Positions 1 through 59,978 of a stretch of DNA of 59,978 nucleotides are shown here, one piece after another (within the stretch, counting starts at the first letter, position 1; each line of letters starts with the position of its first letter). Location of the stretch: IMG/VR virus record IMGVR_UViG_3300036781_000826, positions 1 to 59,978 of that record. The stretch is one strand, 5' to 3'. Both the position numbers and the translations under genes were made by a program. The DNA comes from a virus (Duplodnaviria > Caudoviricetes). The notes under the pieces were generated by a model. It was not told the DNA's origin. It saw nothing but the letters and a program-made list of their open reading frames with translations, and did no database searches.

Positions 1-1179
1 TCAGCCTCGCCTTTTCCGATCCACCTTCCCAGCTTCGGGATTATTCTGGGACTGCTCGACATCTTCTAGCGCGGCCAGCACGTCGGCGTCCATGGCGTGA
101 ACGTAGCGGTTGGTCGACTTCGGATCGAGGTGGCCGAGCAGGCGCTGCGTCACCTTCATGTTGCCGGATCGGCGCTGGATCGTTGTCCCAGCGTGGTGGC
201 GGGCGCCATGGATCACGCGGCCCTGGCGGATACCGGCGCGCTTGGACGAGGTGCGCAGGCGCTGCTGCAGGCCATAGTAGGTCAGCGCCATGAGCTTGAT
301 CGCGTCTTCGCCGGTGGCCTCGTCCTTCACGATCTCCTCGACGTACCAGATGGTGTCCAGGTCCGCGGCGGAGGCCCGGCCGATCCTGGCCGCGATTTCG
401 CGCGCGTCGGCGGCGAGTAGCGGAACAGAATGCGGCACGTCGAACTTGCGGCCCTTGATCCACGACAGCCTGGCCGGGGCGCCATCGGCCTCAGGGGTGA
501 AGGCGTCCAGCGGGAAGAACAGCTCCCCGAACCGCAGGCCGTAGGTCAGCAGCAGGCGCAGGGCCAGCGCCGCGGTCGGCCCGTTCTCTCCGATCCATGC
601 CGCGCGCTCGTCGCTCGAATAGACCCGCACCGTCTCGCGCGGGGTGTCGAGCGTCAGGTCGGCCCATGCGATCGCCGGCAGGCCCTTGGCCTCCCAATGG
701 ATCGCCGCCCGCCGCAGGATCGGGCGCAGGGTCTGGATCACGTCGCGGTTCACCGTGGCGTTGGCGACGGCGTACTCTTTGGCCCGGACCATGGCGCCCC
801 GGCGGTCCTTGCGATCCTTGCCCTTCTTGAATGTCTGACCTCGGCGCTTCTGGATCGCCGTAGAGATGACCGCCGTCGTGATCTCGGCGAGCCGGATGTC
901 CTTCGGGAAGAGCTTCACCAGGCGCTTGACCCTGGTCAACTGTTGGTCGGCGTCGCCTCGGTGCTGGCCGTGCTCCTGCCAGTACTTGCCGGCCGCCAAG
1001 TCGAGCGTGAGCTGTGAGGCCTCGCCTAACTTCCCATCGGCCGCCGCGATGCGCTGCCGCTCTTCGAACCTCTCCGCTGCGCGTCGGGTCGTCTGTCCGG
1101 TAGAGCCAGTATGCCGGCGCCCCTGGATGACGAAGTCGAATTGAAAGAAGCGGCTCTTGGCCGGCTTGTAGACCGACAT
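1..1179 (-). CDS. int: Tyrosine recombinase (phage integrase)
   Basis: Catalytic motifs GLRFGE, HGARH, LLGH, NRY; N-terminal arm-binding-like segment. Confidence 0.93.
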   Translation of the reverse strand: MSVYKPAKSRFFQFDFVIQGRRHTGSTGQTTRRAAERFEERQRIAAADGKLGEASQLTLDLAAGKYWQEHGQHRGDADQQLTRVKRLVKLFPKDIRLAEITTAVISTAIQKRRGQTFKKGKDRKDRRGAMVRAKEYAVANATVNRDVIQTLRPILRRAAIHWEAKGLPAIAWADLTLDTPRETVRVYSSDERAAWIGENGPTAALALRLLLTYGLRFGELFFPLDAFTPEADGAPARLSWIKGRKFDVPHSVPLLAADAREIAARIGRASAADLDTIWYVEEIVKDEATGEDAIKLMALTYYGLQQRLRTSSKRAGIRQGRVIHGARHHAGTTIQRRSGNMKVTQRLLGHLDPKSTNRYVHAMDADVLAALEDVEQSQNNPEAGKVDRKRRG

Positions 1180-1433
1180 GGCTCGGCAGGCCCTTCGCTG
1201 AGATAGGCGCGGAGATCACGCTCTGTGTAGGCGTCGCGCCGGCCGCGCGGGACCGACCGGACGATCCCGTCGGCAGTCATCTCCCCAAGGGTCTTCACGT
1301 CAACCCCGATGAGCGCAGCGGCGTCTTTAGCTGTGGCTATCGCTGTGGACGAGAATACGGCATCGAACCGAGCTTCGGTGATCCGGCCCAGATCCGAGCT
1401 AACGGTGAAGTCGGTCGGCGCCTGGCGGGTCAT
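1026..1433 (-). CDS. Excisionase-like HTH protein, 3' end overlapping int
   Basis: AKDAAALIGVDVKTL...YTERDLRAYL MerR/Xis-type HTH directly upstream of int. Confidence 0.7.
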   Translation of the reverse strand: MTRQAPTDFTVSSDLGRITEARFDAVFSSTAIATAKDAAALIGVDVKTLGEMTADGIVRSVPRGRRDAYTERDLRAYLSEGPAEPCRSTSRPRAASFNSTSSSRGAGILALPDRRPDAQRRGSKSGSASRRPMGS

Positions 1434-2266
1434 GCAGCAGCGTCTTTCGCCTCTTGCGGCAGGCCGGTGGCGAGGAGGGCCGCGTCGAGGTCGTCGGCGA
1501 CCTTGCGAATGCGGCCGGCCGCTGCGCCTAGACCCTGGTAGGCATGGAGAAGCCCGACGCGCTCAACGGCCCCCACGAGCGCCCCGATGCGGGAGGCCCT
1601 TGCCATGCTACCTGCCCAGTCGTGCAGGGAAAGGCCGCTGGCCGCTTCAAAGGCCGCGACCTGGGCGAAGACTTCGGCCGACTTCTTGGTGCGGCGCTCG
1701 ACCTCGGCGGCAACCCGTTCCTCGATCTTCTCGCGCTCCTTTTCGAGCGCCTCGCGAGCGGCCCGCTGTCGGTCGTCAGCCTCGCGGCGTGCGATCTCTC
1801 GCTGAGCGTCGTCAGACCGGCGCAGAAGGGCCGCCAGGAAACCACGGTCGCAGGGCTTCGCGTCGGTCTTCTCGGCCTCGCGCAGGGTGCGCCACTTCTT
1901 GCCGTCGAACTCGCGAACCCCCCACGCGGGCGGGACCTCGCTAAGGTCGTGGATGACGCCGGGCGCGACATGGACCCACCAGCGCTCGCAATAGGCGGCG
2001 ATCCGCTCCGCCTTGGTCGGGTCCAGGGCTTCGCGTTTCCAGTCGCTGCGGCTGATCTTGATCTCGACGCCGTGCAATTCCAGCCCGCGCGACGGCCAGA
2101 GCGACATCATCACCGCATCGGCGTAGCGAACCTTGCCAACCATTGACCCTGTCGCCGGCGCCACCTCCCACATGATCGCCCACTCCTGGGCGGTCCAGCG
2201 GGCTAGCATCGCCTTGCGGATGTCTGAGGCCGTCACCGGCGCTGGCTTGACGAGTCGTTCGCTCAC
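1430..2266 (-). CDS. MmcB-like PD-(D/E)XK nuclease-family protein
   Basis: YADAV...GVEIKISRSDW...K motif; coiled-coil C-terminus. Confidence 0.7.
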   Translation of the reverse strand: MSERLVKPAPVTASDIRKAMLARWTAQEWAIMWEVAPATGSMVGKVRYADAVMMSLWPSRGLELHGVEIKISRSDWKREALDPTKAERIAAYCERWWVHVAPGVIHDLSEVPPAWGVREFDGKKWRTLREAEKTDAKPCDRGFLAALLRRSDDAQREIARREADDRQRAAREALEKEREKIEERVAAEVERRTKKSAEVFAQVAAFEAASGLSLHDWAGSMARASRIGALVGAVERVGLLHAYQGLGAAAGRIRKVADDLDAALLATGLPQEAKDAAA

Positions 2267-2406
2267 AGCCCCGCCCCCCGTCGATCCCCGTCGATCCAGA
2301 AATCACAGCCCGGAAGCCCACGGCCACGCGCGTTATCCAGCACAGGGCATGTACAGCCTTGATCGAGAGCGGAGTCGCTTCCGGGGGTTGGGGTGGGAGG
2401 GGTCAC
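2263..2406 (-). CDS. Small phage protein (PGS..A...GCTCPVLDN)
   Basis: GTG start overlapping upstream stop; Cys motif. Confidence 0.45.
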   Translation of the reverse strand: MTPPTPTPGSDSALDQGCTCPVLDNARGRGLPGCDFWIDGDRRGAGL

Positions 2407-2759
2407 GGGCGGTTGGCCAGTTCGAGCAGCACGTCGGCGTGGCAGCACCCGTCCGACGCGTAGTGCGAGATAGGGCACCAGCAGGCGAGGTTCTTGCCAC
2501 GAAGCTCGGCGCGCGCCGCAGCGACGAGCGCCTCATTGTCGGGGGCCACGGCGCGGTAAAGGACGAAGGCGTGACGCTTGTCCTGAACAGGACGGCCGCC
2601 GCTGTAGGCGGACGGCTTGCCGGGGATGAATGGGTTGCCCCACTTTCTGGTCCTGTCCACCTTTACGGTGTTGGGCGGCATCCTCCAACCCTTGGCCCGC
2701 GAGAGTTGAACACGGATCGGGTGCTCACCCATTCCCGCCTCCCTGTCCGAGAGCGGCAC
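2403..2759 (-). CDS. DUF4326-family protein (start may lie ~27 nt downstream)
   Basis: KWGNPF...LRGKNLACWC...CHADVLLELAN signature. Confidence 0.85.
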   Translation of the reverse strand: MPLSDREAGMGEHPIRVQLSRAKGWRMPPNTVKVDRTRKWGNPFIPGKPSAYSGGRPVQDKRHAFVLYRAVAPDNEALVAAARAELRGKNLACWCPISHYASDGCCHADVLLELANRP

Positions 2760-2988
2760 GGCCTAGGTTGGTGACCGAATATCCGAGCACGCCGGGCTGA
2801 CCTCCCCACTTGCCGGAATACTGGATCAGCCCCTTGAGAATGCAGGCTCGCGCTGTGCCGCCGTGAACTCCAGCGCCCCCTTCGATCCACCACGTCGGCG
2901 AGCCTTCATCGCCGTTGCGTAGGGCGTTCGGGGTGTCGCCCATACGCTCCAGCAGCGCGCGTTGCGCCTTGGTCAGCTTCTCACTCAT
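2725..2988 (-). CDS. Hypothetical winged-helix-like protein
   Basis: KLTKAQRALL...YSVTNLGRAAL pattern; translationally coupled. Confidence 0.6.
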   Translation of the reverse strand: MSEKLTKAQRALLERMGDTPNALRNGDEGSPTWWIEGGAGVHGGTARACILKGLIQYSGKWGGQPGVLGYSVTNLGRAALGQGGGNG

Positions 2989-3268
2989 CGCGCTCTCCCT
3001 TCAGCATGGCGTGGACGCGGGCGGCTTCGCGGAAGTGGTTGGTGAAAATGCCCTCGATGCGCGGCGACGGGTTGTCTGGGTTGGGGATGCCACACTCAAT
3101 GACCGGACCCGTGAAGCCTTCGATCCTGAACTTCGCAAACGGCTCTAGCGCCTTCTCGGCTGCGGCGAGTTTGGTCTCGGCAGAGGAGAGGGCCTCGGCG
3201 GCTTCATTGAAGATGTCAGCGTGATGCTGGCGACGCGCCTTGAGCCTCTCGATCAGTTTACTGTTCAT
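2981..3268 (-). CDS. Hypothetical phage protein
   Basis: Coupled ORF in leftward operon. Confidence 0.6.
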   Translation of the reverse strand: MNSKLIERLKARRQHHADIFNEAAEALSSAETKLAAAEKALEPFAKFRIEGFTGPVIECGIPNPDNPSPRIEGIFTNHFREAARVHAMLKGERDE

Positions 3269-3446
3269 CGGTCGGCTCCTTGGTGAGTGTAGAACGCTTT
3301 GCCCAGACGGCAGCGATGTACGCGGGTGTGTTTTGGGGAGTCGCCGTCAGGTGAAAGTCATGAACGCACGTCTCAACTTCACCCTCGAATTGCACCGCAG
3401 GATGGAGATGAGGATGGCTAGAGCCGCACTTGGGACAGCGTTTCAT
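3258..3446 (-). CDS. Small putative Zn-binding protein
   Basis: CPKC...HP...C..DFH; coupled ORF. Confidence 0.55.
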   Translation of the reverse strand: MKRCPKCGSSHPHLHPAVQFEGEVETCVHDFHLTATPQNTPAYIAAVWAKRSTLTKEPTDEQ

Positions 3447-4114
3447 GTCGGCTCCTTAGTGAGGGCGGCTCGGAGTTCGGAAATGACGCCTTCGAGGTCC
3501 CAGTTCATTCCGATAGCAATCAACAGGTTCTCGGAGAGGTTCTCCAGCACCTTCGCCCTGGCTTCGGCGGATCGCTTATCATCGTCCAAGGCCTCAATGA
3601 GCCCACGCCATGGCTGCGGAATGGCGGCCAGAATATAAGCGATGCGCTTCGGCCTTTCCTCCACCTCGGGCTTGGCGGGAGGGAGAAGGGCGATGAAGAA
3701 GTCCGCGTCCTGAAGTTCTTGCTCAGTCGCAGCCATCTGCGGGTCAAAAGCGGCGCCTCGGCCGGTGCGCTCGAAACGATGGCGACGAAGTTCCCGCGCA
3801 ATCGCCTCCCGATCCACCTCTACGGGTGGGCGTTGGGCGAGGGCGAGGAGGGTGTCGAATTGTTCCCAATTCAAGATGCACCCGTTGCGCGTGAAACCGA
3901 GGCCTACAAGCCGATTGACTTGTAGGAACTCCTCGAAAGCCTCCACAGCGGCTTTCAGTTCAGCGTCTTGGGTCATCTGGAATGTGCGTTTGCAGTGGAC
4001 ACACCGCCTCGTCGTGCCGGGCGCGTAAGAGCCGTCGGCCTGTTTCTCGTCGCAACGTGCGTGGCCGTGAGAGCCGCACGCGGGGCACTTCCATAGGGGG
4101 TCATACTGGGTCAT
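3443..4114 (-). CDS. Hypothetical protein with N-terminal Zn ribbon
   Basis: CPAC...CVHC; ATGA coupling. Confidence 0.6.
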   Translation of the reverse strand: MTQYDPLWKCPACGSHGHARCDEKQADGSYAPGTTRRCVHCKRTFQMTQDAELKAAVEAFEEFLQVNRLVGLGFTRNGCILNWEQFDTLLALAQRPPVEVDREAIARELRRHRFERTGRGAAFDPQMAATEQELQDADFFIALLPPAKPEVEERPKRIAYILAAIPQPWRGLIEALDDDKRSAEARAKVLENLSENLLIAIGMNWDLEGVISELRAALTKEPT

Positions 4115-4518
4115 GGGGCGGTCCCCTCAAGGGCTTGGCGGCAAGCGTCCCGTGCGCGGCAAAGCGTCCCGTGAACGTCTTTATCCACGACTTGATTGCT
4201 TTCGATGTGTCGCCTCGCGAGGTCGAAAGATTTCTGAGCTTGAATTAGCGCCGCCCTCAGCCGCTCCAACTCCCCCGCGATCTCCAGCATGGCGGGAGGG
4301 TCGAAGGTGGCGATGTGGAGGGCGTTTTCGTGAGACTGTCGGTCTCGGTCGGTCGAATGCTGCGGACACATCGTCCGGCAAATCCGATGCGGAAAGGGTC
4401 CGAAACGTGCCAAATCCCCCGCGGCAGAAACCCCTCCGTCGTATGCGCTTTCATATCGCCATTCCGCCTGCGTCGCCTTCCCAGCGACAGCGCGGATTTG
4501 TTCGGGGGTGAGGGTCAT
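4111..4518 (-). CDS. Ead/Ea22-like protein
   Basis: A.KATQAEW...NALHIATFDPPAMLEI..ELERLR; GGAG RBS before ATG 4518. Confidence 0.6.
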   Translation of the reverse strand: MTLTPEQIRAVAGKATQAEWRYESAYDGGVSAAGDLARFGPFPHRICRTMCPQHSTDRDRQSHENALHIATFDPPAMLEIAGELERLRAALIQAQKSFDLARRHIESNQVVDKDVHGTLCRARDACRQALEGTAP

Positions 4519-4535
4519 GGAATCTCCTGAGGTGT

Positions 4536-5129
4536 TCATGCCGCGCGCTCCTCGGACGGCCCCGGCAGCCTCGCGAGGTAGTCCCGGTAGGCCGCCGCCG
4601 CGTCGAGATCGGCCACGCGGGTGGCGGCAGCATCGACGCCCAGGACCTCCCACCAGCGCTTAGGGGCGGGCAGGGCCGCGAAGCCCTCGTAGGCGCGCTC
4701 CATCATCGTCCCGCCGCCGTGGCGCTCCAGTTGACGCAAGGCCTCAAGGGCCAGCGTCAGGCTCCTGAAGTTGCCCTCGGCGTCGTGATACCGGTCGCAC
4801 GCCATCACGTAGGGCTTGCCGCCACGCTGAAAGTAGATGGCGACGCCTTCATCTTCTGGGCGCCGCTTGCCCTCGACTGGCGCCAGGCCCTTGACGGACG
4901 GAGCGCTGCCCTGCGGGAAGTTGGAGGAGATGACGCAGGTCTTGGCGCCGTGGCGCCAGATCTCCGAAAATAGCTCGTCTCGTGCAGCCGCGAAGGTCCA
5001 AGCCTGGGCCGACTTATAGCCGCGCCCTGTGTCGCGCTGGCGCTTAAAGGAGGAGTCGCCGTCTTTGCGCTGGCTGGGGGGCGTGCGCGGCCAGCCCTCG
5101 GGCCACGCCAGGGGATAGGCGACAGTCAC
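4536..5129 (-). CDS. Phage protein with degenerate C-terminal J-domain
   Basis: YPLAWPEGWPRT...MACDRY...WWEVLGV; no HPD motif. Confidence 0.7.
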   Translation of the reverse strand: MTVAYPLAWPEGWPRTPPSQRKDGDSSFKRQRDTGRGYKSAQAWTFAAARDELFSEIWRHGAKTCVISSNFPQGSAPSVKGLAPVEGKRRPEDEGVAIYFQRGGKPYVMACDRYHDAEGNFRSLTLALEALRQLERHGGGTMMERAYEGFAALPAPKRWWEVLGVDAAATRVADLDAAAAYRDYLARLPGPSEERAA

Positions 5130-5851
5130 GGCTGGATCCTTTCGAAAGACACGGCCCAAACCCAGGGGTTCGCGGCCCAAGAGCCGAGGCCGTTGATGTC
5201 TTCCCAGATGGCGCGGTAGGCGGTCTGGGCGGTGGCGCAGACCTGGCTTCGCTCGTTCATCCACGTGAGGATGCCCTCCGCACGCGCGTCAGCCTCGCTG
5301 ATGTCCTGAAGCCGCTCGATCCGCACGTCGGTGATGCGCAGGCTGATCCGGCTGGCCCAGCGGGGCATGTGGATGCCGGGGCGCTTCTTGAGCGACGAGT
5401 TCAGCGCGAAGATTTCGGCGGTGTAGGTGTCTGGGTGTCCCGGTCCATGGCCGGTCGCTCCCGACGCGAAGTGCACGAGGCCGCCCTCGAAGAAGCACCG
5501 CATGCCGAGGCCGGCGATCTCGCTCCGGTCGTACCAGGCGCTCTCCCTCACCCACAGCACGTCGCCGGGGACGCCGTAGGTCGAGTGCCCTTGCCACCGC
5601 GTCAGGATGGAGGGCGCTTGGTGCTCGAACGCCTTGGCCTGCCAAATCTGCACGCCGTCGAAGCGGCGGAAATCCTGGGCCCACTCGAACGCGGCTTCCA
5701 GCAGCTCCTGAGACGGCTTCTTCGAGCCGATGTGGTCGCCCATGAAGAGGCGGATGTTGTCGGACGTCACCACTCGCCGCGTCTGGGTCTTAGTCCCGGC
5801 GAGCAGGGCGCGGACCATCGGCCCGCTGAACAGGATCGGGCGGTCGGTCAT
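5126..5851 (-). CDS. ASCH/PUA-like phage protein
   Basis: PILFSGPMVRALLAGTKTQTRR...IHMPRWASRI...ANPWVWAVSF. Confidence 0.85.
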   Translation of the reverse strand: MTDRPILFSGPMVRALLAGTKTQTRRVVTSDNIRLFMGDHIGSKKPSQELLEAAFEWAQDFRRFDGVQIWQAKAFEHQAPSILTRWQGHSTYGVPGDVLWVRESAWYDRSEIAGLGMRCFFEGGLVHFASGATGHGPGHPDTYTAEIFALNSSLKKRPGIHMPRWASRISLRITDVRIERLQDISEADARAEGILTWMNERSQVCATAQTAYRAIWEDINGLGSWAANPWVWAVSFERIQP

Positions 5852-6171
5852 TTTGCGCTCCAGTCAGGGCAAATCGCGTCGAGCTGCGTGATCTGGTAGC
5901 CGTGGAAATCCGAGCCGAGGTCGCAGGCCCAGCGGCGCGCCTGGTCTTTCGGCCAGGGCGTCGAGGTGCGGTTGGAGCAGTTCGCGCACGAGGCACCAGT
6001 GGCGCGCAGTTCGTCGATCTTGACCTTCGCCACCGCTCGATGTCGGAGGCCGGCGCGCATCTTGCCGCCGCGCTTGCCGGTGATGGTGAGGGCGCGCGCC
6101 CATTCGGAGGGAAATAGCTGTGCGGCGAGGGCGCGTTGCGCCTCAAGCTCGGCGGTCGTTGGCTCGGTCAT
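5848..6171 (-). CDS. Hypothetical Cys-rich protein
   Basis: CANC...C...C; coupled ORF. Confidence 0.55.
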   Translation of the reverse strand: MTEPTTAELEAQRALAAQLFPSEWARALTITGKRGGKMRAGLRHRAVAKVKIDELRATGASCANCSNRTSTPWPKDQARRWACDLGSDFHGYQITQLDAICPDWSAK

Positions 6172-7220
6172 GCCCGCACCTCGGGCATCGCGTCGTGGAG
6201 CACGCCGTCCAGCAGGCGCCCGGCGGCCTTCTTGCCGACCAACTGCATCGGCCAGCCGTCGTCGCGGCGCTCGCCGTCTATCGCGAGCCGGAGGTGGCCG
6301 GGCGCGTTCGTCGGCCAGTGACCGCCGTCGTTGGACGGGCAGGCCGCCCAAGCACCCCACTGCTTGAAGAAGAACGCGACATCGGTCGCGGCGCAGGCGT
6401 CGCGGGTCCACGACACCCAGCGCGGGTGCATCGGGCGGGCACCTGGGCCACTTTCCCCGCCCATGATGATCTGGTTCAGGTGGGCGTGCGGTGCGGTGGC
6501 CGAGTGAACGCCTTCGGGCGCGTCGTGGTATTTCAGCCCGGCCAGAGCGTCGACGAAGTAGTGGCCGTTGCAGATCGACCGGAAGTCGACCCACTCAAGC
6601 GCGGGCTCGTAGCTGACGAAGCGGATCACCGTCGGACTGTCGAGCAGGTCCAGAACGCGCAGGGCGGTGCGCTCGTCCTCGACGGAGACGCCCAGCCAGA
6701 CGTTCGGCAGGGGCCACGCGCTGATGCTCGTTCCCTTGCCTGGCTGCAGGATGATGGGATTGGTCAACAGGCGACCTATGGGTGCCGCCTGCATCATCTC
6801 GGTGGCAATGCGCGACTGGACGTCCGGCGCGGTGAGGTAGGCCCGCATCCTAGCGGAGCGCTTCGTCAGCACCTGGTAGGTGTGCTGCCCGGCGATGGCC
6901 ATCCGAGCGAATACCTTGTCGATCCAGGCGTCCGGCACGCTCTCGTGGAACAGGTCGCCATGCGCGCAGACGAAGATCCTGCGCCGGCGGCGCCAGCTCA
7001 GCGGCTGGTCAATCCATCCTTCGTTCAGCCGGACCTGGCCGTTCCACGCGGGGCCGGCCTTGGTGTCGATCGTCAGGCCCTGCCGCGACGCCGTGTACTT
7101 CAGCCGCGTGCCGGCGAGCTTCATGGCGTAGCAGTTGGTGCAGCCGGGCGAGACGACGGAGCACCCGGTGATCGGGTTCCACGTCGCGTCGGTCCATTCG
7201 ATGTGCGAGCCGTCAGCCAT
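6168..7220 (-). CDS. DUF5131 / phage Gp37-Gp68 family protein
   Basis: IEWTDATWNPITGC..VSPGCTNCYA; GGESG; FFFKQWG. Confidence 0.93.
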   Translation of the reverse strand: MADGSHIEWTDATWNPITGCSVVSPGCTNCYAMKLAGTRLKYTASRQGLTIDTKAGPAWNGQVRLNEGWIDQPLSWRRRRRIFVCAHGDLFHESVPDAWIDKVFARMAIAGQHTYQVLTKRSARMRAYLTAPDVQSRIATEMMQAAPIGRLLTNPIILQPGKGTSISAWPLPNVWLGVSVEDERTALRVLDLLDSPTVIRFVSYEPALEWVDFRSICNGHYFVDALAGLKYHDAPEGVHSATAPHAHLNQIIMGGESGPGARPMHPRWVSWTRDACAATDVAFFFKQWGAWAACPSNDGGHWPTNAPGHLRLAIDGERRDDGWPMQLVGKKAAGRLLDGVLHDAMPEVRA

Positions 7221-7362
7221 AGACCTCGTCCATGGGCGCGGCGTCGAGGCTGTGCACGGCGAGGTACATCGTCGCCGCGTCGGTGAGCTCGAAGCACGGC
7301 TCGACCTCGATCAGGTCGCCCGGCTCGGCCACGCGCTCGGTGAGGGTCAGGACGTCATCCAT
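7213..7362 (-). CDS. Small acidic protein (49 aa, MDDVLTLTER...), not in ORF track
   Basis: Fills gap between coupled genes; GGAGG upstream. Confidence 0.5.
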   Translation of the reverse strand: MDDVLTLTERVAEPGDLIEVEPCFELTDAATMYLAVHSLDAAPMDEVYG

Positions 7363-7663
7363 TAACGGCCTCCGGTTGAATGAAGATGCGGACGGTGGGC
7401 GAGCCGCCGGCTTTCACTGGCTGGCCGGCGTCGAGTAGCCGCAACGCTTCACGGCCGGCGGCCAAGATCCGGTAGACACGCGTCTCGGTGTCGATCAGGC
7501 CGTCCGCGGCCATCGCCCGAGTGATGAACCTGAGCTTTTTGCGCTTCAGGTCCGAGAGGTGCGCGCACGTCACGGACTGCAGGTGCTCGAACGAGGCGGT
7601 GCCCTGGGCCAGGCGCCGCAGCACCGCGTGACAGCGCCCGTTCGGGGAGTAGTGGCCGTTCAT
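7355..7663 (-). CDS. Hypothetical winged-helix-like protein
   Basis: VLRRL...GLI...YRILAAGREAL; coupled. Confidence 0.55.
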   Translation of the reverse strand: MNGHYSPNGRCHAVLRRLAQGTASFEHLQSVTCAHLSDLKRKKLRFITRAMAADGLIDTETRVYRILAAGREALRLLDAGQPVKAGGSPTVRIFIQPEAVNG

Positions 7664-7908
7664 AGGAGATGCCCCTGCTCGACCAGGCTCTGCACCCTCA
7701 GGCCACAGCGCCCCTTCTTGCGGTAGGCCACCAGCCAGAGGTCCAATTCCTCGACGGAGATCGTCCACCGCTTCAGCGCATCACCCATGGTGATCTCGCC
7801 GGCATGGATGCGGCGCAGGACCTCCTCCTTGCGGGCAGGCGTCCACCTATCTACCGGGCCTTCGCCTGGAAGCTGGTCGCTAGGGGTGCGGAGGTGAGAC
7901 GGCATCAC
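7660..7908 (-). CDS. SciP-like (DUF1153) CtrA-inhibitor homolog
   Basis: RWTPARKEEVL..I..G.IT..DA.KRW.ISVEEL..W...Y...G..GLRV matches the DUF1153/SciP pattern. Confidence 0.8.
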   Translation of the reverse strand: MMPSHLRTPSDQLPGEGPVDRWTPARKEEVLRRIHAGEITMGDALKRWTISVEELDLWLVAYRKKGRCGLRVQSLVEQGHLL

Positions 7909-8972
7909 TCGCCGCGCGCCTCCGCTTCCGCGAGTTCGGCGCGGCGGTCGTCGAAGATCTGATCGAGCTCGACCTTCCGTTCGGGGTAGCCGGCGTCCAG
8001 GTCCTTCAGGAGTTGCTCGGCGGCGCGGCCGAAAGCATCGATCTTGATAGTGCTGGGCGCCTCGCGCAGGCGCTTCTCGTAGGCGTCGGCGCGCTGAGCA
8101 AGGGTGAGCTCGGCAGTGCGCGGCGCAGCCCCGCGATCACCAGGGAAGTCGCTGCCCGGCCCACTGGTCGGGGCATGGCTGCCCTTTGCCCAGGTGGCCA
8201 GCGCCGAGCCCATCTGCTCGTCTAGCGGGCGCGGGTTCTCCATGAGGCCACGAAACTGCTCCGGCAGCTTCATCATCATCCGCTCGCCGCGGTTCTCGGA
8301 TTTCCAGGTCGGCAGGCCGCCGGCGCCCGGCAACAGCAGGGCGTTCATGGTCATCTCGTAGACGAACTCATCGCCGGCGATCGGCATGAAGCCCATCGGC
8401 TCGATAACGGTCTTGTCGCGCCCATTGTCCTGCTGCTTCTTGACCGGCTTCGACGTCTCCTTGGCGCGGAAGCAGAAGATGAAGTTGGCGTTGAGCTGAA
8501 GCAGGCCGTTGATCAGCCGCCGGCGGGCCGCCTTGGGCTTTTGCCAAGCCAGCATGTTGAAGCGGTCGGCCTTCCAGGTGCCATAGTCATCTCCGGCGAG
8601 CCGCCGCATCTCCTGGTCCTGGAGGTCGATCAGGCCGCCGGGCCCCTCGTGCTCGTGGCTCATGCTGTCGACGATCACCACGCCGGCGCCCTGCTTCACG
8701 CAGAAGCGTAGAGCTTCGAGGTAATCGTCGGAGCCGAAGGGCGCCTCGAAGGGCACGTGCTTGAACTTGAAGCGGTCGGCGTAGTGCAGGCCGCGTCGCG
8801 CCTCGGTGTCGATCATGTAGATGTCGCCCCCGGCCACCTGCTGGATCCCGGTGGCCAGGCGCAGGGCGGAGAAGGTCTTGCCGCCGCCGGAGGGGCCCAT
8901 GAGGCCGACAAGCAGCGGGACTTGCTCCCGAACAGCCAGGGCGGCGGTGAAGTTGCGGGCTGGCGCGTTCAT
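7905..8972 (-). CDS. AAA ATPase, Sak4-like recombination protein
   Basis: Walker A GPSGGGKT, IDTE, VIVDSMSHE; next to exonuclease. Confidence 0.8.
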   Translation of the reverse strand: MNAPARNFTAALAVREQVPLLVGLMGPSGGGKTFSALRLATGIQQVAGGDIYMIDTEARRGLHYADRFKFKHVPFEAPFGSDDYLEALRFCVKQGAGVVIVDSMSHEHEGPGGLIDLQDQEMRRLAGDDYGTWKADRFNMLAWQKPKAARRRLINGLLQLNANFIFCFRAKETSKPVKKQQDNGRDKTVIEPMGFMPIAGDEFVYEMTMNALLLPGAGGLPTWKSENRGERMMMKLPEQFRGLMENPRPLDEQMGSALATWAKGSHAPTSGPGSDFPGDRGAAPRTAELTLAQRADAYEKRLREAPSTIKIDAFGRAAEQLLKDLDAGYPERKVELDQIFDDRRAELAEAEARGE

Positions 8973-9901
8973 GCCATCTCCATTGCGTTGAGGGTTTCGT
9001 CGACCTCGGCGCGGCGCGCCCACTGGTCGAGCAGCCAGGTCGGCGGTGTGGCGAGGTGCGGTCCGAGCGGATAGCCGGGCCACTCGCCAGTCGTCAGCGC
9101 GCGGTCCCACAGGTTGCAGGCCGCATCGACCTGCTCTTCGCCCCAACTGCGCCCGGCCTCGTCGGTCTCGACCAAGCAAAGCGTGAAGGGCGGATGCTGC
9201 TCCTGGTAGAGAAAGCAGAACCGCCGACGCCCGCGGCCGTCGGGGTCTAGGATGTCCAGGCCCCGGCGGTAGAACGCCTCTTGGAAATAGTGCTCGGCGC
9301 TGAAGACGCGGGCCTTGGCCATCGCAGGCGACACGTCGAGCTCGGTCGTCTTGTAGTCGATGATGACCTGCGCATCGGCACGCATGCGGTCGATTAGCGC
9401 GCGACGCCAGAAGCCCGTGCCCTCCTGCCAAGTGATCATCGCCTCGGCGACCGCGGAGCCGTCCAGCAAGCCGGTGATGACGGGACCCGCAACGGCGGCC
9501 ATGGCCTTGGCTCGGCGGTGTTCCTTCGGCAGCAGCGGGATCTCGCCGGCCTTGCGCGCCGCCTTCCGCGCTTCCTGCGCGTCTTTTTTCTTCCAGTCGG
9601 GTGCGTGGATCAGCGCGATCTCGGCGCCGACGCCAAACGAGAGCGCGTGTGCCGCCGAACCGATATCCATGGCGCGGGTAATCGTCTGCTCGCTAGCTTC
9701 CTCCTCGTCGCTGTCGTCCCAAGGCTCAGCGAGGCGCGGGTGGGCCGTCTTCGCGTGGGCCAGAGAGCGGAACAGCGCCAGGCGGGCAGTGCTGGAATTG
9801 AGCGAAGGCGCAGGGCACGGATCCGCGCGGTAGGTCTCCATGTCGACGCCGAGGTAGAGGCCTGGGCTGTCGATGGCGCCTGTCCAGAGCTGGGCCTTCA
9901 T
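8969..9901 (-). CDS. RecE/exonuclease VIII-like PD-(D/E)XK nuclease
   Basis: SLNSS..R; GSAAH; RALID...IIDYKTT; Y..Q..FY. Confidence 0.85.
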   Translation of the reverse strand: MKAQLWTGAIDSPGLYLGVDMETYRADPCPAPSLNSSTARLALFRSLAHAKTAHPRLAEPWDDSDEEEASEQTITRAMDIGSAAHALSFGVGAEIALIHAPDWKKKDAQEARKAARKAGEIPLLPKEHRRAKAMAAVAGPVITGLLDGSAVAEAMITWQEGTGFWRRALIDRMRADAQVIIDYKTTELDVSPAMAKARVFSAEHYFQEAFYRRGLDILDPDGRGRRRFCFLYQEQHPPFTLCLVETDEAGRSWGEEQVDAACNLWDRALTTGEWPGYPLGPHLATPPTWLLDQWARRAEVDETLNAMEMA

Positions 9902-10185
9902 GCCGACCTCGCGACGATGGCTTCGATCGTCTGGACGCGGGCCTCGCAGTCGTCGACGAACCGGCGCGCTAGGTCGCGGACGCCGGCCGGATAGGCGTCG
10001 CCGCCTTCGGCAATCTCGGCGGCCATGCGCTCGACGTCGGCGATGGCCGCCGTCAGGGCATGGACGTGGTCGCGGGCTGCGGCCTTCGCCTCGGCTTGGA
10101 GGCGCCGGACGCGCTCGGCGACGGTCTCTGGCTTGGCGGGCGCGCGCAGATCGGCGTCGGCCACGATGGATAGGTTCGGGCTCAT
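9898..10185 (-). CDS. Helical hypothetical protein
   Basis: MSPNLSIV...GGDAYPAGVRDLARR; coupled. Confidence 0.7.
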   Translation of the reverse strand: MSPNLSIVADADLRAPAKPETVAERVRRLQAEAKAAARDHVHALTAAIADVERMAAEIAEGGDAYPAGVRDLARRFVDDCEARVQTIEAIVARSA

Positions 10186-10613
10186 CCGGGCACCCCCGCA
10201 GCCTTCGCCAGAGCGCGCACGAAGTCGCCCGCGTTGCCCCGCATGGTCTTGTCGGCGATCCGGTACTTGCTCCGGTGGGGCCACCAGTCTGCGACCAGAC
10301 GGCCGCCCTTGCGAACCTGCCAGTGGTAGAAGTCATTGGCCCGAAGGTTCCCGAACGCCTCGATCTTCTTTCTCACCGCTTTGGTGACCGAGCACGCCGT
10401 GGCACCATCATAGGCTGGGCGCGCCGCGTAGGGTTCGCGATGGTGCCGGGCACGATTGTGTCCGCGAGTGCCGCGCTTGTACGCGCGAGCCTCGGCCGCA
10501 GTCATGGGCCAGCCGGGACCGTCCTCGCCGTCGAAGTTGAACTCGCCGGTCTCAGGATCCATCGTGCCATCGAGCATCATCTCGGCGATCTCGCCCATGG
10601 TCAGATTCTCCAT
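10182..10613 (-). CDS. Hypothetical phage protein
   Basis: MGEIAEMMLDG start motif; DWWP. Confidence 0.65.
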   Translation of the reverse strand: MENLTMGEIAEMMLDGTMDPETGEFNFDGEDGPGWPMTAAEARAYKRGTRGHNRARHHREPYAARPAYDGATACSVTKAVRKKIEAFGNLRANDFYHWQVRKGGRLVADWWPHRSKYRIADKTMRGNAGDFVRALAKAAGVPG

Positions 10614-10690
10614 AGGAAGGCGCTGGCGAGCGCCAGGAGGCCAAAGAAGGCGAGGCCTTTCGGGGTGATGATGAGGAGGCGGAGGAGCAT
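10601..10690 (-). CDS. 29-aa hydrophobic peptide (MLLRLLIITPKGLAFFGLLALASAFLWRI)
   Basis: ATG directly after upstream stop; GGAGG RBS. Confidence 0.4.
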   Translation of the reverse strand: MLLRLLIITPKGLAFFGLLALASAFLWRI

Positions 10691-11077
10691 CTAGCGGCCC
10701 TCCCGTTCATCGATCTCGGCCATGGCCTGGGCGATGGACCCTGCGTGGCCGGCGCGGTTGTCGTGGGCGTCCGGCGCGCCGTCGTAGTCGTCGTGCACGA
10801 ATTGCCAGTCGCATTTGCGGGTCGGGATCGGCGGAGGCGCGAAGCAAATCATCCAGCGGCCGTAGCGGACCTGGGTCACCGGTGAGGCGTTCAGGGCCGA
10901 GTCCACCAGCGCTAGCGCGCGGGTCATCTGAAAGTCGGCTTCGTGCTGCAGGCCCGATAGGATCGGTCGGACCGCGACCAGCGCCTCCATCATCTGAGCC
11001 ACGCGCTCCTGATGGCCAAAGGCCGAGGCGACCGCCTGCCCAGCGGTGAGAGCGGGTGCAGCGTTCTGAGCGGCCAT
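10691..11077 (-). CDS. Hypothetical phage protein
   Basis: PPPIPTR..DW...HDDYDGA.D motif; coupled. Confidence 0.65.
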   Translation of the reverse strand: MAAQNAAPALTAGQAVASAFGHQERVAQMMEALVAVRPILSGLQHEADFQMTRALALVDSALNASPVTQVRYGRWMICFAPPPIPTRKCDWQFVHDDYDGAPDAHDNRAGHAGSIAQAMAEIDEREGR

Positions 11078-11273
11078 TACGCGGCCCCGCCGACGAGTTG
11101 GTAGAGGTGACGGACCGCTGCCCGCGCGCCATTCCGGGTTAGTGCTTGGCCAATCGCGCGGCCGCTCTCCTCCCGGACGCGCCAGAAGGCGCTGCGCCTG
11201 GCCGGCACGTAGTCGTACCGAAACGGCGGCCGGGCGAGCTCGGCGCCAGGCTCTAAGCTGAAGGTCGCGTTTC

Positions 11274-11277
<4 letters not shown>
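11077..11277 (-). CDS. Small hypothetical protein
   Basis: Coupled at both ends. Confidence 0.5.
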
Positions 11278-12130
<853 letters not shown>

Positions 12131-12131
<1 letters not shown>

Positions 12132-12226
12132 TATGCGGCTTCTTTCAGCGACAAGGGGTGGGAGACGATCTGATCGGCGATGGCCGGGAGCGGCTCGCCA
12201 GCGTTGCGCTCATGCTGGACAGGCAT
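12131..12226 (-). CDS. 31-aa peptide (MPVQHERNAG...KEAA)
   Basis: AAGGAG RBS; stop overlaps next ATG. Confidence 0.4.
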
Positions 12227-12262
12227 CGGGTCTCTCCTTTGGGGGTGTGGTGGTGCGGCGCC

Positions 12263-12490
12263 CTAAGCGGCCCGCGCTTTGGCTTCCTCGTGCGCGGTGC
12301 GCGCGATCTTCAAGCTGTCGGCGATGCGGGCGCTCGCGGCTTCGGCGGCTGTCAGCAGCAGTTCGTGACTATCCGGCTGCGCCCAATCGAGCGCGGTCAT
12401 CAGTCGGGCCAACTCCTCGGCTTGGGCGCGCGCCGTGTAGACCGCCATGTTGGCGGCGACGAAGTGGGGGGAGGACGAGGCGACCATCAC
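12263..12490 (-). CDS. Small hypothetical protein
   Basis: Coupled to upstream ORF. Confidence 0.5.
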   Translation of the reverse strand: MMVASSSPHFVAANMAVYTARAQAEELARLMTALDWAQPDSHELLLTAAEAASARIADSLKIARTAHEEAKARAA

Positions 12491-12777
12491 GCGGCCGCCT
12501 TCGTTTGAGCCGCCGCGCGGATGCGCTGCACCTTCGCGGTGATCACCTTCGCCGCCGCGCTCAGTTCGCCCTGGGACCGCATCAGGTCCCACACGGTCAG
12601 GCCGACCAGATGCTCTGGAGTGGCGAGGTCGCCGCGACCGAGCTTGGCGATCTGCTCATCGAACCACGCCACCCGCTTGGCCAGCGCCTCGGCGCCGTCC
12701 ATCCGGCCGTTGGCGGCTTCGATCCAGCCATCGACGGCGCGCTGCATCTTGCGAAGATTGGGGTGGGTCTTGGGCAT
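12487..12777 (-). CDS. First gene of leftward early operon, hypothetical
   Basis: GGAGAG RBS; directly downstream of PL-like promoter. Confidence 0.65.
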   Translation of the reverse strand: MPKTHPNLRKMQRAVDGWIEAANGRMDGAEALAKRVAWFDEQIAKLGRGDLATPEHLVGLTVWDLMRSQGELSAAAKVITAKVQRIRAAAQTKAAA

Positions 12778-12799
12778 CTCGTCTCTCCGTGTTGGAGAG

Positions 12800-12852
12800 A
12801 CAATGGCGGGGGATGTGTCCCCCGTCAACTCATATTTGGGGATATATCCCCC
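12800..12852 (-). promoter_or_regulatory. PL-like promoter (TTGACG-17bp-CATTGT) with two operators
   Basis: GGGGGATGTGTCCCCC at 12808-12823 and GGGGATATATCCCC at 12838-12851. Confidence 0.85.
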
Positions 12853-12864
12853 ATTCGCTTCCGG

Positions 12865-13110
12865 CTATCTGAGTCCGGCGGCGCTGCGCGCGCGGTCTTC
12901 CCGCTCTTTCATGTCTCGATCCAGCATCTCGGTATCGAGTGCGATTTTGCAGCGCGTCACCGCCTCGGGGTCAGCGCCGTATTCGGACCTGCAGGCCTTG
13001 TCGATTTTGGCCACCGGATCGACGTCCCCGGAGGAACCCGATCCAGCGATGATGAGGAAAACCACTAGAGCCGCGGCTATGATCCCGGCCGCAAACAAGA
13101 AGCCCTTCAT
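12865..13110 (-). CDS. Small membrane-anchored protein downstream of cI
   Basis: N-terminal TM helix, two Cys; position analogous to exclusion genes. Confidence 0.7.
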   Translation of the reverse strand: MKGFLFAAGIIAAALVVFLIIAGSGSSGDVDPVAKIDKACRSEYGADPEAVTRCKIALDTEMLDRDMKEREDRARSAAGLR

Positions 13111-13124
13111 CTCGCGGCTCCCGA

Positions 13125-13832
13125 TTAGAACTCAGGGTCGTATGCGCCGACGACCAGGCCCACGATCCGCGCCTCGACGCCCTCTTCGCCGGCGCGCGCG
13201 CCCTTGGTCATATCCACCGGCTCAGACCATCGCGGGTCGCTGGACCGCGGCCAAAGGCGCACCAGATCGACCGGAACGCCCGGGATGGTCTCAACCTGCT
13301 TAATTGTTCGCTCCCTGATAGCGCCCTGATCGCGAAGCCTTTCCACAACGACCCAGTCACCGCTCCTGGGCGAGTAGCCCATCTCCATGGCGTCTACGAC
13401 GTGCGCGTAGTGACCAGCTGGGATCTTCAAGTTGACCGAGTCGCCCTCGACGCGCTCGAGCCATTGGGGCCACTCGGCGTACTTCGGGTGCGGGAGCACG
13501 GGATAGGCGAAATCAGCGGGGGGCTCCTCAAACTCGACTTCGCGCCACAGGCCCGCCTGGACGCGATACCGGACCCGTAGAATGTCGGGGACGATTCGCG
13601 GGTCCAGGCGCTGCGCACCGATCGGCGTGTTGTGGGTGAAGTCCTGCACCGCGCATCCGATCTCCTCAGCGATGGCGAGCAGGGTGTTGAACTCTGGCCG
13701 CTTGCTCTTGCCGCTAAGGATGTCCTTCACGGCCGTCTCGCCCAGCCCTGCCTTGCGCGAAACGTCGCGCGCCGTGCGCTTCTTCTCGCTGAGAACTGTT
13801 CTCAGCCGCTCCTGATCGACCCCCACTGCCAT
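13125..13832 (-). CDS. cI: CI-like repressor (HTH + S24 peptidase)
   Basis: XRE HTH (RDVSRKAGLGETAVKDIL); VEGDSVN and RTIK Ser/Lys dyad; divergent from cro. Confidence 0.88.
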   Translation of the reverse strand: MAVGVDQERLRTVLSEKKRTARDVSRKAGLGETAVKDILSGKSKRPEFNTLLAIAEEIGCAVQDFTHNTPIGAQRLDPRIVPDILRVRYRVQAGLWREVEFEEPPADFAYPVLPHPKYAEWPQWLERVEGDSVNLKIPAGHYAHVVDAMEMGYSPRSGDWVVVERLRDQGAIRERTIKQVETIPGVPVDLVRLWPRSSDPRWSEPVDMTKGARAGEEGVEARIVGLVVGAYDPEF

Positions 13833-13868
13833 GGTCTGAAATATCGCTCGAAGGCGCCGCTTTTCAGA

Positions 13869-13914
13869 GGTGGATATATCCCCCGTTGACGGCGGGGGAC
13901 TTGTCCCCCATTGT
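13869..13914 (+). promoter_or_regulatory. PR-like promoter (TTGACG-17bp-CATTGT) with two operators
   Basis: GGTGGATATATCCCCC at 13869-13884 and GGGGGACTTGTCCCCC at 13894-13909. Confidence 0.85.
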
Positions 13915-13920
13915 TGCGCC

Positions 13921-14145
13921 ATGCCCATCTCAGATTTCATCGGCGCCTGCGACGCCTACTGCGAAGCCTCCGGCTTCTCGCGCGTGTGGTTGTCCAAGCG
14001 CCTCTTCGCTGACACCTATCGCCTGGACGACTTGGCGGCCGGCAAGACGGACATTGGCGTCAAGCGACTTGAACGGGCTAGCAACGAGCTCGCCGCCCTC
14101 GACGCGGCCAGGACATCCGAAGGCGCTCAAGGCGCCGCCGCCTGA
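13921..14145 (+). CDS. Cro-like regulator, probably leaderless
   Basis: Small HTH-like ORF divergent from cI; ATG 6 nt after -10 box. Confidence 0.75.
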   Translation: MPISDFIGACDAYCEASGFSRVWLSKRLFADTYRLDDLAAGKTDIGVKRLERASNELAALDAARTSEGAQGAAA

Positions 14146-14534
14146 TGTCCGCCCCCTTCACCCCAGCCCAGGAAGCCGGGCTGCGCGAGATCGTGCGGGA
14201 GGAGGTTGGGCGCCGTGGCGTATATGTTCGCGGCGGGGCCATCCAGACCCAAGGCGTCGATGACGCTGCGCTTCAGACCGACGATTTTCACTCTGGCGAA
14301 AGCACCCGCACCGCCGGCGGCCTGATGCCGCCGCCCCAAGTCCCATCGCCGGACCTCATCGCTGCTACTTCGGCGCTGTCGCGGGAGGTCCAAGAGCTTC
14401 GTCGAGCATATCGAGCCGGAGCTGCAGGACCATCTGCGACAGTTCGGAAGCCCGAACCTTCTGAGCATGCTCAAGGGTGTTTCGTAGATCGTCCCGCAGG
14501 TGCTCAACCGCAGTGGGATCGAGCCGATGGATAA
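14145..14534 (+). CDS. Hypothetical protein
   Basis: TGATG coupling to cro; 3' half overlaps an antisense ORF. Confidence 0.45.
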   Translation: MSAPFTPAQEAGLREIVREEVGRRGVYVRGGAIQTQGVDDAALQTDDFHSGESTRTAGGLMPPPQVPSPDLIAATSALSREVQELRRAYRAGAAGPSATVRKPEPSEHAQGCFVDRPAGAQPQWDRADG

Positions 14535-14604
14535 GCTGCAGCACGTCCGTGAGCGCGCTTCCGTGCGCCGAGAGAACCGCAATCGTCTGATCTCGCTCAT
14601 CCAT
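14365..14604 (-). CDS. Small helical protein on opposite strand (MDERDQTIAVL...)
   Basis: GGAGA RBS; amphipathic helical composition. Confidence 0.55.
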   Translation of the reverse strand: MDERDQTIAVLSAHGSALTDVLQLIHRLDPTAVEHLRDDLRNTLEHAQKVRASELSQMVLQLRLDMLDEALGPPATAPK

Positions 14605-15015
14605 CCCGTTCTCTCCGTGGTCCGTTTCGCGACTTCCACGGGAGCACGCCCTGCCTGCCGCAGCAATCCGGCGGGCAGGGCGGATGGGGGCGCCTGAGAT
14701 GTCGGCGCCATCACGATCCCAACTCGCGCGCAGGGCTCTGACCAGCCCCCGGAGCCCGCACTTGCTGCGCGGGTCGGCTGGACGCTCCGTTCTCTCCTGG
14801 GGCGTCCAGCCGAGTACCACCCCGACCCTCTGCCCAAGCGCTCTCGACGTAGCGTCTCGCCATCCGCGTCAGGGCAAGCTGAACGCGCAGCTCCTTTCCC
14901 GCGCAGGCGTCCAGCGCCCGGCGCGCAGCTTCGAGTTTTCGGGCCGCCCCATCCATGGCGCGCATAAGCGCTGCCATAGGGGCGTGGTCACCTTGTCAGT
15001 CGGAGCGATCTCACA

Positions 15016-15417
15016 ATGAGCGAGGTCAGCCCCGCCTACATCAAGGGCCTGTTCTTCCACCTGGTGAAGGAGGTCGGTAGCTGCGACGCGGCCGCCGCCT
15101 TCCTGGGCATCAGCCAGCAGCGGGTCTCCCAGCTCCAGAACATCCAGATCGCCGACATGCCGACGATCATGCAGGTCGTCACGCTGGAGCGCGTCGTCGG
15201 CCAGGCCATCGTGACCGGCCCGCTGGCGAAGTCAGCGACCGGACAGCCGGACACTGCCGACGTGGCCAGGGAAACGCGAGAGGTGACCTACGCCGCGGTC
15301 GAACTGCAGCGAAGGGTCGATGAAGGCGCCGACAAGCGGACCATTCAGACGGGTCTCCTGCGCGTCCGCAAGGAAGCCGACGACGTCCAGCACGCCCTGG
15401 ATCGCCGCAACGACTAA
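15016..15417 (+). CDS. CII-like regulator
   Basis: LVKEVG..DAAAAFLGISQQRVSQL HTH; position after cro. Confidence 0.6.
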   Translation: MSEVSPAYIKGLFFHLVKEVGSCDAAAAFLGISQQRVSQLQNIQIADMPTIMQVVTLERVVGQAIVTGPLAKSATGQPDTADVARETREVTYAAVELQRRVDEGADKRTIQTGLLRVRKEADDVQHALDRRND

Positions 15418-15512
15418 CCGGGTAGGCGCGCCCGGTTGGGAGAGCGCGCCGCCCACACCGAGAACAGGGGAGGGGGCCGCCCCATGACAGGCCCGCCGAC
15501 AAGGAGCCCCTG

Positions 15513-16280
15513 ATGGGCGATCCGACGACTGCGCCTGGGCGCCCCATGGTGGGCAAGATCCAGAGCGACCAAGACCACGCCGACCTCCTGACCTACCACG
15601 TCACGGTCATCCGCCAGGAGATGGCCAAGGTCGAGAAGGCCAAGGGGCCGCTGGACGAGGTGAAGGCCGAAGTCTCCGACGCCCAGGAAGTGCTGACCAA
15701 GGCGTTCAACACGGCGAAAGGCGATCTCGGTCGAGGCTACAGCCGCAAGTACCTGGAAGGGCTGATCGCCGACGGCAGGCTGCGCACGACCGAGCTCGCG
15801 GACCTCGAAGTCCAGCGCGCCCGGGACAAGGGCGTCCTCAACCAGCCGGTCTACGGGATGCAGCCGGAACTGTTCCCAGGCCCTGAGACGCCGGCAGCGA
15901 CCAAGGACGACATGGCCTGGGAAGCGGAAGGTTATGCCCGCGGCCTGCGCGGCGATCTGAAGGAACTTCAGGACGGCGACCCGCCGGCCATGCACCAGGC
16001 GCTGATGCGCGGCTTCCGGGAAGGCCAGCGCGTCACCGGCGAGCGCTTCGTCCGGGCCCAGGCATTGCGCAAGGCTGCTGAGACGCCTGACGCCGGCGCG
16101 AAGATCGTCAACCTCAATAAGACCGAGCCGACGGAGAAGCAGAAGGCGGCTGCGATCAAGGCCTCCGAAAAGCTCGCCCGCGAAAGCCTCGGCGCGCCGG
16201 CGCCAGGACCCAAGGGCCCGGAGCTGAAGCCGGCCAAGGGCGGCAAGACGACCGTCGTCCACGCGGATCCGGTGCACTGA
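15513..16280 (+). CDS. Hypothetical protein, weak GapR-like N-terminus and RMF-like motif
   Basis: AAGGAG RBS; AFNTAKG..G; EGYARGLRG...RGFREG. Confidence 0.7.
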   Translation: MGDPTTAPGRPMVGKIQSDQDHADLLTYHVTVIRQEMAKVEKAKGPLDEVKAEVSDAQEVLTKAFNTAKGDLGRGYSRKYLEGLIADGRLRTTELADLEVQRARDKGVLNQPVYGMQPELFPGPETPAATKDDMAWEAEGYARGLRGDLKELQDGDPPAMHQALMRGFREGQRVTGERFVRAQALRKAAETPDAGAKIVNLNKTEPTEKQKAAAIKASEKLARESLGAPAPGPKGPELKPAKGGKTTVVHADPVH

Positions 16281-16795
16281 TGACGGGCGGCAGGCGTCAA
16301 GCTGATCCGGCGGCGGCCTTCTGGGCCCGCGTCGACATGTCGGGTGGCCCCGACGCCTGCTGGCCTTTCGATGCCTGCAAGGGCGAGAACATCTATGGCC
16401 AGCTGCACTGGCGGGATGAAGGCGGTGAGCGATACGAGAAAGCTCATCGCCGGGCCTTTGAGCTGGCGAACGGCCGGTTGCCGAAGGGTAGGGGACGCGG
16501 CTGCGACCTGATCCGGCACACCTGCGATTTCAAACCGTGCTGCAATCCCGCTCACCTGATCGACGGGAGCCAACTGCAGAACGTCCACGACGCGATGGAG
16601 CGTGGCCAGTACGCCCCGCCGCCGACCTTCCGCGGCGAGGATCATCCCCGCGCCAAGCTCTCCCGCGCCGCCGTTCGAACCGCGCGCGAAGCAGCCTTAG
16701 CGGGCGCGAGCTGTGCGGCGCTGGCACGCGGCGCGGGCGTCGGCTGGACCACCATGAGCCATGCACTCGCCGGGAGGACCTGGGCCGATGCATAG
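16280..16795 (+). CDS. HNH homing endonuclease
   Basis: FW.RVD...CW; AHR.A; HTCD...CCNPAHL..G....N. Confidence 0.9.
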   Translation: MTGGRRQADPAAAFWARVDMSGGPDACWPFDACKGENIYGQLHWRDEGGERYEKAHRRAFELANGRLPKGRGRGCDLIRHTCDFKPCCNPAHLIDGSQLQNVHDAMERGQYAPPPTFRGEDHPRAKLSRAAVRTAREAALAGASCAALARGAGVGWTTMSHALAGRTWADA

Positions 16796-17189
16796 GCCTC
16801 ACCCTGTCAAACAATCCGAAGCGGCCCTGCACATGGCCGTCGCCCGCTTTCTGGCTATCGCGTGGCCGGCCGAGTTGCCGTGGACGCATTTCCCGGCCGG
16901 AGAGTTCCGGTCGAAGGCGACCGCGGGCAAGCTCAAGGCGATGGGACTGAAGCCCGGCTGGCCAGACTTCATCTTCGTGTTCCCCAACGGCCAATTCGCC
17001 GGTCTCGAATTGAAGGTCGGCGCCAACGGGCTGTCGCTGGTCCAAGTCGACCTGCGTCAGCGCCTGATGGCCTGCAACGCTGGCTACGCGGTCGCGACCT
17101 CTATGGAGGAGGTCGAAGAGGTTCTCATCCGCTGGAGCGCCGCCTTCAGCCTCACGCTGCGGGCCCGTCTCATGCGGAGCGCCGCATGA
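16788..17189 (+). CDS. VRR-NUC domain nuclease
   Basis: SE..LH; GLKPGWPD; LELK...LS..Q. Confidence 0.85.
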   Translation: MHRPHPVKQSEAALHMAVARFLAIAWPAELPWTHFPAGEFRSKATAGKLKAMGLKPGWPDFIFVFPNGQFAGLELKVGANGLSLVQVDLRQRLMACNAGYAVATSMEEVEEVLIRWSAAFSLTLRARLMRSAA

Positions 17190-17485
17190 TCGGCCTCACC
17201 CCGATGCAGGCTAAGGCGCTGAAGGCTGTGGCTCACCTGACGAGCGAGTTGGGCGTCGCGCCGAGCTATAGCGAACTCTGTCAGGAGCTCGGCCTGGTCA
17301 GCAAAGGCGGCGTGATGCGCCTGCTCTATGCTCTGCGCGAGCGCGGCGCCGTGGAGTTTATCCCGCAAAAGGCTCGTTCCGTCCGGATCATCGCCGACAT
17401 GCCGGGGCTGGAGACGCGAAGCACGACCGACCTTCAGGCCCTGCGCCGCGAGATTGATCGCATCCTCAGGTCGAGGGCGAGCTGA
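17186..17485 (+). CDS. LexA DNA-binding-domain-only protein
   Basis: LTP.Q...PSYSEL...LGL.SKGGV.RL...L.ERG. Confidence 0.85.
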   Translation: MIGLTPMQAKALKAVAHLTSELGVAPSYSELCQELGLVSKGGVMRLLYALRERGAVEFIPQKARSVRIIADMPGLETRSTTDLQALRREIDRILRSRAS

Positions 17486-18060
17486 TGGCCCGGGGCGACG
17501 TCGATTGGAACAAGGAAAACCTCGATCGCCTGAAGTCTGGCGTGGAGGCGGGCGACAGCTATTCGCAAATCGCCGACCGCATCCCGGGATGCACCAGATC
17601 CGGCGCCATCGGAAAGGCGAGGCGCATGGGCTATTCGCAGCCAGCCGCAGCCTCGAAGCCGTCTAGGATGCTTCGCGCACCTGCGGTCGCGCGGGCGCCC
17701 AGCCAGAACGCGGGCTTGGCGTTCAAGACACGCTCGTTCGGCGGTTCGGCGATCTACAAGGGTGAGCCCACTACGAGCCCGCTTAAAAAGCGGCTCGATG
17801 TGGCGATGGCCAATGCCGCCTGCGAGCCGCTCCCTACGCCCGATGGGGAACTTGCCCCGACCTGCACCCTCGTCCAGCTCGGCGCCCACATGTGCAAGTG
17901 GCCAATCGGCGATCCGATGGTCGAGGGCTTCGGCTTCTGCGGCCGGATCACTGGAGACCTTTACTGCGATACTCACCTGGAGCGCGCCTGGTCGCCGGTC
18001 CCGAAGAACCGCCCGAGGACGGGCAACGAACTCGCCAGGAGCTTGCGCCGGTATGTTTGA
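17485..18060 (+). CDS. GcrA-like cell-cycle regulator
   Basis: W....L.RLK...G.S.SQIA..I.G.TRS..IGK.RR.G and L..L..HMCKWPIGDP...F.FCG...YC..H. Confidence 0.88.
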   Translation: MARGDVDWNKENLDRLKSGVEAGDSYSQIADRIPGCTRSGAIGKARRMGYSQPAAASKPSRMLRAPAVARAPSQNAGLAFKTRSFGGSAIYKGEPTTSPLKKRLDVAMANAACEPLPTPDGELAPTCTLVQLGAHMCKWPIGDPMVEGFGFCGRITGDLYCDTHLERAWSPVPKNRPRTGNELARSLRRYV

Positions 18061-18451
18061 CTGGCCCTGCAAACCCCTGATGGCCGACGACCTCGTCGCC
18101 ATCGATGCGACGCGCTGGCGGGTTTTCCCGCGCGCTACCGTCGTGGCGATCGCCGAGGCGTGGAACGCCGGCCTCAACACAGCGACGATGGCCGCTGATC
18201 TGGAATGCCGTCCGGGCTCGATCCGGGTGCTCATCGGCAAGTTGACCCAGGTCGGCGTCGCCCTTCGAACCGCTGTGGACCCTTCGACTGTCGCGACCAG
18301 GGAAATCGCGCGGAAGAGGTCGCCCGCGGCGGAGGCGATGGCCCAGGAGCAGTTCGCGCGCCTGCGTCGTGTCGCCGCCTGGGATCCTGCCGCGCGGCGC
18401 GCCCTGGAACTCTACGAGCGTGGCCGCAAGGCGCCGGCGGTCACGCCATGA
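18053..18451 (+). CDS. Hypothetical HTH-like protein
   Basis: Coupled ORF. Confidence 0.55.
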   Translation: MFDWPCKPLMADDLVAIDATRWRVFPRATVVAIAEAWNAGLNTATMAADLECRPGSIRVLIGKLTQVGVALRTAVDPSTVATREIARKRSPAAEAMAQEQFARLRRVAAWDPAARRALELYERGRKAPAVTP

Positions 18452-18744
18452 AGGCCGACTATTCCGTGAGCGTCCCGATGGCCAGCGCGCGCACTGCTCG
18501 CGCCGGGCTGATGGAGGCGCGGGCCAAGGTCGCCTTCTGGGACGTGCCGGTCGAGATGGCGCTCGCGTGCTCGTCGTCGGCGTTCAAGTCGGTGATCTGG
18601 GCGCGCTACGGCCAGGGCGAACATCCCGCGCCGAACGCGCGGGTGATCGTCAGCGGCAGCCGCTTCTTCGCGACGATCTCCTTTCCCGGTCATCACGACA
18701 TGCACCTGCCGCTCGACTGCTGGACGATGGAGAATGGGCGGTGA
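18448..18744 (+). CDS. Hypothetical protein
   Basis: Coupled ORF. Confidence 0.55.
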   Translation: MKADYSVSVPMASARTARAGLMEARAKVAFWDVPVEMALACSSSAFKSVIWARYGQGEHPAPNARVIVSGSRFFATISFPGHHDMHLPLDCWTMENGR

Positions 18745-21257
18745 GCGGCGCCTATCAGTCCTTCCTTGAGCAGAAGGCGATCGCCGCGCCGTCGACGGGC
18801 TTTCACGTCGAGCAGGACGACCTGCATCCATGGCTCAAGCCGCACTGCCGGGCCATCGTGCAATGGGGCTTGGCCGGCGGCTCGCGCGCCTATTTCACGG
18901 CCTATGGACTGCACAAGACCTCGATGCAACTGGAGAGCCTGCGTCAGATCGTGAAGCGTGAGGGGGGCCCGGCGCTGCAGGTCGCGCCGCTCGGGGTTCG
19001 CCAGGAATTCATCGACGAAGCCGTCAACCTGCAGATGGACCTGCCGTTCATCCGTTCAGAGGCAGAAATCCGCGACAACCAGGTGAACCTGGTCAACTAC
19101 GAGACGATCCGCGACGGCAAGATCGACCCGGCGCTGTTCACTGCCGCCAGCCTGGATGAGGCGGACGTTCTTCGCTCCTACGGGTCGAAGACCTTCCAGG
19201 AGTTCCTGCCCGCCTTTGAGCCTGTCAGGTTCAAGTTTGTCGCGACGGCGACGCCTTCGCCGAACCGCTTCAAGGAACTGATCCACTACGCCGGATTCCT
19301 GGGGGTCTGCGACACTGGCCATGCCCTGACGAGGTTCTTCCAGCGCAACAGCGAAAAGGCCAACGACCTCACGCTCTACCCCCACAAGGAGGACGAGTTC
19401 TGGTTGTGGGTTTCGACCTGGGCCATCTTCCTTCAGAAGCCTAGCGACCTCGGCTTCAGCGACGTCGGCTACGAACTGCCTGAGCTCGAAGTCCGCTGGC
19501 ACGAAGTCCAGGCCAATATCGGCGACGCCGGCGCGGACAGTCGCGGCCAGATGAAGCTGATGCGCGACGCTGCAGTCGGCCTTCAGGATGCGGCCCGCGA
19601 GAAGCGCGACACGCTTCCGGTGCGGATCGCCAAGCTGAAGGAGCTGCGGGAAGCGGAGCCCGAGAACCACTTCATCCTCTGGCACGACCTGGAGGATGAG
19701 CGCCGTGCGATCGAGCAGGCGTTGCCGACCGTCCAGTCGGTCTATGGGACCCAGGACCTGAACGAACGTGAGGCCGTCGTCCGCGGCTTCAAGAACGGAA
19801 CGGTCACTGACCTAGCCGCCAAGCCCGTGATGCTGGGCGCCGGCGGCAACCTCCAGCGGCACTGCCACCGCGCGATCTTCGCCGGCATCGGCCACAAGTT
19901 CCGCGACATCGCCCAGGCTTGGCACCGCATCCAGCGGTTCGGCCAGACGGAGAAGGTGGTGATCGACATGATCTACGCCGAGACCGAGCGGGAGGTCCGG
20001 CGGAGCTTCGAAGCTAAATGGGCGCGCGACACCGAGTTGCGCGCCCGCATGACCGAGATCATCCGCAAATACGGCCTCGGCCGGCTGGCACCAGAAGAGG
20101 CGATGCGCCGAAGCATCGGCGTCAAGCGCCAGATCCAAAGCGGTGAGGCGTGGACCGCCGTCCTGAACGACAGCGTGGCCGAGTGCGCGAGCCTGCCGAG
20201 CGACCATTTCGGGCTCATCGTCACCTCCGTCCCTTTCGGAACGCAGTACGAGTACTGCGAGAGCTACAACGATTTCGGCCACAACGAGGACAACGCGGCC
20301 TTCTTCCTACAGATGGACTTCCTGACGCCGGAGCTGCTCAGGATCCTGCGGCCCGGCCGGGTCCTGGCCGTCCACGTCAAGGACCGCATTCTGTTCGGCA
20401 ACGTGACGGGGCTAGGCTTCCCGACCGTCGAGCCCTTCCACGCCGACTGCATCGCCCACTACCGGCGCCATGGCTTCCACCTCATGGCCGTCCGCCCGGT
20501 GGAGACGGACGTCGTCCGCGAGAACAACCAGACCTACCGCCTCGGCTATTCCGAGATGCGCAAGGACGCGACGAAGATGGGGTCCGGCTCGCCGGAATAC
20601 ATCCTGTTCTTCCGCAAAGCCCAGACCGATCTCTCGCGCGGCTACGCGGACGATCCGGTGACCAAGCGGCTGGACGATTACAGCCTCGCGCGCTGGCAGA
20701 TCGATGCGGCGGCCTACTGGCGCTCCGGCGGCGACCGATACATGACCGCCGACGAGCTGGCGGCCCTTCCGCCGAAGATGCTCCAGCGCGCGTTCCGAGA
20801 GCAGTCGGGGAGGGTCGTCTACGATCACGACGACCATGTCCGCCTGGCGGAGGCCCTGGCCAAGCGAGGCGCGCTTCCCAAGACCTTCGCCGCGCTGGCG
20901 CTGGAATCGCCCACCGGCGTGGTGTGGACTGACATCCTGCGCATGGCGACCCTGAACGCCGACCAGTCTATGGGCGGCCGGGAAAAGCACGTCTGCCCGC
21001 TGCAGATCGACATCGTCGACCGCATCATCCGCTTCTGTTCCGACCGCGGCGACCTCGTGTTCGACCCCTTCGCCGGCTTGGGAACGGTTCCCGTCCGGGC
21101 CGTGACCCTCGGGCGCCGCGGCTATGGATCTGAGCTCAACGAGCAGTACTTCCGCGACAGCCTACGCTACCTGATGGCGGCGGAGTTCGAAGCCCGTCAG
21201 CCGACGCTCTTCGACATCCTGGACGCCGGCCGCAACATCGACGCGGAGGCAGCATGA
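18741..21257 (+). CDS. SF2-helicase-like / N4-N6 DNA methyltransferase fusion
   Basis: YGLHKT, LDEA, TATP, RIQRFGQ; then TSVPF, HVCPLQ, DPFAGLGT. Confidence 0.88.
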   Translation: MSGAYQSFLEQKAIAAPSTGFHVEQDDLHPWLKPHCRAIVQWGLAGGSRAYFTAYGLHKTSMQLESLRQIVKREGGPALQVAPLGVRQEFIDEAVNLQMDLPFIRSEAEIRDNQVNLVNYETIRDGKIDPALFTAASLDEADVLRSYGSKTFQEFLPAFEPVRFKFVATATPSPNRFKELIHYAGFLGVCDTGHALTRFFQRNSEKANDLTLYPHKEDEFWLWVSTWAIFLQKPSDLGFSDVGYELPELEVRWHEVQANIGDAGADSRGQMKLMRDAAVGLQDAAREKRDTLPVRIAKLKELREAEPENHFILWHDLEDERRAIEQALPTVQSVYGTQDLNEREAVVRGFKNGTVTDLAAKPVMLGAGGNLQRHCHRAIFAGIGHKFRDIAQAWHRIQRFGQTEKVVIDMIYAETEREVRRSFEAKWARDTELRARMTEIIRKYGLGRLAPEEAMRRSIGVKRQIQSGEAWTAVLNDSVAECASLPSDHFGLIVTSVPFGTQYEYCESYNDFGHNEDNAAFFLQMDFLTPELLRILRPGRVLAVHVKDRILFGNVTGLGFPTVEPFHADCIAHYRRHGFHLMAVRPVETDVVRENNQTYRLGYSEMRKDATKMGSGSPEYILFFRKAQTDLSRGYADDPVTKRLDDYSLARWQIDAAAYWRSGGDRYMTADELAALPPKMLQRAFREQSGRVVYDHDDHVRLAEALAKRGALPKTFAALALESPTGVVWTDILRMATLNADQSMGGREKHVCPLQIDIVDRIIRFCSDRGDLVFDPFAGLGTVPVRAVTLGRRGYGSELNEQYFRDSLRYLMAAEFEARQPTLFDILDAGRNIDAEAA

Positions 21258-23836
21258 ACCTCGCGCTGCACCCTAACCACCCCGATGCCCAGGTAGAGCA
21301 CCTGCCGGCAAATATTGATGCCGAGCAGGCGCTGCTGGGCGCGCTGCTCTACGACAACGCGGCCTACGAGCGTATCGGCGACCACCTGCGGCCGACCCAC
21401 TTCTACGATCCGTTCCACCAGCGCCTGTTCGCAGCAATCGAGACCGACCTGCGGAAGGGCCAACTCGCCGAGCCAATCCTCATCAGCGAGCGCTTCCATG
21501 CCGACGAAGGCTTCGAGCAACTCGGGGGCGTGCGCTACCTCGCCGACCTGGTCGATCGCGCCCCGCCGGCCGCCAATGCAGCGCAATATGCCCGCGCGGT
21601 GTACGACCTGGCCATTCGGCGGGATCTGATCAGGCTCTCCGGCGAGATCGCACTCCGTGCCCGCGCCGGCGGCGATGACGAGCTCGACGGACGCGCCCAG
21701 GTCGAAGCCGCGGAGGCTGACCTCTTCCGCATGGTGCAGACCGAAGGCGCCGGCCAGGGCTTCCAGACCTTCGAGCATTACCTCACCGGCGCCGTGCAGA
21801 TGGCTGCGGAGGCCTATAGCCGCGACGGCGGCCTTTCCGGGCTCTCCACCGGCCTGCTCGACCTCGATCAGAAGCTCGGGGGCTTGCACGCCTCGGACCT
21901 GATCATCATCGCCGCCAGGCCCTCCATGGGGAAAGCCCAGCCGCTCGACGCTGGCGTCTTGCTCGCCGATGGCCGGTTCATGGCGATGGGCAGCCTGCGC
22001 ATGGGCGACCAACTGGCGTCCGTGGATGGGGAACCTTCGACCGTCACAGGCGTGCACCCCCAGGGCGAGAAGGAAATCTTCCGGGTCACGCTCTCCGATG
22101 GCCGCTCGGCGGAAGCCTGCGCCGATCACCTGTGGCGCGTCTGCTACCGCGGCTGGCCGGAGCCCCGCATCCTGAAGACGTCCGAGATCGCCGACATGCT
22201 GGAGCGCTCGCGGTATCGCGACCGGCTCTGGATCGACAGCCACAGCGGGGACTTCGGTGACCGCGCAGGCTTGCGTCTGGACCCCTACGTGCTTGGCGCA
22301 CTGATCGGAGACGGCAAGCTCAGCGATAGGACTCCGGTCATCACCTCGATCGATCCCGAAGTGATCACCGAGATGAACCGCAGGCTGGCACCCGACATGG
22401 AGGCCGGCCGAGCCTGGAACGACATCACCTTCCGCGTCCGTACCATCGGCGGCGGCAACCGCGTCGGCGTGCAGGGAATGGTCCCCAACCGGGTCACGGC
22501 GGCACTTGAGGCCATGGGCCTGCACGGCTGCCGCAGCGAGGACAAGTTCATCCCGCCCGAATACCTGAGCGCCTGCCGCGCCGCACGCCTGGCGCTTCTG
22601 CGCGGGCTTCTCGACACTGACGGCTGGGTTGAGACCTTCGGCGCCGTGCGGTTCTGCACGACGAGCCCTCGCCTCGCGCGAGATGTCGTTGACCTCGTCC
22701 GGTCGCTCGGCGGCCGGGCCGGTGTCGGCAAGAGGGCACCGTTCTACCGAAAGGACGGCGAGTGCCGCGAAGGGCTGCCAGCGTTCACCCTGAACATCCA
22801 AGGTCTCGCCGGCGATGACCTCTTCATGATCCGTCGCAAGGCCATCCGCGTCGCGCCCCCGAAGCGGGTCAAGCGCCTCACGATCGCCGCGGTGACCTAC
22901 GGCCGCAAGGCCCAGGCTCAGTGCATCACTGTCAGCCACCCGAGCCGCCTCTACATCACCGACGACTACGTCGTGACCCACAACTCCGCGCTGGCCTGCA
23001 ACATCGCCTTCGACGTCGCCAAGCACTACGTCTGGGAACCCCAGCCAGACGGATCGAGGAAGACGGTACGGGGTGGGGTGGTGGCCTTCTTCAGCCTGGA
23101 GATGGGCGGCGAGCAGTTGGCGATGCGCCTGCTGGCCGAGGTCTCCGGCGTGTCGAGCGATCGCCTCCGCAAAGGCGACATCAATCCCCAAGAATTCGGC
23201 CGGATCCGCGACGCGGCAACGGAGATCCAGAACGCGCCGCTGCACATCGACGCCACCGGCGGACTGGCGCTCTCCAAGCTGTGCACCCGGGCCCGCCGGC
23301 TGAAGCGAACGGTTGGCCTCGACCTTGTCGTGGTGGACTACCTGCAGCTCATCGACAGCGGCATCGGCGGCAGGGACAACCGGGTCCAGCAAGTCAGCCT
23401 CATCACCTCCACGCTCAAAGCGCTCGCCAAGGAGTTGGCGATCCCGGTGATTGCGCTGGCCCAGCTCTCCCGCAACGTCGAAAGCCGCGACGACAAGAAG
23501 CCCCAGCTCTCCGACCTGCGGGAATCCGGCTCCATCGAGCAGGATGCCGACGTGGTGATGTTCATCTACCGCGAGGCCTACTACCTGAGCCGCACCGAAC
23601 CGCGCGAGGGCACCGACGAGCACCTGAAGTGGCGCGAGGAGATGGACCAAGTCAGCGGGCTCGCCGACATCATCATCGGCAAGCAGCGGCACGGCCCGAT
23701 CGGGAACATCAAGGTCTCGTACAACGAGGACCTGACGAAGTTCGGCAACCTGGTGCGCGACGCCGGGCGCTACGAGGCGCACCGGCAACGCCTCGACTTC
23801 GACCAGCCTCGATATGCGCCGGGGGTGGAAGACTGA
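21254..23836 (+). CDS. dnaB: Replicative DNA helicase DnaB with intein
   Basis: AEQALLG; ARPSMGK|S; FSLEM; VVDYLQL; LSDLRESGSIEQDAD; KQRHGP. Confidence 0.96.
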   Translation: MNLALHPNHPDAQVEHLPANIDAEQALLGALLYDNAAYERIGDHLRPTHFYDPFHQRLFAAIETDLRKGQLAEPILISERFHADEGFEQLGGVRYLADLVDRAPPAANAAQYARAVYDLAIRRDLIRLSGEIALRARAGGDDELDGRAQVEAAEADLFRMVQTEGAGQGFQTFEHYLTGAVQMAAEAYSRDGGLSGLSTGLLDLDQKLGGLHASDLIIIAARPSMGKAQPLDAGVLLADGRFMAMGSLRMGDQLASVDGEPSTVTGVHPQGEKEIFRVTLSDGRSAEACADHLWRVCYRGWPEPRILKTSEIADMLERSRYRDRLWIDSHSGDFGDRAGLRLDPYVLGALIGDGKLSDRTPVITSIDPEVITEMNRRLAPDMEAGRAWNDITFRVRTIGGGNRVGVQGMVPNRVTAALEAMGLHGCRSEDKFIPPEYLSACRAARLALLRGLLDTDGWVETFGAVRFCTTSPRLARDVVDLVRSLGGRAGVGKRAPFYRKDGECREGLPAFTLNIQGLAGDDLFMIRRKAIRVAPPKRVKRLTIAAVTYGRKAQAQCITVSHPSRLYITDDYVVTHNSALACNIAFDVAKHYVWEPQPDGSRKTVRGGVVAFFSLEMGGEQLAMRLLAEVSGVSSDRLRKGDINPQEFGRIRDAATEIQNAPLHIDATGGLALSKLCTRARRLKRTVGLDLVVVDYLQLIDSGIGGRDNRVQQVSLITSTLKALAKELAIPVIALAQLSRNVESRDDKKPQLSDLRESGSIEQDADVVMFIYREAYYLSRTEPREGTDEHLKWREEMDQVSGLADIIIGKQRHGPIGNIKVSYNEDLTKFGNLVRDAGRYEAHRQRLDFDQPRYAPGVED
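21935..22984 (+). mobile_element. Class 3 intein (Ala1, 350 aa) with LAGLIDADG endonuclease
   Basis: Starts AQPLD after P-loop GK, ends VVTHN/S; LGALIGDG and LRGLLDTDG; W-C-T triplet. Confidence 0.92.
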
Positions 23837-24300
23837 TGGCCCGCCCTACGCCCTATCTGCTGATCAACAGGAACGTCTTTGCGCAGCTGTCCGTCGACTT
23901 CACCGCTGAGGAAATCGGCCACGCGATGAAGCTGCTGGCGTGGCTCGCGAGGGGCCGGGAACGGGCCACGGAGCGGCAGCGGGCCAACGTCTGCGGCCTA
24001 GGCTTGACGGCGTGGAGCAACCGCCGCGCGGGCATCATGGGCGCGCTGAAGGTCTTGATCGAAAACAGCGAGCCCCGGGTGCGCGCTGGCCGGCCGCCGA
24101 TCTCCAAGGCGCGGCGCCAAGCGATCCTGGCGCGAGATGGCGCGGTATGCCGCTATTGCGGCGACACCGAAGGGCCGTTCCACGTCGACCACATCAAGCC
24201 GCTCGCGCGCGGTGGATCGAACCGCGACCAGAATCTTGGCGTCGCGTGCGCTGCCTGCAATTTCGCCAAGGCCGCAAAGCTCGTGGCGGAGTGGCTCTGA
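23836..24300 (+). CDS. HNH endonuclease
   Basis: CRYC...HVDHIKP..RGGSN...NL...C..CN..K. Confidence 0.9.
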   Translation: MARPTPYLLINRNVFAQLSVDFTAEEIGHAMKLLAWLARGRERATERQRANVCGLGLTAWSNRRAGIMGALKVLIENSEPRVRAGRPPISKARRQAILARDGAVCRYCGDTEGPFHVDHIKPLARGGSNRDQNLGVACAACNFAKAAKLVAEWL

Positions 24301-25247
24301 TGGCGGGCAAGCCCTGGGGCAAGTTCTATTGGGCCGACTGGCTGTCCGACCCGAAGCTCAAGCTCTGCTCCTTGGAGGCCCAGGGGCTCTGGATGCGCAT
24401 GCTCTGCATCGCGGCCGAAGCGAAGCCGCTGGGCTACGTCGTCCTGGAAGGGAATGCCCTCGGGCCGGTCGATCTGGCCTCGGAATGCGGAAAGCCCCTC
24501 CGCGTCGTGCAAGGGGCGATGGCAGAACTTCAGAAGTGGGGCGTCTTCAGCATCGACCGCCATGGCCGCATCTACAGCCGGCGCATGGTGCAGGACGTCA
24601 AGAAAGCGAAAATCGCGCAGAAAAACGGGAAATCAGGGGGTAACCCAAGCCTCAGTAAAAGCGGCGGAATTTCGCCGTCGGATAACCCCCGCCTTAAAGC
24701 CCAGAAGCCAGAGACCAGAGACCAGAGGAATAGACCCCCAAAGCCCCCTGGGGGGGCCTCTCCAGATTTTGTCGACAAGGCTTTCGATGAAGCCTGGTCA
24801 GCCTTTCCGGCGGAGGGCAGGGCGACCTCGAACCTGGTCAAGTCAAAGGCGGCCTGGATGGCGGCGTTGCCCGCGGCCGGCGGCGTCGAACCTCTGCTTC
24901 GGGCGATCTACGCCTACATCGCCCTGCAGGAGGCTGCGGGCCCGAAGGCGAAATCAGCGCCGGCCTTCCACCGGTGGCTCGCGGACCGCCGGTTCGAAGC
25001 GTTCCCCGGGGCGCTGCGCGGCAAGCAGGATCCGGAGTGGAACGGTCCCGCCGAAATCTGGGAGCTCGTCTCGGCGCCTCCTCGCGGAGAGGCCTTCGCG
25101 AGGTCATGGCTGGCCGCTGTCCGGTGGCAGGAATCACCGGTCAAGGCGCTCCTCAGCGCCAGCCAGACGACCATCAAGAAGCTGCGAGACGAGATCGGTC
25201 CTGAACTTGATCGGCGCGGAATCCAACTCCTGGAACGCGTGGCATGA
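24300..25247 (+). CDS. Phage replication initiator
   Basis: KFYWADWLSDP.L..CSL.A.GLW..MLC; IYSRRMV; FDEAW..FP. Confidence 0.75.
   Translation: MAGKPWGKFYWADWLSDPKLKLCSLEAQGLWMRMLCIAAEAKPLGYVVLEGNALGPVDLASECGKPLRVVQGAMAELQKWGVFSIDRHGRIYSRRMVQDVKKAKIAQKNGKSGGNPSLSKSGGISPSDNPRLKAQKPETRDQRNRPPKPPGGASPDFVDKAFDEAWSAFPAEGRATSNLVKSKAAWMAALPAAGGVEPLLRAIYAYIALQEAAGPKAKSAPAFHRWLADRRFEAFPGALRGKQDPEWNGPAEIWELVSAPPRGEAFARSWLAAVRWQESPVKALLSASQTTIKKLRDEIGPELDRRGIQLLERVA
24701..24727 (+). repeat. 7-bp tandem repeat CCAGA(G/A)(A/G) in initiator linker
   Basis: ccagaag ccagaga ccagaga ccagag. Confidence 0.8.
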
Positions 25248-25465
25248 GCGAGCGCGCATTCGTCACTCGAGCCGAGGCCGCTGCGCCAGACCGACACCTG
25301 GTCAGGATCATGGCCAGCGCCCACCACGAGGCAGATCGGTTCGCCGGCTGCCAGCGGCCGGAGTTCGAGAAGACCTTCCCCGAATGGCAAGACAGCGCCT
25401 GCCGCGCCATGGCAGCCGCGCTTCTCGCCGCAGAAGCCGCCGGATACAGGATCACCAGGGCATGA
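25244..25465 (+). CDS. Hypothetical protein
   Basis: ATGA-coupled. Confidence 0.55.
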   Translation: MSERAFVTRAEAAAPDRHLVRIMASAHHEADRFAGCQRPEFEKTFPEWQDSACRAMAAALLAAEAAGYRITRA

Positions 25466-25728
25466 GTACCGCGTCCACGGCCGGACGGCCGACCACCATC
25501 GACGATGCGGGGCCGACGGTCGCGGCGACCACGCTCTCCGGCGCCGAGCAACGGGTGTTCGCGGCCTGCAAAGCCTTCAGCGCCGCGGCGGATGCGGTCG
25601 AGCGCCACAGCGGTCCCAGGGCCGGCGAAGGCTACGATGAGAAGATGAAAACCTGGCGCGAAGCCTACGCGAGCTGGCGTCAAGCGATGCTGGCCTTTGC
25701 GAGGGCCTCGAAGGGAGAAGCGGCGTGA
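25462..25728 (+). CDS. Hypothetical protein
   Basis: ATGA-coupled. Confidence 0.55.
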   Translation: MSTASTAGRPTTIDDAGPTVAATTLSGAEQRVFAACKAFSAAADAVERHSGPRAGEGYDEKMKTWREAYASWRQAMLAFARASKGEAA

Positions 25729-26843
25729 AGCACCAGCAGCCCGAGATCATGCGCCTGGGCGCCGAGGTGGTGATCAACCCCGCCGGAAACCGCGTCCCCG
25801 CCGACGTCTGGGCGGACCTGGCCACCCTCATCCTCCTCGAGCCGGAGCCTTCGCTCTGCCGCGTCTGGGTCGGCCGCATCGAAGACAAGCTCGGTGTCAA
25901 CGATCAGCACCGCCAGGCGGTCGCCATGCGCGAGGAGCGCGCGGTCGAAAGCTCGGCCGACAAGCGCCGCCGGCTACTGGACGAAAGCCGGCGCGCCTCG
26001 ATGCTCGGCCAGCCGATGCCGGACCACACCCTGGCCGGCGCCATCGAGCAGCGGGTCACCAAGGCCGCAGCCAAGCGCGCGCGGGCCGCGGCGCTGCGGG
26101 AGGAGCACCCTAAGAAAAACCGCACGACCGCGAAGAAGCTGGAGCGCGAGGCGGACAAGCTGGACGAGGAGGTGCTGAAGCTCCGGGCCCAGGAAGCGCG
26201 CCACGCCAATTGGGGCGAGGCCAGGGAGCCGATCCTGATGGCGGACCTGCGCGGCGACGCCCTGGAGGTCAAGGAATCGGTGACCGCCGACTTCGCGCTC
26301 GATCGCTACGGCGCCAGGATCATCGAGGATGGCCTGCCGGCGCTGGTCTATTCGACCGGCACCCGGGCAAAGCGCCTGACCGGGATCGAGCACGCCTACG
26401 CAGCAGAGTACTTGGTTGGCGGCCGGCTGCGGTCCGACACCTTGCTGCGGATCGGCCAGGACTACCGCGAGGCCTATATCATCGCGGAAGGGCAAAGCTC
26501 CGCCGGCGGGGGCGAAGGTGGCGGCGGGTTCGGCCCAAAGGCGCCGCAGCCGCGCCTCGTGGAAGCCGGCCAGGAGCTCGACGACATGCGGTCGATGTTG
26601 ACCGGCCGGCAGCGCTCAGTCCTGGACCAGATCTGCGGCAGGGACGCCCGGGCCCGCGAGATCCCCGAGGCGGCCAGCGGTGGAAACTCCCTCCTCGCGG
26701 TCTGCCGAGCACTGCGCGAAGGCTTGTTCGCCGCTGCCGAAGGTCGGAAGGTGGCGGCCGCCAGGCGCAAAGAGCTTGGCGGGGAGAGCGTCGGCGCGAG
26801 GGTGCGCGCAGCCTCCAGGGTGCTTGGGCGCATGAGGACCTGA
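25725..26843 (+). CDS. Putative late-gene transcriptional regulator
   Basis: Last large gene before packaging module; C-terminal sigma-region-4-like helices (LTGRQRSVLDQICG). Confidence 0.5.
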   Translation: MKHQQPEIMRLGAEVVINPAGNRVPADVWADLATLILLEPEPSLCRVWVGRIEDKLGVNDQHRQAVAMREERAVESSADKRRRLLDESRRASMLGQPMPDHTLAGAIEQRVTKAAAKRARAAALREEHPKKNRTTAKKLEREADKLDEEVLKLRAQEARHANWGEAREPILMADLRGDALEVKESVTADFALDRYGARIIEDGLPALVYSTGTRAKRLTGIEHAYAAEYLVGGRLRSDTLLRIGQDYREAYIIAEGQSSAGGGEGGGGFGPKAPQPRLVEAGQELDDMRSMLTGRQRSVLDQICGRDARAREIPEAASGGNSLLAVCRALREGLFAAAEGRKVAAARRKELGGESVGARVRAASRVLGRMRT

Positions 26844-27085
26844 TGACGACTGACGACCTACCGATGATCAATCCGAGCGCCGAGGACTTATGGCATCGCC
26901 TCGAAGGTCATCGGGCAGCGCGCCGTGAACCGCGGACGATCAGTATGTCGCCTGAGACCTGGGAGCGTCTATCGGACCATGCGTTGGCCCTGAGGGTCAG
27001 CGAAACGGAGCTGCTGTTCGACAAAGTTCCCGTCCGGCTTTACCAGGGCCAGCTCGGCGTGGCGATCGCCTACACACAGCGTTAG
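26843..27085 (+). CDS. Hypothetical protein
   Basis: TGATG-coupled. Confidence 0.5.
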   Translation: MTTDDLPMINPSAEDLWHRLEGHRAARREPRTISMSPETWERLSDHALALRVSETELLFDKVPVRLYQGQLGVAIAYTQR

Positions 27086-27321
27086 CGCGGAATGCCGCTG
27101 GGGGGCAGCGCGCCCCTGACCATCATCTGAACGGCCGTGGCGATCGCCCAGGGGATCGGCTGGGTGCGCGCCCGCTCATAGTCGCGGATTAGCTCACCAG
27201 GATCACGCGCCCGGTTGCCCAGCGCCCGTCCAAGCTCGGTCGCGAACACCGCCCGCTCCAAGCCCCAGAGCTCGCCCAGAGCGATGCGAGCCTTCCTGAG
27301 ATCGTTCCCGGTCATCGCCAA
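27082..27321 (-). CDS. Small XRE-like HTH protein
   Basis: MTG.DLR.AR..LG...ELGRALG...I..YER...IP. Confidence 0.7.
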   Translation of the reverse strand: MAMTGNDLRKARIALGELWGLERAVFATELGRALGNRARDPGELIRDYERARTQPIPWAIATAVQMMVRGALPPSGIPR

Positions 27322-27549
27322 CCCCGTGTCGAATTAGGTCTCTAACCGTATTCGACTTAGTGAGGAATTACGGTCCAAGACCCGATCCTCGCGCGCGCAT
27401 GAGGCGGCGAAATTCTAGTTGCCGACTGTCCGGAAATCGCAGACCACCTAGGCACGGTTGAGCTGGTGCGCCTGGGGCGTCCGCCGGCCCCTCCCTCGCC
27501 ATAGCGACCAGACCGGACTCCCGCGGCTGAGAAGCCATCCCGGCGACCG

Positions 27550-27663
27550 ATGATCCTGCTCATGGATCGCCGCACCGTCGCCACCCAATTCGTCATCGCC
27601 GTTCTGAAGGGCGCGATCAGCCTCGGCTTTGCCGGACTGCGCCACTGGCTCGGCCTGACGTGA
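27550..27663 (+). CDS. 37-aa hydrophobic peptide (MILLMDRRTVATQF...)
   Basis: Short ORF with host-like codon usage before terminase. Confidence 0.3.
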   Translation: MILLMDRRTVATQFVIAVLKGAISLGFAGLRHWLGLT

Positions 27664-27797
27664 CCCCTTCGCCCGCCGGAGCGCTGCCCAAGCCCGCCAC
27701 CGAGGCCATGCCGTTCCCCATAGAGGGATCGGCCCCGCCATTGCGAAAACCTGCAGCAGACGACCGCGCGGGCGATCCCATCGAACCTGAGGGACAT

Positions 27798-28265
27798 ATG
27801 AGCGACCAGCCTGACGCCCAAGCCGGCCAGCGGCGTCCGACTGACCAAGACCTCCAGCCGCTGTTGGAGCGCATCTGGAACGGCGCCAGCCTGCGGGCTG
27901 CCTGCCGAGAACTCGGACTTCATGCGCCGGCGACGAGCGACTGGCTCTACGCCGACGACGGCCGGAGCGAACAATACGCCCGCGCGCGCGAGGGTCGCGC
28001 TGAGTGCCAACAGGAAGAAGCTTTGGAGGTGTCGCGCGCGGCTGCGACGGGCTCCACCATCGAGGTCGACGGCGAATACCGCAAGGTCGACGCCGCCGGC
28101 GCGCGGGTGCTGCTCGACGCGATCAAGTGGGCGTCGGCCCGCATGGCGCCCAAGACCGCGCCTGTTCAGCGTATCGACCTCACCAGCCGCACCCGGCAGA
28201 TGAGCGACGCCGAAATCGAGGACGAGATCGCGGCGCGCGAGGCGCGTGCGACAGACGAAGCCTGA
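27798..28265 (+). CDS. Terminase small subunit
   Basis: G.SLR..C...WL...QYARARE...D.IKW...RMAPK; upstream of TerL. Confidence 0.85.
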   Translation: MSDQPDAQAGQRRPTDQDLQPLLERIWNGASLRAACRELGLHAPATSDWLYADDGRSEQYARAREGRAECQQEEALEVSRAAATGSTIEVDGEYRKVDAAGARVLLDAIKWASARMAPKTAPVQRIDLTSRTRQMSDAEIEDEIAAREARATDEA

Positions 28266-28268
28266 TCC

Positions 28269-29861
28269 ATGTCCGCGATGCTGCGCCTGCCCGATGGCCG
28301 GCGCCTGCCGCGTGAAGAGGCTGAAGATTACCTCGAACTGCTTCGGGAGCGTGATCGCCGCCGCGAGGCCAAGCGGTTGGAGACCGAACGTGAGACGATC
28401 ATCGCCAACTGCGCCACGCTCCACGGCTTCATCGAAGAGTTCTGGCACGTGCTGGAGCCTGTCGCGGTCTTTCGCACCGGCTGGGCGCTCCGGGCGATGT
28501 GCGACCACCTCGAGGCGGTCACCCGCGGCGACATCAAGCGCCTGCTGATGACCGTGCCGCCCGGCATGATGAAGTCCCTGGTCATGGTCTTCTGGACCGC
28601 CTGGGAATGGGGTCCGAAGGGGCTGCCGCACATTCAGGTCCTGGCGACCAGCTTCAGCCAGAAGAACGCCTTCCGCGACAACCAGAAGCTCCGCGACCTG
28701 GTGTCGAGCGACAAGTACCAGGCGCTCTGGCCCGTCGAGCTGCGCACCGACACGAACGCCATCTCGAAGTTCGCCAACACGAAGACCGGTTGGTCGGAGG
28801 CGCGCCCGTTCTCGAAGATGACCGGCGGCCGGGGCAATCGGGTGAAGATCGACGACCCCCACGACACCGAGGGCGCCGAAAGCCCGGTGCAGCGCAAGAA
28901 GACCGTCAAGATCATGCGCGAGGCGATCTCAGACCGCGTGAACGACATCACCAAGGACGCCATCGTCTTGATCATGCAGCGGCTGCACCAGAGCGATTGC
29001 GCCAATGCCGCCAAGGCGATGGGCTACGTCCACCTGAACCTGCCGATGGAATTCGAGGTCAGGCAGCGGTGCGTCACCGTCCTCAGGCCAGCGAACGACG
29101 GCAATCCTGCGCTGCTGTTCGAGGATCCGCGCACCGTCGAGGGCGAACTGCTCTTTCCGGAGCGTTTTCCGGCCGCCGAGGTCGCCCAGCTCAAGCGGGA
29201 CAAGGGCGCCTACGCCTGGGCCGGCCAGTACCAGCAGCGGCCAGCGCCGCGCGAGGGCGGCCTATTCCAGCGCGCCTGGTTCAAGCGCGTCGGCGCGTTG
29301 CCGACGGGCTGCCGGCGCTACGTCCGCGGCTGGGACTTCGCAGCCAGCGAGAGCGAGACCTCGGACTACACCGCCGGGGTCAAGATCACGCGCGATGGCC
29401 CGGAAGGCGCTTTCTACATCGTCCACGCGACCCGCGGCCGCTGGTCGTCAGGCCGGGTCGAGACCGAGGTCAAGTCGGTGGCGGAAAGCGATCGGGCCGC
29501 GCACCCCAACAATGTCACCCAGCGGATTCCGCAGGATCCGGGGAGCGCCGGTAAGGCCTACGTCAAGACGCTGGTGAAGCAGCTCGCAGGCCACTCGGTG
29601 AAGTTCGAGCCCGTCACCGGATCCAAGGAAGTCCGCGCCAAGGCCCTGGCCGTGCAGGCTGAAGTCGGCAACGTCTACATTCTGGAGACCGGCGATCCGG
29701 AGCGCGACGCCTGGATCGAACCATTCCTGGACGAGGCCGAGGTATTCCCCAACGGCGCGCACGACGATCAGATCGACGGCGCTTCGGACGCCTTTAACGA
29801 AGTGGCCATCGAGGTCGAATTCGAGTGGTACGTCGGAGAGGCAGGAGGCGTCGCAGCATGA
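28269..29861 (+). CDS. Terminase large subunit
   Basis: VPPGMMKS, IDDPH, IMQRLH, QYQQRP, WDFA, HDDQID. Confidence 0.95.
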   Translation: MSAMLRLPDGRRLPREEAEDYLELLRERDRRREAKRLETERETIIANCATLHGFIEEFWHVLEPVAVFRTGWALRAMCDHLEAVTRGDIKRLLMTVPPGMMKSLVMVFWTAWEWGPKGLPHIQVLATSFSQKNAFRDNQKLRDLVSSDKYQALWPVELRTDTNAISKFANTKTGWSEARPFSKMTGGRGNRVKIDDPHDTEGAESPVQRKKTVKIMREAISDRVNDITKDAIVLIMQRLHQSDCANAAKAMGYVHLNLPMEFEVRQRCVTVLRPANDGNPALLFEDPRTVEGELLFPERFPAAEVAQLKRDKGAYAWAGQYQQRPAPREGGLFQRAWFKRVGALPTGCRRYVRGWDFAASESETSDYTAGVKITRDGPEGAFYIVHATRGRWSSGRVETEVKSVAESDRAAHPNNVTQRIPQDPGSAGKAYVKTLVKQLAGHSVKFEPVTGSKEVRAKALAVQAEVGNVYILETGDPERDAWIEPFLDEAEVFPNGAHDDQIDGASDAFNEVAIEVEFEWYVGEAGGVAA

Positions 29862-31177
29862 GCCTCTGGCAACGCCTGACCGGCCGCGGTTCCGGCTTCA
29901 ACAACGCCTCGAAGGCCGGTCCCGGCATTGCCGCCTGGTCTGTCGGCCAGCCGGTCTGGACTCCGCGAAACTATCGAGAGCTCGCCGACGAAGGCTTCAT
30001 CAAGAACGCCATCGGCTATCGCTGCACGAAGATGATCGCCGAGGCTGCGGCGGGTATGTGCTTCAAGCTAATGAAGAAGACTGCGGAGATCGAGCAGCAT
30101 CCCTCGCTCGACCTGTTGGCGGCGCCGGCGCCGATGATCGGCGGCAAGGCGCTGTTCGAGGCCTTCTACGCCTACCTGCTCTTGGAGGGCGACACCTACC
30201 TCGAAGGCGTCACCCCGTTCGACAATAGGCCGCCGGCGGAGCTCTGGGCGCTGCGCCCTGACCGCATGAGGGTGATCCCTGGTGACCGCGGGATGCCGCG
30301 GAGCTACCGCTATCAGGTCAACGGCATCGACATCTTGTGGGATGTCGACCAGATCACTGGCCGCGGGCCGATCATGCACCTGCGGGAATTCCACCCGCTC
30401 AACGATTGGTACGGCCTCAGCCGAATCGAGCCCGCCGCCTACGGGATCGACCAGCACAACGAGGCCGGCAAGCACAACAAGGCCCTGCTGCAGAATGGCG
30501 CTCGCCCGTCTGGCGCCCTGATCTTCAAGCCGGTCGTCATCAACGGCCAGGCCCAGAGTGCGCCGCCCGACATCATCAAGGCGGCTGAGAAGCGGCTCGA
30601 GGACGAGCATTCCGGGCCGCGCAACGCCGGCCGGCCCATGGCGCTGGGCGGCAACATCGACTGGCAGGAAATGGGCCTGTCGCCGAAAGACATGGATTTC
30701 GGCGCCGGCAAGATGGACGCGGCTCGCGACATCTGCACGTCCCTGGGTGTCCCGCACATCCTGGTCGTTCCCGGCTCCAGCACGTTCAACAACGTCGCCC
30801 TGGCGCGCCTGCAGCTCTACGAAGACACTGTCCTGCCGCTGGCCGGGCGGGCGCTGGACCTGCTGAATAGCTGGCTGATGCCGCGCTACGGCGACGGCCT
30901 TCGGCTCGTCCATGACCTCGACAGCGTCTCAGCGCTGGAACCGCGCCGCGAATCCAAGCGCGCCGCAGCTATCAACCTCTTCAAGGGCCAGATCCTCAAG
31001 CGCGACGAGGCGCGGGCGATGCTGGGCTACGATGCTGTTGGCGGCGAACTTGGCGAGGCGTTCTGGACCGGGCCGCCGACATTGGCCGACCCCGAGGCGC
31101 CGTTGCCGGCGAAGAATCCCGCAGAAGGCCAGCCCGACCAAGGCACGGCCACACCCGACACGGCGAACGCCGCATAG
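29858..31177 (+). CDS. HK97-family portal protein
   Basis: LRPDRM; YGLS; NGARPSG; FNN; position. Confidence 0.95.
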   Translation: MSLWQRLTGRGSGFNNASKAGPGIAAWSVGQPVWTPRNYRELADEGFIKNAIGYRCTKMIAEAAAGMCFKLMKKTAEIEQHPSLDLLAAPAPMIGGKALFEAFYAYLLLEGDTYLEGVTPFDNRPPAELWALRPDRMRVIPGDRGMPRSYRYQVNGIDILWDVDQITGRGPIMHLREFHPLNDWYGLSRIEPAAYGIDQHNEAGKHNKALLQNGARPSGALIFKPVVINGQAQSAPPDIIKAAEKRLEDEHSGPRNAGRPMALGGNIDWQEMGLSPKDMDFGAGKMDAARDICTSLGVPHILVVPGSSTFNNVALARLQLYEDTVLPLAGRALDLLNSWLMPRYGDGLRLVHDLDSVSALEPRRESKRAAAINLFKGQILKRDEARAMLGYDAVGGELGEAFWTGPPTLADPEAPLPAKNPAEGQPDQGTATPDTANAA

Positions 31178-31188
31178 GCCCACCAGGA

Positions 31189-31608
31189 GTGACGATGCTG
31201 TTTGCCCTTAAGCCTGGTGACTACGAAGGCCTCTCGAAGGACGGCGCGGCGCGGCGCATGCTGGAAGTATGCCGGATCGCGGCGGCAAACGGCCAAACGA
31301 TGCTCGCGGCTGATCACCTAGATGCCCTGGCTAAGGTCGTTCGCTCGCATGGTCGACAGGCGCTCTGTTCTGATCCGCGAGCGCTGCCGTGGCCGAAAAC
31401 GAAGGGCCATGAGGCCCTCCATGAATTCTGGCCTGATCCAGCATCACCTTTCCGTCTGCTTTCGGTTCGGGCGGCCCACGCGCTCTACCACAGTAACCTG
31501 ACGACAGCGGATGCCGTCGCGGCAATGCCCGACGCCGTACTGCAGGCCATCCCAAACTGCGGCAAGGGCACCTTCGCGGAAATCCGCAGCGTCTTCCCCG
31601 CAACTTAG
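31189..31608 (+). CDS. Protein with RNA polymerase alpha-CTD-like domain
   Basis: LSVRA.HAL....LTT..AV......L.AIPNCGKGT..EI. Confidence 0.75.
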   Translation: MTMLFALKPGDYEGLSKDGAARRMLEVCRIAAANGQTMLAADHLDALAKVVRSHGRQALCSDPRALPWPKTKGHEALHEFWPDPASPFRLLSVRAAHALYHSNLTTADAVAAMPDAVLQAIPNCGKGTFAEIRSVFPAT

Positions 31609-31615
31609 CCCCGCC

Positions 31616-31774
31616 ATGATCGAAGTCCCCAAGCTTCGGTTCGATACAGACAACTCGCGGCCCATCGAGGTCGCGGCTTCGCTCAACCGGCTTGAGGCCG
31701 CCTGCGAACGCCTGGACTTGGCGGCCAAGCGCATCCGACGCTTCACCGGACCGCCATCCTCACGACCCGCCTAG
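31616..31774 (+). CDS. Small hypothetical protein
   Basis: Fills gap before protease. Confidence 0.4.
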   Translation: MIEVPKLRFDTDNSRPIEVAASLNRLEAACERLDLAAKRIRRFTGPPSSRPA

Positions 31775-31782
31775 GAGACCCC

Positions 31783-32667
31783 ATGGACCGCATCGACGTC
31801 AGCGGGCCGCTTCCTGGCGGCCCGCGCGGGAAGTTCTTTGCCCGGGCAACCGGCACGCACTTCACCGCGCTTGCGCCCGCCGACGGCGCCCAGGTTGTCG
31901 AGCTCTACGACGAGATCGGCTTCTGGGGCGTCACGGCCAAGGACTTCCGCGATCAGTTGAAGGACGTCACCGGCGACTTCACCCTGCGGATCAACAGCCC
32001 CGGCGGCGACGTCTTCGACGGCATCGCGATCTTCAACGACCTCGTCGCCCACAAGGGCAAGGTCAACGTCCAAGTCAGCGGGATTGCCGCGTCGATCGCC
32101 TCGGTGATCGCCATGGCGGGCGACAGCATCGAGATCGCGCCCAACGCCTTCTTCATGATCCACGACGCCTGGACTTTCGCGCTTGGCAACCGCCACGACA
32201 TGGAGGCCGCCGCTGGCGTGCTTGGCCAGATCGATGAGGCCATCGCCAGGACCTACGTCAGCCGCGCACAGGTCGGCATCCGCGCAGTGCGCGACATGAT
32301 GGACGCCGAAACCTGGCTGAGCGCCAGCGATGCGGTCGACAAGGGCTTTGCCGACAAGCTGATCGACGCCACCGACGTCCAGCCCGCAGCCGCCAGCGCG
32401 AAGTTCGACCTGACCGGCGTATTCGCCAAGGTGCCGGCCGCGCTTCGCTGGACCGGCGACGAGGGCGCCGAAGCCCAGACCATTCGAGACATCGAGAAGG
32501 AACTCATGCGCGACGCTGGGCCCCGCACTCGGTCGCAGGCGCGCGCTCTGATCGCCGCCTGCAAGAAAGGCCCGGAAGACGCCAAGCGGGACGCTGGCGG
32601 TGAGGGGCTGAAGAGGGTGCTCGCCGCCCTCGAAGCAACCAGCACTCAACTCCAATCCCGAGAATAG
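31783..32667 (+). CDS. ClpP-type head maturation protease
   Basis: INSPGGDVFDG; AASIAS; MIHDAW; ETWL. Confidence 0.95.
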   Translation: MDRIDVSGPLPGGPRGKFFARATGTHFTALAPADGAQVVELYDEIGFWGVTAKDFRDQLKDVTGDFTLRINSPGGDVFDGIAIFNDLVAHKGKVNVQVSGIAASIASVIAMAGDSIEIAPNAFFMIHDAWTFALGNRHDMEAAAGVLGQIDEAIARTYVSRAQVGIRAVRDMMDAETWLSASDAVDKGFADKLIDATDVQPAAASAKFDLTGVFAKVPAALRWTGDEGAEAQTIRDIEKELMRDAGPRTRSQARALIAACKKGPEDAKRDAGGEGLKRVLAALEATSTQLQSRE

Positions 32668-32676
32668 GAGGCCGAA

Positions 32677-34059
32677 ATGGCCGACGGAAACACCCACATC
32701 GACAATGCGACCGCCGAGGCGATCGAGAAGCAGATCAAGGGCTTCGGCGACAGCGTGAAGGCGCTGTCGAGCGACACCCAGAACAGCCTGGCCGAGATGC
32801 GCGCCCTGATCGATGGCATGCCCAAGGGCGATGATGTCGTCACCAAGGAGCGGATCGACAAGTTCGCCGCCGAGGTCGAGACGAAGCAGAACGCCATCGA
32901 GACCAACTTCAAGGACATCTCGGCGAACCTCGACAAGGTCGCGGCGGCCGTGAACCGCGGCGACCGCGCGTCCTGGAGGGGCGAGAAGGACGATGACGGC
33001 CAGAATGCCGCCTATCAGTTCACGCTCGCTCGCATGGCGCGGAGCGACACCCTGTCCATCGGCGCCAAGGTCGAGCCTGACGAGGCCTCGATCAAGGCTT
33101 GGAGCGATGCCTTCCCGATGTACATGCGTCGCGACGACAACAAGGGCAGCCACGTCAACGACAAATTCCGCGCGTCCTTGCAGACCGGCTCTGACCCGGA
33201 CGGCGGCTACCTCGTCCCGACCGAGACGAGCCAGCGCATCATCACCCACGCCTTCGAGTCCTCGCCCATGCGCGGCCTGGCGTTCGTCGAAACCATCGCC
33301 GGCAAGGAACTTGAAGTCCCCCGGGATGAGGGCGAGGTTGGCTTCGGCTGGGTCGGCGAAACCGCTGATCGTCCCGAGACCACCACCTCGCAACTCGGCA
33401 TGTCGAAGATCGTCGCCCACGAGATGTACGCCTCGCCCCGCGCGACGCAGAACATGCTCGAAGACGCCGGCATCGATATCGAGGGCTGGCTGGCTCGCAA
33501 GGTCGGCGACAAGTTCGGCCGCGCGGAGGCCTCCGCCTTCATCGTCGGCGATGGCGTCGGCAAGCCGAGAGGCCTGCTGACCTACCCCGCCGGCACGAGC
33601 AACGGCCAGATCCAGCAACTCAACTCGGGCGCCGCCGCCGACTTCACCTTCGACGGCCTGATGGACACCGTGTTCTCGCTCAAGGACCCCTACGAGGCGA
33701 ACGCCAACTGGATGTTCAATCGCCTGGGTGTGCGGAACATCTCCAAGCTGAAGGACGGCGAGGGGCGCTACATCTGGGACATGAACAACGTCAACGAAAA
33801 GCGCGGGAAGTCGATGCTGCTCGGCTATCCCGTGAACCGCGCGACGGACATCGCCGCTCCCGGCGCCGGCGCGCTGATGGGCGCTTTCGGTGACTTCAAC
33901 CAGGGCTATACCATCGCCGACCGCTTGGGCATCACCACCCTGCGCGACCCCTTCACCGCCAAGCCCTACGTGCTGTTCTACTCGCGTCGGCGCGTTGGCG
34001 GCGATGTGGTGAACTTCGAGGCGGTGAAGTTGATCGTCGGCAGCGCGTCCTCGAATTAA
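32677..34059 (+). CDS. HK97-fold major capsid protein
   Basis: DGGYLVP; WVGE; GDG.GKPRG; LKD.EGRY.W; FGDF; RVGG. Confidence 0.96.
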   Translation: MADGNTHIDNATAEAIEKQIKGFGDSVKALSSDTQNSLAEMRALIDGMPKGDDVVTKERIDKFAAEVETKQNAIETNFKDISANLDKVAAAVNRGDRASWRGEKDDDGQNAAYQFTLARMARSDTLSIGAKVEPDEASIKAWSDAFPMYMRRDDNKGSHVNDKFRASLQTGSDPDGGYLVPTETSQRIITHAFESSPMRGLAFVETIAGKELEVPRDEGEVGFGWVGETADRPETTTSQLGMSKIVAHEMYASPRATQNMLEDAGIDIEGWLARKVGDKFGRAEASAFIVGDGVGKPRGLLTYPAGTSNGQIQQLNSGAAADFTFDGLMDTVFSLKDPYEANANWMFNRLGVRNISKLKDGEGRYIWDMNNVNEKRGKSMLLGYPVNRATDIAAPGAGALMGAFGDFNQGYTIADRLGITTLRDPFTAKPYVLFYSRRRVGGDVVNFEAVKLIVGSASSN

Positions 34060-34189
34060 GCGCTCGGCCGGGCCAAGCCCGGAACCGTAGAGGCCGCGGC
34101 GGCGTCAAGGCCCGCCGCCGCGGTTCGCCAACCCTTCACCGCCTCGGCGGACGGCCTCGTTCCCACCACTCGCAGAAGGAGGGCCGCCA

Positions 34190-34615
34190 GTGCGCGACCT
34201 GTTCAACCACATCAACCTGAAGCCGGTGATCAACCCGGCGGCCGGTCCGACCGACAACACCGCGCAGGTCGGCGCGATCATCGACAAGCAGGGCTTCAAC
34301 AGCGTCACCTACGTGATCTCGACCGGCACGCTGGCCGACGCCGACGCCACGTTCGCCGTCACCCTGACGGAGAGCAACGACAGCGGCATGGCGGGCGCCA
34401 CGGCAGTTGCGGCGAAGGACTTGCTGGGCACGCTCGCCCTGGCCGGCTTCATCTTCTCGGACGACGGCAAGTGCCGCAAGGTCGGCTACATCGGCAGCAT
34501 GCGCTACACGCAGTTGACGATCACGCCCACCAACAACACCGGCGCCGCGCCGATGTCCGCCGTGGCGATCCTGGGGCACCCGTCGCTCCAGCCGACTGCC
34601 AACCCGCCGGCCTAG
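34190..34615 (+). CDS. Capsid-adjacent structural (decoration-like) protein
   Basis: ID..GF.SV...GY.G..RY; AAGGAGG RBS. Confidence 0.7.
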   Translation: MRDLFNHINLKPVINPAAGPTDNTAQVGAIIDKQGFNSVTYVISTGTLADADATFAVTLTESNDSGMAGATAVAAKDLLGTLALAGFIFSDDGKCRKVGYIGSMRYTQLTITPTNNTGAAPMSAVAILGHPSLQPTANPPA

Positions 34616-34703
34616 GCCGTCTCAGACCCGCCGGGCGGCCGGGTAAGCCGCCCACCCCATTCCTGACGGGCCGACAGCGCCCCTGCGAACCCATGGAGCG
34701 CAC

Positions 34704-35291
34704 ATGCTCGTCAAAGTCATCAAGCCGTTCCCCTACAGCCCGGACGGCATGAACATCGTCCACCACGCTCCGTCCGAAGATCCGGACGCCCGCGTGGAGA
34801 TTGATGCCCGCCACGCCGTCGGCTTGGCCGGAGAGGGCTACATCGACGGGGAACCCCACGGCCTGACCGCGATCTCGCCGCTGCGCCGCGCCGAATTGAT
34901 CACGCGCCTGGTCAAGGCAGTGAGGGCTCGGCTTGAGGACACGTCCGACGAGAGCATCCTTGAGGCCATCGCGCGGTTGGACCGCGACGAGAAGGCGCGC
35001 GCCGAAGCCGACGCCCAGGAGGAAGGCTATGCTGAACCCGCCGCCGCCGACCAAGCCGCCGCCGCTGGCGATCCCGCCGCATCTGCTGAAGGGCAATCGC
35101 AAGGCGAGGCGCCCGATCAGTCCGAGGTAGCGGCCCAAGTAGCCGCAGCCGTCGACATCCCGCCGACCTGGCAGGCGCTGCACCACACCAAGCAGGTCGC
35201 CCTCGCCAAGAATTTCGACGCCAGCGTTAAGACCAAGGCCGAGGCTGTCGGCGCCATCGAGGCCGAAGTCGCCAAGCGCGCCGCAGCCTGA
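34704..35291 (+). CDS. Hypothetical head-region protein
   Basis: GGAG RBS; low-complexity linker. Confidence 0.65.
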   Translation: MLVKVIKPFPYSPDGMNIVHHAPSEDPDARVEIDARHAVGLAGEGYIDGEPHGLTAISPLRRAELITRLVKAVRARLEDTSDESILEAIARLDRDEKARAEADAQEEGYAEPAAADQAAAAGDPAASAEGQSQGEAPDQSEVAAQVAAAVDIPPTWQALHHTKQVALAKNFDASVKTKAEAVGAIEAEVAKRAAA

Positions 35292-35306
35292 GCGAGGGCT
35301 TAACCG

Positions 35307-35579
35307 ATGACAACCCCGGTCGATCCCTACGAGAGCTACGGCAAGACGCTGGAATCGTATGGTCGCACCAGCCGGGCAGTTACGCCTGGCGCCGCCGACA
35401 TTGACCCGGTGCCGAAGGCGGTCGTGTGCCTGACGACCGGCAACATCACCGTTGTTCCGCTCGGCAATTCCGACGATGCCACCGTGGCCTTCGTCGGCGT
35501 CCCGGCCGGCTTCATGCCGCCGTTCCGCGTCCGGCAGGTGACGGCCGCCACCGCAACGGTCGCGACGGTCGAGGATTGA
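35307..35579 (+). CDS. Head spike base protein (RcGTA Rcc01079-like)
   Basis: AVTP...KAV....GNITV...F..VPAG...PFRV..V. Confidence 0.7.
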   Translation: MTTPVDPYESYGKTLESYGRTSRAVTPGAADIDPVPKAVVCLTTGNITVVPLGNSDDATVAFVGVPAGFMPPFRVRQVTAATATVATVED

Positions 35580-35581
35580 GC

Positions 35582-36172
35582 GTGCCGCTGGTTGTCGAGG
35601 ACGGGACCGGGGTCGCGGGGGCGGAAAGCTATGCCTCCGTCGACGCGGCCACGGCCTATTGGGTCTCGCGACCGCAGGACGCCAATGCGGCGGCATGGAC
35701 AGCGGCGGCCGGCGTCGACGGCAAGCAGGAGGGCGCGCTGCGCGAGGGCGCGGCGTTCCTCGACGCAACCTGGGGCCTGCTCTACCGCGGCAGCCGCAAG
35801 ACTGCCGCCCAGGGCCGCCCTTGGCCCCGCGTGACCCGCGTCGATCTCGATCCGGCCAGGTTCTGCTCCATCGACGACTTTACCGCGGCGCAGGCACTGA
35901 CCGATCAGCCGCTGTTCGGGGCCGATGGCCTGCAACTGGCCGACCTGCCGGCGGAGATCATCGCGGCGAACATCGAGCTCGCCGCGCGCGCCACGATTGC
36001 CCGCCTGGCCGCCGACAAGGACGAGACCGGCTGGTTGAAGAGCCGGACGGTCGGGCCTATCGCGCGAGAGTGGGGCGGTCCAGGCATTCCAGGCGGCTCC
36101 TACGGGTTCGTCGACGGCCTGCTGGCGCCGGTGCTGATCGGCATTCGCAACGCCCAATGGACCTGGGCCTGA
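35582..36172 (+). CDS. Head-tail adaptor
   Basis: LVVEDGTG..GAESYASV..A..Y; Q...WPR; VGPI. Confidence 0.85.
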   Translation: MPLVVEDGTGVAGAESYASVDAATAYWVSRPQDANAAAWTAAAGVDGKQEGALREGAAFLDATWGLLYRGSRKTAAQGRPWPRVTRVDLDPARFCSIDDFTAAQALTDQPLFGADGLQLADLPAEIIAANIELAARATIARLAADKDETGWLKSRTVGPIAREWGGPGIPGGSYGFVDGLLAPVLIGIRNAQWTWA

Positions 36173-36591
36173 TGGACTACGACCTTCAGGCCAGGCTCGA
36201 CGCAGCCGAGGAGTTGAAGCTGAAGGCGCAAGGTGGATCGGGCCAGCAGATCACCATCACCACGCCCTTCGTCGGCCAGTTCGACCCCGCCACCGACACG
36301 ACGACGACCGGCGACCCGACCGTCCGCACCGGCTCCGGCATCGTCATCGAGTACACGACATTCATCCGCTCGGGCCTGCGTAATGAGGCCGGCTCTCTGG
36401 TCCAGGCAGGCGACAAGCAGATGCTGCTGTCGGCGCTGGCGCTGGACGGCTCGATACTGACGCCGCCGCCGGCCGTGAACGACAAGGTCACGCTGGAGAA
36501 CGGCGACAGCTTCACGATCACCAGCCTCGCACCGCTCTCGCCGGCGGGTGTGGCGATCTACTTCGACTGCAATATCCGAGGCGCGAAGTGA
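36172..36591 (+). CDS. Head closure/stopper protein
   Basis: FDPAT; GSLVQAGDK; SPAG; synteny. Confidence 0.75.
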   Translation: MDYDLQARLDAAEELKLKAQGGSGQQITITTPFVGQFDPATDTTTTGDPTVRTGSGIVIEYTTFIRSGLRNEAGSLVQAGDKQMLLSALALDGSILTPPPAVNDKVTLENGDSFTITSLAPLSPAGVAIYFDCNIRGAK

Positions 36592-37016
36592 CCCTCGGCG
36601 CCCAACTTCGCGCCTTCAAGGCGAAGTCGATGGATCGCGTCGACACCATCGTGCGCGAGACGACGCGGACCTTCGCCGGGAGCCTAGTGACGGAATGGAC
36701 GCCACTTGGCGACCCGCTGCTGTGGAAGAACCCGCCGCCGGCCGACTACAAGCCCGGCAACCTGCGGTCCAGTTGGTTCCTGTCGTTCGACCAGGCCTCG
36801 ACCGAAACCACGCTTCGGACCGACATCCAGGCCTTGAACCACGCCGAACTGCTGGAGGGCACGGTCGCGGGGCGCAAGCTCTACATCACCAACAACGCCG
36901 ACCACGCCGGCGCCATCGAGAACGCCCATTCGACGCAGGCGCCGATCGGAATCATGTGGGCGGCCGGGGAATTTCCCAACATCGCCGAGCGCATCGCCAA
37001 GCAGGTCGCCGGATGA
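36588..37016 (+). CDS. HK97 gp10-like neck protein
   Basis: TP.G..W; G.LR.SW; YITNN...E..HS.QAP.G. Confidence 0.8.
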   Translation: MTLGAQLRAFKAKSMDRVDTIVRETTRTFAGSLVTEWTPLGDPLLWKNPPPADYKPGNLRSSWFLSFDQASTETTLRTDIQALNHAELLEGTVAGRKLYITNNADHAGAIENAHSTQAPIGIMWAAGEFPNIAERIAKQVAG

Positions 37017-37414
37017 GTCAGCAGGCGATCCGAGGTGCGCTGCAAACCCAGCTCACGACGCTCGGTTGGGCAGATCAGACGGCGTTCGAGGGCATGGCTT
37101 TCACGCCGACGACCGGCACGCCCTATCAAGAGGTGACGACCGCCTTCAGCGAGCCGAACAGCTACAGCGTCGGCGCCACCTTCCAGGAGCTCGGCGTCTT
37201 CCAGGTCCGGCTACTCTACCCGCTCGACAACTCCGGCATCGGCGCACAGACGACGCGGGCCGAGGCAATCCGGGCGGCCTTTCCGAAGAACCTGGCCCTG
37301 CCGGCAGGCGGACCGACCGTGGTCAAGATCATGCGGGCGGGCGCGATCACGCGTGGCGGCCCCGATGGCGACCGCGACGTGACCATCATCCGATTTCGCT
37401 TCTCCAATCGCTGA
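37013..37414 (+). CDS. Tail terminator protein
   Basis: F.P..G.PY; G.FQV...YP; synteny. Confidence 0.75.
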   Translation: MSQQAIRGALQTQLTTLGWADQTAFEGMAFTPTTGTPYQEVTTAFSEPNSYSVGATFQELGVFQVRLLYPLDNSGIGAQTTRAEAIRAAFPKNLALPAGGPTVVKIMRAGAITRGGPDGDRDVTIIRFRFSNR

Positions 37415-37417
37415 ACC

Positions 37418-38257
37418 GTGCCGATTGCCCTGGTGCTCGGCGGCGCGGCGTGCGTCTGGGATGACCTGCGCGCGGCAAGGGCGCTGATTGGTAGCCGCCA
37501 CCACATCATCGTGGCCTGCAACTACGCCGGCCGGGACTACCCAGACGACATCGCCGCGCTCTGCACCGAGCACGCCGAGCTGCTGGCGGGCTGGATCGCG
37601 GATCGCCGCGGCAACGCCAACTACCGCAAGTTCGTCGCCGGGCCGCACTGGACCTGCCGCAACGCCGAGGTGATCGCCGAGCGCTGGCCAGGATCCTCCG
37701 GGCTCTACGCGGTGCAGATCGGGCTCACCGAAATGCAGTGCGCCGCCGCGATCCTCTGCGGAATGCCGCTCGATCACCAGGCCGGCCACTTCATCCGGCC
37801 CGGCGCCTGGACCGACACCGCCCACTTCCGCCACGGCTTCGGCCTTGCCCTACCCACCATCGGCGCCAGGGCCCGCAGCATGGGCGGCTGGACCGCCGAA
37901 CTCCTTGGATCACCCACCGACGCCTGGCTCAACGCCATCTCCGACATCCGCCCGATGGCAGGCCCCACCCGCAAGCTCGCGAGGCCCCCGATGCACCACG
38001 TCAAGAACGTCTCCGACGAGACGCAGCGCTTCCACGCCACCGACGAGAGCGGCCTGCCCACCAAGGTCAGTCTCGCGCCGGGCAGGAGCGGCCATTTCGA
38101 GATCAACCCTCACCAGGCGGCCTTCCAGACTGGCGCGCTGAAGGTGACCGAGCCCAGGCCCGCTGAAGACGCGCCGGCGCCGAAGCCGCGCGCTCGCAAG
38201 GCCGTCGCCAAGAAGCCTGCCGCAAAGCCGGCGAAGAAAGCGGGCCAGCCCGCCTAA
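37418..38257 (+). CDS. Rossmann-like putative transferase in neck region
   Basis: ALVLGGA..VW.D; ACN; GSSGL.A; ILCG.P. Confidence 0.6.
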   Translation: MPIALVLGGAACVWDDLRAARALIGSRHHIIVACNYAGRDYPDDIAALCTEHAELLAGWIADRRGNANYRKFVAGPHWTCRNAEVIAERWPGSSGLYAVQIGLTEMQCAAAILCGMPLDHQAGHFIRPGAWTDTAHFRHGFGLALPTIGARARSMGGWTAELLGSPTDAWLNAISDIRPMAGPTRKLARPPMHHVKNVSDETQRFHATDESGLPTKVSLAPGRSGHFEINPHQAAFQTGALKVTEPRPAEDAPAPKPRARKAVAKKPAAKPAKKAGQPA

Positions 38258-38299
38258 CCCGGCGCCTCGGCGTCACCTCAACCCTGAAGGACGAAGCCC

Positions 38300-38761
38300 A
38301 TGACTGCTTCCTCGCTGGCCACCACCACGGCTGGTTCCACTATCGCGATCTCCGCCGCCGCGCCCGCCGCGAACACCAAGACCGGCTATTCGGCCCTGAC
38401 CTTTACCGAGATCGGCGAGGTCTCCGACCTCGGCACGCTCGGCCGGACCTACAACACCGTGACCTTCTCCCCGGTGGCGAGCCGCGGTGTCCGCAAGATC
38501 AAGGGTTCCTTCGACGACGGCCAGATGCCGTTGAAGATCGCCCACGCACCCGGCGACCCCGGCCAGGTCATCCTCGCCGCCGCGCTGGACGACGATGCCT
38601 TCTACAGCTTCGAGCTTACCCTGCAGGACGGGACGATCAAATACTTCCGCGCCCAGGTCTCCAGCTACCCGGTCGAACTCGGCGGCGTGGACTCGATCAC
38701 CATGAGCACGGTGAATTTGGAAGTCATGAGCGGCACGATCATCACCGTCCTGCCGGCGTAA
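38300..38761 (+). CDS. Major tail tube protein
   Basis: FTEIGEV..LG..G; K.KGS.D.G; D.GQ. Confidence 0.88.
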   Translation: MTASSLATTTAGSTIAISAAAPAANTKTGYSALTFTEIGEVSDLGTLGRTYNTVTFSPVASRGVRKIKGSFDDGQMPLKIAHAPGDPGQVILAAALDDDAFYSFELTLQDGTIKYFRAQVSSYPVELGGVDSITMSTVNLEVMSGTIITVLPA

Positions 38762-38843
38762 GCCGCCCGCGGACGCAGAGCAGAACACCTACCCCCCCAA
38801 ACTTTAAGGACTGGTCGCGCCAGTCCTCCTTTTGGAGACCACC

Positions 38844-39248
38844 ATGTTCGATATCGCCTCCATCGAAGTCAGCGACACGACCGACATCGCGATCATGAAC
38901 CCCAGCACCGGTGAGCCGCTGATCGGGGAGGACGACAAGGCCTGCACGGTCACCGTCTACGGGCCTGGCTCGAAGCCATTCAAGGCCGCGCAATCGGTCG
39001 CCTCCAACCGCGCCATGAAGCGCGTCCGCGCCAAGGGCCGGAACGCCGAGACGACGCCGGACGAAGAGGCCGCCGCAACCGCGAGCTTCCTGTCGGCCAT
39101 CACCGTGAGCTTCAACAACTTCAACTACGGCGGCAGCGGCGAGCCGGAAGCGATCCGCAGGGCCTATGCCGACCCCAAGATGGGCTGGCTGACCGAGCAG
39201 GTGAACGCCGGCGCCGGTGACTGGGCGGCTTTTACGAAGGCTGCCTAG
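38844..39248 (+). CDS. Tail assembly chaperone (gpG-like)
   Basis: V.GPGSK; follows tail tube gene. Confidence 0.8.
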   Translation: MFDIASIEVSDTTDIAIMNPSTGEPLIGEDDKACTVTVYGPGSKPFKAAQSVASNRAMKRVRAKGRNAETTPDEEAAATASFLSAITVSFNNFNYGGSGEPEAIRRAYADPKMGWLTEQVNAGAGDWAAFTKAA

Positions 39249-39715
39249 CAGCCCTCACACTTCACGCCCGCCATGCCGCCTGGCTCCACGCCAGGCCCGG
39301 AAAGAAAGGCAAGCAGGCCGATAAGCTCTCCAGGATGGAGCGTTTCAAGGCCGACGAGGAAAAGGGCCTCCAGCGCCCGGAATTGGACTTCCCTCCACTG
39401 GAAGGCGCGGACCACCTCATCGACTACCTGTTCAGTTGCGGGCCCACCTCCGGCGGCGAGGCGCTCACCTTCCAGGAAATCCGGGCCTGGATGGACCTCA
39501 CTGGGCGCATCTTGACCGCCTGGGAGGCCGAGACGTTGCGGGTGATCTCGGCGGCCTATGCGTCAGAGGCCTTTTCGGCGTCGGATGTGGACCGGCAACC
39601 GCCCTACAGGGCAACGCCATTCGCCAGGGAAGCGCCAAGCCGTGAGGACGTCAGCGACCGGCTCAAGGCGGCCTTCGAGCTGCTGGAGCGGCAGGATAAG
39701 GGCAGGAGGGACTAG
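39230..39715 (+). CDS. Tail assembly chaperone C-terminal extension (gpT-like), via predicted -1 frameshift
   Basis: -1 frame open from 39221; LTFQEIRAW..LTG..L..WE motif. Confidence 0.7.
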   Translation, partial: FYEGCLAALTLHARHAAWLHARPGKKGKQADKLSRMERFKADEEKGLQRPELDFPPLEGADHLIDYLFSCGPTSGGEALTFQEIRAWMDLTGRILTAWEAETLRVISAAYASEAFSASDVDRQPPYRATPFAREAPSREDVSDRLKAAFELLERQDKGRRD

Positions 39716-39728
39716 GCGAGGGCGTGCG

Positions 39729-40172
39729 TTAGAATTTCGTATCGACGTGTGGGAAGCCGGTGAAGGCAGACTTTTCGCAATGGCCGCGCCAAAAGAGGGC
39801 TATCCGCCTGGGGCCAATCCCGCTCTCGAAGTGCATGAAGTGATCGCCGGTCTCGCGGGAGATCGAGTTTAGGGTGTCCTCATGCTCGCGCGGCGTATCT
39901 ACCGTCCGCTTTTCAAGGACTAGGTCGACAGGCGTCACCTCGACAAAATCGCTTTGGGCGTGGCAGTCGGCCTCACACCACTTCTTTGCGTCGAGGTCGA
40001 TGCGATAGACGGTCGTGTACGGCTTGGTCTCGTCCTTGACGAGCGCCGGAACGAGTGTGCGGAGCGAGCCAGTGCATGTGAGATCGAACGCAGCCGTCTG
40101 AGCCTCCGCCGTGCAGGACAACAGCGACCACGTGACCGCGACCAGGCCAAGGTTGATCGTAAGCCGTGCCAT
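39729..40172 (-). CDS. Exported protein (moron)
   Basis: Signal peptide; Cys pairs; opposite strand. Confidence 0.7.
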   Translation of the reverse strand: MARLTINLGLVAVTWSLLSCTAEAQTAAFDLTCTGSLRTLVPALVKDETKPYTTVYRIDLDAKKWCEADCHAQSDFVEVTPVDLVLEKRTVDTPREHEDTLNSISRETGDHFMHFESGIGPRRIALFWRGHCEKSAFTGFPHVDTKF

Positions 40173-40222
40173 CGTTTGGATTCTCCGCTTTTGGCGAAGG
40201 TGGCGCCGAATAGTTTGGCCGC

Positions 40223-40399
40223 CTAGTCGATTTTGCCCGGCCGAAGGGCCGTCTCGATCATGGCGCGAATGGCCTCAGGTCTCGTTGGTTTCGGATCAGG
40301 CTGGCGGCCTATCCAGGCGTCAAGATCCGCAAGAGTTCGCGGCTGAAGGCGCACCTGAACCGGCGTCCCTTTTCCGGTAGGGGCAGGCCCTCGCCTCAG
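40223..40399 (-). pseudogene. Ribbon-helix-helix protein lacking a clear start
   Basis: RGPAPTGKG..VQVRL...L..LD.W...TRPEAIR. Confidence 0.5.
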
Positions 40400-40541
40400 T
40401 CTCGCAGGTGGTGGACGACTTGAAGGTAATCGGCGTGCACTCCAGGCCAGCAAGGCGCGCCTCGATTATCCTGAAATGAAGCATCATAAGCGCCTTGTGA
40501 ACTTCATCTGCGAGAAGGCGATCTTCAGCGTAGTCAGCCAT
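40320..40541 (-). CDS. Hypothetical protein (MADYAEDRLL...)
   Basis: GGGGG RBS-like run; overlaps RHH remnant. Confidence 0.4.
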   Translation of the reverse strand: MADYAEDRLLADEVHKALMMLHFRIIEARLAGLECTPITFKSSTTCETEARACPYRKRDAGSGAPSAANSCGS

Positions 40542-40629
40542 CTTGGTTCCCCCATCGACAAGCTGAGCCACCAACTCGACGGATGCAACCACGCGGGGTA
40601 GCATCGCTCGATCTTGGGGAGGAACGACG

Positions 40630-41088
40630 ATGCGGACGTTGGCGGTGATCCTGATGGCCAGCTTGGCGCTTGCCCACGCGTCGACCGCAGCTCCGCCGAA
40701 AGCAAAGCCCCATTCTCCGTCGAGTAACCCCCGCTGTGCGACGCTGAGGCAGGCCATCGAGGACTCCGTCAAGCAGATGGGCGCGATCGAGGCTGACGGC
40801 GCTGCCGACAACAGCGCTCCTCGCGCCACGATGAGGGCCGGCCAAATCTCCAACCAGCAGGCGGAGATTCAGAACAACATCCTGCTGATGAGGTCGAATA
40901 GTTGCCCGGCATACGAGGGGTCGTTGTCGTCAACGACCTACCTCTTGCCGGCCCTGGATTGCGCCACGTCAATGCTGCAGGACAGCACGAAGAGGATATT
41001 GGCCCAGCCTGCGGCCGGATCGGCGCAGGACTCCGATACCTCGAAAGTCTGTGACCGGGCGTCCTGGAAACCCGGGAAAGCGGGTTAG
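40630..41088 (+). CDS. Exported protein (moron)
   Basis: GGAGG RBS; signal peptide; four Cys. Confidence 0.75.
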   Translation: MRTLAVILMASLALAHASTAAPPKAKPHSPSSNPRCATLRQAIEDSVKQMGAIEADGAADNSAPRATMRAGQISNQQAEIQNNILLMRSNSCPAYEGSLSSTTYLLPALDCATSMLQDSTKRILAQPAAGSAQDSDTSKVCDRASWKPGKAG

Positions 41089-41130
41089 CCAGCGTCGGGT
41101 CTCGTTCGATGGGCCAAGGAAGAAGCGCCG

Positions 41131-41382
41131 CTAGCGCTTCAGGGGGCCGCCCATGGTGCGCGATAGTTCCTCAAGAACCTGACGAGCTCGCCCGAACGTA
41201 GCGGGGCGCAGTTCCGATGCCGCTTCCAGCCCCACCAAGGCCAGGTCGATCATCTCATTGACCGTCGCCTGGTCTATGAGTCCGCGGCTCTTCAATACGC
41301 CCAGCACCGAAGTCATGAGCGCGGAGTGCGCCAGGACGATGCCGGCCGTCTCTTCGAAATCCGAGATCTGTTGTTCGGTCAT
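41131..41382 (-). CDS. Small helical protein (moron)
   Basis: GAGG RBS; amphipathic helices. Confidence 0.6.
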   Translation of the reverse strand: MTEQQISDFEETAGIVLAHSALMTSVLGVLKSRGLIDQATVNEMIDLALVGLEAASELRPATFGRARQVLEELSRTMGGPLKR

Positions 41383-41435
41383 CCGCGCCTCGTGTGCGGC
41401 CGAAATCTATCACGCTAAGCCCAGGAGGCGAACCG

Positions 41436-44400
41436 ATGACGATTGACGTCGCCAGCCTGGTCTTCGAGTTCGATTCCACGCAGGCCAAGCAGGCGGCGGC
41501 GGACCTGGACATGGTCACGGCGGCCGGCGACCGCCTCGATGCGTCGGCCCGCCGTGTCCAGACCGCCACGCAGCTTGCCGGCATCGGCATGCAGAGCGCC
41601 AACGGCGCGTCGACGACCGCGACGAAGAACGCCACAGACCTGGCGAACGCGCAGGGCGCGGTCGGAAAGGCGACGCGAGCCTCCACGGCAGCGTCCGCCG
41701 CCGCCGCCGCCCAGCGCGCCCTCGACGCCGCCGCCATGCGGGAGTTGGTCCTTGCCTCGAAGCAGTACGAGGCGTCCCTGGCCGCTCAAGCCCGTGAAGA
41801 GGCCGCCGCCGCCGCGTCCAAAGCGCGCCTCGCCACGCAGGTCGACAACATCCTCGGCCGCATGGACCCCCTGACGAAAATCCAGAACACGGCGGCGGCC
41901 AGCACGGCGAAACTCGACCAGGCGCTCGCCGCCGGCGTGATCACGGCTGAACAGCACGCCAGCGCGACTGCGAAAGTCGCCACCGCGGCTGAGGCTGGCG
42001 TGGCCGGTCTCACGCACCTTGGGTCTGGCGCGAAGGTATCAGGCGCCGCGATGCAAGAACTGACCGGTATCGTCAGGCACTCCATCGACGCGCTCGCGGC
42101 CGGCGCGAACCCGGCGATCGTGCTCGCTCAGCACACCGCGAGCCTCGCGCAGGTGTTTGGCGGCGGGCAGGGCGGTCTAGGAGCTGTGCTCAAGGCCGTA
42201 ACCAGCCCGCTCGGGCTCATGATCACAGGTATCGTTGCAGTTGGCGCTGCCATCGTGGGCACGATCAGCCTGGTGGGCAGCTACAACAGCCACATCAAGG
42301 AGTTGTCCGACCTGAGCGCAGGCGTTGGCGCTGCGGCGGGGGCGAATGCCGACCAGATCTCAGCGGCGGCCGACCGCATCTCGAAGGACACCGGAAAGTC
42401 GTTCGGCAGCGCCGAGCAATCGGTCCTGACCCTCGTCCAGACCGGAAAGATCGGTGCCGGCGCCTTCGTCGCCTTTGGCGACAGCGTCGACAAATATGCC
42501 GACGAAACGGGCCTCAAGGCTGTCGACGCCAACAAGGAACTTGCGGCGGCCTTGGCCGACCCCGCCAAGGGCCTTGCGACAGTCAACGACCGGCTGAACT
42601 TCCTCAACGCGACCCAGGTCGACAACATCCTGAACCTGCAGAAGCAGGGCGACCTCTCGAAGGCCGATGACGCGATCCTGGCTGCGCTCTCCATCCGCCT
42701 GGACGATGTGACCCATCGTACCGGCCTCTGGTCGTCGGCCATGGGCGGCGTCGCGAACGCGTTCCATGCGGTCCACAGCGCGGTCGGCCAGTTCTTCTCG
42801 TCGGACCCAGTGAAGACCGCTCAGGATTACTCCGGCTTTGGCGCCAATCCGGTGATCGACGCCCAAGCCGCGCAGGCCGCCGCGAACCAGCGGAAGGCCG
42901 CCGGCATTCAGACAATCCAGCAGGCGTCCGGCCTGGTCGACAAGGACGATCTCGACGGCACCCAGAAGCTTACCGCGCTCCAGAGCAACCTGACGCTCGT
43001 CACCAAGGCTCTCGCGGACGCCCAACTCTACGACAAGGATGCGGTTTCCGGCCTGGCGACCGAGCAGAATGCGCTTCAGCACGCCGTCACCACCTACGTC
43101 CCGGCGGCCCAGAAGGCGCACGATGTCTCGGTCGCGCAACTGGCGGTTACGAACGCCCATACGCCGGCTCAAAAGGCCGCTGCTGCGGCCAGTTTGGTGC
43201 GCGCCCAAGCCGAGGGCGACGTGGTGACTGCCACGCAATTGGGCGTGAAGGCCTCCGATGCCGCGACCGAGGCGTCGGCCAAGCAGGTGGTTAAGGGCGA
43301 GAGCCACGCGCAGACCTTGGCGCGAGAGGCGGCGGCGACGACCGCGACGACAGCAGCAAACCTCAATCTCGCTCAGGCCTATGGCGTGTCTTCCGCGGCC
43401 GCTTTCCAGGCCCAGGCTCGCGCCGAGGCGGTCGGAAAGGCGACCAAGGACAAGGGCGACATAGACGCCTTCGTCCAGCGCCAAGCCGACCTGAACGCAT
43501 CGAAGTCCGCAGTCGACGGCGCCAAGAGCGCGGCCGCCCTCGACCAGCAGACGGCCGCCCAGAAATTCGCGACGCAGGCGGTTCTCGACGGCACGAAATC
43601 CGCCACCGAGGCCAACCAGTCGATGCAAGAAGGCCTGACCATTTCAGCGCTGACGGCCATCGCTGACCAATCCAGCGCGAAGGCCAAGGCCGTGCTGCTC
43701 GATGTGGTCCAGCGGCTCAAGGTCGCCCAGATCGAGCACAACGATGCGGTGCGAGACGGTGTTCTCGCCGCCCAGCAGGCAACCCAGAGCAACAACATTG
43801 CGATGCTTCAACTGGAGTTGTCCCTGGTCGGCGCCACGAACAAGGAGCGCGCGGTCGCCCTCGCTCAACTGGCCGAACAGCAGCGCCTTGAGCAGATCCA
43901 GAAGGGTCTATCCGCCACGCCGCAGGGCGCGGCTCAGGTGGGCGCCGCGAGCGCCGCTGCTGCCCTGGGCGTAGACGTGAAACAAGCGAACGACGCATAC
44001 AACCTGAGCCTGTCGCGCACATCTGATCTCCTTCAGGAGATCGCCACGCACACCGCTGCCGTAACTAGCGGCCTGGTCGATGGCTTCGGCAAGGCCGGGA
44101 CGGCCTTGGGCGGCCTCCTCAACGCGCAAACGGCCTACGCCGCGACGCAGGCGAAGCTCGCCCAGGATGAAGCGGCACAAATCCTCAAGGTGGGCGCGGG
44201 AACGAAAGCTGCCGCCGACACCGAGGTCGAATACGCGAAGAAGCGCCAGGACGCCGAGGTCGAGGCCAACCTGGCGTCGCTGGACAGCTTCAAATCGCTC
44301 TTCGGCACGAAGACGGCGGCCTACAAGGCCCTGAACGACATCGAGACGGCCTATCGCGTCGTCCAGCTCGCCGGCATGGCCGAGGCTGCGGTTGTGGATG

Positions 44401-46844
44401 CGGTCCACACTGCGGAATCCATCGGCAACTCCCTGGCGCGGGGCGCGGCCAGCGCTGCGGCCGGCGCCGCGAAGATGTTCGAGGAGTTGGGTCCATTCGC
44501 GTTCCCGGTCGTGGCGGCGATGGTCGGCACCCTTGTGGCGCTGGGCCTGAGCCTGAGTGGTGGTGGCGGCGCGACCGGCGCGACGGACGCCGCCGATCGC
44601 CAGAAGGCGCAAGGGACCGGCAGCGTCCTCGGTGATCCGACGGCTACCTCGCAATCGATCGCCAACGCGCTGTCGATCGCCACGGCAAATCAAAACCAAG
44701 ACCTGCAGTACTCATCGCAGATGGTGACGTCGCTGCGCAGCATCGACTCCAACATCTCGACGCTCACCGCGGCCCTGGCCCAGGAATTGGGCGTTGGCGG
44801 CGCCTTCGATACGTCGAAGCTCGACCTCGGCACATCGACCAGCGGGCCAGGCCTGTTGACCAGGATCCTGGCGCCGATCTCGAACCTGCTGCCCGGCCTG
44901 TTTGGATCGAAGACCACCAACACCCTGCAGGACCAGGGCATCACGTTCACGCCCCAGACGGTGTCGCAGATCGTCGCCGCAGGCATCCAGGCGGCCAGCT
45001 ACAACGAGGTCTCCAGCGAGACGAAATCGTCGTTCCTGGGGATCACCTACAGCGACAAGACCAAGCTCAATACAACCAACACGCCGCTGGACGCCGACGT
45101 CTCGGGCGACATCACCCGCATCATCGGATCGCTGGAAAATGGCGTCCTGGCCGCGGCGAACACGCTGGGCATCCAAGGCGCCAAGGCGACCATCGACGCG
45201 ATGACCTTGAGCCTAGGCACGGTGAGTCTGAAGGGCCTGACCGGGTCGGCGCTGACCGACGCTGTGAACGCGGTCTTCAGCAAGGCCGGCGACGACATGG
45301 CCGCGGCGATCATGCCGATGATCAGCCAGTTCCAGAAAGCGGGCGAGGGCGCTTTCGAGACGCTGACGCGGCTGGCGACCGACTACCAGGATGTCGACGT
45401 CTCTCTCGAAAGCATCGGCAAGACCTTCAACGGTGTCGGTGTCGCCTCGATCGCCGCCCGCGAGAACCTGATCACGTTGGTTGGTGGCGTCGACAACCTG
45501 ACGAGCGAGACCTCGGCGTTCGCGACCGAGTTCCTGACCAGCGCCCAGCAACTCGCGCCGGTGCAGGCCGCGGTCACCGCCGAGATGGCCTCGCTGGGCT
45601 ACTCGGCGGTCACCACCAAGACCCAGTTCGCCGCCCTTGTGCAGGGGATCGACGTCAGCACCGATGCCGGCGCCGAGCTCTATGCCGCGCTACTGGCCGT
45701 GGCGCCAGCCTTTGGCAAGGTCGCTGACGCCGCGATGGCCGCTGCCCAAGCGACTGCCGATCAGGCCGTGACCGATGCGCAGAGCGCCGTCGACGCGGCC
45801 CGCCAGACGCTCACCGACCAGTACAATGCCGAGCAGACCGCTCTCCAGGGCGCCATCGACGCGAACCAGGCGTTCGTGACCTCGCTCCAGGCCTATCGAA
45901 CCAGCCTCGACACCAGCGACGCGGCGTCGAACAGTCCGACGCAACAGCTTGCGGTGACGCGGGCGCAGTTCGAGCAGCTTGAGGCGCTCCCGGCCGGCGA
46001 CGCGACCCGGCTTGCGGGCTTGCAAGCCGCCGGCGAGGCCTTCCTGGCCGCCTCGAAGGCCGCCGCGCCCACGCAGGCCGCCTACAACAAGGACCTGGCC
46101 GAGGTGAAGCGCGCGACGGATGCCTCGGCCACTGCCGCGCAGAGCAACGTCGACCTGGCGCAATCCCAGCTCGATGCCCTGAACGCCTCGGTCACCGGCC
46201 TGATCACGCTAAACACCACGGCCACGCAAGGCGCCATCGACATCGTCGCGGCCATCGGTGGCCTGAACGCGGCCCTGAGCGCGCTCGCTGCGGCGCAGAC
46301 CACCGATGCGGCGATTGCCGCTGGCGGAGCGACGACGCCAGCCACGACCCTGGCCACGGACACCACCACGACCACGGCGACAACCACGCCCACCAACGAC
46401 AACCTCGCCTCTGCCAACACCAACACGCCGGCCCCGACCGCCACGAGCCTCCCGCTCGACCAAGCCGCCCAACTGGCGGCTCTGGCCGCCCAGCAAGCGG
46501 CCGGCTATGTCGGCGCCGGCGCGTCCAGCGACCTCCACGAGCAAAAGTTCGCGACCGGCGGCGCCTTCACCGTCGCGGGTCCTTCAGCCGGAGACCATGT
46601 CCCGGTCGACTTCATGGCCAACGGCGGCGAGCGCGTGAGCATCGACCGCGCCGATAGCACGGCAGCCCTGGCCGACCAGGTAAGGGCGCTGATCGTCGAG
46701 GTCACCGCCCTGCGCGCGGCGGCCGAGAGCACCGCGCGGACGAACGCCTCGATGGAAGCCCGCGAGGGCAAGCGCGACATCCGAGGCCTCTACGTCCGCG
46801 GCGAGCAGCCCGACGATCCGGTTTCGACCAAGGAGGCGGCTTAG
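41436..46844 (+). CDS. Tape measure protein
   Basis: About 1800 aa, Ala-rich helical; DVASL start; FATGG near C-terminus; AGGAGG RBS. Confidence 0.93.
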   Translation: MTIDVASLVFEFDSTQAKQAAADLDMVTAAGDRLDASARRVQTATQLAGIGMQSANGASTTATKNATDLANAQGAVGKATRASTAASAAAAAQRALDAAAMRELVLASKQYEASLAAQAREEAAAAASKARLATQVDNILGRMDPLTKIQNTAAASTAKLDQALAAGVITAEQHASATAKVATAAEAGVAGLTHLGSGAKVSGAAMQELTGIVRHSIDALAAGANPAIVLAQHTASLAQVFGGGQGGLGAVLKAVTSPLGLMITGIVAVGAAIVGTISLVGSYNSHIKELSDLSAGVGAAAGANADQISAAADRISKDTGKSFGSAEQSVLTLVQTGKIGAGAFVAFGDSVDKYADETGLKAVDANKELAAALADPAKGLATVNDRLNFLNATQVDNILNLQKQGDLSKADDAILAALSIRLDDVTHRTGLWSSAMGGVANAFHAVHSAVGQFFSSDPVKTAQDYSGFGANPVIDAQAAQAAANQRKAAGIQTIQQASGLVDKDDLDGTQKLTALQSNLTLVTKALADAQLYDKDAVSGLATEQNALQHAVTTYVPAAQKAHDVSVAQLAVTNAHTPAQKAAAAASLVRAQAEGDVVTATQLGVKASDAATEASAKQVVKGESHAQTLAREAAATTATTAANLNLAQAYGVSSAAAFQAQARAEAVGKATKDKGDIDAFVQRQADLNASKSAVDGAKSAAALDQQTAAQKFATQAVLDGTKSATEANQSMQEGLTISALTAIADQSSAKAKAVLLDVVQRLKVAQIEHNDAVRDGVLAAQQATQSNNIAMLQLELSLVGATNKERAVALAQLAEQQRLEQIQKGLSATPQGAAQVGAASAAAALGVDVKQANDAYNLSLSRTSDLLQEIATHTAAVTSGLVDGFGKAGTALGGLLNAQTAYAATQAKLAQDEAAQILKVGAGTKAAADTEVEYAKKRQDAEVEANLASLDSFKSLFGTKTAAYKALNDIETAYRVVQLAGMAEAAVVDAVHTAESIGNSLARGAASAAAGAAKMFEELGPFAFPVVAAMVGTLVALGLSLSGGGGATGATDAADRQKAQGTGSVLGDPTATSQSIANALSIATANQNQDLQYSSQMVTSLRSIDSNISTLTAALAQELGVGGAFDTSKLDLGTSTSGPGLLTRILAPISNLLPGLFGSKTTNTLQDQGITFTPQTVSQIVAAGIQAASYNEVSSETKSSFLGITYSDKTKLNTTNTPLDADVSGDITRIIGSLENGVLAAANTLGIQGAKATIDAMTLSLGTVSLKGLTGSALTDAVNAVFSKAGDDMAAAIMPMISQFQKAGEGAFETLTRLATDYQDVDVSLESIGKTFNGVGVASIAARENLITLVGGVDNLTSETSAFATEFLTSAQQLAPVQAAVTAEMASLGYSAVTTKTQFAALVQGIDVSTDAGAELYAALLAVAPAFGKVADAAMAAAQATADQAVTDAQSAVDAARQTLTDQYNAEQTALQGAIDANQAFVTSLQAYRTSLDTSDAASNSPTQQLAVTRAQFEQLEALPAGDATRLAGLQAAGEAFLAASKAAAPTQAAYNKDLAEVKRATDASATAAQSNVDLAQSQLDALNASVTGLITLNTTATQGAIDIVAAIGGLNAALSALAAAQTTDAAIAAGGATTPATTLATDTTTTTATTTPTNDNLASANTNTPAPTATSLPLDQAAQLAALAAQQAAGYVGAGASSDLHEQKFATGGAFTVAGPSAGDHVPVDFMANGGERVSIDRADSTAALADQVRALIVEVTALRAAAESTARTNASMEAREGKRDIRGLYVRGEQPDDPVSTKEAA

Positions 46845-47923
46845 TGGATGTAATTCCGCCGAATTCCGATGGCCTGACTACCATCACCGAGGCCATGCTG
46901 ACGGTGACGACCGTCCCTGAGACCGCGCCGGCTGCCTACAGCTCCGGAACGACCTACGCCCTGGGCGCCCAGGCCAGCGACCTCTCCGCCAACCTGATCC
47001 TGGTCTATGTCAGCCTGCAGGCCGCCAACACGGGCAACACGCCGGCCACCTCGCCGCTCTGGTGGCGCCTGATCGGCCGCACCTACCCGGTCTACAGCTC
47101 CGGCCACACCTACGCCCTGGGCGATCGGGCTATCGATGCGGTCAACCACCTCGAATATTCGAGCCTGACCGCCAGCAACACCGGCAACCCGCTCACCGAC
47201 GACACCCATTGGGTCCAGAACGGTCCTACGAACCGCTGGGCGTCGCTGGACCTCAACCGCAGCACCGGGACGACCTCGCCGTCGCCGATGACCTACGCCA
47301 TCGCGCCAGGCAAGCGGGTGGACTCGGTCGGCCTCGCCGGCATGGTGGCGGACAGCTACACGATCTCGATCACCAAGGACGGCGCCCCGATCACGACCGA
47401 CGTCTATCCGTACACCGAGAACCTGAGCACTCGGGTTGTGCTCGGCTGGCGGGATTGGCTTACCAAGCCGTTCACATTTCGCGCGGCTTCGGCGCGGTTC
47501 GACCTGCCGCTGATCTCCGGCGCGGTGATCACCATCACGCTCACGCGGGCGTCGGGCGACGTGACCCTGGGCGCCTTGTTCGTCAACCGCGGCGTCGATC
47601 TTGGCGACACCGAAACTGACCCGCAGGACGACGCCGAGAACTTCTCCACCTTCGACCGCGACATCGAGGGCACGGCGACGGACTTCATCCCGCGCCGCCT
47701 GCTGCCGCTGGTCACCCTGGGGAGCTTGGCCGACGCCGAGCGGACGCCGGAGATCCGCGACACCCGCGACGCTCTCCGGGCCACGCCGGCCTTCTGGTGC
47801 GGCATCCGCGACGTCACCGACCCCTATTTCGAAAGCATGGTCACCGTGGGTGTCTGGAAGAGCTTCAAGATCACCCCCGGCTATGGCGGCGCGCGCTGCG
47901 ACATCACCCTCGAGGAGGCCTAA
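46844..47923 (+). CDS. Tail tip protein with two carbohydrate-binding-like repeats
   Basis: YSSG.TYALG...Y.SL.A.NTGN.P...W twice; TNRW. Confidence 0.75.
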   Translation: MDVIPPNSDGLTTITEAMLTVTTVPETAPAAYSSGTTYALGAQASDLSANLILVYVSLQAANTGNTPATSPLWWRLIGRTYPVYSSGHTYALGDRAIDAVNHLEYSSLTASNTGNPLTDDTHWVQNGPTNRWASLDLNRSTGTTSPSPMTYAIAPGKRVDSVGLAGMVADSYTISITKDGAPITTDVYPYTENLSTRVVLGWRDWLTKPFTFRAASARFDLPLISGAVITITLTRASGDVTLGALFVNRGVDLGDTETDPQDDAENFSTFDRDIEGTATDFIPRRLLPLVTLGSLADAERTPEIRDTRDALRATPAFWCGIRDVTDPYFESMVTVGVWKSFKITPGYGGARCDITLEEA

Positions 47924-47926
47924 CAG

Positions 47927-48811
47927 ATGCCCACGCCTCCTACCCCGATCACGCCGCTTCCCACGCCGATCCCGATCACCTCCGACCCGGCCGACTTCGA
48001 TGCTCGCGCCGATGCGACTTGGACCGCTCTGCCGGACACCATCACCGGCATTGGTGATGCCGCCGAGGTGACCTACGCGAACGCTGTCGAGGCCGCTGCG
48101 TCAGCTTCCGCCGCTGCCTCCTCGGAGATCGTCGCGGCCGCCGCTATCGCCTCCACGAACTACGCCGCTTCGAGCGCGTCCAGCCTATCGCTCACTGCTG
48201 GGGCGAAGACCATCGTCCTCGACCAAGCCGGCAAGAGCTTCGCGGCCGGCGACATCGCCGCCGCCATCCGCCGGAGCAACCCGAACCAGCGGATGTTCAT
48301 GACGATCACCGCCTGGGATTCCAACCGCACGATGACGGCCAGCGTCGCGTCGGACAACATCCTGGGAAGCGGCGGCCCCTTCACCGACTGGATCATCGTG
48401 CTGGCCATCTGGGCGACGCCTGGGGCTGTGGCGGCCGACGTCTGGGCGGGCGACTCGACCTATCTGGCGGTCACGACGGCGGCGCTCACCTCCTCGGCCG
48501 CCTTCGGCACGCTCACCGACGCCTCGACAGTCGCCTGGGATATCGCCACCCAAGGCTTCAACGCGCGCGTCACCATCACCGCCAATCGGCTGATCGGCGC
48601 CCCGACCGGTTTGCAGGACGGGCTCACCTATTCCCTGGTCGTCGTGGAGAACGGCGCCGGCGGCTGGACGCCGACCTGGGCGTCTATCTGGGATTTCGGC
48701 GCGGTGGGCGCGCCCGCCTTCAACACTGGGGCCGGCAAGGCCAATCGGGTGTGGGCGCAGTACGACGCCACCAGCGCCAAGCTGATTGTCAGCGCCTGGA
48801 AGCCGGCATGA
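47927..48811 (+). CDS. Tail fibre/tip-associated protein
   Basis: LP..P...DP..FDARAD; TLTD.STVAWD. Confidence 0.7.
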   Translation: MPTPPTPITPLPTPIPITSDPADFDARADATWTALPDTITGIGDAAEVTYANAVEAAASASAAASSEIVAAAAIASTNYAASSASSLSLTAGAKTIVLDQAGKSFAAGDIAAAIRRSNPNQRMFMTITAWDSNRTMTASVASDNILGSGGPFTDWIIVLAIWATPGAVAADVWAGDSTYLAVTTAALTSSAAFGTLTDASTVAWDIATQGFNARVTITANRLIGAPTGLQDGLTYSLVVVENGAGGWTPTWASIWDFGAVGAPAFNTGAGKANRVWAQYDATSAKLIVSAWKPA

Positions 48812-49563
48812 CCTTTCCCTTCGCCTCGATGCTGGTGGCGCCGCGCGCCCTGTTAATCGAATGGTTTATGATCGGCTCAGGCGGCGGCGGCGGCGGCGTG
48901 GTTGGCGGATCGACGGGCGCGGCCGGCGGCGGCGGGGCTGGTGAGCCCAAGTCCGGCACAGCGGCGCTGCCGACAGGCTCGGTCATCCATTGGGATCCGG
49001 GCTTGGTCGGCTCATCCACGCCAGACGGGACCCCCATACCAGGAACCGCCGCGACCTTTGGGTCGCTCGCCGCCTGCGCCAGCGGTGGCTACGGAGGGGC
49101 CCCGACAGACGACGGCGGCCCAGGCGGCGCCGCGGCGGGCGGCGGCGGCGGTGACGGCGGCGGTGGCTTCGGAGCAGGCGCTGGTGGAACTGGCGCGCAC
49201 GTTGGCGGGGCCGGAGGCTTGGGGAGCGCCGGTGCGGGCGGTGGCGCGGGCGCGGACGCGTCTGGCTCGACGCCTGGTGCGGGCGTCGTCTCATCCATCA
49301 ACGGCACGCCAACTGAATATGGGCGTGGCGGGGGTCCGACCGGCGCGGCCGGCATTCCATCCACGCCCGGCGGCGGCGGCCAGGGCGCGAACATCTCGGG
49401 CGTGCCATCTGGCGATATCAATACTGGCTTCGACGGCTTTCCTGCGCGACTGGTCGTTCGCTACGTCGGTCCGCAGAGCGCGACTGGCGGCACGATCACC
49501 ACGGACGGAACCCACACCATCCACACCTTCGGCGCCACGGCTGACGATTTCACGGTGAACTGA
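48808..49563 (+). CDS. Glycine-rich fibre-associated protein
   Basis: GGGGG/GGGGAG repeats; VVRY; TGG....G..IHTF. Confidence 0.75.
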   Translation: MTFPFASMLVAPRALLIEWFMIGSGGGGGGVVGGSTGAAGGGGAGEPKSGTAALPTGSVIHWDPGLVGSSTPDGTPIPGTAATFGSLAACASGGYGGAPTDDGGPGGAAAGGGGGDGGGGFGAGAGGTGAHVGGAGGLGSAGAGGGAGADASGSTPGAGVVSSINGTPTEYGRGGGPTGAAGIPSTPGGGGQGANISGVPSGDINTGFDGFPARLVVRYVGPQSATGGTITTDGTHTIHTFGATADDFTVN

Positions 49564-49566
49564 CGC

Positions 49567-50133
49567 ATGTCCTCCTACGCCATCCGCAGCGGCGGCCAGC
49601 TCGTGCGCGTCTCGGCCACCAGCGGCTTTGCCACCACCCAACTGAAGATCGTCACCCAGGAAGAGGCCGCATGGTCCTTCGCGGCCATCGGCACGGTGAT
49701 CGCCTTCGAGGCCACGGTGTTGCCGGGCGCGGTCAACGGCTGGTCGCCGGCCGACTTCGAGCGCTGGCAGGTGCTCAGCTTCGATGACCCGACACCGCCG
49801 GACGGCGAGCAGCTCGTCTCGACCGACCTGGCGGAGGTCGATGGCGCCGTCGTGCCGACCGGCCACTTCGCGGCCATTCCGCCGCCGGCCGAGGTCACCC
49901 GCGCTCAAGGCCGACTGCAACTGACCTCGGAGGGGCTTCTCGACACGGTCGACGCCTACGTGGCCGCCCTTGATGCCTCCGTGGCGCAGAACGTGCAGGC
50001 CAAGGAATATTGGGCCTCCACAGGCGTGTTCCGCCGAGACAACGCGCTGCTGAATGCCATGTGGGCCGCGTTGGGCCGCACCAGCGACCAGTTGGACGCC
50101 ACCTTCCGCGGCGCCGCAGCCTTCCCGCTCTAG
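49567..50133 (+). CDS. Tail fibre assembly-like protein
   Basis: VT..Q.RL.L...GLL..V; W....F.R; QLD..F..A. Confidence 0.65.
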   Translation: MSSYAIRSGGQLVRVSATSGFATTQLKIVTQEEAAWSFAAIGTVIAFEATVLPGAVNGWSPADFERWQVLSFDDPTPPDGEQLVSTDLAEVDGAVVPTGHFAAIPPPAEVTRAQGRLQLTSEGLLDTVDAYVAALDASVAQNVQAKEYWASTGVFRRDNALLNAMWAALGRTSDQLDATFRGAAAFPL

Positions 50134-50158
50134 CCGACGTCCGCCGGAGAACCGCACC

Positions 50159-50533
50159 ATGTCCAGGCTGGGTCTCGGTATCGGCCTCTATGTTCCGGTC
50201 ACCGCGCTGGTGCTGGTCGATCTTGCGCTGGATGGCGCGCCGGCGGCCGGCGTCGCTGGCTCAGCGAATGTCGTAGGCCTCACGGCGGGATCGACCCTCA
50301 CCCTGACCAACACCGTGGGCGGCGTTTACAGCCTCGCCGGCACGGTGCTGAGTTGGACCAGCGCCGTCGCCAGCGGGACCGATCACCCGGTGCTGCGCGA
50401 AACGCTCGGCAGCGCCTCGAATTCACCTCACGACACGACGCTCAGCGTCGTCATCCCGGGCGGCTCGGGCGGCGCCCTGGACTTCACTGATCCCGCCGGA
50501 ACCGGCGACGGCCTCGCTACCGGCGTCATCTAA
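50159..50533 (+). CDS. Putative head-spike adaptor/fibre
   Basis: N-terminal MSRLGLGIGL; Ig-like middle; C-terminal GALDFTDP. Confidence 0.55.
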   Translation: MSRLGLGIGLYVPVTALVLVDLALDGAPAAGVAGSANVVGLTAGSTLTLTNTVGGVYSLAGTVLSWTSAVASGTDHPVLRETLGSASNSPHDTTLSVVIPGGSGGALDFTDPAGTGDGLATGVI

Positions 50534-50539
50534 GGAACC

Positions 50540-51226
50540 ATGCACATGCGCTTGATGAAGATCGGCCTTTTGGCCGCGATGGTGTTCGCCTGGTCGTCGG
50601 CGGCGATCGCCAGCGACGACAGCGTCACCGCGAAGAACGCCTCGCTCACGTCGGTGACCTTCTGTTCGAAGGATATCGGCTCCGGCGTAATGGCCTCCTG
50701 CCAGGTGCCTGTTGACCCTGCCACCGGCGCCAAGATCAGCCCCATGCCCAAGAAGGGCGGCCAGGTTGGCGGCCTGAGCTTCTTCGTGGCCAACACGCCC
50801 ACGATTCAGGCCGCAGCCTACGCGGCGGGCAACTGCATGGGCGGCTTCCAGGCCATCACCGTGACAGGCACGGCCGGCGCGACCGGCACGCTGCACTCGT
50901 TCCAGATCCAGTCCAAGGCCGGCCTGGCGACGGCGAAGCAGATCTACGTCTTCACCTCGAACCCGTCGTCGTCGACCTGCACCGACAAGGGCACATTCAC
51001 GATCGCCTCGGCGGATCGGGCGAAGCTGCTCTCCACCTTCTCGGTTACGCCGGCGATTCCGTCCGGCGACACCGGGTCATATGGCGAAGCGACCGGCATG
51101 GGGCGTGCTTTCGCCACCTCCGGCAACGGAAACCTCTACATCGCGGTAGTCGAGACGGCAGCGGAAACGCCGGCCTCCACGTCGGACCTGATTGTTTCGA
51201 TCGGAGGCTACATTGATCAGCCGTAA
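50540..51226 (+). CDS. Signal-peptide beta-rich protein
   Basis: MHMRLMKIGLLAAMVFAWSSAAIA; four Cys. Confidence 0.7.
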   Translation: MHMRLMKIGLLAAMVFAWSSAAIASDDSVTAKNASLTSVTFCSKDIGSGVMASCQVPVDPATGAKISPMPKKGGQVGGLSFFVANTPTIQAAAYAAGNCMGGFQAITVTGTAGATGTLHSFQIQSKAGLATAKQIYVFTSNPSSSTCTDKGTFTIASADRAKLLSTFSVTPAIPSGDTGSYGEATGMGRAFATSGNGNLYIAVVETAAETPASTSDLIVSIGGYIDQP

Positions 51227-52859
51227 GCTCGTCGCCGTAGCCGCGCCGGTCGCTGTGATCTGCTGCTTCTCAAGCGCCGCGAACGCCATCCCGCCAGTCC
51301 AGACCGTGTCGGTGCTTGCCAGCCACAGGCATTTGTCGATCGCCACTTACAATCCGCTGGGCTACTTCCCCAACGTCGATGGGGCCCTCATGTCGACTGC
51401 CGCGTCCATCGGCGTCACCAATGCCCAGACCTACACCGTGAGCTGGTGGCAGTGGGGGCAGCACGTCAACCCGTCCAGCACGAACGATACCAAGTTCGCG
51501 AACACCGGCGGCTATTCCACCAACGGCGCCAATTGCGAAAGCCCTCATGACGGGTTCTGCGCCGCGTTCGACAATTCCGGTGCGTTCATGCAGAACAGCT
51601 TCCTCGACGCCTCCGGCGCGGGCCCGAATATCTCTGGGACCGGCTCTGGCGTCATGGCCAACCAAGTCTGGACCCACTACCTCTTCTCGATCAACCTCGC
51701 GACCGGCAACGCCGCCGTCTATGTGAACAACACCAATGCCCGCGCCTCGGGGCTCTTCACCGTGCCGACGATCGCGAGCGTGACGCCCGATCTGAACGCG
51801 GTCGGCGGCTTCGGGCTGCTGAACGGCCACAAGCTCACCGACCAGGGCTGGGGCTACCAGGCCGACTTCTTCCTCTCAACTGATGACACGGTCTGCAAGG
51901 GTACGTCGCCGATCACCGTCGGCGGCATCAGCTATGCCTGCGCCGCGGCGAATACCGTCCCCGCGGCCCTGCTGGCGAAGTTCATTTCTCCGGCCGGGGC
52001 GCCCGTCGATCCTGGTTCCACCTGCGCTAACCCGACCAATCGCCAGCCGGAACTGTGCTTCGCCGGAAGTGGCTCTGACTATCTGGTGAACAAGGGCTTC
52101 GCGACCAATATCTCTGGCGCGAACGCCGCCAATTGGGCCTATGTGCCCTGGAGCGCCGGGGCCTTCATCTCGCCCGCGCCGTACGGGCCACTGGGCATTC
52201 CTGCCGGGCAACCCACCATGCGCTGGCATCAGGGACGCACCGGTGCTGGCGCCGGCCTAACCACCATCACCACAGACGCCGCCAGTTCGCCCATCGTCAC
52301 CGGCGAGCTGCTGGTGATCACGCTGGTTGGCCAGGATAGCTCGGGAACCGGCAACCACTCCCTGTCGTGCCCGACTGGCGGAACGACGACCTTCACCGCC
52401 CTGGGCCCGGAGATTCCCGCCGGCCAGAACACCAATTCCATCATCTGCTATGGCGTCATCGGCGCCGGCGAGACGGGCGCCTATGCCTTCAGCTGGACCG
52501 GCGCCTTCACGAAGACGGTGGGCTGGCAGATGAGCGAATATGCCAACGTGTCCGCCGTCGACACCGCCGCCAGCGGGGCACAGATCAACGCCTCCAGCAC
52601 GACCTGTCAGAACCCGAATCTTACGACCAGCGTCGCCAACGAGACGGTGGTCAGCTGGTGCATCGACAGCAATGCCGTCACCAAGACATTCGGCCCGCCG
52701 CCGAACGGCTTCAATCAACAGCGCATCAAGTCGGTATCCGGGCCCGAGGTGATGATCAACACCATGTATAAGGTCGGCCTCGGCGGCTCGACCTCCAACC
52801 CCATCACCATGAGCGCCGCCGACGCCTCTGCGGGATACACCCTCGGCCTCAAGCCCTAA
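51213..52859 (+). CDS. Signal-peptide LamG/concanavalin-like lectin-fold protein
   Basis: GGAGG + TTG start; ...SSAANA cleavage site; TVSWW, WTHYLFS...VYVN; ten Cys. Confidence 0.7.
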   Translation: MISRKLVAVAAPVAVICCFSSAANAIPPVQTVSVLASHRHLSIATYNPLGYFPNVDGALMSTAASIGVTNAQTYTVSWWQWGQHVNPSSTNDTKFANTGGYSTNGANCESPHDGFCAAFDNSGAFMQNSFLDASGAGPNISGTGSGVMANQVWTHYLFSINLATGNAAVYVNNTNARASGLFTVPTIASVTPDLNAVGGFGLLNGHKLTDQGWGYQADFFLSTDDTVCKGTSPITVGGISYACAAANTVPAALLAKFISPAGAPVDPGSTCANPTNRQPELCFAGSGSDYLVNKGFATNISGANAANWAYVPWSAGAFISPAPYGPLGIPAGQPTMRWHQGRTGAGAGLTTITTDAASSPIVTGELLVITLVGQDSSGTGNHSLSCPTGGTTTFTALGPEIPAGQNTNSIICYGVIGAGETGAYAFSWTGAFTKTVGWQMSEYANVSAVDTAASGAQINASSTTCQNPNLTTSVANETVVSWCIDSNAVTKTFGPPPNGFNQQRIKSVSGPEVMINTMYKVGLGGSTSNPITMSAADASAGYTLGLKP

Positions 52860-52914
52860 GCCGTTCGCTCGCTGGCGCGCTTTCCAGGCATCCGGCCACA
52901 AGAAGGGTCGAGCC

Positions 52915-53409
52915 ATGAACTTGACCCGCGCGCTGGCCCGCGCCCGCGAGGACGGCCTGGAAGATGAGTTCCGGGCCTTCCTGCACCGTTTTTTCGGGAT
53001 CACGGCCGCGGTGCTGGTCGTTGATATGGCGAACTTCACGCGCGACACCGAGCGCTCCGGCATCGTCCACGAGATGCTGGCGATCCACGACTTCGAGCGG
53101 GTCGCCGCGCCGATCATTGGCCAGCATGGCGGCCGACGCGTGAAGACGGACGCGGATGCGATATTCGCGCTCTTCGCGGAAGTCGCGCAGGCCGGCGCCG
53201 CTGGTCATGAAATCCTCGCCGCAACCATCGGCAGCGCTGCGGTCGGCTTCGGCGCCATCCTCGATTTCGGTGACGAGATCATGGGCTCCGAGGTGAACAA
53301 GGCGGCGAAAGCCCAGCAGCGCCACGCGCAACACGGCGTGGTCGAACTCACCGAAGCCGCGGCGAAAGCCGCCGGCCGATCCTTCCAGGCCCCCAGGAGC
53401 GCGTCATGA
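52915..53409 (+). CDS. Class III adenylate/guanylate cyclase-like protein
   Basis: VLVVDMANFT; GG..VKTDADA; G.EVN.AAK. Confidence 0.8.
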   Translation: MNLTRALARAREDGLEDEFRAFLHRFFGITAAVLVVDMANFTRDTERSGIVHEMLAIHDFERVAAPIIGQHGGRRVKTDADAIFALFAEVAQAGAAGHEILAATIGSAAVGFGAILDFGDEIMGSEVNKAAKAQQRHAQHGVVELTEAAAKAAGRSFQAPRSAS

Positions 53410-54491
53410 CCACCACGACCGTCACGCCGGCAACCCTTGCCGCAGCGCTTGCCGCAGCGAAGCCTGGCGACACCCTGTCCCTCGGCGGCGGCGCCTATGG
53501 CGATGTCGTCTTTCGCCGGCCGGGCGTGACGCTCAGCGGGCCGAAGAATGCCGTCCTGAACTCGCTGACGATCATGTCGCCGGCCGCCAACGTAGTTGTC
53601 GAGGGCTTTACCGTCGATCTGACCCCGACCGCCGCCACGATCACGAGCACCGGCGTCGTGCGCGCTGTGAACATGAGTGGCGTGACCATCCGCGACCTGA
53701 CCATCACCGGCGGCCCGGCGGTCAAGGGCTGTGCGCAGACGGCCCTGGCCGGCGCTCAAAGCGCCTTCGGCGGCAATGTGCTTGGTCTTCCGACGGCCAC
53801 TGGCATCGTGATGGACGGCGTATCGAACTGGTCGGTGGACGGCTGCAGCATTTCCAAACTATTTGCTGGTATCACCACCTGCGGCGAAAACTTCCAGATC
53901 ACCAACAACGAGATCTTCGATCTTCGAACGAGCCCGATCCACGGCACCGTCTGGGGCGACGCCACGATCATCGGCAACTACCTCCACGATTCCACGCCCT
54001 GGAACTTCGGTGGCTCGGGCGATCATGGCGACTACATCCACCTCTGGACCGACCCGGCGAAGTCGTCCGCGCCCATCGCCAATGTCGTCATCACCGGCAA
54101 CCATATAGAGCAGGGCGCTGGCGGCCAGATGCTCGGGATCAACCTCCAGGCCACGCCGCAGGCCGCCACCGGCCTGGGCTTCGCTGCGCCAGTCATCGAT
54201 GGCAACCTGATCCTTAGCGGCCATGCCGAGGGCATCCGCACCGAGGCGGCGGCCGGCGTCGCCATCACCGACAATATCCTGCTCCAGACGTCCGGCGGCC
54301 CGAAGGATGCACCCAGCATCCTGCCGACCTACGGCTCGACGCCGATCCTTCAGCGCAACCTGGCCGTCGACCTCTATGGCTACATGGCCTCCGATCGGAG
54401 CAACATCATCATCCCGACGGGCACGGTGATCGCGCCATGGATGCTGGCGGTGGCACGCGCTCAGTTCGCCGCGAACAGCGCGGCGGCCTAA
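53406..54491 (+). CDS. Right-handed beta-helix (pectate-lyase-like) protein
   Basis: AKPGDTL.L..G.Y; repeated I..N.I; HGD.I. Confidence 0.8.
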   Translation: MTTTTVTPATLAAALAAAKPGDTLSLGGGAYGDVVFRRPGVTLSGPKNAVLNSLTIMSPAANVVVEGFTVDLTPTAATITSTGVVRAVNMSGVTIRDLTITGGPAVKGCAQTALAGAQSAFGGNVLGLPTATGIVMDGVSNWSVDGCSISKLFAGITTCGENFQITNNEIFDLRTSPIHGTVWGDATIIGNYLHDSTPWNFGGSGDHGDYIHLWTDPAKSSAPIANVVITGNHIEQGAGGQMLGINLQATPQAATGLGFAAPVIDGNLILSGHAEGIRTEAAAGVAITDNILLQTSGGPKDAPSILPTYGSTPILQRNLAVDLYGYMASDRSNIIIPTGTVIAPWMLAVARAQFAANSAAA

Positions 54492-54518
54492 TCCTCCAAC
54501 AGTTCGAAAGGAGCGGTC

Positions 54519-54917
54519 ATGGCCGCCACCAAGCCCGCGCCTGCGTCCGACGCCGCGCCCGCGTCGCCGAAGATCGCCACGGCCGACGTGGCCAAGATGA
54601 TCGCCGACGCCGTCGCCAAGACCGCCGCGCCGCCGCCGGCCGAACAGGTAATCCCGTGGTTCATCCCGACCTGGCCCGTGGTGCTGGGGGTCGGTCTCTA
54701 CGCGATGAGCTTCTGGGTGCTCTACATCCTGGCGCCGGCCAAGCACGAAGGGCCGAGCGAGCTGTTCAAGACCTTGGCCAGCGCGGTGATCATCACCGCC
54801 TTCATCAACGGCGTGGTGGCGGCGGTCTACACGGCGGCCCGCGACAGCCAGAAGAAGAACGACACCATCGCCGCCCAGGCCCGCGCGATCGCCGCGCAAT
54901 CCCCAACCGCCCCGTAA
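54519..54917 (+). CDS. Holin-like two-TM protein
   Basis: Two hydrophobic helices then SQKKNDTI; upstream of lysin. Confidence 0.6.
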   Translation: MAATKPAPASDAAPASPKIATADVAKMIADAVAKTAAPPPAEQVIPWFIPTWPVVLGVGLYAMSFWVLYILAPAKHEGPSELFKTLASAVIITAFINGVVAAVYTAARDSQKKNDTIAAQARAIAAQSPTAP

Positions 54918-54956
54918 GCCGCCTCCCCAGTCACCCCGTACTCCAGAGGACCGCCC

Positions 54957-55427
54957 GTGGCCGACGACACCGACCGCGCGCCGCATCGCGCCCGCAGCCG
55001 CTTGCCGGGCGACGACGCCCTGCACGAAGGCCATTACCGGGAAATCCTCGCCAGGCTTGGCGGCCTCGAGGATCGGGTGAGCGAGATCCGCGAGGATTCC
55101 CGTGAAGCCCGCGACGCCACCACGAGGCTTGCCGCCGCGGCCGAGGCCCAGGACCTGCCCACGCGAATCGCCGAGGCTTTCGCGGCCGTCCGAGGTGAGG
55201 AGGTGCGCGCCCGCGCGGACCTGCAGAACACCTCGAACAAGATCACCGACGAGATGCGCCGAGGCCACGACGACCACGAGGAGCGCCTGAAGCGCCTGGA
55301 GACCTTCAAGGACAAGGTCCAGGGCGCCGGCGGCTTCCTCAGCTTCATCGCCAAGAACATGCCCTGGCTGGTGGCGATCGCCATGGCCGGCCTGGCCGGC
55401 CTGGGCTTCAAGGCGCACAATCCGTGA
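54957..55427 (+). CDS. Coiled-coil protein with C-terminal TM (lysis cassette)
   Basis: Heptad pattern and terminal hydrophobic helix. Confidence 0.6.
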   Translation: MADDTDRAPHRARSRLPGDDALHEGHYREILARLGGLEDRVSEIREDSREARDATTRLAAAAEAQDLPTRIAEAFAAVRGEEVRARADLQNTSNKITDEMRRGHDDHEERLKRLETFKDKVQGAGGFLSFIAKNMPWLVAIAMAGLAGLGFKAHNP

Positions 55428-56014
55428 CCCTGGCCAGCATCCGTTCCGCGAACCCGCTGGCGGCGTTCTGCATCACCAAGACCATCGGCCTCGAGGGCGG
55501 CCTGGTCGACAGCGCGGCCGACCCGGGCGGCCTCACCGACTACGGGATCTCGTTGCGAGCGGCGCTCGCGCAGGTCGCCCTGCACCCCGACGAGCTGGCG
55601 CTCTACGACGTAGACCACGACGGCCACCTCGACCGCCGCGACATCGCTGGCCTGACCCAGGACGAGGCGGCCGACATCTACCTGGCCGACTGGTGGACGC
55701 CGGGTTGGTACGCCCGGATGGCGCCCCAGGCGATCGCCTGGAAGTGCTTCGACATCGCGGTCAACACCGGCCCCAACCGCGCGGCGCGCATCCTCCAGCA
55801 GGCGCTGTGCGACGTGGGCGCTGCCGTCCCGGTGGATGGCGTCGTCGGGCCGGTGACGGGGCTCACCGTGCGCGGGCAGGCCAGCAAGGACCGGGGTGTC
55901 CGGCTGCTGGCCGCCATCCGGGCCGAGCAGGCCAAGTTCTACCGCGGTCTCGTAGCCGCGCAACCCAAGCTCAAGACCTTCCTGGCCGGCTGGCTCAACC
56001 GCGCCACCGCCTGA
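55424..56014 (+). CDS. Endolysin, glycoside hydrolase family 108
   Basis: EGG...DPGG.T.YGI; FD.AVN.G; DG.VGP.T; GWLNR; EF-hand-like insert DVDHDGHLD. Confidence 0.92.
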   Translation: MTLASIRSANPLAAFCITKTIGLEGGLVDSAADPGGLTDYGISLRAALAQVALHPDELALYDVDHDGHLDRRDIAGLTQDEAADIYLADWWTPGWYARMAPQAIAWKCFDIAVNTGPNRAARILQQALCDVGAAVPVDGVVGPVTGLTVRGQASKDRGVRLLAAIRAEQAKFYRGLVAAQPKLKTFLAGWLNRATA

Positions 56015-56187
56015 TGCCTCGAGACCGCGACGGCCTGTTCTTGCTCGTGGCCACCGTCGTCGCTCTCCTCATCCTTTTCCTTTTGGCCAAGCTGGTCCTG
56101 AACAGGGGTTCCCATGCGTCTCTTCTTCGCCGTCGCCGCTCTGCTGATCGCAGCTACGTCCGCGAGCGCCGCGCCGGCCGCGCTTGA
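56014..56187 (+). CDS. Small single-TM protein
   Basis: TGATG-coupled; hydrophobic helix and basic tail. Confidence 0.45.
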   Translation: MPRDRDGLFLLVATVVALLILFLLAKLVLNRGSHASLLRRRRSADRSYVRERRAGRA

Positions 56188-56719
56188 TTGCAACCAGTTC
56201 CACATCGACCCGGCGGCTAACCAGCAACTCGCGCCCACGGCGGCGACCCATCCGCCGGGCTCCTGCCACATGCGCCACGCTGCCAACGGGATGCAGCTCC
56301 CCGACCCTCTGTGCACGCCCGGAGCCGTCAATCCGACGGTCACCGGAGACGTGCTGCGCAATCCGAAGTTCCGCACCACCTGCGTCCGTGACAAGGGCAC
56401 CTCGGCCGATGCCAAGCGCCAGACCTACGTCTGGTATGGGATCACACCGCCGGCCAACAACGCCACCGGCGCGACCCAGATTTGCGAACTCGACCACCTG
56501 GTCAGCATCGGTCTGGGTGGCTCCGACGACCTGGCGAACATCTGGCCGCAGTGCGGCCCTGCGAACGTCCAGGTCGGCCAGCGCGAGTTCAAGGTGAAGG
56601 ACGCCCACGCCGAGCTTGGCCTGATGCGCGACATCAAAGCTGGCGCGGACCTGCCGACGATCCAGCGGAATGTCGCGCAGGACTGGACGCAGTTCATCGT
56701 GGCGCCCGGCGCCCACTGA
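56114..56719 (+). CDS. Exported HNH-like nuclease
   Basis: Signal peptide ending ASA; ELDHLVSIGLGG....NIWPQ; six Cys. Confidence 0.75.
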   Translation: MRLFFAVAALLIAATSASAAPAALDCNQFHIDPAANQQLAPTAATHPPGSCHMRHAANGMQLPDPLCTPGAVNPTVTGDVLRNPKFRTTCVRDKGTSADAKRQTYVWYGITPPANNATGATQICELDHLVSIGLGGSDDLANIWPQCGPANVQVGQREFKVKDAHAELGLMRDIKAGADLPTIQRNVAQDWTQFIVAPGAH

Positions 56720-56773
56720 AATCCCGAGTTCTCCCGCGCTCAGCGGGCCTTCCTGACATCGTTGGAGAGAAAA

Positions 56774-57112
56774 ATGGAACACCCACAGTTCGCCTACACC
56801 GGCGCGACTCCGCCGAAGGGCTACGTCGGGTTCGTCAACATCCAAGAGACCGAAGGCGGCGTGCGCTTCAGCATTCGAAGCGAGGGTGAGGCACCGACGC
56901 AAGCCGAGTTCACGCTTCCTCGCGACGAGGCGGTGGCCCTTCTCGGGAAGGCCTTGGTCGGCCTGGGCGGTCCGCTGAAGCACGACTATTGGATGCCTGG
57001 CGAGGCCGACTGCCCGAAGGACATCAAGGCCGGGAACGGCGAACTTCGCACGCTCCGGTGCAAGCGCTGCTGCCTCGACAATCCGCGCAGCCAAATCTGC
57101 ACGCCAGGCTGA
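56774..57112 (+). CDS. Hypothetical protein with C-terminal Cys cluster
   Basis: GGAG RBS; C...CKRCC...C. Confidence 0.6.
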   Translation: MEHPQFAYTGATPPKGYVGFVNIQETEGGVRFSIRSEGEAPTQAEFTLPRDEAVALLGKALVGLGGPLKHDYWMPGEADCPKDIKAGNGELRTLRCKRCCLDNPRSQICTPG

Positions 57113-57186
57113 CCAACAGGCGAAGGCGGCTTCGGCCGCCCCGCCACCCCATTCGCCCGATCACGGGCATCCCCTGGAGACCCACC

Positions 57187-57597
57187 ATGAAACTCCCCAC
57201 CTTCGCGGGGCTCGCCCTCGCATGTCTGAGCCTGGGCGCCTGCTCGACGCTCGCACCCTTGACCGGCAACCCCGTCGCTGACGCCAAGACGGTCGCCGCC
57301 AATGCTGCTGTGGCCAACAGCGCCCAACTGGATTCGCTGGGCACGCTGATCGACAAAATCAACACCGCCCTGCTCGATCACTGCAGCGGCTCGGTGAACC
57401 TGAACTTCGCCCCGCCGGCCCCTCCCGGTTTCACCGGCAACCTGCAATGCACCTCGACCGCGAGCCAAGGCGGCATGGTGCCCCTGGCCTCGATCCAGGC
57501 GCTGGCCAACGGCACCGCGACGCTCAGCACGACCGGCAAGAACTCGGCGTCGGGCTCGCTCACGGTGAGCACGCCCAACTCTCCCCTGAAGCAATAG
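57187..57597 (+). CDS. Lipoprotein
   Basis: Lipobox LGAC; GGAG RBS. Confidence 0.8.
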   Translation: MKLPTFAGLALACLSLGACSTLAPLTGNPVADAKTVAANAAVANSAQLDSLGTLIDKINTALLDHCSGSVNLNFAPPAPPGFTGNLQCTSTASQGGMVPLASIQALANGTATLSTTGKNSASGSLTVSTPNSPLKQ

Positions 57598-57605
57598 GCC
57601 GCCCC

Positions 57606-57839
57606 ATGGACACTCCCGAATCCACACTCACCGCCATGCTTGTCGATGGCGAAGCCCACACCGAACTCTTGCGGAAGATCGCCCTTGTCGGCGGTGATCT
57701 TCGGCGCAGCGTGGAGGCCCTGCTGGAGTCGCCAGAGGGTCGGGCGCTCCCGGCCGATGTAGCCGGTGATCTCGGCGCCAAGGCCATCGCCTTCCATGCG
57801 GCAGTGGCCGACCTGGCGCGGGACAAGGCTCAGCCGTGA
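57606..57839 (+). CDS. Hypothetical protein
   Basis: Operon position. Confidence 0.5.
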   Translation: MDTPESTLTAMLVDGEAHTELLRKIALVGGDLRRSVEALLESPEGRALPADVAGDLGAKAIAFHAAVADLARDKAQP

Positions 57840-57937
57840 AGCCTCTCTTCGAAAGCACCGTCATCGTCCTGCTGGTGGTGGCCGCCATGGGCCTGGCGGT
57901 GACCATCGGCGCCGCTATCGCGAGGGCGTGGCCATGA
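57836..57937 (+). CDS. 33-aa single-TM peptide
   Basis: GTGA and ATGA coupling on both sides. Confidence 0.45.
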   Translation: MKPLFESTVIVLLVVAAMGLAVTIGAAIARAWP

Positions 57938-58782
57938 GCCTGTCCAACGCCGACCTGGCGGTGCTGGTGTTGATCGCAGGCGACGCCGATGTGATCGATG
58001 GCCAGCCTGGCGTCAGCTCCGGCGGCAACCCCGTGATGCCGCCGACCGGCGATCCAGCGATCAGCTACCTGACGGCCGCCCACTTCGAACCCCTGGCCCA
58101 GATCCGGGCCAACGACCTGTTCGCGGTGGACGCCGACAACCAGTACTACGGCCTGGTCTGCCGGTGCACGGCCGCGGTCGGGGCCCTGATGCCCGGAGAC
58201 ACCCTGATCGCCATCAGGGGCACGCTGAGCGCCATGGAGTGGCTGAACAACCTGGGGGCCATCTTTCCCGTGGCAAATCCCGAGGGCTTCGGCGGCAGCG
58301 TCGGCGGCGGCTTCCTGGGCGTGTTCGACAGCATGACGCTCTCGGACATGAGCGGCAAGCACATCGCAGGGAACTTCTGGGCGAACCTCGTCGGGCTCGC
58401 CAAGGGGTCAACGCGGCTGTTCCTGGTGGGCCACAGCCTCGGAGCGGCCTTGGCTGGGCTCATGGCCCCTCGGCTGCAACAGGCGCTCCTGGGCGTCCCC
58501 TGCGAGCTGATCCCGGCGTTCTTCGCACAGCCCAATATCGGGGCGTTCGGTTTTGGCGAAGGATTTCTGAAGTCGGTCCCGGCGTTCCATGCTGTGGCCT
58601 TCGAGGCAGACGTAGTGCCCCAAGTCCCCGGCTTCCCGTTCGAGCGCCTGAAGGCCGGCGGCCCGACCCAGAACGTGATCGCGCTGCCGAGGGGAGGGCC
58701 GGGCGCTCCGCCGGCGCCGGAGTTGGACTTCGTGACCAACCACGACCCCCACACCTATAGCGCGATGCTCCTCGCAACCTGA
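57934..58782 (+). CDS. Class 3 lipase (alpha/beta hydrolase)
   Basis: IAIRGT...EW..N; GHSLG; DVVPQVP; C-terminal H. Confidence 0.88.
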   Translation: MSLSNADLAVLVLIAGDADVIDGQPGVSSGGNPVMPPTGDPAISYLTAAHFEPLAQIRANDLFAVDADNQYYGLVCRCTAAVGALMPGDTLIAIRGTLSAMEWLNNLGAIFPVANPEGFGGSVGGGFLGVFDSMTLSDMSGKHIAGNFWANLVGLAKGSTRLFLVGHSLGAALAGLMAPRLQQALLGVPCELIPAFFAQPNIGAFGFGEGFLKSVPAFHAVAFEADVVPQVPGFPFERLKAGGPTQNVIALPRGGPGAPPAPELDFVTNHDPHTYSAMLLAT

Positions 58783-58812
58783 ACGCCGCCGTCTCTCTCC
58801 AGCGGTGCGTAG

Positions 58813-58850
58813 AGCCCGGTCTGTCCCTTCGCGGGGATGGCCGGGCTTTT
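58813..58850 (+). terminator. Intrinsic terminator ending late operon
   Basis: AGCCCGGTCTGTCCC...GGGATGGCCGGGCT followed by T run. Confidence 0.75.
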
Positions 58851-58857
58851 CTGCGTT

Positions 58858-59550
58858 TCAGGTCTTCGTCTTTTCCTTGGCTGCCTCTAGCGCCGCACTC
58901 ATAGCGGTTTGCGCATGGACAGCCGGAGTCGCCTTGGCTGCCGGCTTGCCCCGCGTGGATTTCGCCAGGCCAGGGGGCCATTGGACCTCGGTGACGTAAT
59001 CGGCGTGCCACTTCAGTTCGGCGGGAGGCTGGCTCTTCTCGCAGTGGATCAGCCGCACCTGCAGGCCCGCGATGCGCGCGTGCTTCATCGCTGGCACGCA
59101 GTCGGTGTCAGCGGTGATCAGCGTCACGCGATCGACAGAGCGCCGCTCCGAGAAGGTTGCCATGTCGAGGCCGATCCGCATGTCGACGCCCTTCTGTTCG
59201 AAGTCTGGCTCGAAGTCGGCGTCTGTGAGAGCCTTGGTCGCCACTGGTATCCGGCGGGGCTTGTAGCCGCGGAACTTGAGAACGCCACGCCGGATCGCAA
59301 ACAGTTCTCGCGTGGCCAGCTCTTTCAGCCATCCATCGTTGGGCAGGAAGACCTTCGCAGCGCCGCTCACGGGCAACTGAACTGTTCCGGAATAGGGTGC
59401 GCAGTCGTAGTAGAGGATCCTGAACAGGTCTTCGTCCCCATGGACGCAGGCGTGGGCCACGGCCTCGATCAGATCATTGGAATAGTGGAGTCCCGCAGCC
59501 ATGGACCTGGCTCGCAGGTGACCTCCGTCGATGAGCACTGCGGTTTTCAT
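58858..59550 (-). CDS. NYN (LabA/DUF88, PIN-like) ribonuclease
   Basis: LIDGG; RILYYDC; EQKGVDMRIGLD; TADTD.VPA.K.AR..G. Confidence 0.92.
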   Translation of the reverse strand: MKTAVLIDGGHLRARSMAAGLHYSNDLIEAVAHACVHGDEDLFRILYYDCAPYSGTVQLPVSGAAKVFLPNDGWLKELATRELFAIRRGVLKFRGYKPRRIPVATKALTDADFEPDFEQKGVDMRIGLDMATFSERRSVDRVTLITADTDCVPAMKHARIAGLQVRLIHCEKSQPPAELKWHADYVTEVQWPPGLAKSTRGKPAAKATPAVHAQTAMSAALEAAKEKTKT

Positions 59551-59580
59551 AGAAAACCCCCCGGTGTTGCCACCGGGGGG
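59551..59580 (-). terminator. Terminator-like hairpin directly before NYN start codon
   Basis: CCCCCCGGTG-GCAA-CACCGGGGGG-TTTTCT-ATG on minus strand. Confidence 0.8.
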
Positions 59581-59624
59581 CTTCAGAAAGGTGCCCGCCT
59601 ACGGGCGTAGCGGATATGAGCCGC
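59551..59624 (-). ncRNA. Candidate structured leader or antitoxin RNA
   Basis: Hairpins GCGG/CCGC and GCCCG/CGGGC plus terminator, downstream of TTGACT (59648-59653). Confidence 0.45.
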
Positions 59625-59678
59625 AGATGTCGTGACCCGCGGCTCGAAGTCAATACGATTCGCCTGGTGAGGGTTCCG

Positions 59679-59978
59679 TTAATTCGTCGCAGAGCCCAGC
59701 CACGGCCCCTTGCTCGCATCCCATCCCGCAGCCTCGGCCGCTTCGATCTGACGGCGCTCTTCCTCCAGGTCCTCGCGCGATGGCGGCCACCGCTTCGACG
59801 GCTTGTACCTCCAGTCCTTCCAAGGGTGCTCACCGAAGACGGCTTTGCTCTCCTCTGGGGTGAACATGCGGTTTGAGGTCTGGGGCTCGGCGAGGGGTCG
59901 GACTTCGCCGTCGCCTACGATCTTGCCGACGATGGGGACGTGGCCGCCGGGGAAGCCGGGGATTTTGGGGTCGCTCAT
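59679..59978 (-). CDS. Hypothetical protein
   Basis: ORF track; ATG at window edge. Confidence 0.5.
   Translation of the reverse strand: MSDPKIPGFPGGHVPIVGKIVGDGEVRPLAEPQTSNRMFTPEESKAVFGEHPWKDWRYKPSKRWPPSREDLEEERRQIEAAEAAGWDASKGPWLGSATN

Follow-up and report, generated by a model that had tools for sequence, protein, structure and literature searches.

A short open reading frame (ORF) on the minus strand of a temperate siphovirus-type prophage, at positions 7660 to 7908 of the DNA analyzed, is a real gene, and it encodes a member of the DUF1153 family, to which the CtrA inhibitor SciP belongs. Judged by its sequence, the phage protein is a diverged relative of SciP and not a SciP orthologue, as its model score, its missing N-terminal arm, and its place in a clade apart from SciP all indicate; the gene itself is accessory cargo of an early operon. 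As to function, we favor a role as an early, host-directed, SciP-like damper of CtrA-activated promoters, a reading to which our analysis assigns a probability of about 0.4. In the following, "the window" denotes the whole stretch of DNA that was analyzed, an IMG/VR provirus record of 59,978 bases with a GC content of approximately 67% and an estimated completeness of about 72%.

The gene can be read as an 82-aa protein starting from a GTG at position 7908 or as an 81-aa protein starting from an ATG at position 7905. A preliminary description of this DNA had pointed to an 82-aa ORF with the residue pattern RW..RK..V..I..G.I..A..RW.ISVEE..W..G..GLRV, and exactly this ORF with this pattern was recovered. 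Its GC content is 0.81 at third and 0.46 at second codon positions, as in other genes of the window, and six close homologues with 63 to 73% identity were found, self not counted. Within the protein, a short N-terminal region (7849 to 7905, minus strand) carries the clade motif LPGEGPVD in place of the longer arm of SciP. It is followed by a helical HTH core (R20 to V71 in the numbering of the 81-aa form; 7693 to 7848, minus strand), which was delimited by an AlphaFold2 model and by family-invariant residues, and by a C-terminal tail with the sequence V-E-Q-G-H-L-L (7663 to 7683, minus strand), which is predicted to be disordered and represents the clade motif QG(R/K/H)LL-COOH.

The gene directly upstream encodes an AAA_24/Sak4-like RecA-type recombination ATPase (7905 to 8972, minus strand), and its stop codon (TGA, 7907 to 7905) falls inside the GTGATG with which the DUF1153 gene begins. 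The stop codon of the DUF1153 gene (TGA, 7662 to 7660) in turn overlaps the ATG (7663 to 7661) of a downstream 102-aa ORF that has no family match (7355 to 7663, minus strand). An ATGA overlap also joins the AAA_24 gene to the gene of a PDDEXK exonuclease (DUF3799, phrog_412 "exonuclease VIII"; 8969 to 9901, minus strand), and no terminator-like sites were found on the minus strand from 7355 to 8969. These stop/start overlaps bear out the earlier proposal that the gene is coupled within a "PL operon," a designation that is a fitting analogy, since the leftward arm is headed by a CI-type repressor gene (HTH_26; 13125 to 13940, minus strand), upstream of the DUF1153 gene and in the same orientation, and tightly packed leftward genes extend as far as an Xis-like ORF and the gene of the integrase. 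A scan for sigma-70-like promoters between 4500 and 15600 returned no sites, a scan of this kind being uninformative for such a host type. Further down the operon, a DUF5131 (phage Gp37/Gp68-type) gene is located at 6168 to 7220 (minus strand), and the leftward arm ends with an Xis/AlpA-like HTH ORF (1026 to 1433, minus strand) beside a complete tyrosine integrase gene (1 to 1179, minus strand). The end of the Xis-like ORF overlaps the start of the annotated integrase ORF, and the true start of the integrase may lie further in. Toward the same end of the arm, the stretch from 2700 to 4150 shows a lower GC content (0.63 versus 0.67 to 0.69) and contains small Cys-rich, zinc-ribbon-like ORFs (3258 to 3446 and 3443 to 4114). 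Elsewhere in the arm, a 285-aa early protein without family match (11274 to 12131, minus strand) features a long run of irregular D-A-Y-A repeats near its C terminus.

The rightward arm contains terminase, portal, protease, capsid, tape measure, and endolysin genes. It also carries a full-length gene for a GcrA-like cell-cycle regulator (17485 to 18060, plus strand; PF07750, 94.6 bits versus a cut-off of 26.9) and, just downstream, a gene for a helicase fused to an N6/N4 DNA methyltransferase (18369 to 21257, plus strand). Another gene of this arm encodes an 860-aa DnaB-type helicase (21254 to 23836, plus strand), in which DnaB_C matches in two stretches around a LAGLIDADG_3 match and which probably carries an intein. 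When PF07750 was run against 14 control genomes, Caulobacter and, unexpectedly for a family considered to be alphaproteobacterial, Sulfolobus acidocaldarius gave matches above the cut-off. The large terminase is closest to those of phages of Sinorhizobium, Erythrobacter, Paracoccus, and Rhizobium, with 40 to 48% identity. Host genes are absent from the record, which holds phage genes only; because of the terminase kinship and the match of the GcrA family to Caulobacter among the control genomes, the host is most likely an alphaproteobacterium. Among the sequencing runs listed for this DNA, one is a DNA run of a soil metagenome, which may be its source, and none is an RNA run.

Comparison of the protein with the DUF1153 profile (PF06627) gave a match of 46.3 bits (gathering cut-off, 23.5; E value, 4.9e-12), in which residues 18 to 74 align with profile positions 26 to 82 of 87. 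Over 141 sequences, R20, W21, K26, E53, W57, G65, G68, and L69 show a conservation of at least 90% or are invariant, and the phage protein has all of them. Among the NCBIfam models, the best one for the phage protein is that of SciP (NF051866, an equivalog model). The score of 48.9 bits (48.3 bits in a six-frame search) is nevertheless below the curated cut-off of 100, and the match covers only model positions 23 to 85 of 90, the N-terminal arm (positions 1 to 22) being missing. Consistently, the RW is preceded by approximately 20 residues in the phage protein, compared to approximately 30 in SciP-like proteins (median of 31 for representatives above the cut-off). The preliminary description had called the protein a "SciP-like CtrA inhibitor"; what holds of this designation is that it is a phage-borne member of the family of SciP, whereas orthology to SciP is contradicted by the score. 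Among proteins of solved structure, a sequence search (phmmer) recovered only 2oa4 and 2jrt as relatives, both of them DUF1153 proteins that stem from structural-genomics projects (E value of about 2e-5). To our knowledge, DUF1153 beyond SciP is a large family without known function, and the SciP-like reading consequently rests on one characterized member.

The distance from SciP proper was assessed with a homologue set of 360 cluster representatives at an E value of ≤1e-3, 150 of which were listed. At least seven long proteins among the 150 matches listed were set aside as spurious; matched stretches were inspected for four of the seven, and P0008 and P0021 were FN3-like repeats. The cut-off of NF051866 was passed by 8 of the 150 short representatives scanned, namely, by six single-domain proteins and by two tandem DUF1153 duplications (P0015 and P0031), and no sequence of the 15-member clade to which the phage protein belongs reached even an E value of 1e-20 with the SciP model. 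In a quick maximum-likelihood tree (IQ-TREE, 143 rows), this clade forms one side of a branch (SH-aLRT of 90) inside a group of 102 rows. The six single-domain proteins that pass the SciP cut-off all fall in a separate 33-row group (SH-aLRT of 80), as do 24 of the 35 proteins scoring 75 to 100 bits. Support for both groupings is weak. The 15 sequences of the window's clade share LPGEGPVDRWTPARK at the start, and the clade is marked by LPGEGPVDRWT near the start and by the C-terminal QG(R/K/H)LL tail. Thirty SciP-like representatives have 26 columns with a conservation of at least 70%, and in 20 of these, the phage protein is identical to the SciP-group consensus. The six departures are A27E, A32R, V33I, Y47W, L49I, and a C-terminal R-to-G change, of which A27E, A32R, and the R-to-G change are nonconservative; furthermore, the net charge of the core is +5 in the phage protein versus +2 in SciP-like proteins.

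SciP is described as a protein of 93 residues that binds CtrA directly and hinders the recruitment of RNA polymerase at CtrA-activated promoters; it may touch DNA as well, and sciP on a multicopy plasmid abolishes motility, which is counteracted by ctrA(T170A) (PMC4083442). The phage protein has in common with SciP of Caulobacter crescentus and its orthologues the DUF1153 domain, the helical HTH core, a small size, a basic character, and the signature LP..RW..RK..G..A..R..EE..W..A..G..GL, whereas it differs in the absence of the N-terminal arm, in its own LPGEGPVD motif and QG(R/K/H)LL tail, and in its separate clade. The genetic settings differ as well. While sciP is a chromosomal gene under CtrA control with a CtrA box upstream, the phage gene is part of a translationally coupled early operon, and a search of the window for the CtrA box TTAA-N7-TTAA gave no site, not even when one mismatch was tolerated (about 0.6 sites expected by chance). 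The reported SciP word TGTCGCG was found 26 times in the window, compared to 22.5 ± 5.3 expected occurrences, and is not enriched.

The clade with the tail is rare. A tblastn search of 50,697 phage records yielded no matches at an E value of ≤1e-3; seven records that appeared at an E value of ≤10 all had E values of ≥0.5 and were treated as noise. No relatives of the phage protein were found in GTDB species genomes or in viral contigs searched with the single protein, no family for it exists in PHROGs, and none of 29 candidates proved to be a fused or longer form. Three distant DUF1153 loci came from a viral collection and 11 loci from a metagenome collection, one of the latter (L005) being a locus that encodes a full clade member with 58% identity in which the tail is present. 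The gene order in L005 is Erf, YqaJ, a 169-aa gene, the DUF1153 gene, and DUF1643. Both clade members with known context follow recombination genes, the modules concerned being nonhomologous (Sak4-like plus PDDEXK in the window and Erf plus YqaJ in L005). The early operon of locus L003 is syntenic and includes a tail-less DUF1153 gene of 71 aa, which is, however, located upstream of the exonuclease gene. Comparison of the 102-aa protein encoded downstream in the window with the small genes beside DUF1153 in L003 and L005 gave nonsignificant E values of 0.79 and 18, respectively, and no conserved partner was found. Other phage DUF1153 genes are located among XRE regulator genes (L002 and L007) or beside a serine recombinase gene (L004). 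In the latter locus, a provirus, a short gene resembling the N-terminal part of GcrA, the serine recombinase gene, and the DUF1153 gene of 96 aa lie within approximately 2.2 kb (6007 to 8243).

For a view of the operon across relatives, eight related phages were gathered via the AAA_24 protein (55 to 83% identity). The exonuclease/AAA_24 pair is kept in all nine related loci, i.e., in the eight relatives and L003. The DUF1153 gene is found in none of the eight, either at the locus or in the whole records, including five with a completeness of 90% or more. The gene is accessory cargo of the early operon, and because none of the eight relatives carries it, it stands outside the recombination machinery and is no core phage regulator. 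An accessory pattern of presence and absence is typical of host-directed early phage genes.

In the reading that we favor, a small basic HTH protein would be made early after induction or infection, its translation being coupled to that of the recombination genes of the phage, and its target would most likely be the host, not the phage. At promoters activated by CtrA, it would bind to CtrA or take a place next to it and damp activation as SciP does; the promoters hit would be those of ccrM, of the division genes, and of the flagellum and pili. In combination with the GcrA-like regulator and the methyltransferase of the phage, it would hold the host in a nondividing, replication-competent state. 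The contact with CtrA, the effect on CtrA-dependent promoters, and a role of the tail are what we infer. Silencing of phage receptors and action as a dominant-negative SciP, both of which had been raised for the phage gene in the preliminary description, are offered purely as conjecture. The SciP-like role is favored by the DUF1153 match, a SciP-like fold, the agreement in the 26 conserved columns, the accessory early status, the cell-cycle gene context, and the architecture of the homologue P0142. It is disfavored by the missing arm, the separate clade, the nonconservative changes, the more basic core, the absence of a CtrA box, and the chance-level frequency of TGTCGCG. In P0142 (185 aa), a CtrA/OmpR-type winged-helix DNA-binding domain is fused directly to an arm-less DUF1153 domain, which suggests that the arm is dispensable for working beside a CtrA-type domain.

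The cell-cycle context concerns both DNA words and other genes of the phage. GANTC, the CcrM/GcrA word in Alphaproteobacteria, is strongly avoided in the window, with 56 sites versus about 281 expected (ratio of 0.20), while the ratio is 0.55 to 0.95 for seven further N-containing palindromic pentamers with matching composition. GcrA-like matches were present in all three other viral records that carry a DUF1153 gene, where two exceeded the cut-off and the third had 23.5 bits and a stop inside, and in three of the eight related records without a DUF1153 gene. If the window is included, GcrA and DUF1153 co-occur in four of four records compared to three of eight (p of about 0.07), and since the records are few and nonindependent, this is a hint only. 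Caulobacter phage phiCbK carries a GcrA homologue (Gill et al. 2012, cited in PMC9437464 and PMC7987155), and alphaproteobacterial phages are described as reading the host cell cycle via CtrA boxes and as carrying GcrA copies (PMC9437464, PMC7987155). The prophage of the window resembles phiCbK in that a phage owns a copy of a host cell-cycle regulator, as it has a GcrA-like gene too. GcrA, however, belongs to a protein family other than DUF1153, and the function of phage GcrA is only speculated on in the relevant passages of these papers (PMC9437464, PMC7987155). In the literature searched, neither a phage-encoded SciP nor a phage-made CtrA antagonist is described. In position and logic, the phage gene is reminiscent of lambda kil and Rac kilR, small accessory genes of leftward early operons beside recombination genes whose products block host division via FtsZ. 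This likeness does not extend to sequence or fold, and the target of Kil and KilR is FtsZ, not a transcription factor.

The predicted fold bears on a second reading, which is the main rival and somewhat less likely than the favored one: the protein could be a CtrA-independent, sequence-specific HTH regulator that binds phage or host promoters directly and, as a small early factor, represses or activates them. The AlphaFold2 model, calculated from the 141-sequence alignment, has a mean pLDDT of 75.4 and comprises helices at residues 23 to 35, 40 to 46, 51 to 64, and 66 to 71, preceded by an N terminus in coil conformation. In a structure search of the Atlas, the cluster labeled "CtrA inhibitor SciP family" ranked first with a TM score of 0.78. 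The top match of Foldseek in the PDB was 2jrt (probability of 0.90, E value of 0.4), with no PDB match at an E value of ≤0.001 and nothing meaningful in BFVD. Matches to HTH_28, HTH_Tnp_1, and paired domains appeared in Foldseek and the Atlas too, and such a transposase-type or paired-type HTH fold would suit a direct DNA binder, as would the very basic core. Likewise, HTH_17 (PF12728) gives scores of 14.8, 17.9, and 26.3 bits within the clade, all below the gathering cut-off of 27, the lowest being that of the window protein. The location of other phage DUF1153 genes near XRE or serine recombinase genes and the reported DNA binding of SciP itself (PMC4083442) point in the same direction. Against a CtrA-independent regulator stand the family-invariant residues held in common with SciP and the absence of the gene from all eight relatives, in which a core phage regulator should persist. 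The accessory status, however, speaks only against the version with a core phage regulator; a DNA binder aimed at the host would be compatible with it.

The tail invites an explanation of its own. The motif P-x-Q-G-(R/K/H)-L-L is located at the very C terminus in 14 of the 15 clade members, although the linkers in front of it differ in length, and among the 150 short representatives, an ending of the form [GE]xLL is confined to these 15. Among the stop-to-stop frames of at least 40 aa in the window, the DUF1153 ORF is the only one with such an ending, apart from one overlapping noncoding frame. For residues 78 to 81, pLDDT values are below 50, and this part is predicted to be disordered. The protein could therefore be an adaptor or inhibitor whose disordered QG(R/K/H)LL tail docks on a host hub such as the beta sliding clamp, or the tail could be a degron by which the protein is kept short-lived. 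The position shortly after recombination genes at both clade loci with known context would fit such an activity, which we nevertheless consider unlikely. Beta-clamp-binding motifs at C termini follow the consensus Q-x-x-[LM]-[LF], and QGHLL-COOH fits this loose pattern, but the Gly at position 2 and the basic residue at position 3 are atypical for clamp motifs. The recombination genes, moreover, work without the DUF1153 gene in all eight relatives. In addition, the conservation of the tail may be partly at the nucleotide level, because the Q-G-(R/H) codons double as an SD-like purine run before the overlapping next start at both loci for which DNA is available (AGGGG in the window; in L005, GGGAGG ahead of a TTG). 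The invariant Leu-Leu of the tail is unexplained by this constraint. Overall, the tail may serve for docking to a partner or as a signal for degradation, which would be compatible with either main reading.

An excisionase-like function as a recombination directionality factor, to which the weak HTH_17 similarity and the adjoining serine recombinase gene in L004 might point, is highly improbable, because a typical Xis-like HTH ORF (1026 to 1433) sits beside the integrase gene, from which the DUF1153 gene is separated by 6.5 kb, and the HTH_17 score is below the cut-off.

Returning to the favored role as a damper of CtrA-activated promoters, a more specific form of it can be proposed, which we regard as doubtful. 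Here, a rare clade of arm-less SciP paralogues with a docking or degron tail would have supplied the phage with an anti-CtrA factor that is expressed early from the recombination operon and forms a cell-cycle lock with the GcrA-like regulator and the GANTC-related methyltransferase. CtrA-activated motility, pilus, and division genes would then be switched off during lytic growth, and the factor, if this were true, would be the transcription-factor-targeting counterpart of lambda Kil.

The consequences for the family depend on whether the phage protein binds CtrA. If it does not, most DUF1153 proteins, including those of phages, would not be SciP, and automatic labels of the type "CtrA inhibitor SciP family" would need caution. 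If it does, the protein would be a compact natural tool for switching off CtrA-activated genes and would represent a second, independent case of a phage taking over the alphaproteobacterial cell-cycle circuit.

Follow-up and report, generated by a model that had tools for sequence, protein, structure and literature searches.

The window considered here, that is the whole stretch of 59,978 nucleotides of a Caudoviricetes virus (IMG/VR record IMGVR_UViG_3300036781_000826), carries a gene for an NYN-domain ribonuclease preceded by its own promoter, by a short structured leader RNA and by an intrinsic terminator (Table 1). The whole unit occupies about 0.8 kb. The sequence features that a first-pass annotation had described on the minus strand between 59653 and 59550 were all found there. 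The unit was also said to lie at the end of a prophage. It is indeed accessory and sits at the prophage end opposite to the integrase, after the lysis gene. Downstream, the hairpin between the convergent NYN and lipase genes is followed by a T-run on the plus strand, so that it is likely to be the terminator of the lipase gene and perhaps also that of the NYN gene.

Table 1. Features of the NYN unit and its surroundings in the window.
Feature	Position	Strand	Remark
GGAAC box	59673..59677	-	20 nt 5′ of TTGAC
-35 box TTGACT	59648..59653	-	belongs to the module's own promoter
Dyad GAGCCGCGGGT-CACGAC-ATCTGCGGCTC	59618..59645	-	spans promoter spacer, -10 region and start site
Conserved single-stranded 5′ part of the leader, ATATCCGCTAC	59607..59617	-	(near-)invariant columns in 72 sequences
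Hairpin GCCCG-TAGG-CGGGC	59593..59606	-	5-bp stem, invariant UAGG loop
Linker ACCTTTCTGAAG	59581..59592	-	short; A/U-rich (..TAT..) in the alignments of most relatives
Terminator hairpin CCCCCCGGTG-GCAA-CACCGGGGGG	59557..59580	-	perfect 10-bp GC stem, GCAA loop
T-run TTTTCT	59551..59556	-	directly abuts the ATG
Covariance-model match	59547..59619	-	77.9 bits, E 8.5e-19
NYN-domain ribonuclease gene	58858..59550	-	230 aa, ATG at 59550
Hairpin between convergent NYN and lipase genes	58813..58847	.	T-run on the plus strand; read from the sequence

The protein is assigned to the NYN/PIN-like nucleases on the basis of a profile score above the curated cut-off, of its predicted fold and of its acidic residues. 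Pfam PF01936 matches residues 99-188 with 30.1 bits (cut-off 24.2) and phrog_5783 matches the protein with an E-value of 1.3e-29; the score for NCBIfam TIGR00288 is 20.1 bits, against a cut-off of 178. The AlphaFold2 model (pLDDT 91.1) comprises a core of ~192 residues and a low-confidence Ala/Lys-rich tail. The best fold matches found with Foldseek are VPA0982 (2qip) and the NYN domains of MARF1 (5yaa, 6fdl), with E-values of 1e-6 to 7e-4, target-normalised TM-scores of 0.61-0.67 and conserved acidic residues. However, sequence identity to these structures is 12-17%, and the window protein has an extra β-rich insert, predicted at about residues 51-112. A profile search of PDB sequences up to an E-value of 1 gave no related NYN chain; its sole match, the sugar-binding transport protein 4rwe_A (E 0.3), is not significant. 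The acidic residues, which had been noted as apparently intact, are so across 42 sequences, where no change occurs at D8, D123, D129 or D148 and conservation of D150 is at least 90%; the catalytic residues are presumably among them. PADLOC 2.0 returned weak partial matches only (NYN PDLC01154, E 1.5e-4; HEC-09, E 0.038).

In the source record, the called gene encodes 214 residues, 16 fewer than the 230-residue open reading frame. The ATG at 59550 is the true start, because relatives start at the same place with the motif M(K/R)xAVLIDGGHLR, which includes the invariant D8. Gene calls for this family are to be corrected accordingly, as the terminator masks the true start. The 10-bp GC stem and its T-run provide the intrinsic terminator that type III toxin-antitoxin systems have between RNA and toxin gene. 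Among relatives, the sequence of the terminator stem varies and its pairing is kept, with 13/13 pairs changed on both sides and 95.4% of the cells paired. A T-rich tail, with T at four or more of the 9 positions that follow the G-rich arm, is found in 78 of 90 leaders. The gap between stem and start codon has a median of 5 nt (6 nt in the window), and the start codon is TTG or GTG in 31/75 loci. A Shine-Dalgarno-like word is confined to the stem in 45/75 loci and absent from another 15. The window agrees with the earlier remark that no Shine-Dalgarno sequence is free, its only G-run near the start codon being located inside the terminator stem.

On the promoter side, a match of at least 5/6 to TTGACA occurs 28-44 nt before ATCCG in 67/75 loci. 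Many relatives have clear -10 boxes (TAGAAT, TAGATT, TATACT) at a spacing of 16-18 nt; a strict TAnnnT is found in only 24/75 loci and the -10 element of the window, ACATCT, is poor. A simple consensus scan of positions 57500-59978 detected no promoter-like or terminator-like site. This negative result speaks against the anatomy as inspected visually, and only the comparison among loci tips the balance in favour of that anatomy. The arrangement GGAAC-N15-22-TTGAC is present in 9/75 loci, including the window, versus 1/75 in a roughly six-fold larger control space; the GGAAC box could possibly be a second promoter element, of the ECF type. The inverted repeat reported over the promoter is present at 59645-59618 as the dyad GAGCCGCGGGT/ATCTGCGGCTC. 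This stretch folds better than its shuffles in the window (z -4.3) and z is below -2 in 17/75 loci. Its sequence is not conserved among loci; from its position, after the -35 box but before the conserved RNA, it is probably DNA of the promoter and not a segment of the RNA. As judged from the near-consensus -35 box, the T-rich tails, the short gap, the TTG and GTG starts and the buried Shine-Dalgarno words, the layout fits the production of much RNA and little protein.

The leader, or small RNA, is predicted to be ~65-70 nt long, with inferred ends. Its consensus fold contains two independent helices only. Of the two small hairpins first proposed upstream of the terminator, GCCCG-TAGG-CGGGC is conserved but GCGG-CTCATAT-CCGC is not: the 5′ arm of the latter falls in a variable stretch, and the minimum-energy fold favours the long dyad over it. 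Folding of the 139-nt leader gives -62.1 kcal/mol (z -3.8), and none of 200 shuffles is as good. The first-pass annotation had made its proposal depend on a conserved leader in homologs, and one strong copy indeed closely precedes the gene both in the window and in 80/80 relatives fetched at 50-67% protein identity. In all 81 sources, which include 9 loci left out of model building, the leader model gives one same-strand match just upstream of the gene (44.6-80.8 bits). The match in the window is the only strong one there. Applied to 10 viral contigs, the model gave 6 strong matches and 1 weak one, and five of five whole genomes have one strong copy each. Covariation in the leader, which the first-pass annotation had proposed to test, was also observed, with 96.6% of the cells paired versus 79.3% in shuffles and 279 double changes in the stems versus 84; none of 500 shuffles reaches the observed values, and slid controls are at most 55% paired. 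In the UAGG hairpin, 99.5% of the stem cells are paired and one pair covaries (CG 71, UA 14 and UG 2 in 87 distinct rows). A 23-nt core, of which ATATCCGCTAC is a part, recurs without change in at least 120 stretches, which belong to more than 10 phyla. The leader is therefore a real, conserved and covarying RNA element tied to the NYN clade. No family of Rfam 15 comes near its gathering score for the leader, which is a new RNA family absent from that release. A search of open-access article texts yielded no NYN gene with an RNA partner. This is in line with the earlier statement that no characterised NYN-RNA system was known.

Several other identities were considered for the leader and set aside. 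A repeated genomic element is at odds with the single strong copy per genome, and a search allowing up to 3 mismatches retrieved the leader alone in 2/3 genomes. Weak model matches elsewhere (26-33 bits) were treated as unrelated; the three that were read correspond to ends of coding sequences with their terminators. A mimic of, or guide to, rRNA was sought by comparing the 27-nt core with the 16S and 23S rRNAs of one carrier genome. Shared or complementary words do not exceed 9 nt, a length matched by 196 of 500 shuffles. Finally, a type I-like antisense action on the NYN mRNA through the 5′ seed was rejected, the mean z being 0.24, with z below -2 in 1/75 loci and the sites scattered.

With regard to genomic setting, the largest cluster of neighbours covers 5 loci only. 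In the absence of a conserved protein partner among the neighbours, the RNA is the only constant companion of the NYN gene. Most copies are flanked by ordinary chromosomal genes, outside any evident defence island; neighbours linked to mobile elements or toxins are found at 11/74 loci of a first set and at 4/37 loci of an independent set. A translation gene is the immediate neighbour at 24/74 loci (raw count) and at 4/37 loci, respectively. The 24 cases involve S16/RimM/TrmD, RsgA, IF3, S20, S9, S12, L28, aminoacyl-tRNA synthetases, RlmN and RNase PH. Five loci, all from Hyphomicrobiales, have the unit within a core ribosomal operon, with rpsP on one side and rimM/trmD on the other. An apparent translational coupling of NYN and rimM stems from an overlap of crude ORF calls and no claim is made of it. 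Within one bacterial family, the RNA occurs in 3 and the protein in 4 of 121 genomes. Cultured carriers include Rhodopseudomonas pentothenatexigens JA575, Aureimonas endophytica CGMCC 1.15367, Pararhizobium sp. O133, Bradyrhizobium liaoningense SZCCT0400 and Mongoliimonas terrestris. Local synteny of the window with its relatives was not found, except for capsid genes near two loci (L012 and L113), where they adjoin the unit. Considering the sporadic carriage, the spread of the core over more than 10 phyla, the prophage location in the window and the capsid neighbours, the unit appears to be accessory and mobile.

More distant relatives of the protein, at 29-35% identity, are encoded by coliphages, by a P2-like phage of Burkholderia and by phages of Streptococcus and Moraxella. 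In 7 of 8 cases examined, they have their own promoter, a structured RNA and a U-run before the start codon, and the RNA sequences differ. In coliphage ev099, the gene directly follows a cI-like repressor. In phiE202 and Javan85, it has the integrase on one side and, on the other, a toxin-antitoxin pair and the repressor, respectively. Of 5426 complete E. coli genomes, 275 contain coliphages with such genes in their lysogeny regions. At least four sequence classes of leader were seen, class II being defined from two loci only (L101 and L113); a scan for class II with a 14-mer, too short a pattern, gave 120 chance stretches, of which 0 had an NYN gene. The RNA unit can also multiply. Two tandem units precede intact NYN genes at L214 and at L224, and L198 has arrays of 3.2, 4.1 and 3.1 copies; among ~190 loci, repeats were found in these three only. 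The core stays invariant where the protein falls to 30-34% identity (L124, L168). When loci were required to have the unchanged core followed by at least 650 nt of sequence, 102 remained; the NYN gene is broken, truncated or missing at 28 of them, a proportion biased by the choice of loci and possibly by frameshifts that are errors of long-read MAGs. Conversely, no NYN gene of the leader clade lacking a terminated leader was seen among the loci examined.

These properties can be compared with those of known systems. Type III systems (ToxIN, CptIN, TenpIN) are composed of a promoter, an antitoxin RNA, an intrinsic terminator and an endoribonuclease gene, with no protein antitoxin. They are carried on mobile elements, their antitoxin is a tandem array of short direct repeats, and antitoxins co-diverge with their toxins. 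The NYN unit shares the order of the parts, the lack of a protein antitoxin, the mobile carriage and, at L214, L224 and L198, the tandem RNA units. In contrast, the window and nearly all relatives have a single RNA unit with no tandem repeat in the leader, the fold is NYN (PIN-like) and not that of ToxN/AbiQ, and the RNA core, rather than changing along with the protein, stays the same from phylum to phylum. [quoted passage not shown] Another comparison is offered by RNases that limit their own synthesis through their own mRNAs, such as RNase E (rne), RNase III (rnc) and Regnase-1, an NYN/PIN-like enzyme which reads stem-loops. There too, a hairpin lies ahead of or within the RNase gene, and the encoded enzyme may recognise it. 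However, those genes are housekeeping and have no strong terminator abutting the start codon, whereas the NYN unit is sporadic, mobile and in places duplicated. A further parallel is AbiF-RCd22 of a Clostridioides difficile prophage, where a structured and conserved ncRNA directly upstream of a toxic RNase-type gene is reported to lower expression and to neutralise AbiF by direct binding, in cis and in trans (PMC12373285). The NYN unit resembles it by its prophage location and by a structured conserved RNA directly upstream of an RNase-type gene. It differs from it in that AbiF is an Abi_2/HEPN protein and two abiF motifs occur in its RNA (PMC12373285), while the window encodes an NYN protein whose leader resembles no Rfam family, the abiF motif included.

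From the observed anatomy, conservation and covariation of the leader, we infer a mechanism in which the leader would throttle NYN synthesis in cis and neutralise the enzyme as an RNA partner, as in type III systems. We would give this reading a probability of roughly 0.4. In such a model, a sigma-70-type promoter would drive the ~65-70-nt RNA, made of the 5′ single strand AUAUCCGCUAC, the UAGG-loop hairpin, the short linker and the intrinsic terminator. Most transcripts would end at the terminator and yield the small RNA. In read-through transcripts, the same hairpin would bury the ribosome-binding region, and very little NYN would be made. The conserved 5′ part would be a putative specific binding site for NYN, through which the abundant RNA would keep the enzyme inactive in trans. 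The leader would thus be a putative RNA antitoxin, type III-like in its action and differently built. Upon loss of the RNA supply, for example when an infecting phage shuts off transcription or when the element is lost, the RNase would be freed. The constant association of leader and gene, the layout suited to much RNA and little protein, the lack of a conserved protein partner, the accessory and mobile carriage, the positions of distant relatives in lysogeny or accessory-gene regions, the ability of the RNA unit to multiply and the asymmetric decay would argue for this double role. Several observations point the other way. An invariant core beside a drifting protein seems unlike the co-divergence of type III pairs; the rpsP-rimM/trmD operon is an odd home for a toxin and most neighbours are housekeeping genes. 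The single RNA unit of the window, the weak PADLOC matches and the negative promoter and terminator scan also count against it.

The main rival reading is that the leader acts in cis only, as an autoregulatory attenuator. NYN would then be an accessory RNase without addictive effect, its substrate being possibly an RNA related to translation. It would bind or cut its own leader, a mimic of the natural substrate, to limit its own synthesis. This is quite possible, if tentative: mimicry of a conserved cellular RNA fits an invariant RNA beside a diverging protein, a terminator and a buried start region are what an attenuator needs, and the translation-gene neighbours of the first set, with five loci inside the rpsP operon, point the same way. 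However, the neighbour signal, given as raw counts, was not repeated in the independent set, and many of the 24 loci share ancestry. Similarity to 16S and 23S rRNA of the carrier genome compared does not exceed chance, and it would be uneconomical for a near-consensus promoter to run into a strong terminator unless the short RNA itself had a function. Sporadic and phage-borne carriage speaks against this alternative as well, and tandem units and arrays fit a housekeeping leader less well. More broadly than the double role of a single leader, the NYN clade with its leaders might represent RNA-protein toxin-antitoxin or defence systems of a class that is both new and widespread, each protein subgroup having its own small RNA. 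The class I RNA would be invariant over more than 10 phyla as a decoy of a universally conserved cellular stem-loop attacked by the nuclease. For phages, the unit in the lysogeny region would be a means of keeping out competitors, and RNA arrays or orphan RNA genes would be elements of immunity against the toxin. Taken as a whole, this extension is rather doubtful.

Other mechanisms appear less probable still. The terminator could be a sensor, NYN being made only upon read-through, as imposed by the antiterminator of an infecting phage, by an altered RNA polymerase or by a small molecule. A strong terminator directly before the effector gene is universal in the family, and the hairpin with its conserved 5′ flank loosely recalls boxA-boxB sites. 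We nevertheless judge such a switch improbable: when the 60 nt before the start codon are folded, both hairpins coexist, by eye, in nearly all of 75 loci; the 5′ arm of the terminator varies freely, which would probably leave no conserved alternative pairing with the invariant part; and 11 single-stranded bases with a 5-bp hairpin, matching nothing in Rfam, are very small for a ligand aptamer. An Hfq-type small RNA acting in trans on host or phage targets of its own, with NYN merely co-located or serving as nuclease partner, would account for the anatomy, in which a conserved single-stranded 5′ "seed" is followed by an A/U-rich linker and by a terminator that ends in U residues. This is very improbable in view of the unenriched pairing of the seed with NYN mRNAs, the chance-level rRNA complementarity, the lack of a second copy in the near-copy search of three genomes and the difficulty of naming a target conserved over more than 10 phyla. 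Lastly, the hairpin might simply end the transcript of the upstream 99-aa gene (59679-59978), the rest being chance. It probably does end that transcript too, since no terminator lies between the stop codon of that gene and the unit. As the sole explanation, this is refuted by the stem covariation and by the leader preceding NYN in 80/80 relatives with unrelated upstream genes.

Whatever the mechanism, a new and strongly covarying RNA family stands, and the succession of an own promoter, a short terminated RNA and then the gene is a family-wide rule down to 29% protein identity. Should the leader prove to be an RNA antitoxin, the RNA-neutralised toxins would come to include PIN-like (NYN) nucleases, and a single RNA unit of ~26 nt would do the job of the processed repeat arrays of known type III systems. 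The two-part unit probably keeps a potentially harmful enzyme in check, and it recurs in many bacterial phyla.

A dedicated structured leader, with a promoter and a terminator of its own, is an obligate companion of the clade of NYN RNases to which the window's gene belongs. Scanning one genome from each species gave 355 relatives, and the best 80 (50-67% identity) were taken further. CGTAGGCG stands 51-97 nt upstream of the start codon wherever that codon could be called and the DNA before it was long enough, 75 cases in all (the window and 74 loci). The consensus fold of 72 leaders, L034, L037 and L080 being omitted for their long linkers, has two helices with 18 pairs, 15 of which vary at both positions. 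A covariance model made from these leaders found a single match in each of 81 sources, including 9 loci outside the training set, always on the same strand as the gene and immediately before it (44.6-80.8 bits). When 90 leaders were aligned to the model, 96.6% of cells were paired (79.3% in shuffles) and 279 cells carried double changes (84 in shuffles), values reached by none of 500 shuffles; such a fitted alignment favours structure, yet the terminator-stem sequence differs almost completely among loci. With the partner columns slid as a control, at most 55% were paired. A T-rich tail follows the stem in 78 of the 90. The conserved, covarying leader that the first-pass annotation had proposed to seek in homologues is therefore present.

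In the window, a 139-nt stretch folds at -62.1 kcal/mol (z -3.8), equalled by none of 200 shuffles. A simple consensus scan of 57500-59978 called neither promoter nor terminator; ACATCT is a poor -10 element, and the terminator hairpin probably went uncalled because pairing of its stem can continue into the T-run.

Positions of the NYN unit, its surroundings and leaders of other classes
Feature	Location	Position	Strand	Remark
Integrase	window	1-1179		opposite end from NYN unit
Endolysin	window	55424-56014		
99-aa ORF	window	59679-59978	-	its stop codon precedes the unit
GGAAC	window	59677-59673	-	
TTGACT	window	59653-59648	-	-35 box
Dyad GAGCCGCGGGT-CACGAC-ATCTGCGGCTC	window	59645-59618	-	
ATATCCGCTAC	window	59617-59607	-	
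Hairpin GCCCG-TAGG-CGGGC	window	59606-59593	-	
12-nt linker	window		-	between GCCCG-TAGG-CGGGC hairpin and 10-bp stem
Perfect 10-bp stem CCCCCCGGTG-GCAA-CACCGGGGGG	window	59580-59557	-	
TTTTCT	window		-	between 10-bp stem and ATG
230-aa NYN ORF	window	59550-58858	-	ATG at 59550
Second-class leader	L101	about 2100-2300	-	
Second-class leader	L113	100-224	+	
phiE202/Mcat4-type leader	L105	2330-2500		
phiE202/Mcat4-type leader	L355	1380-1500		

A match of at least 5/6 to TTGACA lies 28-44 nt upstream of ATCCG in 67 of the 75 loci, and only 24 have a strict -10 box (TAnnnT) at a spacing of 16-18 nt; good boxes among relatives are TAGAAT, TAGATT and TATACT. From this position, transcription would start a few bases upstream of AUCCG and yield a predicted RNA of about 65-75 nt. 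The inferred start thus places the dyad in promoter DNA, as the earlier description of an inverted repeat over the promoter had it. The segment that separates the -35 box from the conserved RNA tends to form a dyad or hairpin (z -4.3 in the window, z < -2 in 17/75 loci), with sequences that vary from locus to locus. Where the dyad is strong, the -10 box tends to be poor. GGAAC occurs 15-22 nt upstream of TTGAC in 9/75 loci, the window included (control, 1/75); this arrangement recalls ECF/EcfG-type promoters, and a second, stress-driven promoter at this site is possible.

The gap between the terminator's final paired base and the start codon (ATG 44, TTG 27, GTG 4) has a median of 5 nt over the 75 loci. 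In 45 of them a Shine-Dalgarno-like word lies solely within the stem; 15 have no such word, and in the other 15 it is partly or wholly free. Throughout the family, start codons hidden by the terminator have probably been called wrongly. The source gene call for the window protein has 214 aa, not 230; 16 residues short at the N-terminus, it would drop the invariant D8.

The window protein scores 30.1 bits against Pfam NYN (cut-off 24.2) and matches phrog_5783 with an E-value of 1.3e-29. Its AlphaFold2 model (pLDDT 91.1) is closest in fold to VPA0982 (2qip), a protein of NYN type, and to the NYN domains of MARF1. Its acidic residues, initially judged intact, belong to a conserved set, D8, D123, D129 and D148 being invariant and D150 at least 90% conserved among 42 sequences. 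For 2155 related protein clusters the sources give no other names than "NYN domain-containing" or "LabA/DUF88", and PADLOC and NCBIfam gave weak matches only. Rfam 15 assigned no family to 58000-59978 (top score 22.6 bits, gathering score 70). The first-pass annotation knew of no characterised NYN system of this kind, and our literature search likewise found no description of the NYN-leader unit. The nearest published analogue found is AbiF with its RNA RCd22 (PMC12373285).

When the 23-nt core of the window-type (class I) leader was searched with one free position, it was found unchanged in at least 120 stretches. The matches listed are labelled Alpha-, Gamma- and Deltaproteobacteria, Acidobacteriota, Nitrospinota, Thermodesulfobacteriota, Dadabacteria, Chloroflexota, Gemmatimonadota, Myxococcota, Meiothermus and Opitutaceae; they hold 114 new loci, 43 of which duplicate earlier ones. 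At 12 of the 114 the downstream DNA was too short. The remaining 102, all with unchanged core, comprise 74 with an intact NYN gene, 3 with a premature stop, 13 with NYN in pieces only or in several frames, and 12 with no similarity to NYN downstream. Five of these 12 retain the leader with the initial 8-30 codons of NYN, the remainder being lost; L128 and L217 are orphan leaders whose promoter and terminator are intact. Conversely, no NYN of this clade lacking a terminated leader was seen among the relatives examined. This asymmetry of decay, biased by the choice of the two sets and with some frameshifts that may be errors of long-read MAGs, is as expected if an intact enzyme always requires the RNA.

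Nearly all loci carry a single RNA unit, and no tandem repeat was found in the window's leader. Two tandem 26-28-nt units precede intact genes in L214 and L224. On a 6.5-kb Hasllibacter MAG contig (L198), a 1-kb block is present three times (1-2300, minus strand), each with a promoter, 3-4 tandem 54-56-nt units made of the core and a GC hairpin without U-run, and only a NYN remnant of about 55 aa. Other roles for the core were rejected: rRNA mimic or guide, by comparison with 16S and 23S of one carrier genome; pairing with the NYN mRNA, by a pairing test; and dispersed repeat, each of five whole genomes examined having one strong copy.

Relatives at 29-35% identity were found in phages (65 records) and plasmids (166 records). 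The gene follows a cI-like repressor and precedes N in coliphage ev099, the position that rexAB occupies in lambda; in phiE202 it has a toxin-antitoxin pair on one side and the integrase on the other, and in Javan85 it is placed between repressor and integrase. The proposed order of promoter, RNA, terminator and RNase extends to seven of eight such relatives (ev099, phiE202, Javan85, Mcat4, a Dorea phage, L115 and L116), where a near-consensus promoter and a 60-90-nt structured RNA with final hairpin and U-run precede the start codon; the eighth, Campylobacter plasmid pCC31, has no clear hairpin. The seven RNAs are unrelated in sequence to class I. Of 5426 complete E. coli genomes, 275 carry the ev099-type leader; no RNA gene is annotated at it there, and it has no Rfam match. 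Closer to the window, L101 and L113 (57-61% identity) are exceptions to class I and share a second leader, composed of AUACUUGAC, a GCCUC hairpin, GAC-n-AUCCUGAG and a terminator. A third class, found in two distant hosts, is formed by the leaders of phiE202 of Burkholderia and Mcat4 of Moraxella (L105 and L355), which have in common AGCCCyUrGCAGUACGCC ... UUGGGCUUUUUU.

In a sample of 121 genomes from one family, 3 give a strong match to the RNA and 4 carry the protein. The class I leader is strong in 6 of the 10 viral contigs with a relative, and capsid genes adjoin the unit in L012 and L113. The window record is itself an IMG/VR provirus, in which replication, terminase, portal, capsid, tape-measure and tail genes follow the integrase. 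Of four small genes beyond the endolysin, the last two, NYN and the 99-aa ORF, are on the opposite strand; the right attachment site is not visible because the record ends at the 99-aa ORF. That the prophage end carries the unit as a moron, an accessory gene, is plausible. Between the endolysin and the unit lie a class 3 lipase gene and two unassigned ORFs of about 200 aa (57766-58782 and 56114-57597, plus strand), which may be further accessory genes.

No neighbour gene conserved across loci was found. In the first set, a translation gene is the immediate neighbour at 24/74 loci, and a transposase, integrase, PIN, RES or RadC gene at 11/74; an independent second set has translation neighbours at only 4/37, mobile-element or nuclease neighbours at 4/37, and otherwise ordinary metabolic genes. 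These counts are raw, so that the link to translation is a lead and not a finding. In five Hyphomicrobiales genera (L005, L009, L014, L023, L074) the unit lies between rpsP (or ffh) and rimM/trmD, within a core ribosomal operon, and its terminator stands ahead of essential downstream genes. The other translation neighbours of the first set are RsgA, IF3, S20, S9, S12, L28, aminoacyl-tRNA synthetases, RlmN and RNase PH. A transposase lies directly upstream in the same orientation at four loci, IS1-like in L021, L022 and L047 (305-307 aa) and of IS1595 type in L013 (324 aa).

Two overlapping readings of the leader may be envisaged. It could serve solely to autoregulate NYN in cis, a tentative account which fits the invariance of the RNA and the copies in a ribosomal operon better than an RNA antitoxin does. 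We rank first, at a probability of about 0.4, that the leader is an RNA antitoxin of NYN. A strong promoter running into a strong terminator is sensible only where the short RNA is a product in its own right, and no protein partner exists. The antitoxin reading is also favoured because the unit is sporadic and mobile, with relatives in lysogeny regions, because the RNA unit is multiplied in places, and because the gene decays while the RNA persists. The leader is inferred to hold NYN output very low in cis, and the enzyme to recognise its invariant part.
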